The notes: a model not told the origin generated them from the letters alone. DNA of 32,354 nucleotides from Pelomyxa schiedti (GCA_020536535.1 JAHLWZ010000352.1:1-32354); one strand, 5' to 3'. Counted from the first letter of the stretch, positions 1-32,354 are shown. Program-made: numbers and translations.

Positions 1-451
1 CAACTGTAGCCATATCCATGGCACCATTATCCGTGGTCCTCCACACACACATCAGATAATAACGATTATCATCATGATTTTTGGACGCCAGCACAATCCA
101 CCTCTTGTTGCATGCAGCTGTTTCTGGGGAAACCGGATCAAAAGGGAGTCTCACCGGTTCCATGACTTGTTTGCCGCTGCCATCAACGATGGTCATTATT
201 TTTGGCGAATATCCTTTAATAGCGACAGCACTGTCCCCAATAATGAAAGCAGGGTGGTCTGACAGCCAATGGGATACTCGGCACGGCAGAATAATAAGCC
301 CCAGAGTGTGTGACAAACTGAACAGGACACAGTGGTCTGGTCTGTTGCCCCTGTCGAATGCGTCCACAAGGAAAGACACCAGAACCGCCCTATCTGTCCC
401 GAGCACCCACCTCTTCCCAATGCACTCGACAACGATCCACTCTGGCAGCAT
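1..451 (-). CDS. 5' portion of a protein-coding gene that continues beyond the window start; unknown product, possibly beta-propeller-like
   Basis: The minus-strand reading frame is open from an ATG at 451..449 through to position 1, more than 150 codons with no stop. The ATG is followed by MLPEWIVVECIGKRWVLGTDRAVLVSFLVDAFDRGNRPDHCVLFSLSHTLGLIILPCRVSHWLSDHPAFIIGDSAVAIKGYSPKIMTIVDGSGKQVMEPVRLPFDPVSPETAACNKRWIVLASKNHDDNRYYLMCVWRTTDNGAMDMATV. It runs off the window, which is probably why it is missing from the ORF track. It sits head-to-head with the Raptor gene, about 330 bp away. I recognise no family. Confidence 0.35.
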   Translation of the reverse strand, partial: MLPEWIVVECIGKRWVLGTDRAVLVSFLVDAFDRGNRPDHCVLFSLSHTLGLIILPCRVSHWLSDHPAFIIGDSAVAIKGYSPKIMTIVDGSGKQVMEPVRLPFDPVSPETAACNKRWIVLASKNHDDNRYYLMCVWRTTDNGAMDMATV

Positions 452-777
452 CGAGACGTAGCAAACTCCAGCGCGTCTGTCGGTGCCGGGAGTGCCCGTT
501 TTCCTGCGCACCCCGGGAACCACTTCTCTTCGCTCAGCTTCTTGCTGTGACACGAACCTGCGCTCTGTGACCTGGGACGAAGCCACAGCCAAGAACTGCG
601 AGCGGGCGAGAATCGGTTCCCCTGCGTGTTGTGCAGGCGAAAACTCCAGTGGCGAGCGCTCCATGATGGAAGTTGGCATCATTTATGGTTAATACCCACG
701 CACGCAACTTCGTGTTGTTTTTTGGGTTTTGATGAAAAATCCTGTTCGCCGAAAACCCCATTGTGAAAATAAAAAAA

Positions 778-3700
778 ATGGCCAACAACAGGTCCACGTT
801 CGGTGGCGGGTGGCAGGGGCAGCAACAACAACAAACGGCAAATGGCGCCACCACGGCCAACAACGCAAGCACCTCTTCTGCGGCGGCTACCACTACCAGC
901 AGCAGCACGCAGCAACACCCTCTGACACAACAGCCCCCTGCTGCCTCCGCCACCACCTCGTCGTCGTCGTCCATACAGCCTCCGCCCCCGCAGCACCCTC
1001 CGCCACGCCCTCCCCCTCCCTCGTTCTTCTCCACCTTCGGCTTTTCCTCGCCCTCGGCCGCGTCCGCGTCCACGGCCACCCCGGCCGCTGTGGATCGCAA
1101 CAACGGAGCCGCCGCCAGCAGCAGCACGGCGCAGCACGGGGTGACCGTCACGCCGCCGGCGCCCGCCGCGCCCGCCCCGGTGCCCGCGCCGTCCTCCGCG
1201 TCGTCCTACTCCACGTCGTCGTCGTCCCTCTCGTCGTCGCCGTCGTCGCTGGCGTCGCCCTTCTCCGCCTCGTCGTCGTCGCCGTCGTCGCTGGCCGTCG
1301 CCGCGCAGCCGTCGTCCTCGGTGTCGCCGTCGACGTCGCCCCACTCGCCGTCGTCGCCGCCCGCGTCGCCGCAGATGCGCGCGCTCGCGGCGCCCTCGTC
1401 CTCGTCCTCGTCGTCGTCGTCGCTGAGGCAGCAGCACTGCAACTACTTCACGGAGGAGAGGCACACGTCCGGGCTCATGACGTCACCGAGTTTCACTCTG
1501 GGCGTCGAGGAATTCCCGAAATGGAATTCCCTCAAAGATAAGGTTGGTTTTATTTGCTTCTTTAATATGTATCTATGCAGATTTGTTTGTTTTGTTTTGG
1601 GGTGCGTGTATATATCTATTAGTATCTGGGAAACTTAGATGCATGAATTGGCCATTGAGTATATATGGAAGATACAGCATGGATTTTTCCGCAATTGTTG
1701 GTTAACATACTCCCCCTTTGTTGGGGTTGGTGTAGTCTAGGACGGTATATGGAATTTTGAGTTTGTGCCTCAATATTGGAGTTGATCCTCCAGACGTTAT
1801 CAAACCGCATCCTTGTGCTACACTTGAATGCTGGATAGGTACGAGCTCAACTGTTCCAATCAAAAGTGACTCTAAAAAGATCCTGCCAAGTCAAAGTCCA
1901 GCAAATGTCTTGATCAAATTATGGCTGCTTTGAAGACCCAATATGAGAGTTGGGCAAAGGTCGAGTTCTTATATCAACCTCTTTTTATTTTTTACAGTCA
2001 TAGATACCGTACCAACTATGCCCCGATCCAATAACAGAAACCATACGTCAGCAGTGCACTGCACATCGGTTTTTCTAAGCCTTTTTTTTTTTTTTTTGCA
2101 AAAGAACCAACAATTTCTTACACAGGCGGAATTCCCGTGAAGAGCGAGTACTCTTCCACTATAATGGCCATGGTGTACCTCAGCCAACCAATAATGGTGA
2201 AGTTTGGGTGTTCAACAAGGTACTCCCCAATTATCTTGTAGTTCCTGTACTAATACATGACCTTACCAGGATTTTAGTCAATACATCCCATTGAGTGTAA
2301 GCAGCCTTATGTCTTGGGTGGGGACACCCAGCTTGTATGTATTTGACTGTAATGCCGCTGGATTAGTACTTCAGTGGTTTTTGAACTTTGCAGAACAACA
2401 CAGAGCGGAGGTTCTTTCCGTTCTACCTCTGCCTTGATTGCTCACCCATTTTTTAGAACCCAAGTGAGTCTGCAGACTTTCTTATTCTCGCTGCCTGTGG
2501 TGCAAAGCAACTGCTTCCTATGAGTCCAAATTATCCCGCGGATTTATTTACCAGTTGTTTAACTTCCCCATTACGTATGGCACTGCACTGGTATGTCGAA
2601 AACGTATCAGACCTGTTGATTGATTTTCTCTAGGTTTTGCAAAAGAAACGCCAAACGGAGTAAAGTTAACGAAGATCAAGTTGACAGTCTTCCAGGCACA
2701 CATCAAAATAAGCGAAGCCCCTTTGGTGAATTGAATTGGATCTTTACCACCATCACCGATACGATTGCCTGGAATGTTCTGCCAACAGGTATTGCGGCTT
2801 CCCTTTGTCCAAGTGGCAGACACACTTATCTTTCCATTAGAATTATTTCAAAAACTTTATCGGCAAGATCTTCTAGTTTCCAGCTTATTCCGAAATTTCC
2901 TTCTTGCTGAGAGAATAATGCGTTCCCTCAACTGCACTCCTATCACACACCCCAAATTACCTCCTACGTTCCAACACAGACTATGGTAAATTCATTCTTC
3001 GAGGTCCTTCATTAACATTTGGTAGGGATTCGTGGGATATGGTGGTGGAGTCAGTTCTGGCGCAATTGCCCCAACTAATAAAAGACCCAGCTGCCTGGGA
3101 GTCCTGTTACCAGGTTAGAGGAGATTGGTATTAAATAGTGTTACCCGCCTTACCTTTGGCAGAATAGCTCTTTCTTCTCTGAGCAACTCACGGTTTGTCT
3201 TCCTTTTGAGCACCCAACAAGCCATTTTACATCTATTCCAGGCCTTCGAACTAGCTATCGAATTTGGTTTTAGGACGAAAATTGTTATTGATCCATCAAT
3301 TCCTCCTCCACCAATTGCTCCTCCCGAACAACTGCCAATTGTTCTGCAGGTAATTCCTCACATACACGTTCGAGAAGATAATCCAGTACTAGGTCTTATT
3401 GAATCCAACTCACAGAGCGAGAGCACTTTCCTTGCTCAGCCGCTTTTTGGATCTCGGCTCTTTTGCGGTTTCACAAGTACTCCCCTTTTTCCTACCCATT
3501 ATCTTCCTTACAGTCCCAGGCCTTATCCGTGGGAATTTTCCCTTATGTTCTAAGGCTACTGCAAACATCAGTGTCGCCAGACTTACGTGACATACTTGTC
3601 TTCATTTGGGCGAAAATTCTTGCTTTTGATCCAGTAATGATAATCTTCTCTCCTAAATAACCCGTCTAACACGCACCCAAGAGCTGCCAAGCCGACTTAC

Positions 3701-6633
3701 TGAAAGATAGTGGTCACAAATTCTTCCTTGGAGTACTTGGAAATCCATCAGTTCCATCACTGCAGCGTGTGATGAGTGCGTTTATATTGAGTGTTATAGG
3801 TAATTATTTTCCTATGCAATGAAGATATGGTATTTACACCATCAAGTGGATTCAAGTCCAAATGGTCAATTAGCATGTCTTCAAGGGAACATCCTTCCTC
3901 TTCTTATGTCCCTCATTTCTGATCCGGACCCACTGCTGAGAAGATGGGCAGCCCTCTGCCTTGGGAAGCTCTGGCACGTGAGTTTCCTCTCAGCCTTTTA
4001 TTGTTCCCTAAGAAAGAGTAGGGATGTGAGGAAGCAAAATCTCTTGCCTTAGCCAAATTTTCTGCATCGGAAAGGCTTGCTGCGATGACTTCGGATCACG
4101 TTCCTGAAGTACCACCAAATAACTATTACACCGTAACTCAGGTTTTACAGGTACGAGCTGCAGCTGTGTTTGCATTGGGAAATTTCTTCGGTACAACAGT
4201 CTTGGCGTCCGAATCACGTTCTAATTCTGAGCTGTCCATCGCCCTTGCAATTGGAAGTGTGGTAACGGATGGCAGCCCATTAGTAAGGAGGGAAGCCGTT
4301 GTCTCTCTGAGCAGATATATTGCCGAGTGTACTCATCAATTTTTGGCTGTTGCAAGTGAAGAGTTGGTAACTGACCACCATACCGTTGGAGACCTGACCT
4401 GTTACAGTCGGAATCACAAAATATTTCTAACAAACGAAAACCTGACGGCACGTCTACACCTTCCGAGAAGCGAGTACCCCAGGGTTCCCCTCTAAGCTGC
4501 ATTTGGAAGGTATGAACCATTATATTCCGTTTACATGTAATTGCAGTTTATTACTGACTTGGAAGTTGATCCATCAATTGCAGTTGCGTCACAAGCAAAT
4601 CTCATTGTTGACAGAATAAAGCAATATATCGGTACTACAAAGATGTGAGGCAACCCTAATGCCGTGTTACAGATAATACCGAAAAATCAAAAAGGAGCTT
4701 GTCTTCTTTCCCGCGACACCAACAACCCCCTGTTGCCGCGTCTCCTGTGGTACCTTGTTTTTTTTTTTCTTTGGTAAAAACCTAACCTTTCGAAGGATAA
4801 GCGGAACCTTTCGATGAGTAGGATCAGTACTCATTTGATACCATATTCTCACATTTCACACAGAAACGCCTTCAGCCGATATGGATTTGTCCTCACAGAT
4901 TCGTGTTCAGTCTCCCTTCTACAAATGGTGTTGTAACTACTTTGCCAAACCCCTTCTTCATCTCAATGAGAAAGATACTGTAAGCCACTTGCAATTCTTT
5001 ACACAGAGCTTTCTCCCACTCCACAAAAAAAAAGACTTCCGTGGAGGCAAGAATGACAGAAAAGCGGAAGGTTCATAATGCCGGTATAGTTAGAGAAGCG
5101 AGCGAGTTGTGGAATTCAGTGGGAGTGGAGAAGGACAAGAAGAAATTGCAGTCCGAATTAGCCATTCTGAATCAGATAACGGTATGCAAACATTGTTCTG
5201 TGCCAACAACTCACACTTTATCAGGTTCCAGCAGTGTCTCTTCTGTTCCATCCGTTTTTGGATATTATTATTGTCGCTGATGAACAGTCACAAATAAGGT
5301 TCGGTTTGTGAGACCACCATTGTCAACAATTGAGCTTCGTTAGTACATTTGATATCACATCCCAAGCACAATCTGACAGCGAGTTGATGCTTATGGGGTT
5401 CAGGGGAGGCAATTCCGTTACTGGAAGTGCACCATCAAATACAGCAGGAAGACCAAGAAGCTGTTTTGCCAATATGAATCCTATAGGATCACGAATTACA
5501 ACAATGAGCCTTGTAAACGAACAAGACGATGATATGCTGATAGTTGGGTCAGGTACCCCCTCAACAAAGTTTCTTTTCTAAATTACATAAAATCAAATGT
5601 TAGAGGATGGAGTTGTAAGAGTGTGGAAAAACTACCGAGAGGAAAAACCAGTTGTGGTCTCAGCATGGCGAGCTCTACCAAAATTCTCCCAGACACAAAG
5701 TGTGGGACTATTGTTTGACTGGTTGGACCAAGGGCTATTGGTTTTCCATCTTCGATCATTTCCTGATAATGACTTATCTTAGCTCGCCGCTGGTGTATCT
5801 GCTGTGGCAAGGGTATGGGATATTACCAAGGAGCTCCCTGTTCTAGAAATTCCAACTGAGTCAAAGCATGCGGTGACTGCTGTGGTGAGTAGTTACTTGT
5901 GTCCTCCTCTTTCTAAGTCTTTCCAGTCTTGTGACAAGAATGGGGGCAAAACATATGCCATTGGATGTGGCGATGGTATAGTTCGGTATTTTGATATCCG
6001 GACGGGCGCAAAAAAAAGGAAAGTACTACTTTGCAAGCTTATTTTACTGAACGCAAAACAGTATATTCACCTTGATGGAGCACAAGAGTTGGATTGCCAA
6101 TGTTGGCCTTCCATGTTCCACTCAGGTACACTTCCCTTCATGTAGCCTGCTCTTAAATATACCTCAGATTTATACCGCATCCGGCATTACAGAAACTGTC
6201 AAACCGGAAATAAAAATTTGGGATTTGTCTAACACATCTAGACCGTGCCGCTCCATTCCACAACCTGATCTGACAACATTCGCTGTGTGTAATGTATTCT
6301 TTGGCTGCGCCTAACAACATACCAGTATCATCCCAGAGCTCCGCTGTTTGCCAGGTTTAACTGCAAATTGCTTCGCTCTCTTCCCTTACTGTAATTACAG
6401 TGGTTCTTCTGACATGGTGAAAGTTTTCAACAGCCGGGGTGATGAAATTAACCAAATACGGTACCACGTGGGATTCTTGGGCCAAAGGATATCGCAAATA
6501 ACTTGCCTCGCGTTTCATCCGTGTGCCCCTTTCCCTTCCGGTTCTTACTGGAGTAACTAAACAACCTAGGTATAAGGTGTGGTTAGCCGGTGGATTTGCG
6601 GACCGATTGGTGTCTGTATGGCATGCTCAATGA
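778..6633 (+). CDS. RPTOR: Raptor / KOG1 (regulatory-associated protein of mTOR), 33 exons
   Basis: Hand-spliced translation is colinear with Raptor over its whole length. RNC/caspase-like region: [103 protein letters not shown] region: [57 protein letters not shown]-terminal WD40 region: [52 protein letters not shown] at 778 (the ORF track starts at a GTG at 763), TGA at 6631-6633. Exons, all GT-AG and phase-consistent: 778-1542, 1736-1838, 1880-1959, 2004-2068, 2126-2219, 2270-2410, 2457-2590, 2634-2788, 2841-2985, 3026-3113, 3163-3192, 3242-3349, 3393-3476, 3514-3633, 3682-3799, 3847-3977, 4031-4108, 4151-4366, 4408-4509, 4547-4631, 4673-4749, 4796-4817, 4864-4979, 5035-5181, 5225-5298, 5335-5552, 5604-5740, 5783-5884, 5918-6125, 6193-6284, 6326-6354, 6401-6520, 6570-6633. 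Exons 21-22 (4673-4817) and the 33-nt intron 5885-5917 are the least certain. Confidence 0.9.
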
Positions 6634-6926
6634 TATTCACTAATATGTTCTTCTGCACATTTTGATGTCAATATATCCTTCCCTTCCTTTATTCAAATCT
6701 CAAAAGAACCATTCTCCCAGCCACAATAGGAACAAGAGACCTCCATAGTAAAGGGAAGAATGGACCCTCTTACTTGTTGGGGGAAATTCCTTTGTTTCAC
6801 TAAGAAGAACAAAGGCGCAGTTTGTTTGTCAGAAGAAAAAATCTATCTCTAACAACTTTCTTTTTTCTATTCTTTGGAAACCAAAACAAAAAAAACGAAC
6901 TGAAAAAGTCACAAACAAGTAGTCAC

Positions 6927-9649
6927 TTAAGACGATGCACCACCAAGCAGGCCGCTTGCAGTGTTGAACAAGTTGATGGGTGAGTTGCCGTCGGTGATCA
7001 TGACGCTCTTGAGGCCAAGGCCGGCCAGAAGCTTGGTCTGCATCTCGGGGCCGGCCTGTGCAATGGCCTTGATGGTATCAGGTCCAATGCTGGCGACAAT
7101 GTCGCGGAACTTCTTGGCCTCAATTTGTGATAGTTCTCGGGCCTTGCTGATTTCGAGCTCGTTGAGGGCCTTCTGGTAGAAGACTTCCTGCTCTTGCTTG
7201 GCGGCGAGGTTCTCCATTTCGGCCTCGGCCTGATTGTTATGTTAGAATCACCGGTTTGCGGTGGAAGAAAGAAGGGAAATGTACCTTGATCTTGTTGGCC
7301 TCAGCCTTGAGTTCGGCTTGCCTGACTGATGCCTCTCCCTCAATTTGGGCAGCCTCTGCCTTAGCTCGGGCCTCTGCAGTTGCCTGACCAGTGGACTCGA
7401 CTGCAGCGCTTCCGGCTTGCAATTGGAGCAAGTTCTTGCGGGCCTTCTCAGCCTCGGCCTCATCATTGATCTTCTGCCTCTCAAGGCGGCCCTTAGCCTC
7501 TTGTTCCAAGCGCTCAGCCTCGTGGCGGGCAGTTGCCTCCTGGGACTTGGTTGTGATCTCAATGGCGAGCTGGACTGACTTCTGGAGTGAGTCTCGTGTT
7601 CTCTGGTCAACTGGCTCGACGCTCTGAATATCTACGTTGGTGATGGCGAGTTTGTTTGCCTTGAAGACGAAAGCGGTCTTGTCACTGCCTCCGAAGACGC
7701 TGTCGCGGATGATCTTGGCACTGTTGCGGTGGAAGTGGTCGAATGAAACGCTGGCAACTGCACCACGGACTCGGGCAGCAATAGCCTTGCAAGAGTCACC
7801 AACAAAGTCTGGGACTTGGAAGATGTTTGCAGAGTCAGCATCCTCCTTGCGGACATCGAATTGCCAGTTGTAGCTCAGCTTGAGGGACAAGCGGGCGTGG
7901 TCACCAGTCTCTACAATGACAATATCTGTCATGAAGTCGGGACCCAAGAGCATGGCAAGGGACTTGATGACGTGTGGGCGCTTGGGCTTATCACCAGAGA
8001 GGGAAAGGACGGTGAAGTGCTCATCGGGTCCGAGAATGACCAATTCTGGTCCAAAAACGACCCTGCTCCTCTTCTCCTTATAGTCATACACTTGCACAGC
8101 TGAGTTGTGGGGTGCGCGGTAGGTGACAACGCGAGTCTTGTCGCGGGGTGTCGAGTCAACTACGCTTCCGTCAGCAATGCGTACATCCTTCTTGAGAAGT
8201 TCCTCAACAATTGGTGGGAGCTCCTTGGCCCATGGCTCCTCATTTGGCTTGAGCATGTAGGAGGTGCCAATGTGAGCGCGGACTTTACCGGTCTTAATGT
8301 CCCTGACGTAGATACCCTCGTTCTCATCAAGAGGAATAGCGCGGCGCTTCTCAACAACTTCAACCTGGACTGGTGGGATGAAGTCGGTTGGTCCGTGAAC
8401 CATCCAGCGGTCTCCAGGAGCGTGAACCTCCTTGCCCTCGGTGAACTCCTCCTTGGCTCGGAGAAGAAGGGCCTCATCGGCAGCAAGAACGTAGACGTTC
8501 TGGACTCCACTCTCGAGTCTCTCCCCTGGCTTGAGGAAGAAGAAGATCTCTCCCTTTCTGAGTTCCTTCTTGCCGAGCTGTGGGCGTCCGTGAACGTCAT
8601 GTGGGTCCATGACTGTGCAGTACTGCCTGTTGGTAAGAGTGGTGATCTTGACCTCTCCAACGACTTGCTCGTAGACATCGGGAACATAGACCTCAGTCAT
8701 GTCGCAGGTAACCAGCCATTCCTCACCAGCCTTGCGCTCGTTCTTGAAGGCATCAACGAAGGTTCGGGTGGCGCGGAGGTGAAGAGCCTTGATGGGTGTG
8801 AGGGTGAAGCCCTGGACTGTCTCGACGACTTCCTCGTCAACTCCGGGGAGGTAGGATCCAACACTTCGGACCATCCACTCCTCACCGGCGCGCTTGACAA
8901 CACCGCTGCGTGCGGTGGTCTCCTTGCGGGCACGGAGCTTGAGACCCTGATTTGGCTTGATAACAACGGCGCGAACAATCTCAACTACTTGAACCTCAAC
9001 CCTAAAGAACAAAGGATTAGAATTGCCGGAAATTTGATGTCGTAGACAAATAGCGGGAAGTTACCTTGGGTAGTAGGTGCCTGGGCCCTCAAAGAGCCAC
9101 TCATCACCAGCGCGGTGGCGCTCAACTGTCTGTTCCTTGGGTACCTCAAAATCGCGGGTGGCGCGGAGGCGGAGAGCAGCATTGGGAGCAACAACCTGAA
9201 GGGGTGACACCTTGCCGAAGAGCTTCTCACCAGGGTAGAGTGGGAATGGGTCCTGCTCGAATCGGATTTCCTCATCACCGTGGCGGAGCTTGACACTGCC
9301 GTGATTATCAAGGAGGGGAATTTGGCGCTCGTCTCTCTCAACGGGGTTGCTGATGATGCAGTAGTGTCGAGGGGGGACCATGATCATGGGCTCGGGTCCG
9401 GCAACAAGCTTCTCATGGTCCTGGCGTGTGAAGGTCTGTGGACCAATCTCTGTTCGGGTGACGTTCTTGTTGTTATCAAGAATGTGGATGTAGTGGTATC
9501 TGGTAAAGAAGGGTATGGTCGGTAAACGACGAATATTAAGTTTATCTTGTTTGTAAATAAAACGGTTGTTTTGTGTTGCGCGGTGAAGTAAAAAAAAAAA
9601 AAGACGGTAACACATACGGCTTGATTCGAATGACTGGTTCAGAAGACAT
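6927..9649 (-). CDS. MVP: Major vault protein, 4 exons
   Basis: Minus-strand translation matches MVP end to end. N-terminus [11 protein letters not shown]|YHYIHILD (human [20 protein letters not shown]). Vault repeats [40 protein letters not shown]. Shoulder and cap-helix: [109 protein letters not shown]-terminus [57 protein letters not shown]. Exons in plus coordinates, gene on minus: 9618-9649 (ATG at 9649..9647, in-frame TGA just upstream), 9065-9499, 7285-9001 (a single 1717-nt exon), 6927-7229 (TAA at 6929..6927). Introns: 9500-9617, 9002-9064, 7230-7284. Confidence 0.9.
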
Positions 9650-10834
9650 TTTTCAGTATCTGCTGATGGGGTCAGGCCGATGTAACTACAAAACAACCAA
9701 CAACAAAAAAAAATCATAAAGGCCGAAGCAAAGCGCGGGTGGGGGAACCAATAGGCGGGTGTTGGTAAAAGGCGACAAAACACGACAACAAGCGACACCG
9801 GTGAAACGTCACTGTCGCTTACCCTTTTTTGTTTGTGTTAAGTTACTCTGTTGGTTGACTTTTTCTTGTTTTTTTTTAAAAAATGTTTGGTTCGGGGCTT
9901 AAAATTTATATTTTTACTCCGCACAGCGGTTGAAAAGGAAGAAAAAAAAAGGAAAAAAAATAGAAAAAACTTTTTTGGTTTCGGAAAGGGTGTCCGTTAA
10001 TTCTGTTTCGGTATTGCCCTCTTTCGCAGTTGCTAATGCTCCTGAGACTGACAGATCCCTCCCTCCAGCCCACCCGTGTCCCTCCTTCATCCTCCCCACG
10101 CCAAGCATCATTTCCGATCTCACGTCGAACCTTAAGATCTGCAACCAATATCTTTCCGCCCACACGAAAAAAACAAAGCGAGGTGATACGCACGTATGTT
10201 TGATAATAGTGCCGAAAGTACGGATGCGGATCTCAAGAGTCGAGCTAAGAAGAGTGTTGTTTCTTCTTCTTCTTTGAGGGAGTGATTTTGGGCTGCCACG
10301 TCGGCTTGCAGTTCTAACCGCCAGTTCGATTTTTCTTTTTTTTTTTTTCCCTCTCTATGTGCAGTGTGGATATTAGGGTTCTTTTTGTTGCCTGGAGTGT
10401 GGTTCATTATGCCGTGTTACTTCCTCAAGTTCTGGAAGCGTTCATCTCGGGAAATGGAACATGTTCGTTGGTGTAAGTACCTTCACCATACCGTGACTAT
10501 TCAATACAATGATAATGCACTATACATACATTTCCTCACCATACTGCGTAAAACCCAAACAAACGGAACTGAATTGTCAATCTCTCTCTCTCACCACTTT
10601 CCTTCTCTTGCCACACACTCTCCTCTACTCCCGCTATTGTCGTGACTTTAATAGAAATAGAAATAGTTATATAGTGCGGGCAACAGAACGCCACTTACAA
10701 ACTGCAATTTATGTGTGGGCGCCTCACATATAACTAATTCTTATTTAGATAAGTAGTACCTTTTTCCTAACCCTCCACATACAACTACAGATGTCATTGC
10801 GGGGTGTATCGGTGGTGTCATATATTCCGCTCTG

Positions 10835-11060
10835 ATACTTACCTGGATGACAATTTATCTGGTCAAATGGCAGGACTGGGGTGCCCTTGGTGACACCCTC
10901 AATGTAATCACCTACCAGGGCTAGTAGATATAAGTTACAAGATACCAGATACGAGATCTTCCACAACGCACCTCCAGTCCTCAAAACCTTCGCCGGTGTC
11001 TCGCTGCGGACGTGACACCTTGCCAGGGCAACTAATTAGTTGTTGACATGTTGTATCTCG
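10835..11060 (+). ncRNA. U1 small nuclear RNA-like gene (divergent); 3' end uncertain
   Basis: Exact ATACTTACCTGG at 10835-10846 equals the universally conserved U1 snRNA 5' end, the 5' splice-site recognition sequence. Downstream there is a stem-loop-II-like CUUCCACAACGCACCUCCAG (compare human UUAUCCAUUGCACUCCGG, the U1A-binding loop) and an Sm-site-like AAUUAGUUG near 11034. No plus-strand ORF. A TATATAT element sits about 15 nt upstream. The Sm B gene lies immediately downstream. Confidence 0.4.
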
Positions 11061-11230
11061 TTGATTTTAAATTTTCTTCGCGAAGCAACTGTAAATCAAC
11101 GGACTAATTTTGGAAAGCCTTCGAACCAAAGAAGAAAAAAAAACCAAGGGGGAAGACGCGGCAACAGCGACACCTCCCAGATCTACGACACACTTAGACT
11201 TAGTTGCATTACTGTTGTTACAATCGACCC

Positions 11231-12338
11231 ATGTCGAAGGCGACCAAAATGATGCACCTGCTTAACTGCAGGATGCGCGTAACCATAGACGACGGGCGGA
11301 TGTTGGTAGGCAAGTTCATGGCGTTTGATAAACACATGAATTTGGTGCTGGGTGATGCGGAGGAGTTCAGGCGAGTAATAGTAAGCACGGGAGCGACGGG
11401 CGGCGCGGCCGCGGCTGCCGCTGCTGCCTCGACTGCATCGAGCGGCGGCGCGACCAGCACAACGGCTACGGCATCTACTTCAGCCGCGAAAACGCCGAAA
11501 GTTAAGGAGGAAAGAGACGACAAGAGATCGCTGGGTTTGACTCTAGTGAGAGGCGAATGCGTCGTTTCCCTGTCAGTTGAGGAGAGACCACCTCCGGAGG
11601 TAGAATTATGTTTTTTCTCTCTTGTCCTCTTCTTATTTCTCACCGTTTTTTTGCCCTTTCAGGATACCAAGAAATCAGGAACACAGTTTGGTGGGCCCGG
11701 ACAAGGTGTAGGTCGTGTAGCTAGTAGAGGTATTGCTGTTCCACCACCAGGACAAGCACCAGCAGGTAAATTTTATGCATAGAATCTTTGGGGTTGTATT
11801 TATGTGGAAAAAAGGACTTTCTGGCCCAGCTCGAGGAGTAGGAGCACCATCACCTTCTTCAATGATGCCATCCATGAGTACGCACCCTTAAATCCTTTTC
11901 CGTCGTTAATGTATACACAGCACCAACACCCGCGTTCAGAGGTATGCCATTCCCACCTGGGATGCCTCCCGGAATGCCTCCAATGATGCCCCCAGGTAGT
12001 GAATTTTGTTGAAAAATTTCTCTAATATTAATCAATTAAGGCAGAGGAATGCCCCCGGGTATGCCACCAATGCCTCCCGGTATGCCACCCCCAGGAATGC
12101 TTCCACCCGGTATGATTTATGTGTTATCGAAGCTTAACACGTACTTAAACACAACTTCACTACAATAGGCTTCCGCGGATTCCCACCAGGCATGATGCCA
12201 GGGATGATGCCGCCTCCACCCCCAGGCAGAGGGATGCCCCCAGGAATGATGCCTCCGCCCGGCATGATGCCGCCAGGGATGATGCCACCTCCAGGCCCAC
12301 CCGGAATGATGCCCCCTGGCCAGCAAGGACGATCCTAA
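11231..12338 (+). CDS. SNRPB: snRNP core protein Sm B/B' (SmB/SmN family), 6 exons
   Basis: Sm fold: MSKATKMMHLLNCRMRVTIDDGRMLVGKFMAFDKHMNLVLGDAEEFRRV ... RSLGLTLVRGECVVSLSVE, close to the human SmB N-terminus. The C-terminal tail is Pro/Gly/Met-rich with PPGM(M/R) repeats, as in SmB (GMPPGMPPMMPPG, GMMPPPGMMPPGMMPPPGPPGMMPPG). ATG at 11231 (the ORF track starts at a TTG at 11204). Exons: 11231-11599, 11663-11765, 11830-11877 (alternative acceptor would make this 11815-11877), 11921-11995, 12041-12109, 12169-12338 (TAA). Introns are 40-70 nt, all GT-AG. Confidence 0.85.
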
Positions 12339-12577
12339 GCCCACCAACACACCCAACACACCACGCTGCTCCTCTATCCGCCCCCCCATCGCACGTATCT
12401 CTATGGTACATGGGCTACAACAACAACACCCTCACGCACAAGTTGACACAGGCGACATCACTCTTTGTGTGTAACTCTCTTTCACAGTCTTTTTTGGCTT
12501 CACTCCAAAATCATCGACATCTCTTTCTGATCACTTTTTCCCTGTTTTCTGTTTTTACACGAAGTCCCGACATCAAG

Positions 12578-14194
12578 ATGTTGCGACGTTTGGCCACGGT
12601 GGCGAGCAGCCTCGGCAACCGCCAGCAACAACAAAACACCACAAGCGGCAGTAGCACGCGGCCGGGCACAACGGCGCCCGTGCTGCACAGGACCACTACT
12701 ACAGCCAATACCACCACAGCAACAGCCTCAGCCTCCTCGTCCCAGTCACCAGCACTCCTCCTCCTGCCGTCCAAGCCGCTGCGGGCCGCGCCCGCGCCCG
12801 CCGCCCCCGCGGCCACCTCGGCGGCCACGCCCAAGGCCCAGCAGCAGCAGCCCTCGCCGTCGCCCTCCCCCTCGTCGCCTGCCCCGCCCACGCACTCGCA
12901 GCAGCAGCCGCCGCCCTCCCCGTCGACGTCCGCGTCCCAGGCGACGCCCCAGCAGTTGCAGGGCGGCTATTATGGGACGGGCGGCGGACCCGACCCCCCT
13001 GGAAACGAAATCACTACGAGCGCAACCGCGACCTCTGTGACGGCAGAGGCACTGGCACCCGGTAGTACCACAACAACCATTGCCAATAGTAGCGATTATG
13101 GGTGTGGTGCGCATGCTACTGCAAAAGAATCAAACTCTACTACCACATGTACTATTGCGAATGGAGGTAGTACTAGTAGCAGCAGTACTAGCAATTGTGG
13201 AACCTGTGGTAACTCTAATAATACTAACCACGGCACACCGCAAACTAACCCCCCTCCTCACTCACCTTCACCAACAATATCTTCCCCGTCGCTCACTCCC
13301 TCGCCTTCACCATCCCCTACATTTGTATATTCACCCACACTTTTATCTTCACCTGCATTACCATCTTCTGCAGCTTCGTCCCAGTGCCAATCCTCATCCA
13401 ATTTAACCACTGCTGCAAACCCCTCACGAAACGCCAGTCCTGACACTGGAAAGACACCAGGAGGGGGTGCATCTGGCAGCAGCACTATGCGGTTGGGTGC
13501 GTCAAACACCAACTTACTGAAGCCGGTACCTTCCGGCCCTGAGGAATCTACTGGCACTGCTTATGCACAAAGGGCAAGGTTGGATGCAAATGACAAAAGT
13601 GGTAGTGACGAGTGGAAAGGGCACCACAAAAGGCTGACGGCTACACGAATGCACATGAAGATGGCCGAATTCTTGTACACTGAGACGGAAATCGTCACTT
13701 GGATAGAAACTACCTTGAAAGTGAAGTTCACAGAAACGAGGTCCCTGCAAAAAATATGTGAGGGTATGTACCGTTCTTCCCTCTTTCTGTTGATCAGTGA
13801 TCATTATAGACGGCACTGTGATGTGCAAATTACTAGCCTGTCTTGCACCTGACATGAAATTGCCGCCATTTCATTTTAAACCCTCTGCCACCGCTCAAGT
13901 ATTTTTGGAGGAGTGTTGGGACTACTAAAAACTCTTTAGAAAATTGAGAACATCAATTTCTTTCTTCTGGGATGCAAGCGTTTGCATATGCCGGTTGACA
14001 ATTTTGCAGCACAAAACCTTATAGACAACAAGCATTTGGATGAAGTTATCTCGATCCTAAGCTATCTCATGTGGGTTCCTTCTTCCTTGCCAACTGCTCC
14101 AACACTTCTCAAGGAAAAGGGCTTTATCTGTACCCACCACCACTGGTCGAGCCGAGGTCACAGTCAAACTGGCAGGTACACTGAATTCACCTAG
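12578..14194 (+). CDS. Protein with a ~395-aa low-complexity N-terminus and a single IQGAP-type calponin-homology (CH) domain
   Basis: Exon 1 (12578-13763) encodes a Ser/Thr/Pro/Ala/Gln-rich region, then RLTATRMHMKMAEFLYTETEIVTWIETTL (compare IQGAP1 RLTAEEMDERRRQNVAYEYLCHLEEAKRWMEA). Exon 2 (13798-13898): IIDGTVMCKLLACLAPDMKLPPFHFKPS. Exon 3 (13940-14175 if spliced again, or to the TAG at 14192-14194): KIENINFFLLGCKRLHMPVDNFAAQNLIDNKHLDEVISILSYLMW. Introns are 34 and 41 nt. I see no RasGAP or IQ region. The 3' end is uncertain: a possible short fourth exon would end near 14250. An AATAAA lies at 14299-14304. Confidence 0.65.
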
Positions 14195-14298
14195 TTGTAA
14201 TACATTTATAATCTAAAACAAGGACCGGACTCGACACCACTTGATGTTACTTTTTCCGCTATGACTCCTGTAATTGATGTAAAAAAAAAAATCGCGGA

Positions 14299-14304
14299 AA
14301 TAAA
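14299..14304 (+). promoter_or_regulatory. Candidate polyadenylation signal AATAAA for the CH-domain gene
   Basis: AATAAA lies about 100 nt downstream of the inferred stop of the CH-domain gene, after an A11 run, and before the myotubularin ATG at 14583. Confidence 0.3.
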
Positions 14305-14582
14305 GAACATCTCCCCAACAGAAATAGAGCACTATGGTAAAGCTTATTATAAATGAACTGCTAAATCATTATTGATAATTGCCAGGCCTTTATACTGTTG
14401 ACCCAGGTCAGAACATTTTGAGAGCTTTTCTGTAATTAATCTCCTTCTCGGTTGTAGCTCTCTCTCAGCCTGTTTGGATTGACGAAGAAGCCACTCTTGA
14501 CGAAATTCCCCTGGATAGCCAAGTTCGCCCGTTATTTTATTCCAATTCTCAAAAATAGTGATAGAGCCTTCAATTTGAGAAA

Positions 14583-16933
14583 ATGAAAAAGCGAGTGAAA
14601 GACATGGTGAAAAAGACATGTGCTGACCTGCCCTTGGTACATTTCCTCCCATAAAGGTAGGTTTAGTAACTCCTCATAACCAGATTCTTGATTTAACTGC
14701 GAAGAAGGGATTTCAGGGGCCTAATCTCAAAATTCCAGCCCGTGGTCTTATCCCAAATGATGCGGTTCAATTTTATTCGTGGAATATTGTCCATATTCAC
14801 ACTGACTCTTTCATTTTTGGAACACTCTTTGTCACAAAGTACAATATAATCTTCGAACCTTATGCTTGGGTAATATTTCACACCAATTTACCGTACCCTT
14901 ACAGCTTATAAGTTACCTCAAAGTGCCAGCAACAGTGCAGCCCGTCCTGTATCCAGATCTTGTGAGTCAGGGACAAGCATGTGCTCTCGTCAAGGGTTTA
15001 GGGTTCCCCTAGCTACAATTTCCAAGATAACAGCAACAACCGGAATATCGAGACAAGTTGGGAAGTATAAAACGTCTGTCCACGAAACCTTTGAAACTTT
15101 TCTGACCCCACTACCAAAAGTTTCGAACTTGTGTGCAAAGATTTTAATGAAGTCAGATTTTCTTATCTTGTGCGAATGGGCAATCCTCTCTGCGATCCTG
15201 TCGTTCAGCTTGTAGACCGTCATAAAATTCCAGAGAATAACTTCCAATATGCCTTTTGTATTAAAGGTTTACCTGTGTCTGTCTTCCCAGTGTTTTAACC
15301 CCAAGTGCACCATTTCTCCTAGGGCCATGCGGGGAGCATGACGGTTGGAAGGTATATGATCCCCCTAACGAATTTGCCCGAATGGGAATACCATGCAAAG
15401 TACCTTCTCCTGGGTTATGTATTATCTCAAGGTGCTATAGGAATGGCGACTGTCGCAAATAAACAGTGCATACGTTGCTTCATCTTATCCTCGAACTCTA
15501 TGTGTTCCCTCTGCAATTGATGACACTCAGCTGGAAAAAGTCATGCACTTTAGGAGTAAGGGCAGAATTCCAGGTGCTTTTTATCTTTGCTCAATCGATC
15601 TAATCATGGTAGCGGTTGTTTTCAGGTTTCAACTCAATGGAACCGTAATGCTCAGATGTTCACAACCAGGTAGTACCATTCCAGAATTATTCCTCTCACC
15701 ACAGAAAAAGCTGTTGGAATGCTGGGTAAGCGCTGTGAAGAAGATGAATTGCTTTTTGCTACATTAGCCAACCCATTGTGCTCCCCTGCGCCAACTCACC
15801 GAGGTACATCTGGACAACTAAAATGAAGTCCTTGACTGAGATGTAGTTCTCATATTTGACGCCCGGCCAAAGATCAATGCACTCGCAAATAAGTTAAAGG
15901 GTATGGGCTATGAGACATACTCAAACTGCAAAATGTCTTTCCTGGGCATTGAAAATATTCATGCTATCAGAGAGAGTTTTAAGAAACTCAGGTTTGCATT
16001 ACCCCAACATTTCTTTTTGTGGTCTTAAGGATCAGCTAGAGCTGTAGTTAACCTTGAACCATATGCACAGTCAAGTGATAAGTTTGAAGCATCAAAATGG
16101 CCAGGTTTGTCCCCCTTTTTCCGCACCTATCTTATTGTGCAATAACAGCACATATTGTAACAATCCTGAGGGGCAGTTATATTATCTCGGCGTTTATGCA
16201 AAAAGGGGAACAGATTGTTGTACACTGCAGTGATGGCTGGGATCGTACAAGTTCCGCTCCATACTCTTACATTCCAACATTGACCTTTCTTTTACCATTC
16301 TCATTCAACAGGCCAATTAACTGCGTTATCCCAAATGATCCTTGATCCCTACTACAGAACCCTTGTTGGATTTGAGGTGTTAATAGAAAAAGAGTGGCTA
16401 AGTTTCGGGTATCTCGGCAATTCAAAAAACCCTTGTTTGTGCTAATCAGAGACAATTTTAGGCATAAATTTTCTACCCGCGTTGGCCACGCCACGGCCGA
16501 TCATAAAGACCAAGAAAGGCACGTATTTACCTACACCATAAATCACCCCAATAACACACAAACAAGATCACCGATATTCCTCCAGTTCCTAGACTGCGTT
16601 TACCAAATATGGTTCCAGTACAAATCCGCTTTCGAATTCACAGATAGGCTTCTTGAAACAATAGCAGAACACCACATAAGCTGCTGTTTTGGTACGTTCC
16701 TATTCAATTCCGAACAAGAGCGGATGCACCGACAACTCCCCGCCAAGACAGTTTCACTCTGGTCCCACATCAACTTCCACAGCACACACTTTACCAACAC
16801 CACATTTGCTCCCACAGCAGGACCCCTCATTGACAGCCCCACATGTGGTAAATTGGGAGGTAACCTCACCCCTCTGGACGTTAGACTGTGGCCTTATTAC
16901 TATGTATGGAGGAACTACCACTATTGCACGTGA
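14583..16933 (+). CDS. Myotubularin-family phosphoinositide 3-phosphatase (GRAM/PH plus active CX5R phosphatase domain), about 13 exons
   Basis: GRAM domain: [37 protein letters not shown] (compare MTMR2 [39 protein letters not shown]), [30 protein letters not shown]. Linker: [70 protein letters not shown]. Phosphatase domain: [43 protein letters not shown], the catalytic loop [14 protein letters not shown] with Cys and Arg of CX5R intact, [90 protein letters not shown] at 14583 (in-frame TAG upstream), TGA at 16931-16933. Exons: 14583-14636, 14684-14869, 14967-15064 (an alternative acceptor gives 14913-15064), 15121-15266, 15323-15399, 15441-15573, 15613-15725, 15768-15777 (tentative 10-nt microexon), 15841-15991, 16040-16104, 16149-16250, 16312-16408, 16450-16933. 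The minus-strand ORFs 14347-14652, 14693-14881 and 14990-15247 are antisense artefacts. Confidence 0.8.
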
Positions 16934-17641
16934 AAGTGGGGTTTTGTAAGTGATGTCTGTAATAGAAATATGAAATTTTGAAAGTAGGGGCTATACCCTC
17001 GCATAACATAGATAATAGATTATTTTGCAATAAATTCCATCTTTGGGTCCAAACATCGGAACCACGGGGCCTCCGTGCCCAGATGTGCGTCCATACGATG
17101 TGTCACACCGTGGGTAGGACTGTTGGCGCGAGCAGGGATGTCGAGGGGCACTTGTGGCCGAGAAAACCAATGAGGGAGGTACAGGGGTTTTGTAACTTTA
17201 ATACTGCCCAAACAACACATAATCCACAATCACTACAGGGTGGTACAGTGCATAGTTACAATATTCCTCCTTTCCAGGAAGTACCTTCCTAGTTCCCACG
17301 GTCCCCTCATGTGTCTATTTCTGGGGTTTTAAACAGAAAAAAAAAAATACCTTGTAAATAATCCTGCAGCCCATACTCGATGCCCATGCTGTGGTTGATT
17401 GTCAGAATCGTAAGATAACTTTTGGAAATGGTTTCAGTTGATTTGGACTCCAAGGTGTCCCTTTTCTCAATGGTGCTCAACATACAGCCAATCACAGAGG
17501 CCAAGTGCATGAGGAAAAAAAAAAAAAAAATTCCAAAAACAAAATCCTTGTGTGGGCGTTGATCAGCATGCTCCAATAGACAGGGCCTGTGCAAAAATAA
17601 AATTAAAAAAATTTCCCATCACTGCTGGTCCTTTCGGGAGT

Positions 17642-17716
17642 CGCCTGCGGTGGGAATCGAACCTCGGTCTATCAGATTCGAACCAAATAGCTTTACCACT
17701 GAGCTATCTGGGTTTG
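17642..17716 (-). tRNA. tRNA-like Pol III element (tRNA pseudogene or SINE head); no canonical cloverleaf
   Basis: The minus strand reads ...AACCCAGATAGCTCAGTGGTAAAGCTATTTGGTTCGAATCTGATAGACCGAGGTTCGATTCCCACCGCAGGCGA. A perfect A box TAGCTCAGTGG (plus 17696-17706) and B box GGTTCGATTCC (plus 17653-17663) sit at tRNA-like spacing (about 44 nt). A second GGTTCGAATC motif lies between them. I could not pair an acceptor stem or T stem (only G53-C61 and G52-C62 pair), and the D stem has mismatches. So it is more likely a decayed tRNA gene or a tRNA-derived SINE than a functional tRNA. Confidence 0.35.
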
Positions 17717-17787
17717 TTATTACCTACTGCGCATGTGTGACTACTACTACTCTAGGGGTTTCTCGTCGGGTGACGGGTTTTCTGACC

Positions 17788-17822
17788 CTACGCAATAAGT
17801 ACAAAAGGTACTTATTGCGTAG
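17788..17822. repeat. Perfect 15-bp inverted repeat (hairpin) with a 5-nt loop
   Basis: ctacgcaataagtac (17788-17802), loop aaaag, gtacttattgcgtag (17808-17822): a perfect reverse complement with 15/15 paired. It lies about 70 nt from the tRNA-like element and is followed by a T-rich tract (ttttctttcttttctttttatttttttcc). Confidence 0.8.
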
Positions 17823-18348
17823 TGACCTTTTTCTTTCTTTTCTTTTTATTTTTTTCCTTTTATTGTTTTATTTGAATGTTATAATCGGATTGACAAAGAA
17901 AATTGTTTGGCTTTCTGCAACTGGGCATTAGATTTAGAATCACTATTCTATGTGTAACTAGATCCAAAGTAGTAGCCATCAATTCCAATGTCTTTGTTTG
18001 GAAGTTTATTCAGGGATACAGGTTACCTTGGTTGGTGTAATTAGGTGTAGGTGAGGGTTTTTTATTGGAGTTGAACTATATGGAAAATCACAAAAACAGA
18101 TTTATGTACAATCCTTTTTTTAATTTACATAGCCTTTGCTACCAGTACCTAAGCTTAGTGTAGATCATTATGCACTAACTGCTTCATTGATGATGGACTC
18201 CCTCATTTGATCGTTTCTTCGAATGCCCCATCAACCATTGCAACGTGACCATTGGAGGGCTGCCATGTACAAGATAGAGTAGTATGTTTCTTTCTGGAAT
18301 TTTGTCAGGAGCTCGGCCACTGATTTCTCACCTCGTACCAAGTAGGAT

Positions 18349-18354
18349 TTTATT
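18349..18354 (-). promoter_or_regulatory. Candidate polyadenylation signal (AATAAA on the minus strand) for the large minus-strand gene
   Basis: Plus-strand tttatt at 18349-18354 is AATAAA on the minus strand, about 30 nt downstream of the stop at 18385. Confidence 0.3.
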
Positions 18355-18384
18355 TACTCTAATACAAAATTGAAGTGTCTTCTT

Positions 18385-21300
18385 CTATTCCTCTGACTTT
18401 GTTGAGGTTGTTTGGTGGCTCCTTCTTCTCTTTGACTTTGGTTGGTGTGGTTTCTGTGACTCAGGGCTACTGTTACTGTTGTGGCATTTTGGTGGTGCTG
18501 TTTGTGGTGGTTGCCTTGCAATGTTTTTGTGCATCGGACTCCCGGTTTTGATTACCTCGTTCAGTGCGGTAGTAGGAGTTGTGGGAAGGCCGTCGGAGAC
18601 CGGTGATTGTACTGCTGTGTCATCCTCGTCATTGTCTGGCTGGTATTCCTCGTCTTCATCGTCGTCGGTTATGGGCTTCCGGGCTCTCTTTGCCGGCACC
18701 CGCCGGGTGGTAGTTGTGGCACGCGGCTTGGTTACACGCGGCTTCCTGACAGCGGGTGAGGTACGCCTTCTTTTGGCTGGGATAAAAGTGGTTTGAGAAC
18801 GGTGAAAAAGAAGGGGAGACTCACGTTTTGCTTGGGCCCATCCTGTTATGTCCTCGTCACTTAGGCTTGTTTTAAGCTGTGGATGACAGTCATGATACAG
18901 AAGTAAGAAGTTACAGGGAAACCTTCTTGTACAGCCGTTGGCAATATTCGAGAAGGGACTCCGCTTCGCCACACTCCAAGTCGGATTGTATAACAGGAGG
19001 AGGGGTACTGTGATTTAGTTCGATTTGATAAATAAGTTCAGCTTTGTCTTCTTTGGAGTCTGCTTCTTCGGAGTAGTTTTTACATCGGCTGTTGAAACAA
19101 GTTAACCATTAGAGCAGCATGTTTCCTACTTACCTTTCAGTAAGATTGTAGGAAGACTTCAGGAAGTGCCTAAGATCCAACAGACACAAAATTGGTATGG
19201 CCAGGTGAGGCTTGTACTGTATGTCTTCCTCTGGAAATTAATTGTTAAGAGTTCAAAGTTCATTAAAAAATAAAAACCTGCTATTGAAGCTTTCATTTCA
19301 GAGAGTACAGATTGACCACGTAGCATTATGTGGCGAGTTGCAGCTGCCACAACAAAGAGAGGCTCATCATGGGTACGGTAAGGTAGGAGTGCAGCAGTTT
19401 CGGCGAGGTATTTGCAGTAGGCCAAAATTTCCTTTTGGTAGCAAGATTACTTTGACTGCAAGAATATGACTAAAGAAACATTTTCAGGTGGCTTGTCAAA
19501 TGAGTCCAAGAGGACACTCAGGAATTGGTGTTTACTCTTCTTGGTGATGTGACTGTAAACTCGGCCAAACAGAGTACATATGGTGTTTTGGGATTGTTGT
19601 ATTGCAACTGTGGTGAGTAAGAGGAAAAAAGAAAGCCTTACATTTACACACCACGAACAGTGCCAAGTACCTTTCTCTGGAACAAGTACGATTGCTTGAA
19701 ACCCTCAGCTAACCGGTTGAGGATCTGTGAAAAGTTAAGGTTGTGGCGACAGAGAAAAATCCATCATACAAAATCAGGGAAAAATTCTTGTATGTAATCA
19801 ATAATTTCGAGGGCTTTCTCGCAAATAGGGGGATCATCAGTAACCAAGGCCAGAATGTTTCCCAGGAACTAAAAAGGTATCAGTATCACAGGGTTCAAAT
19901 TTGTCCAAGAAAAAGGATACCGAGAGTGGGTTGGTAGACCCGGATTTGATGGCCAACTTGAAAACGCCAAGAGCACTGGCTCTGGTAGAATCCTTGGAAT
20001 CCAAAAGCATAGCACTCACGTAATGCAGATTGGAAGTGACAATAGAGGCATTGATTCTGTAGAGATTATTGCCTTAGTGCAGCTTGAAAGATGATTTTTC
20101 TTACAATGGTTCCTTGGCTGTCACGTCAGGGAGTGTTGTGCCAGAACCGAGGCCATCTTCCACAACGGCGTCGATAGCTCCAGGATCCGATTCACACTTG
20201 GCTGGCGTAGCATCTGACTGAGCATTTAAATGGTTGTCAGGCCCATGGGTGGTGCTTGGCTTGGTTGATGCCACGAGGATATCTGACAAAACAAGAAGGG
20301 CTGCATCTTTTGTGAGAGATGAAGAAGATGTGAGTAGCTTTTGTAGCTCCGCTTTCACTTGTTCAATGTTACTTAAAACAGGCCACTGTGTCAAAATGCA
20401 TCCAAGCTGACATTTGTTCAGAAAGTATAAATAAATGGTAATAGCACACCATGTGGGCTGCTCGTGGACTAACATCCACTGAGTCACTTTTAAGAAACAC
20501 AAGAGTGATCTTCAGCATGGCTTTGTGTACCCCGCCAGCACCCAATTCCGCAGGTACCTTGGAAACAAGTGGTGGTGTTTGTTTCTGCTGAGGAGCAGCT
20601 TTTATAGTTTGCAGAATGCCTCGCTCGTTGAAATTGAAGTATTTGCAGAGGGTACCAAGGATATAAAGTGATCGTTGAATACCAATACTTGTCCCCGTTG
20701 CGTGGTCTTTTAGAAACATATCTGCCAAAGTGAGTAGGATTGAATGTTTATACCAAGATCCATTTAACTTAAGAAGACATACAAAAGCGAAGGAAGATCT
20801 CTTCCAATAACCGATAATTCAAGCTGACTTTCGAAACAATCGTACATAGGCATTTGGCGCAGCTTCCCACTACGCGTACGCCTTTCTTTGCATAGATCTG
20901 GAGAACGAGATCACATTCGATTTCGTTTATAATGGTGGCCGAAGGGTGTGGATAACTAGGAAGGAGGATGTCCAAGATATCTGCCACATACGCTACAGCA
21001 CGTTGCTCAAAAGTTGAGAGCTTGTTGTCAGACTTCAAGAAGGGATGAAGGGCAGTGAGGTGAGGGACAAGAAGAAGAGGATTTGCTTGAGTTATTGTAT
21101 ACAACACCTCAAAGCAACTGACAATGTTTGCTTGATCTTCCTGTCTGTTGTGATTCAAGTTTTCATGCATTTTTTAATGTGTACTTGATGTGCCTCTTCA
21201 AGGAGAGAAATAATTCTTTGAACGATGAATTTGCATACTCCCGCACATACTTTAGTAGCAACATCACTTGCTTTGTCAGAGAACACCTTAGTACTATTAG

Positions 21301-24300
21301 CATTGCTCTTTCGCATATACATTCTATCGGACTTGTTTTAGGAGTTCAACTAGCCAGTCGTGATCTCCAGAAGAAACAACAGACAATATTTGATCACATT
21401 TGGCTGTCAGTATTTGGATGTCTGTGAATTGTTGAGCCAGGCTACAAGGAGTGGGGCCAAAAAAAAAAAAAGCAAACCTTCAGACTCGGAAGAAAACCAT
21501 AAGGACTGAAATATCTCTAGTACGTGAGCCTATGAAGAATGTTTGTACGAGTGTGGATGAACAAAATTTGCCTTTACCCTAATGCTACTTTCAACATCAG
21601 TGGTTCTCTTTACAAGCATTGTGCAGATATCCTTTACAATGGGGGCTAAAGGATTGCTCATGCAGACTGATTGGCATATTTGCACAACCCGTTTGCGAAC
21701 ACTGACTGAATTATCCTTATTGTAATTATGAGAGGGTTACATATAGGTTTTGTGCAAAGAAACCTTGCTGAGATTTGAAAAAGATGGGAAGTAAAGGTTC
21801 ATAACGTCGTTGTTATGTAATAAATGCTTCGATACTAATTCGAGAGTTGCAGAACGCACACTTGGGGCAGTATCAGTGAGACACTTCTGTATCGCTGTCT
21901 TTACCCATGCCTGTGTTATTTTTAAGAAACCTAAAAAATTACTTGTTAAGGTAGTACATTCGCAATCACAGAGGGATCCACAGTGGCTAGCAGTGAGAGT
22001 GCCTTTATAGAGGCAGCCCGAAACCTTATAGCTGTATCACTCAGTGGCTAAAGGGTGCTCAGTAAATCAAATTTAGACCAAAGACTCGGACCTTCACAAG
22101 ACACGAAATAATCAAGTCAACATTTTGATGTAGGGCACGTGAGGACGCGAAATATCGTGTAACCTCAATAATGCGCTCTCGGCGGAGATTGGGTAAACCA
22201 GGAACGGCCACGCTTAATAGAATTAGGAAGAGAGGCGCGAGGGAGGGACCTCACTGTTGTATTTCCTCTTGGTATTTCAGAAATTTTTGGAAGAACTCCC
22301 TACGATCGGAGGAGCCTGAATCAAGTTTTGAGGCTGGAAACCACTGCCTGGAGTTTGCGTCAGAGCGAAAGAAAAAATCTAAATGTCCAAACCCAAGATA
22401 AAAGTGCGATGAAAATAGAAGGCAAGGGTCTGTTTGTGTCCTGGCTTGCATATGTGTAACAAGTGAAATTCGCAAGATGTCTTCATGCCCTATCTCTGGG
22501 ATTTCATCCTTGTGTGGTGAAACAGTATTAGAAGAAGGAAAAAATTGTCACTGCAAAACCTCAGGATGGCTAGAATGCTCACACCAGAAGTCCTCCCACA
22601 TCTGCTTTATAGTTGACTCAAATTCACAGTCCCCGCAAATCCACTCTGCAGGGGCTTCATTGACATTTATTCCGCTACATGTCCCATGAAAGAACCTTTC
22701 AGACATTAATGAAAACCTTGGTTTTTCGCTCTTTCTGGTACCTGCAGCATTCATCACATTGTATCATCAGAGAATCAAAACTTGCAGAACAGTGTGGACA
22801 CAACCCTTCATTGTACTCTTCACCTTTCTTGCGCAGCTTAGCGGAATGTTGATGTAAAACAACATTACTTACCGGAGATACAACAAACTGTGATGTGAGG
22901 AGAAGTTCTTTCTTTAGTTTTACAGCTATGGTGCTCAATGCATCCATCAGGAAAAGTCTCATAGAGGCACTCAATGGCGCATTAGTTGGACTGGAATTTC
23001 TACTTGTACGTTAGCTAACACAAACGCAATTGAGACATACTTTGAAAGTGAATTGATTGCTAAATGAGTAAAAACTTGAAGCATCAACTCAGAGGCAGGC
23101 CATTCTGGGCTATTGAGAGTGCACAGCAAGTCATTTACCAGCATATCGACCACAGCTTTCATTATTGATTCACCTTCCTTGCTTGCTGAACAAAATCTGA
23201 AAGAGTTCGACAATTACATGACAGGGCTATAGGGGGGAAAAGTCTACTGTGAGAATATATTGGAGACAAAATCTTGGCAGCAGAGGACAGATCCCTCGAA
23301 AGTGCAAAACTGCATAGCTCCAACCTGTATGCCAGTTAGTAGTAGTATGAAATATATGCATGACCATACAGAGGCTAATGTGACACTGTCGCGAGTGGAA
23401 GGAACGCACGCCCATTGGATCAACTGCAGAGCTACAGCTGACATAATGTGAATGGTTTCATTACTGTCTTTCAGCCTGGGAGTAATTAGTGTAACGAGAA
23501 AACAAAAAAACAATATCAGACCTAAATGTGCTGTGTGTGAGTTTCCATTTGGGAAGATTTTTAAGGGAAGCTATCAGTTCCTCAAATAATTGTTTCCTGT
23601 GGCGGGGATAACGACAGAATACCTAGAGATGGGGGCTCTCAATAAAAAAAAAGTCATTCGAAACAATGCCAGACTCACATTCCTTACTGTCTTCATTGCG
23701 GAAAGATGTATTGTATCTGCACCATCTACAACAAAAGAGTTCATGCATGTGCTTGTAGCCTTCAGATGGGTTAATGAAGGTAGGAAAGAGAGGAAAAACC
23801 AGAAGAATGCAATTGTCAGTAATATTTGACTGAAGCAGAAAGGAACTAAAGACATCCAGAATTGCCACGATCTGATGCAGGCCGGTTGCTTTTAACTGGC
23901 TTTTTCAGATTCAAAGAAATACCTTATTGGAAAGTGCTGACACAATTGACCTTTTCACTGTTAATACACTCACGTTTTCTAAAATAAAACATACTTTTTT
24001 ATCTTTCTGAACTTTTCTTTACCTTTTGGTTTATCACCTGTATGAATGCGAATTACTTTGTGTCACGCTCCCAGGTTAGTCATACCAGTGTCATTAGTTG
24101 AAGTTGGATCAATAACGGCGAAGAGATGGCTTGATACATTCTTTACCATTGTAAGAGTTTGTTCTATTACCTATTACCAGATAAGTTTTGATTAGAATAA
24201 TAATAATATTACCTCCTCAACGATTACGGCTGCAGGCATTGAATCAGCAGCCATGATAGTCATGGCCGCCAAGCCCATCTGCACTGCACACATCACGTCC

Positions 24301-25950
24301 TTGTTGAGCAATGAGTTTCCAGGTTTGAAGTAGCACTGAAAACCTCTGTAATGGCAAGTTCATTGGCGGAACTGCTATAGGGCTTTGGAGTCGCAGTATG
24401 GAGCAGGTTGACACAAGTATTTTGTAACCAAGAAACTAGATGAGGAATGGGAAAGCCCAAGAGGCACTGGGAATTTTTTTTGCAGAGTCTCGTTATTTCT
24501 TGGTTGAGATCATTCAAAGATGTTTCTGAAAGAATCTCAGTGCTGTTATGGTTTGGAGATTAATATAGAGTGTACCTGTTAAATCTTCAACTGGAATATC
24601 AAACAAATTGCGTAGTTGGAGTAAGTCATCGGGTACCTCTTCATATTGAGTCCGTTAGTAAAGTTGGCTTGTTTTGGTGAGAGATTGATTACCTGAAGAG
24701 TGTGTCCTGCGGGCAAACACTTTGGGGCCTTCCCTGGTTTGTTGCGATGGCACAGTACATTGAACCTGTTGCTCACTGGCAGTAACGTTTGAAAGGGTTC
24801 GTCGTGTGTCTGTGGGAGAATTTTGTTCCAGTATACAATTTTCTTGTTGGCTCTCTGTGTTGTCTGTAGGTGATTCTTGAAAAAGTTGACTGGACTTCCT
24901 AGGGGTAAGGGGGTGGCCCTGCTTGGTTTTTGAATGTGACAGGCGTGGGGATGCAATGGAAGAAATCTTGCGAGTAATTCGTGGGGAGACCAACAAAACC
25001 TCCCTCTTTTCCACAGAGTTGTGATTGTTGCTGTTATTATCTGTTGCATATTCTCTGCTAGCACAGTTTTGGTGAGCAGTGTTTTGTTCATAATGCAGTG
25101 GGATGGCATCATCAAAGCTGAGACGCGTTGGCGACAGCAGGGGAGGAGCAGGAGAAGTCACCAGTGCTGTCATCCTCCCCGTCCGCGGTGACTTCGGAGG
25201 CGGTGTGGAGAATGAGCGCGATAAAGACGGCCGCCGAGCGGGTGACTGTGCAGGATTGTCTGTTGCACCAAATGCACTGGCGCGGCGGTCACCACAAGAA
25301 CAAGAGCTCCGCGGAGAATCACATCCCACGCACCTCGCAGCAGCAACAATCCCCGACACCGGCCGCATCCTCAACACAGAGTGTGGCAAACTAGCACATC
25401 CCAGCCCCTCATCAACTCCGCCAATCCCAACGCCAATCTCAACGCCACTCGCAAATCTCACACTCCTGGGGCCACCACCACCACCACGCCTGTGGCTCAG
25501 AGGCGGCGAAGGCGGCGGCGAGACGGCCGCCGCATCCCCGCAAGGGAAGCCGTCGCCGCCATCGCCTGGAGACAGCAGCGGCGCCAGCGGCGAGCACGGC
25601 GGCACCGAAGGGAGCACGCACGGGGGCGGCGGCGGGGCCAGCGACGTGGTGCTGTGCCGCCGCGTCAGGGGCGCCCCGGGCGTGCGCGAAAGCGACCGCG
25701 GGTGCGGCGCGATCCCGGGGGTCGTGGTGGTTGTGCTGGCCGCCGCGCGGCGCGACGAGTGCGGCGGCGGCGTCGCGGGCGCGGGAGCAGGAGACGAGGG
25801 ATGATGCGGAGGAGGAGGAGGAGCAGCGGAGATCTGGTGAGGTACAGTGACAGGCGGCCGCGAGTTTGGGTGTTGCGGTGACGACACGGAAGAAGAAGAG
25901 GAGGAGGAGTGCAGGGGGCGGACTTGGTTGTCAAGATCTGGCGTCCTCAT
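18385..25950 (-). CDS. Large multi-exon gene: ~420-aa disordered Ser/Pro-rich N-terminus, PHD-type zinc fingers and long helical (HEAT/ARM-like) repeat region; possibly a Scc2/Nipped-B-like cohesin loader (tentative)
   Basis: Exon 1 is plus 24693-25950. ATG at 25950..25948 gives MRTPDLDNQVRPLHSSSSSSSVSSPQHPNSRPP..., a proline- and serine-rich region, ending at a GTAATC donor (phase 1). Further minus-strand coding blocks: 23574-23855; 22971-23213 (VVDMLVNDLLCTLNSPEWPASELMLQVFTHLAINSL); 22699-22974 (LCPHCSASFDSLMIQCDECCRYQKE) and 22548-22757 (FHGTCSGINVNEAPAEWICGDCEF), both PHD-like Cys4-His-Cys3 patterns; 20769-21170 and 20369-20728 (SLYILGTLCKYFNFNERGILQTIK; helical repeats); 20101-20502; 19159-19425. 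The last exon, about 18385-18972, encodes a basic/acidic tail (RRRTSPAVRKPRVTKPRATTTTRRVPAKRARKPITDDDEDEEYQPDNDEDD) with a stop at 18385. Internal exon boundaries were not resolved. The family assignment is a guess from architecture (disordered N-terminus, then PHD, then HEAT) and a remembered LGxLCR.F(D/N)F-like motif. Confidence 0.55.
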
Positions 25951-26675
25951 CTTGTGTGTGCACGACGAGCAACAAAACGAAATAAAATAAAATGTTGTGT
26001 GGCTTGACACGCCGCTTTCTGTGTGTGCCTTTTCACAGGATAATTTCTGATCTCCAGGATCTCCATTGGGGCCTCAGAGGGCTCAGGCCACACTTAGGAG
26101 TTCTCACTGCCGTTCAGATCTTGCAAGAAGAGGGAAGCCCAACACATTTTGTTGAGGTGGGACGGTTTTGATCAACCCGGCGATTTCGCCAAATTTTCCG
26201 GTGCGCACTGTCATTAGAAGAAGGTCGGGTGCATAAAGACATGAACGAAGGAACGTTTTTTCTTTCTCACAGGTTGAATGTCTTTCCTTGTGGTGGGTTA
26301 ATAGAAAACCCAAAAAAACTCTCAGCAGACTAACCAAACATAATAAAAAAAAGTTGTAGTGAAGGTACAGGGTTGTGGTGAAGAATGAAGACCTTGGTTC
26401 CTGGCGTGAATAGCAACAGGGTGTCAGACGCATCAACATCTGATGATGGTGGAGGCGATTTGGAGGATGGTTCTGCTGCTGTGGAAATGTGCAAGTTCAC
26501 TGGAAGCACTGCCAGTATTCATTTGAACGGAATTGGACGCCCAATTGAATCCAGTCAGATAATTAAAAGGAGAGGGTAGGATTTTACCTTTTTTTTCTTT
26601 TATTTACAGTATTGTTGTTAACTCTTTTTTTTTTTTGTTGTTGTTTGCAGTAAGCTTGCAGGAGCGTTCTCGCTT

Positions 26676-29598
26676 ATGGCCGTTGTTCCTCTCGTTGCTG
26701 CTCTAGTAGTTGTTATAATTATCGCTGTCAGTTTGGCACCTACTACTGCTCTGTGGGTGGCCTCCCTGCGTTCTCTGAGTGGGACCTGTTCTTCCAGCAT
26801 TTCAAAGGTTATCACCGCAACACTATTTATTTAGTTTGGATTAACTTTCATGTAGGAGATGGATGTTTACCGAAACCTTCTGGTTGAAAAGAGCGTCTCC
26901 AATATCTCTTCGCATATGAGCATCCCTCCCACAGTAGCCTACGTTGTACAAATTTCCCTTCCTGAGGCAGCATACACGTCGCCGGTCCCTTTACACACAG
27001 ACCATAGTGTGTTCCAGTCTGTGTTCCGGGGTCTGGCCAAGCACTTCTCAGCAATCAATAACATGGTATTCATTTCTATCGACCAATCACAGATTCTAAC
27101 CCCCAAAAAGTTCGTCGGATGGGTAAATGACCAAGGAGAACACTTTTACATTGACAGGCAACAAACATGGGGAATGTATGACAGTTGCGTCGATTCCAAC
27201 ATATCACTCTTTTACATTCGCAACGGGGAAGCCACAAATGAAAAGGCAGCACCTGTCACAAACTACAACCTCACAGTAAGAGCTTGGTGGTATGGATATG
27301 GTTCCATTGTATATATGGGCCTAACGGAAAAAAACAAGGACAACGGGGCTTTCGGCATGGACTGGGTCCTGGACATCTGTATATATGTCGGTCAATCCGG
27401 ACGATGGAAGACTCATAGGATATACCCTGAGGCCTCCTTTTGATGTGCCTGTTGTCATACAAGTGACTTACAGCACTGCATTCCTCCAAGAATTCTTCAA
27501 GAACTTCAACCTCACAAAGCACGGCCTTGCCTTCTTGCTGGAGAATGGATCTCTGAAAATTGTAGCAGGGACAACAGGCATTCCCATTCTTACTGATACC
27601 GGGGGAGATACTTTCGCCCTTACCTCCACTGATGACACTGTCAGGGATGCAGCAGCAAAGGTGATCCCTCTAATCCTTCATTCTCCAATTGTGACTTCCG
27701 CAGTGGTTGAACATGACTGGCCCCACTCCAGTTGAAAGTCATTTCACTATGATGATGGTGGAGGAAGGAATATCCTTTGTAGATGTAGTTCCAATTACTG
27801 CAAGTGGCGGGCTGGTACTGTGGCTATTCCTGGTCACGCCAGAGAAGGTTTCCTAATTCAATTCCTATTTATGGTCTGACTGGTCCATAGGATTTCATGC
27901 AAGAAATTCAAGAGGAGCAAACTACCGCTGTGGACGACGCATACTTCTCCCTGTGGGTAGTACTGGGCGTAGAAGTAGTCATTGCCATCCTAGCTGTTGT
28001 GATTAGTATTACTTTAGCACTTGTTCTTGCTCGAGCCCTCTCGGCAGTTATAAGCAAACTCAAAAAAGTTTCAAGTGGACAGTTGACAAAGTAAGCTACA
28101 ATTTATTCTCTCTTTTCTTTCTTACATAAAATAGGAGGCAGAGTAGCAACGACCTCAAGACTAGCATGTTGCGAGAAATTGACTCGGTACATTGCTCTTT
28201 AGGCCTCCCTTTTTCTCTTATTCCCTCTCAGCTGAACTCTGAAGTTACAAGCATGCAATCGGCGTTGGAGTCTTTCAGCCAGTAAGTCTCCTTATCCCGT
28301 TTTTCCCACCCTAATAGTGCCCACAGATATGTTCCAACTCAAGTCGTTCGGTAACAGAATTTCCGCAAGATCACCCAGAGTCTAACCCTTGCTTCAGATA
28401 CCTGTGCAAGAATCACATGAAACCAATTGTTGGGGTAACCAAAATGCACTGCACTGTGATGTTTCTGGACATTGTTGATTTCGTAGGTATTTCTTTATGG
28501 TTTTTAACACTGACTGGTCTCTAGACACATACTATGGAACAATATGGTGCTCAAACTGTGCTGGACATCCTTTCCACAATGTTTGAATCATTTTCTACAA
28601 TTATTTCTAAGAACGACGGGTGCATTGATAAGGTAGCCACTTCACAAGACATTTCTCCCTTCTAATTCTTCTCTCACACCAGTATATCGGTGATGCCATC
28701 ATGGTGAGTATTGAAACACTTTTCTTTTCATTCTGAAAGCACAATGTAGGCATTATGGGGATGTCCTGTGGTTGATCCCAACTCCGAATTGAAAGCTTGT
28801 CACGCCATCGCTGAGATTTTAGCCGATTTAGATAGAATAAATGTCATTTTCAAAACGAAGTCTTACCCGACAATGCGCATTCGTATTGGGGTAAGTTATA
28901 CCATACCCCTTAGGATAACGTATTTACGTTTTCTTGCAGCTTCACTCTGGAGAAGTGAACGCCGGAAATGTTGGGTATCAAAAAACAATTCAAGCTTCCC
29001 AACCAACTGACTAACATTTCACCAGATCAAGTCAAAGACTCAACTTCACGGTCCTAGGTTATTGTCTCTTGTTGTGCATGCATTACCTTACATTTACTAG
29101 GAAGCACTGTCAATTTGGCCAGCAGATTAGAACCTCTAAATAAAGAACTGCACACCTCAGTTCTTGTAACTGATTCTATCAGAGATGCTGTCTGGGCCGC
29201 TACCAATAGTGAGATATTTACATGGCGGGCCATTGGTCACATTCAGGTACCACTTCATTCTCCTGCTGATAGCATCGCTCACTTCATACAAGGTACGCGG
29301 AATCAAAGTACCTGTCCTCGTCCATGAATTCTTGGGCTTCACAGCAAAGTATGCTTCATTTCGATTTCCAACAGTACTTACAATATTTTAAATCGGCAGT
29401 TTAAGTGAGCAGACCGCCAGAATGGTGAAGAACTATTCCGGAATTGACCGCATGCTCTACCACGGCAAGAAAGGCGCTGCTCCAGCGGACATTACAACAG
29501 CCATTGATGAATATCTTGAAGATAACCCTGATGACTTCGCTGCTACGCAGGCCAGAAAGATGCTCGCAAATATTCGTGCCTCTTTTCACGCCCATTGA
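26676..29598 (+). CDS. Receptor-type class III adenylyl/guanylyl cyclase: signal peptide, extracellular domain, one TM helix, catalytic domain; multi-exon
   Basis: Exon 1, 26676-26807: MAVVPLVAALVVVIIIAVSLAPTTALWVASL..., a signal peptide. Exon 2 from 26856, and exon 3 to 27660 (the 2/3 junction near 27390/27419 would be a 28-nt intron, uncertain): an extracellular domain of about 270 aa. TM exon about 27885-28088: DDAYFSLWVVLGVEVVIAILAVVISITLALVLARALSAVISKLKK. Linker exons: EIDS|LNSEVTSMQSALESFSQ. Catalytic domain: YLCKNHMKPIVGVTKMHCTVMFLDIVDF|THTMEQYGAQTVLDILSTMFESFSTIISKNDGCIDK|YIGDAIM|...TMRIRIG|LHSGEVNAGNVG...STVNLASRLEPLNKELHTSVLVTDSIRDAVWAATNSEIFTWRAIGHIQ. The class III hallmarks FxDIVxFT, IGDxxM, GxHxGxVxxGxVG and TVNxASRxE are present, and both metal-binding Asp are present. 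The last exon ends ...DNPDDFAATQARKMLANIRASFHAH with TGA at 29596-29598. Most internal exon boundaries are approximate. Confidence 0.8.
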
Positions 29599-29836
29599 TC
29601 AAACATTACCATTTTTTTACAAAATTCTACCCTATCCACATTTGTTTAAAAAAAAAAAGATATCCATAAATTCTTTTATATTTCTGACTGGGTTCCGAAT
29701 TTGTGGGAATAGATAGAATCATCAGTTGGAGAGTAGCAGTGTGGAACCTTGTAGGCGATGAGACTGCATGAGGTTCTCAGAATGAGAGTCAATCCCATCT
29801 TTTGCCCAAGATCTGTGGTTCATATGTAAACATAGG

Positions 29837-30835
29837 TCAGAATACTGTAAATGAATGGAAGAGAAACATACGTAAGGTGCTGTTAGTAGGATGAAGACAT
29901 GACCCAAAGAAAGCAGCATTCATAGTCTTAAGGGAAACACTCGTAGTGACAGGTTTCTCGGCACCCCAGTTACAACCTTTGATATTGGTTTTTTGGTTAT
30001 AGAAAATTGGGAAGGAAAGTACCAATAGTTTGGCACCAGATAGTAGCGTTACGCTCGTTGTTGGTGAAACAGAACATATTTTCATGTCCAAATAATCGAA
30101 GAGTGACTGGGCCGGTGCACCGTTTTTTATAGTTCTTCAGCAGGACTTTCATATGACTGGGGTCATAAAGTTGAGTTTTGGCCTGGGAAGGTATTTGGTT
30201 GGATATAAAAGACAATTAACAAACTGGGTGATCTGGGAGGTCAAACATTTGCAGGGTGTTAGCCACATCTACGGAGTAGGGCGTTATCGGAACCCATGTT
30301 CTCCTGTTGTTATTATGAAAAAGGAGGATTTCCTTCCCAGTAGGATCTTTGCTCAGGTTAAGGTAAATTTTCTGCGAGGATAATGTTTGCCTCATATCAA
30401 AATGACCAAACAACATACCTCCTCTTTGCTGAAAAAGCTAAGTGCTGATTTTATGGAGCTGGGATTAACATCAAAAACAACGCGATTATATTTGGCCGCA
30501 CTGTCACACAGCTCCAAGTTAAGAACCGATCCCTAAAGTAAATAAATCCAAGTGCACAACAAAGAGGGAAAAATAAAAAATAAAAAAAAGGAAGAAATAC
30601 ATACGATTTCAGCTTGAACCCAGACTTTGACCAAGGGTTCATCAACAAGCATGCACAGGGTTTTTTGAAAAGGTGATATGAGCATGGCAACTGCCCCCTG
30701 CTTCTTCACCTTGCGCACACAATCACACATCCCTTTTTGTTGGGGGGAAAAACCAGTTAACCAGTGCACTGTGGGCGATAACAACATTATACCATTGAGA
30801 ATGCCTACGCCGACAATCGAAGCTTTAAATCGCAT
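29837..30835 (-). CDS. Hypothetical protein, 5 exons, no family recognised
   Basis: Minus strand. ATG at 30835 (in-frame TAA upstream). Exons in plus coordinates: 30605-30835 (MRFKASIVGVGILNGIMLLSPTVHWLTGFSPQQKGMCDCVRKVKKQGAVAMLISPFQKTLCMLVDEPLVKVWVQAEI), 30419-30532 (GSVLNLELCDSAAKYNRVVFDVNPSSIKSALSFFSKEE), 30225-30371 (KIYLNLSKDPTGKEILLFHNNNRRTWVPITPYSVDVANTLQMFDLPDHP), 30023-30182 (AKTQLYDPSHMKVLLKNYKKRCTGPVTLRLFGHENMFCFTNNERNATIWCQTI), about 29837-29976 (GCNWGAEKPVTTSVSLKTMNAAFFGSCLHPTNSTLRMFLFHSFTVF, stop at 29837). Introns are 70, 47, 42 and 46 nt, GT-AG and phase-consistent. The 3' end is the least certain part; a further splice near 29870 is possible. Confidence 0.55.
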
Positions 30836-31025
30836 TACAACTACTATGGACAGAATCGTTGAGTGTCACTGTTTCACTACAAACACTGGCGCCAAATTAT
30901 GGGGCGAGTAAGCACCACGTAGTCCCATCGCCCTCGTCTGTCTGTAACAAAAACAACTTCGCCGAAACCGTATAACCTTTGCCCGAACCGTCACGACTAC
31001 CTCCCCCACAACAACAGCGCCGCCG

Positions 31026-32354
31026 GTGATGATGACATCGACGGAACCACCCCACCTACTCACAGCCACAATTGATGCGACTGCCGATGATGGTTGTGCC
31101 AGTTGGTACGGTACAGCAGTAACTATCGTGGATCTGCCGGACAGCGTCATCGTCGCCATCGCTGCCTACGTGGCCGCCGATGCAACCCCAATCACCGCAA
31201 CAACAAGCAAAAACATTGTCGCCCCAGGAGCTCCTGATGATGGAACCACCACCAACACAGAAACGGCAACGGCTTCTACCGAGGAAACAACAACAACAAC
31301 AACCCCAACCCCACCCGCCGTCCCGTCGGGAATCACTCTGTCGATGGTGGCCAGAATGCCAGCCGAAACGGCGGCGAGACCAACCTCAATGTTTCATGGA
31401 TACGATGAGTTGCTGAAGGTCAGGAAGGCCATGGAGGGGGACGCGCCGCCACAGTTCGTGTCTCGTCGGAACACGAGGGGCGCAGCGGACCTGATGGCGA
31501 TGAGGAGGGCGTGCAGGAGGATCCACGACCTCATGGGCACCGTGCCGTTCTGGGTCGAGATGTGCAGGCACAGGTACGGCCACTTCGCCGTGCCTGACGA
31601 GATGACGCCGGAGCAGATGGCAGCGTTGGAGGCCGAGAAGGCCGCCGCGAGGGAGAAGGCTGCTGCCGAGGCCAAGGCAATCGAGGACGAGAAGGAAAGG
31701 CAGAGGGTCGCGATTGAGAGGGAGCAGCTGATGGCAAAGAGGAGAGCAGAGAGGATGGAGAAGCAAGTCGCTGCGGAGGCTGAAAGGCAGAGACTCGCTG
31801 AAGAAGCCGCTGCCGCCGCCGCCGCCGCAGCAGCAGCAACAACAACAACAGAAGAAGCTCCAACAGGAACAAAAACAACAACGACAATCAAGGATGATGA
31901 TGGGACTTCATCCACCGGTGGAGACAAACAAACACCTGCACCTTCACCTTCCGCAAATAGCGCGGTTGGTGCAACAGCAGAACCCGCAACAACCGATCCC
32001 TCCACGTCAGTCACTGCTCCCACCGCTCCTGCTGTCACAGTTGCTGTTCAGCCAGCAGAAACACAACCGGATCCTGAAGAAGAAGAACCGGCCGCACCTC
32101 CATCCAAAATTGCAGAAGTTGTGGTTGCATATTCACACAGCAGAATTGTTCTTCCGACAGGTCGCAACGATGCTTCTTGGTGGGAGAAAATATTTTTCGA
32201 TGTTTCTCACATGTAAGTGGCCTTTCCGTTTTTATGCAATCTCATTCCGTTCTGCCCTCAAAATATTTCAGAGGTTGTGACCATTGCAATGCATTTCCAA
32301 TGGAAGTTTTCTTCAAGTGCCTTCATTGCAATGATGTTTATTTGTGTGAAAACT
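31026..32354 (+). CDS. ZZ-type zinc-finger protein with Ala/Thr-rich low-complexity and coiled-coil regions; 5' part only (continues beyond the window end)
   Basis: Exon 1, 31026-32212 (ATG at 31026; AT|gtaagt donor, phase 2): MMMTSTEPPHLLTATIDATADDGCASWYGTAVTIVDLPDSVIVAIAAYVAADA... (an LPD..I..I..Y stretch with weak F-box-like character), a coiled coil EQMAALEAEKAAAREKAAAEAKAIEDEKERQRVAIEREQLMAKRRAERMEKQVAAEAERQRLAEE, then ...RNDASWWEKIFFDVSH. Intron 32213-32271. Exon 2 from 32272: (I)GCDHCNAFPMEVFFKCLHCNDVYLCEN..., the C-x2-C...C-x2-C-x-D-x-x-LC pattern of a ZZ zinc finger, running off the window end. Confidence 0.6.

Follow-up and report, generated by a model that had tools for sequence, protein, structure and literature searches.

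Our analyses indicate that the window, a 32,354-nucleotide stretch of DNA from the anaerobic amoeba Pelomyxa schiedti, very probably contains the gene for a receptor adenylyl cyclase of the plasma membrane, built on a bacterial plan, in which a double-Cache (dCache) sensor is joined through a HAMP linker to a class IIIb cyclase; this judgment takes in the mechanism and the origin that we propose below. The gene occupies positions 26385-29598 of the plus strand and specifies 783 residues plus stop. From its N terminus the protein consists of a cytoplasmic region, a first transmembrane helix (TM1), the extracellular double-Cache domain, a second transmembrane helix (TM2), HAMP, a transducer helix, the class IIIb cyclase and a helical tail. 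This module architecture is already known in bacteria and once in Naegleria, and the Pelomyxa gene is a further example of it. The coding exons and the protein modules, some of them assigned by prediction as described below, are located as follows.

26385-26575, 26651-26807, 26856-27065, 27111-27289, 27339-27660, 27704-27847 and 27891-28090, plus strand: exons 1-7
28135-28186, 28232-28281, 28327-28350, 28398-28482, 28525-28632 and 28683-28703, plus strand: exons 8-13
28750-28890, 28940-28974, 29026-29057, 29101-29246, 29293-29348 and 29400-29598, plus strand: exons 14-19
26385-26672 (intron 1 included), plus strand: N-terminal cytoplasmic region, aa 1-71, with the paralogue-conserved motifs NKVxD and LxGIGxPI
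26673-26747, plus strand: TM1, aa 72-96, an uncleaved internal signal-anchor helix (hydropathy peak 3.25)
26748-27947, plus strand: predicted extracellular double-Cache sensor (dCache_1-like, two PDC modules), aa 97-420, with six N-glycosylation sequons
27948-28031, plus strand: TM2, aa 421-448 (hydropathy peak 3.15)
28023-28270, plus strand: predicted divergent HAMP, aa ~446-498, comprising an AS1 helix, a connector ~5 aa longer than usual and an AS2 helix
28271-28428, plus strand: cyclase-transducer-like element, aa 499-520, SFSQYVPTQVVRYLCKN..., encoded partly in the 24-nt micro-exon 28327-28350
28429-29331, plus strand: class III (subclass IIIb) cyclase catalytic domain, aa 521-712
29332-29595, plus strand: three-helix C-terminal tail, aa 713-783, with a YLxxNPxD motif, common to bacterial CHASE2- and HAMP-class IIIb cyclases

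Translation of the 19 exons is exactly identical to the deposited P. schiedti protein P0001 ("adenylate cyclase", 783 aa). All 18 introns are GT-AG and 42 to 75 nt long, a short size typical for the P. schiedti genome (PMC8887013), and two exons are micro-exons, the one of 24 nt already listed and one of 21 nt (28683-28703). An in-frame TGA lies 6 nt 5′ of the start codon at 26385, and every exon is kept in an alignment of 16 paralogues. The earlier note on this DNA had started the gene at 26676, which proves to be the internal Met73; the 72 residues added by the real ATG are kept in the paralogues. Its 27390/27419 junction, which entailed a 28-nt intron, was also wrong, the true introns being 27066-27110 and 27290-27338, and this mis-splicing made ~50 ectodomain residues of its model incorrect. 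A hand-spliced model with 17 exons and 733 aa, in which the 28-nt intron was used and a real intron was read through, was dropped once set against P0001 and its paralogues. The junctions near 28990-29100, which had been doubted, are right: the continuous motif GNVGSSQRLN[YF]TVLG[NS]TVNLA recurs unchanged in 27 family members, transcript-derived Mastigella sequences included. Within the window, tblastn matched this gene only and found no second cyclase copy, and the neighboring genes inferred from window ORFs (MVP, LSM and myotubularin) are eukaryotic.

Hydropathy and charge pattern show two transmembrane helices, with both termini cytoplasmic (N-in/C-in). The net charge immediately before TM1 is +4, and TM2 is flanked by acidic residues outside (-5) and basic residues inside (+4). 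A signal peptide followed by a single transmembrane helix had been proposed; however, the hydrophobic stretch nearest the N terminus (aa 72-96) forms an internal transmembrane helix, because the true ATG at 26385 places 71 conserved residues upstream of it. Neither this N-terminal region nor the C-terminal tail (aa 713-783) had a match in a Pfam search. The helices of the tail are confident in the AF2 model (pLDDT about 90), and alignment reveals in it a Pro that is invariant across Pelomyxa and the bacterial proteins P0021-P0023.

The ectodomain, in which the earlier note had recognized no motif, is shown to be a double-Cache domain by its AF2-predicted fold, by Foldseek and by exhaustive profile search. 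The model (pLDDT 80.8, pTM 0.78) contains a long N-terminal stalk helix and then two alpha/beta PDC modules, with the transmembrane helices on either side. Searched against the PDB with Foldseek, it matched the dCache ligand-binding domains of PctD, mmHK1S-Z3, TlpA, PctA and Tlp3 (prob 1.00, E down to 4e-9); there were 96 fold matches at E≤1e-3, and the best 50 of these 96 were all dCache-type sensor or chemoreceptor domains with prob 1.00. An exhaustive hmmsearch with the ectodomain profile returned 1209 relatives at E≤1e-3, whereas a word-indexed search with the same profile returned two Pelomyxa fragments only. Among the top 40 non-query matches, Pfam dCache_1 is present in 20 (best 3.7e-20) and PDC_1 in 17. 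The comparison with Pfam that the note had recommended gave weak PDC_1 and dCache_1 matches, none of them above cut-off. Specifically, the P0001 ectodomain reached 14.4 bits on PF22673 (MCP-like_PDC_1; cut-off 27) and stayed below threshold on dCache_1 (PF02743); weak PDC_1 matches were found in 13 of 16 paralogues (best E 0.0019), weak dCache_1 matches in 2 of 16, and some Mastigamoeba relatives scored 16-22 bits on dCache_1, for which the cut-off is 45. The link to solved domains comes from fold comparison, because by sequence alone the ectodomain profile gave only a marginal match among PDB sequences, to the dCache sensor 3LIC (E 0.26).

In dCache_1AA amino-acid sensors the AA_motif consists of Y121, R126, W128, Y144 and D173 (PctA numbering), and the PctA substitutions D173A and D173N abolish binding (PMC8915833). 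The HMM alignment columns place the corresponding Pelomyxa codons as follows.

27264-27266, plus strand: Y238, motif residue kept
27279-27281, plus strand: R243, motif residue kept
27285-27287, plus strand: W245, motif residue kept
27382-27384, plus strand: Y261, motif residue kept
27466-27468, plus strand: T289, at the position of the motif Asp

The protein thus has the carboxylate-binding half of the full motif and lacks its key Asp. The D173 column holds T, A or S in all 38 archamoebal members, in contrast to D in 61 of 106 bacterial relatives. Three archamoebal genera retain the Tyr/Arg/Trp/Tyr residues for carboxylate binding in the distal pocket, and 12 paralogues hardly vary at their pocket residues. 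Because the amino-group-binding Asp is replaced by T289, we rejected an amino-acid sensor, and the ligand is probably not an alpha-amino acid, as read from this one motif via the HMM alignment. Another carboxylate-bearing metabolite may be suggested as the ligand, speculatively.

Profile-profile homology shows the linker behind TM2 to be a putative HAMP domain of divergent sequence. When 28 archamoebal linkers were aligned by hhalign with 106 bacterial HAMPs, the match was 94.9 % (E 4.8e-8, 57 of 61 template columns), compared to 7.9 % for the reversed query and 2.7 % for the best of 30 column shuffles. Among bacterial ectodomain relatives, 106 carry a canonical HAMP at the equivalent place, and the R-P-L start of AS1 is retained in distant family members. 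The linker did not reach the Pfam HAMP model PF00672 (13.0 bits against a cut-off of 25, E 0.13), with profile positions 3-52 of 53 covered, and in the AF2 monomer model the region is a helix-loop-helix of low confidence (pLDDT 39-55). Because the Pfam models stay sub-threshold, we base the dCache and HAMP assignments on comparison by fold and by profile-profile alignment. The element that follows (aa 499-520), which we take to be what the literature calls the cyclase-transducer, is a short helix in the AF2 model and aligns with F[SG]xYVxP of the bacterial class IIIb cyclases P0021-P0023.

The catalytic domain matches PF00211 with 82.7 bits (cut-off 21.9, E=3.3e-23, aa 527-704), which agrees with the earlier claim of a receptor-type class III cyclase at this locus, here a membrane-bound enzyme with a multi-exon gene; the absence of a kinase-homology domain was likewise correctly called, as Pfam found no Pkinase match. 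In alignment with CyaC and CyaB, all seven catalytic residues are intact.

28468-28470, plus strand: D534, metal-binding
28630-28632, plus strand: K574, first specificity position
28692-28694 (in the 21-nt micro-exon), plus strand: D578, metal-binding
28882-28884, plus strand: R626, phosphate-binding
29048-29050, plus strand: T648, second specificity position
29112-29114, plus strand: N655, transition-state
29124-29126, plus strand: R659, transition-state

The resulting DKDRTNR signature is invariant in 27 family members. The Lys and Thr that the earlier note had read at the specificity positions are both present in P0001, K574 in CIDKYIGDAIM and T648 in NFTVLGSTVN, and the reference alignment that it had called for places T648 opposite the Thr of CyaC (FTAIGPSVN) and CyaB (YTIIGREVN). 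These are also the best PDB sequence matches (CyaC, 2.5e-20; CyaB, 8e-19), and sequence and structure comparison together find Thr at this position in CyaC (1WC0/1WC1), CyaB (3R5G) and bPAC/OaPAC. The catalytic core of the AF2 model (pLDDT about 90) matches CyaB, CyaC and Cya2 in Foldseek with TM 0.82-0.89 and rmsd 2.1-2.9 Å. By sequence and fold the top PDB matches are CyaC, CyaB, Cya2 and bPAC/OaPAC, with mammalian tmAC, GC and Rv1264 ranking below; the assignment to class IIIb by nearest relatives reflects best matches, not phylogeny. Class IIIb is defined by Lys plus Thr (or Ser) instead of Lys plus Asp (PMC3383692), reportedly also by Linder and Schultz in 2003. The purine pocket, which had been thought unusual or degenerate, thus carries the ordinary signature pair of class IIIb adenylyl cyclases, and the protein is predicted to be an ATP-using enzyme. 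A pseudo-enzyme was ruled out by the presence of all catalytic residues in this copy. Thr at the second position is a marker of sAC-like, bicarbonate-responsive cyclases (PMC3383692), and one may speculate that the Pelomyxa enzyme also responds to bicarbonate/CO2, Thr alone being no reliable predictor of this.

By extension from all single-domain class III cyclases, the receptor would act as a homodimer. A small extracellular ligand would bind at the membrane-distal Cache module, and the ensuing displacement of TM2 would be relayed through the four-helix bundle of HAMP and the transducer helices, altering the packing of the two catalytic domains and so turning cAMP synthesis up or down at two symmetric active sites across the dimer. 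There is a mechanistic precedent in Tsr/Tar-HAMP-Rv3645 (class IIIb) chimeras, which are ligand-regulated and have the exact two-TM receptor-HAMP-cyclase layout (PMC4821796). The gene family most likely came into the archamoebal lineage from bacteria long ago, then gained introns and multiplied by duplication; this bacterial origin is read from best matches rather than from a phylogeny.

We weighed these proposals against other readings of the same data. The ectodomain could be an osmotic, mechanical or protein-contact sensor, or merely structural, with the enzyme governed chiefly by intracellular cues such as bicarbonate/CO2 or pH, as other class IIIb enzymes are. Yeast Sln1 uses its dCache domain as an osmosensor (PMC4822843, PMC6944256), the amino-acid motif is incomplete, a pocket nearly invariant in 12 paralogues is unusual for a ligand-diversifying family, and Thr648 marks sAC-like enzymes. 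However, retention of Tyr/Arg/Trp/Tyr in three archamoebal genera suggests a maintained binding site, and HAMP coupling is typical for ligand-driven transmembrane signaling; we regard a non-ligand role as unlikely. That the enzyme makes cGMP is highly improbable. A guanylyl cyclase is implied by the source names of P0004, P0009 and P0011 and by a statement in PMC8136499, and Thr is possible at the second position when the first is Glu (PMC4215837). But those names were assigned automatically in the databases, every family member compared has Lys as its first determinant, guanylyl cyclases have Glu there (Cya2 and P0025 are both E/G), and the nearest solved K/T enzymes are all adenylyl cyclases, which supports the earlier prediction of an adenylyl rather than a guanylyl cyclase.

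Extremely improbable, in our judgment, is a single-pass receptor with a cleaved signal peptide and an unusual or degenerate Lys/Thr pocket, like the trypanosomatid adenylyl cyclases (ACs), Dictyostelium ACG or the animal receptor guanylyl cyclases. A hydrophobic stretch does follow Met73, where a hand-spliced ORF can begin, and Thr does replace the textbook Asp/Cys. Yet the conserved 71-aa upstream extension makes that stretch an internal helix, Lys/Thr is the norm for class IIIb with every catalytic residue present, and a HAMP appears to follow TM2; we know of none at that position in these eukaryotic families. The architecture, which had been equated with theirs, is instead that of a bacterial-type two-TM dCache-HAMP-cyclase with a 71-aa cytoplasmic N terminus. 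A bacterial contaminant, or endosymbiont DNA wrongly placed in the assembly of the amoeba, might explain a domain architecture and best non-archamoebal matches that are bacterial, and Pelomyxa does harbor bacterial and archaeal endosymbionts (PMC10579272). Such an origin is refuted, to the point of a negligible chance, by the intron structure: 18 short GT-AG introns of genome-typical size (PMC8887013), with micro-exons. The eukaryotic flanking genes and homologues in the transcriptomes and genomes of two further archamoebal genera also speak against it.

The dCache-HAMP-class IIIb receptor that we favor shares parts with several known systems. Like the bacterial HAMP-class IIIb cyclases Rv3645 and Rv1319c of M. 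tuberculosis, it has HAMP between the last transmembrane helix and a presumably homodimeric Lys/Thr catalytic domain; natural Rv3645-type enzymes, however, have six-TM anchors without a large outside domain, whereas the Pelomyxa protein combines two TMs with dCache in a eukaryotic host, and its divergent HAMP has a lengthened connector, with roughly one heptad fewer ahead of the transducer element. The order dCache-TM-(HAMP)-class III cyclase recurs in M. tuberculosis Rv2435c and a Legionella pneumophila dCache_1AA cyclase (PMC4822843, PMC8915833), the latter with the full amino-acid motif, whose Asp the Pelomyxa protein lacks. The metagenomic protein P0082 is a dCache_1-HAMP-PAS-cyclase with K/T, differing by the extra PAS domain, and P0049 has the same module order but extra PAS domains and a class IIIa (K/D) cyclase. 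Ectodomain identity to the bacterial dCache_1-cyclases is low, and Pfam does not recognize the Pelomyxa one. The "bacterial-type" Cache adenylate cyclase of Naegleria, likened here by description only, also joins Cache to a class III cyclase in a eukaryote and has been ascribed to horizontal transfer (PMC4822843); it was reported as a single protein, in contrast to dozens of members in Archamoebae.

The output and input halves have separate parallels. Soluble adenylyl cyclase (sAC/ADCY10), Spirulina CyaC, P. aeruginosa CyaB and bPAC/OaPAC share the Lys/Thr pair and full catalytic set, but none has a dCache-TM-HAMP input, and sAC, a pseudo-heterodimer, is soluble; bicarbonate regulation has been shown for sAC and CyaC and is a speculative possibility for the Pelomyxa protein. 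The dCache_1 chemoreceptors (PctA/B/C, PctD, Tlp3, TlpA, Mlp24/37) are alike in predicted ectodomain fold and in the Y..R.W...Y part of the pocket, but signal through an MCP output rather than a cyclase, and PctA D173 is Thr in Pelomyxa. ACG, the trypanosomatid receptor ACs and the animal receptor guanylyl cyclases resemble it in pairing an extracellular sensor with an intracellular class III cyclase. Their sensors have CHASE, periplasmic-binding-protein-like and ANF receptor folds, with one TM and no known HAMP, and the animal enzymes carry a kinase-homology domain; the Pelomyxa protein has two TMs, dCache and HAMP.

Pelomyxa has at least 24 paralogues, with relatives in Mastigella and Mastigamoeba. 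In our literature search, no paper named Pelomyxa schiedti together with adenylate cyclase, and cyclases go unmentioned in the genome paper on Pelomyxa. The gene leaves the current view of cyclase mechanism unchanged, and T648, the supposed anomaly of its active site, is a textbook class IIIb mark. It serves as a fully resolved case of a bacterial-type dCache-HAMP-cyclase that has become an intron-rich gene family of a eukaryote, whose sensor and HAMP are both missed by standard domain libraries, and at ~320 aa with a confident model the ectodomain is tractable for ligand screening. A far-reaching scenario, to which we give little credence as a whole, is that the free-living, anaerobic archamoebae Pelomyxa, Mastigella and Mastigamoeba took up a bacterial dCache-HAMP-class IIIb receptor, a one-component transmembrane system, and multiplied it to dozens of copies as a main chemosensory system, with cAMP as the direct response to extracellular carboxylate-type metabolites of prey or of syntrophic/methanogenic partners, possibly combined with CO2/bicarbonate; a new ligand class, set apart by the Tyr-Arg-Trp-Tyr/Thr pocket, would then have arisen from the universal amino-acid sensor, and the Mastigamoeba "guanylate cyclase expansion" would be the same adenylyl cyclase family. 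Eukaryotic Cache receptors are few, and the archamoebal family lengthens their list; our findings suggest that the product of its cyclase expansion is cAMP, not cGMP.

The window consists of eukaryotic nuclear DNA whose introns are very short, and hand-splicing of 26676–29598 gave an open 733-aa frame with 15 introns of 42 to 51 nt and one suspicious intron of 28 nt. The best match to this model in a homology search, with 94% identity over 100% of its length, was P0001, a deposited 783-aa P. schiedti "adenylate cyclase", after which ranked ∼20 P. schiedti paralogues, some full-length and others partial. Junction-by-junction mapping onto the window revealed that P0001 is reproduced exactly by 19 exons on the + strand (26385–29598), separated by 18 GT..AG introns of 42 to 75 nt. 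We replaced the hand-spliced model with this exon set, which brings three corrections, all backed by paralogue peptide conservation. Specifically, an upstream exon (26385–26575), together with the 5′ portion of exon 2, contributes 72 residues, conserved in paralogues, ahead of the previously proposed Met; a genuine intron lies at 27066–27110; and a genuine intron at 27290–27338 replaces the 28-nt "intron" 27391–27418. The cyclase gene proposed in the earlier note is upheld by Pfam and by the P0001 mapping, but its start shifts from 26676 to an ATG at 26385, with an in-frame TGA 6 nt upstream, and its 27390/27419 junction is false.

Deposited P. schiedti models derive from Augustus, PASA and EVM with single-cell RNA-seq, and the genome paper makes no mention of cyclases (PMC8887013). 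The P0001 gene is unusually fragmented, the genome average being 7.4 introns per gene (PMC8887013), and has exons as small as 21, 24, 32 and 35 nt, including the following:

28327–28350, + strand: 24-nt micro-exon encoding YVPTQVVR of the transducer element
28683–28703, + strand: 21-nt micro-exon encoding YIGDAIM, including the metal-binding Asp578

The deposited models of the Pelomyxa paralogues P0006 and P0012 lack a peptide matching the 24-nt micro-exon, which is probably a prediction error and not biology. The window contains no second cyclase copy.

P0001 has two strong hydrophobic segments, at aa 72 to 96 (TM1) and aa 421 to 448 (TM2), in place of the signal peptide and single membrane helix previously proposed. 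The former is preceded by 71 residues with paralogue-conserved motifs and by a +4 charge cluster; the latter follows an acidic stretch (−5) and is followed by a +4 stretch. By the positive-inside rule, these flanking charges place both termini in the cytoplasm and aa 97 to 420, which contain six N-glycosylation sequons, outside; P0001 is thus predicted to be a two-pass receptor. Residues 1 to 71 (26385–26672) have no Pfam match; they carry the motifs NKVxD near the start and LxGIGxPI ∼20 aa before TM1, both kept across paralogues and in Mastigella.

One Pfam domain in P0001 scored above threshold, Guanylate_cyc at aa 527 to 704 (E = 3e-23). When the cytoplasmic half was searched against all PDB sequences, the best matches were the Cya2-derived cyclase 6FHT/2W01, Spirulina CyaC (1WC0/1WC1; E about 3e-20), Pseudomonas aeruginosa CyaB (3R5G; E = 8e-19) and the photoactivated cyclases OaPAC and bPAC. 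P0001 IDKYIGDAIM aligned with VDKFVGDAIM of CyaC and IDKFVGDCVM of CyaB, and NFTVLGSTVNLASRLE with DFTAIGPSVNIAARLQ of CyaC and DYTIIGREVNLASRLE of CyaB. These alignments bear out the earlier reading of Lys and Thr at the two specificity positions, now Lys574 and Thr648, and CyaC and CyaB likewise carry Thr at the latter. Class IIIb (sAC-like) adenylyl cyclases are marked by just such a Lys and Thr pair (PMC3383692). The remaining catalytic residues are all present, namely the metal-binding Asp534 and Asp578, Arg626 and the transition-state Asn655 and Arg659, and 27 archamoebal family members share the same seven-residue signature, DKDRTNR. In an AF2 model of aa 418 to 783 the cyclase core is confident (pLDDT about 90) and superposes on CyaB, CyaC and Cya2 with TM scores of 0.82 to 0.89 (rmsd 2.1 to 2.9 Å). 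Sequence and predicted fold therefore agree throughout in assigning the domain to class IIIb, with a standard adenylyl cyclase site; the proposal of a receptor adenylyl cyclase is supported, whereas the unusual or degenerate pocket attached to it is not. In a guanylyl cyclase, residue 574 would be Glu, as is the equivalent residue in Cya2 and the bacterial protein P0025.

Two side observations concern relatives. P0025 (NCBI, 645 aa) is a dCache_1-HAMP-cyclase whose two specificity residues are Glu and Gly, as in the guanylyl cyclase Cya2, and is therefore likely a Cache-regulated bacterial guanylyl cyclase. In the P. schiedti paralogues P0010 and P0012, encoded outside the window and both on a 49-kb contig, the second metal-binding Asp is Gly (IDKYIGGTIM versus IDKYIGDAIM) and all other catalytic residues are kept; these are probably catalytically dead copies, which could be regulatory partners in heterodimers.

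The ectodomain, in which no motif had been recognized, gave Pfam matches only below threshold, to MCP-like_PDC_1 in 13 of 16 paralogues (best E 0.0019) and to dCache_1 in 2 of 16. We therefore assign it as a predicted double-Cache sensor from fold and transitive profile homology, working from A2, an alignment of ectodomains excised from 12 well-modelled paralogues, on which the AlphaFold2, Foldseek and HMMER analyses were based. The AlphaFold2 model, which is confident (mean pLDDT 80.8, pTM 0.78), shows an N-terminal long helix, two alpha/beta modules and a C-terminal helix. Foldseek returned 96 PDB matches at E ≤ 1e-3, the best 50 of which are all dCache-type sensors, with dCache ligand-binding domains on top; matches include PctD (7PRQ; E 4e-9), the sensor-kinase domains 3LIB, 3LI9 and 3LIC, PctA (5T7M; target TM 0.70), TlpA, Tlp3, Mlp24 and TlpQ. 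When 1.84 billion representatives were searched exhaustively with HMMER, 1209 proteins matched at E ≤ 1e-3, and among the best 40 non-query matches 20 carry Pfam dCache_1 (best 3.7e-20), 17 PDC_1, 16 HAMP and 18 a cyclase domain. Against PDB sequences the profile yielded no more than a marginal dCache match (3LIC, E 0.26), over the WW..G...W motif.

In amino-acid-sensing dCache_1 domains the AA_motif comprises Y121, R126 and W128, which contact the carboxylate, and Y144 and D173, which contact the amino group; in PctA, both D173A and D173N abolish binding (Gumerov et al., PMC8915833). When ectodomains from Archamoebae (38) and bacteria (106) were aligned to the A2 profile, P0001 proved to have the first four positions (Y238, R243, W245 and Y261) and to fail the motif at the Asp column, T289. 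All 38 archamoebal ectodomains have Thr, Ala or Ser in this column, against Asp in 61 of the 106 bacterial relatives. The archamoebal family thus appears to derive from the amino-acid-sensor lineage and to have lost the residue holding the amino group, and because of this loss we infer that it does not sense alpha-amino acids by the canonical mode. Another carboxylate-bearing ligand is plausible, as speculation. Pocket residues are almost invariant among the 12 A2 paralogues, which would fit either a shared ligand or a non-ligand role, for example an osmotic one as in yeast Sln1, whose dCache is an osmosensor (PMC4822843, PMC6944256).

The TM2-to-cyclase linker of about 75 residues is predicted to be a divergent HAMP, below threshold in Pfam (13 bits, cut-off 25, spanning profile positions 3 to 52 of 53) and supported by profile–profile comparison. 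A canonical HAMP occupies the same place in nearly all bacterial relatives of the ectodomain, and hhalign of 28 archamoebal linkers against the 106 HAMPs extracted from them gave a probability of 94.9% (E = 4.8e-8, score 37.7) over 57 columns that take in the first HAMP helix (AS1), the Gly-x-hydrophobic connector and the second helix (AS2). Both controls scored well below this, at 7.9% (score 16.4) for the reversed query and 2.7% (13.7) for the highest-scoring of 30 column shuffles. Five extra residues are inserted in the archamoebal connector, more distant family members retain R-P-L at the beginning of AS1, and the AF2 monomer shows helix, loop and helix at low confidence. After the HAMP, SFSQYVPTQVVRYL aligned to an F[SG]xYVxP segment upstream of the catalytic domains of the bacterial class IIIb cyclases P0021–P0023, with a HAMP-to-transducer spacing about one heptad less than in the HAMP-cyclase P0023. 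P0001 and P0021–P0023 also share a 70-residue C-terminal tail, including an invariant Pro; in P0001 it has no Pfam match and forms three confident helices in the AF2 model.

With its module order, complete catalytic set, dCache fold, HAMP homology and N-in/C-in topology, P0001 can be read in light of established knowledge of class III cyclases, HAMP domains and dCache receptors. It would act as a homodimer in which TM2 shifts in response to a signal at the membrane-distal Cache module, and the HAMP bundle and transducer helices would turn this movement into an altered relative position of the two catalytic domains. cAMP synthesis would change at a symmetric pair of sites, to each of which one chain contributes Asp/Asp/Arg626 and its partner Lys/Thr/Asn/Arg. 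Class IIIb membership, by analogy, makes additional activation by bicarbonate/CO2 possible.

P. schiedti has at least 24 distinct proteins of this family. Because several share contigs (four on one of 49 kb, three on one of 17.7 kb and two on one of 25 kb), tandem duplication is suggested. Named ectodomain relatives down to about E = 1e-13 are all Archamoebae (Mastigella eilhardi transcripts, Mastigamoeba balamuthi gene models, mostly "hypothetical protein", and further Pelomyxa paralogues). The next tier consists of bacterial and metagenomic dCache_1-HAMP-(PAS)-output proteins, such as the metagenomic P0082, a dCache_1-HAMP-PAS-cyclase with K/T. For the cytoplasmic half, the best non-archamoebal matches are bacterial CHASE2- and HAMP-class IIIb cyclases (29 to 36% identity). 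Given these bacterial matches and the attribution of eukaryotic Cache domains to horizontal transfer (PMC4822843), the most likely origin is that the archamoebal stem acquired the gene from bacteria long ago and that introns and further copies arose later. Contamination is ruled out by the introns and by the neighbouring major vault protein, LSM and myotubularin-like genes. These neighbours, and GC-rich islands also present in the window, are as follows:

7240–9798, − strand: gene for major vault protein, with a pair of large exons that match Pfam Vault repeats and MVP_shoulder (E as low as 3e-46)
11204–11779, + strand: LSM/Sm-domain protein with an Ala/Ser/Thr-rich tail (PF01423, 4e-14)
16394–16930, + strand: C-terminal part of a myotubularin-like phosphatase (PF06602, 1e-25)
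∼530–1640, 12410–13850, 24655–26010 (− strand) and 31026–32216: GC-rich islands (55 to 63% GC versus a background of about 43%)

The islands coincide with long Ser/Thr/Pro/Ala/Gln low-complexity ORFs, open in several frames and on both strands, and have the appearance of low-complexity exons that code for parts of adjacent genes; the P0001 gene has one of them immediately upstream, on the opposite strand. A GC-rich stretch at 7 to 9 kb (55%) is major vault protein coding sequence. Among the relatives, Pelomyxa P0034 (1215 aa) carries the peptide RLNEYFMTTYKLTLEIRIG in duplicate, plus a long, unrelated extension at its C-terminus, and Mastigamoeba P0039 (1812 aa) and P0072 (1206 aa) are fused to an HSF DNA-binding domain and a ThrE exporter domain, respectively. 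These are probably gene-model fusions or assembly artefacts, though they could be genuine architectures.

P0001 falls outside the single-pass eukaryotic receptor cyclase families with which the earlier note compared it; among known systems it most resembles bacterial dCache-HAMP-cyclases and HAMP-class IIIb cyclases. The latter form a recognized cluster in bacteria, and ligand regulation has been reported for Tsr/Tar-HAMP-Rv3645 chimeras (PMC4821796). Bacterial Cache-cyclases such as Rv2435c are known, and one Cache-domain "bacterial-type adenylate cyclase" is recorded in Naegleria (PMC4822843). P0001 therefore adds a member to a known kind of system with a eukaryotic example already on record, and its modest interest lies in the derived pocket and the size of the archamoebal expansion. 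The M. balamuthi relatives P0038, P0044, P0045, P0047, P0051, P0053 and P0061 are all Lys/Thr. The Mastigamoeba genome paper describes a unique guanylate cyclase expansion and cGMP-dependent signaling (PMC8136499). Judged from sequence, that claim may rest on an automatic label, and if the orthogroup concerned is the archamoebal Lys/Thr family, its product is more likely cAMP.
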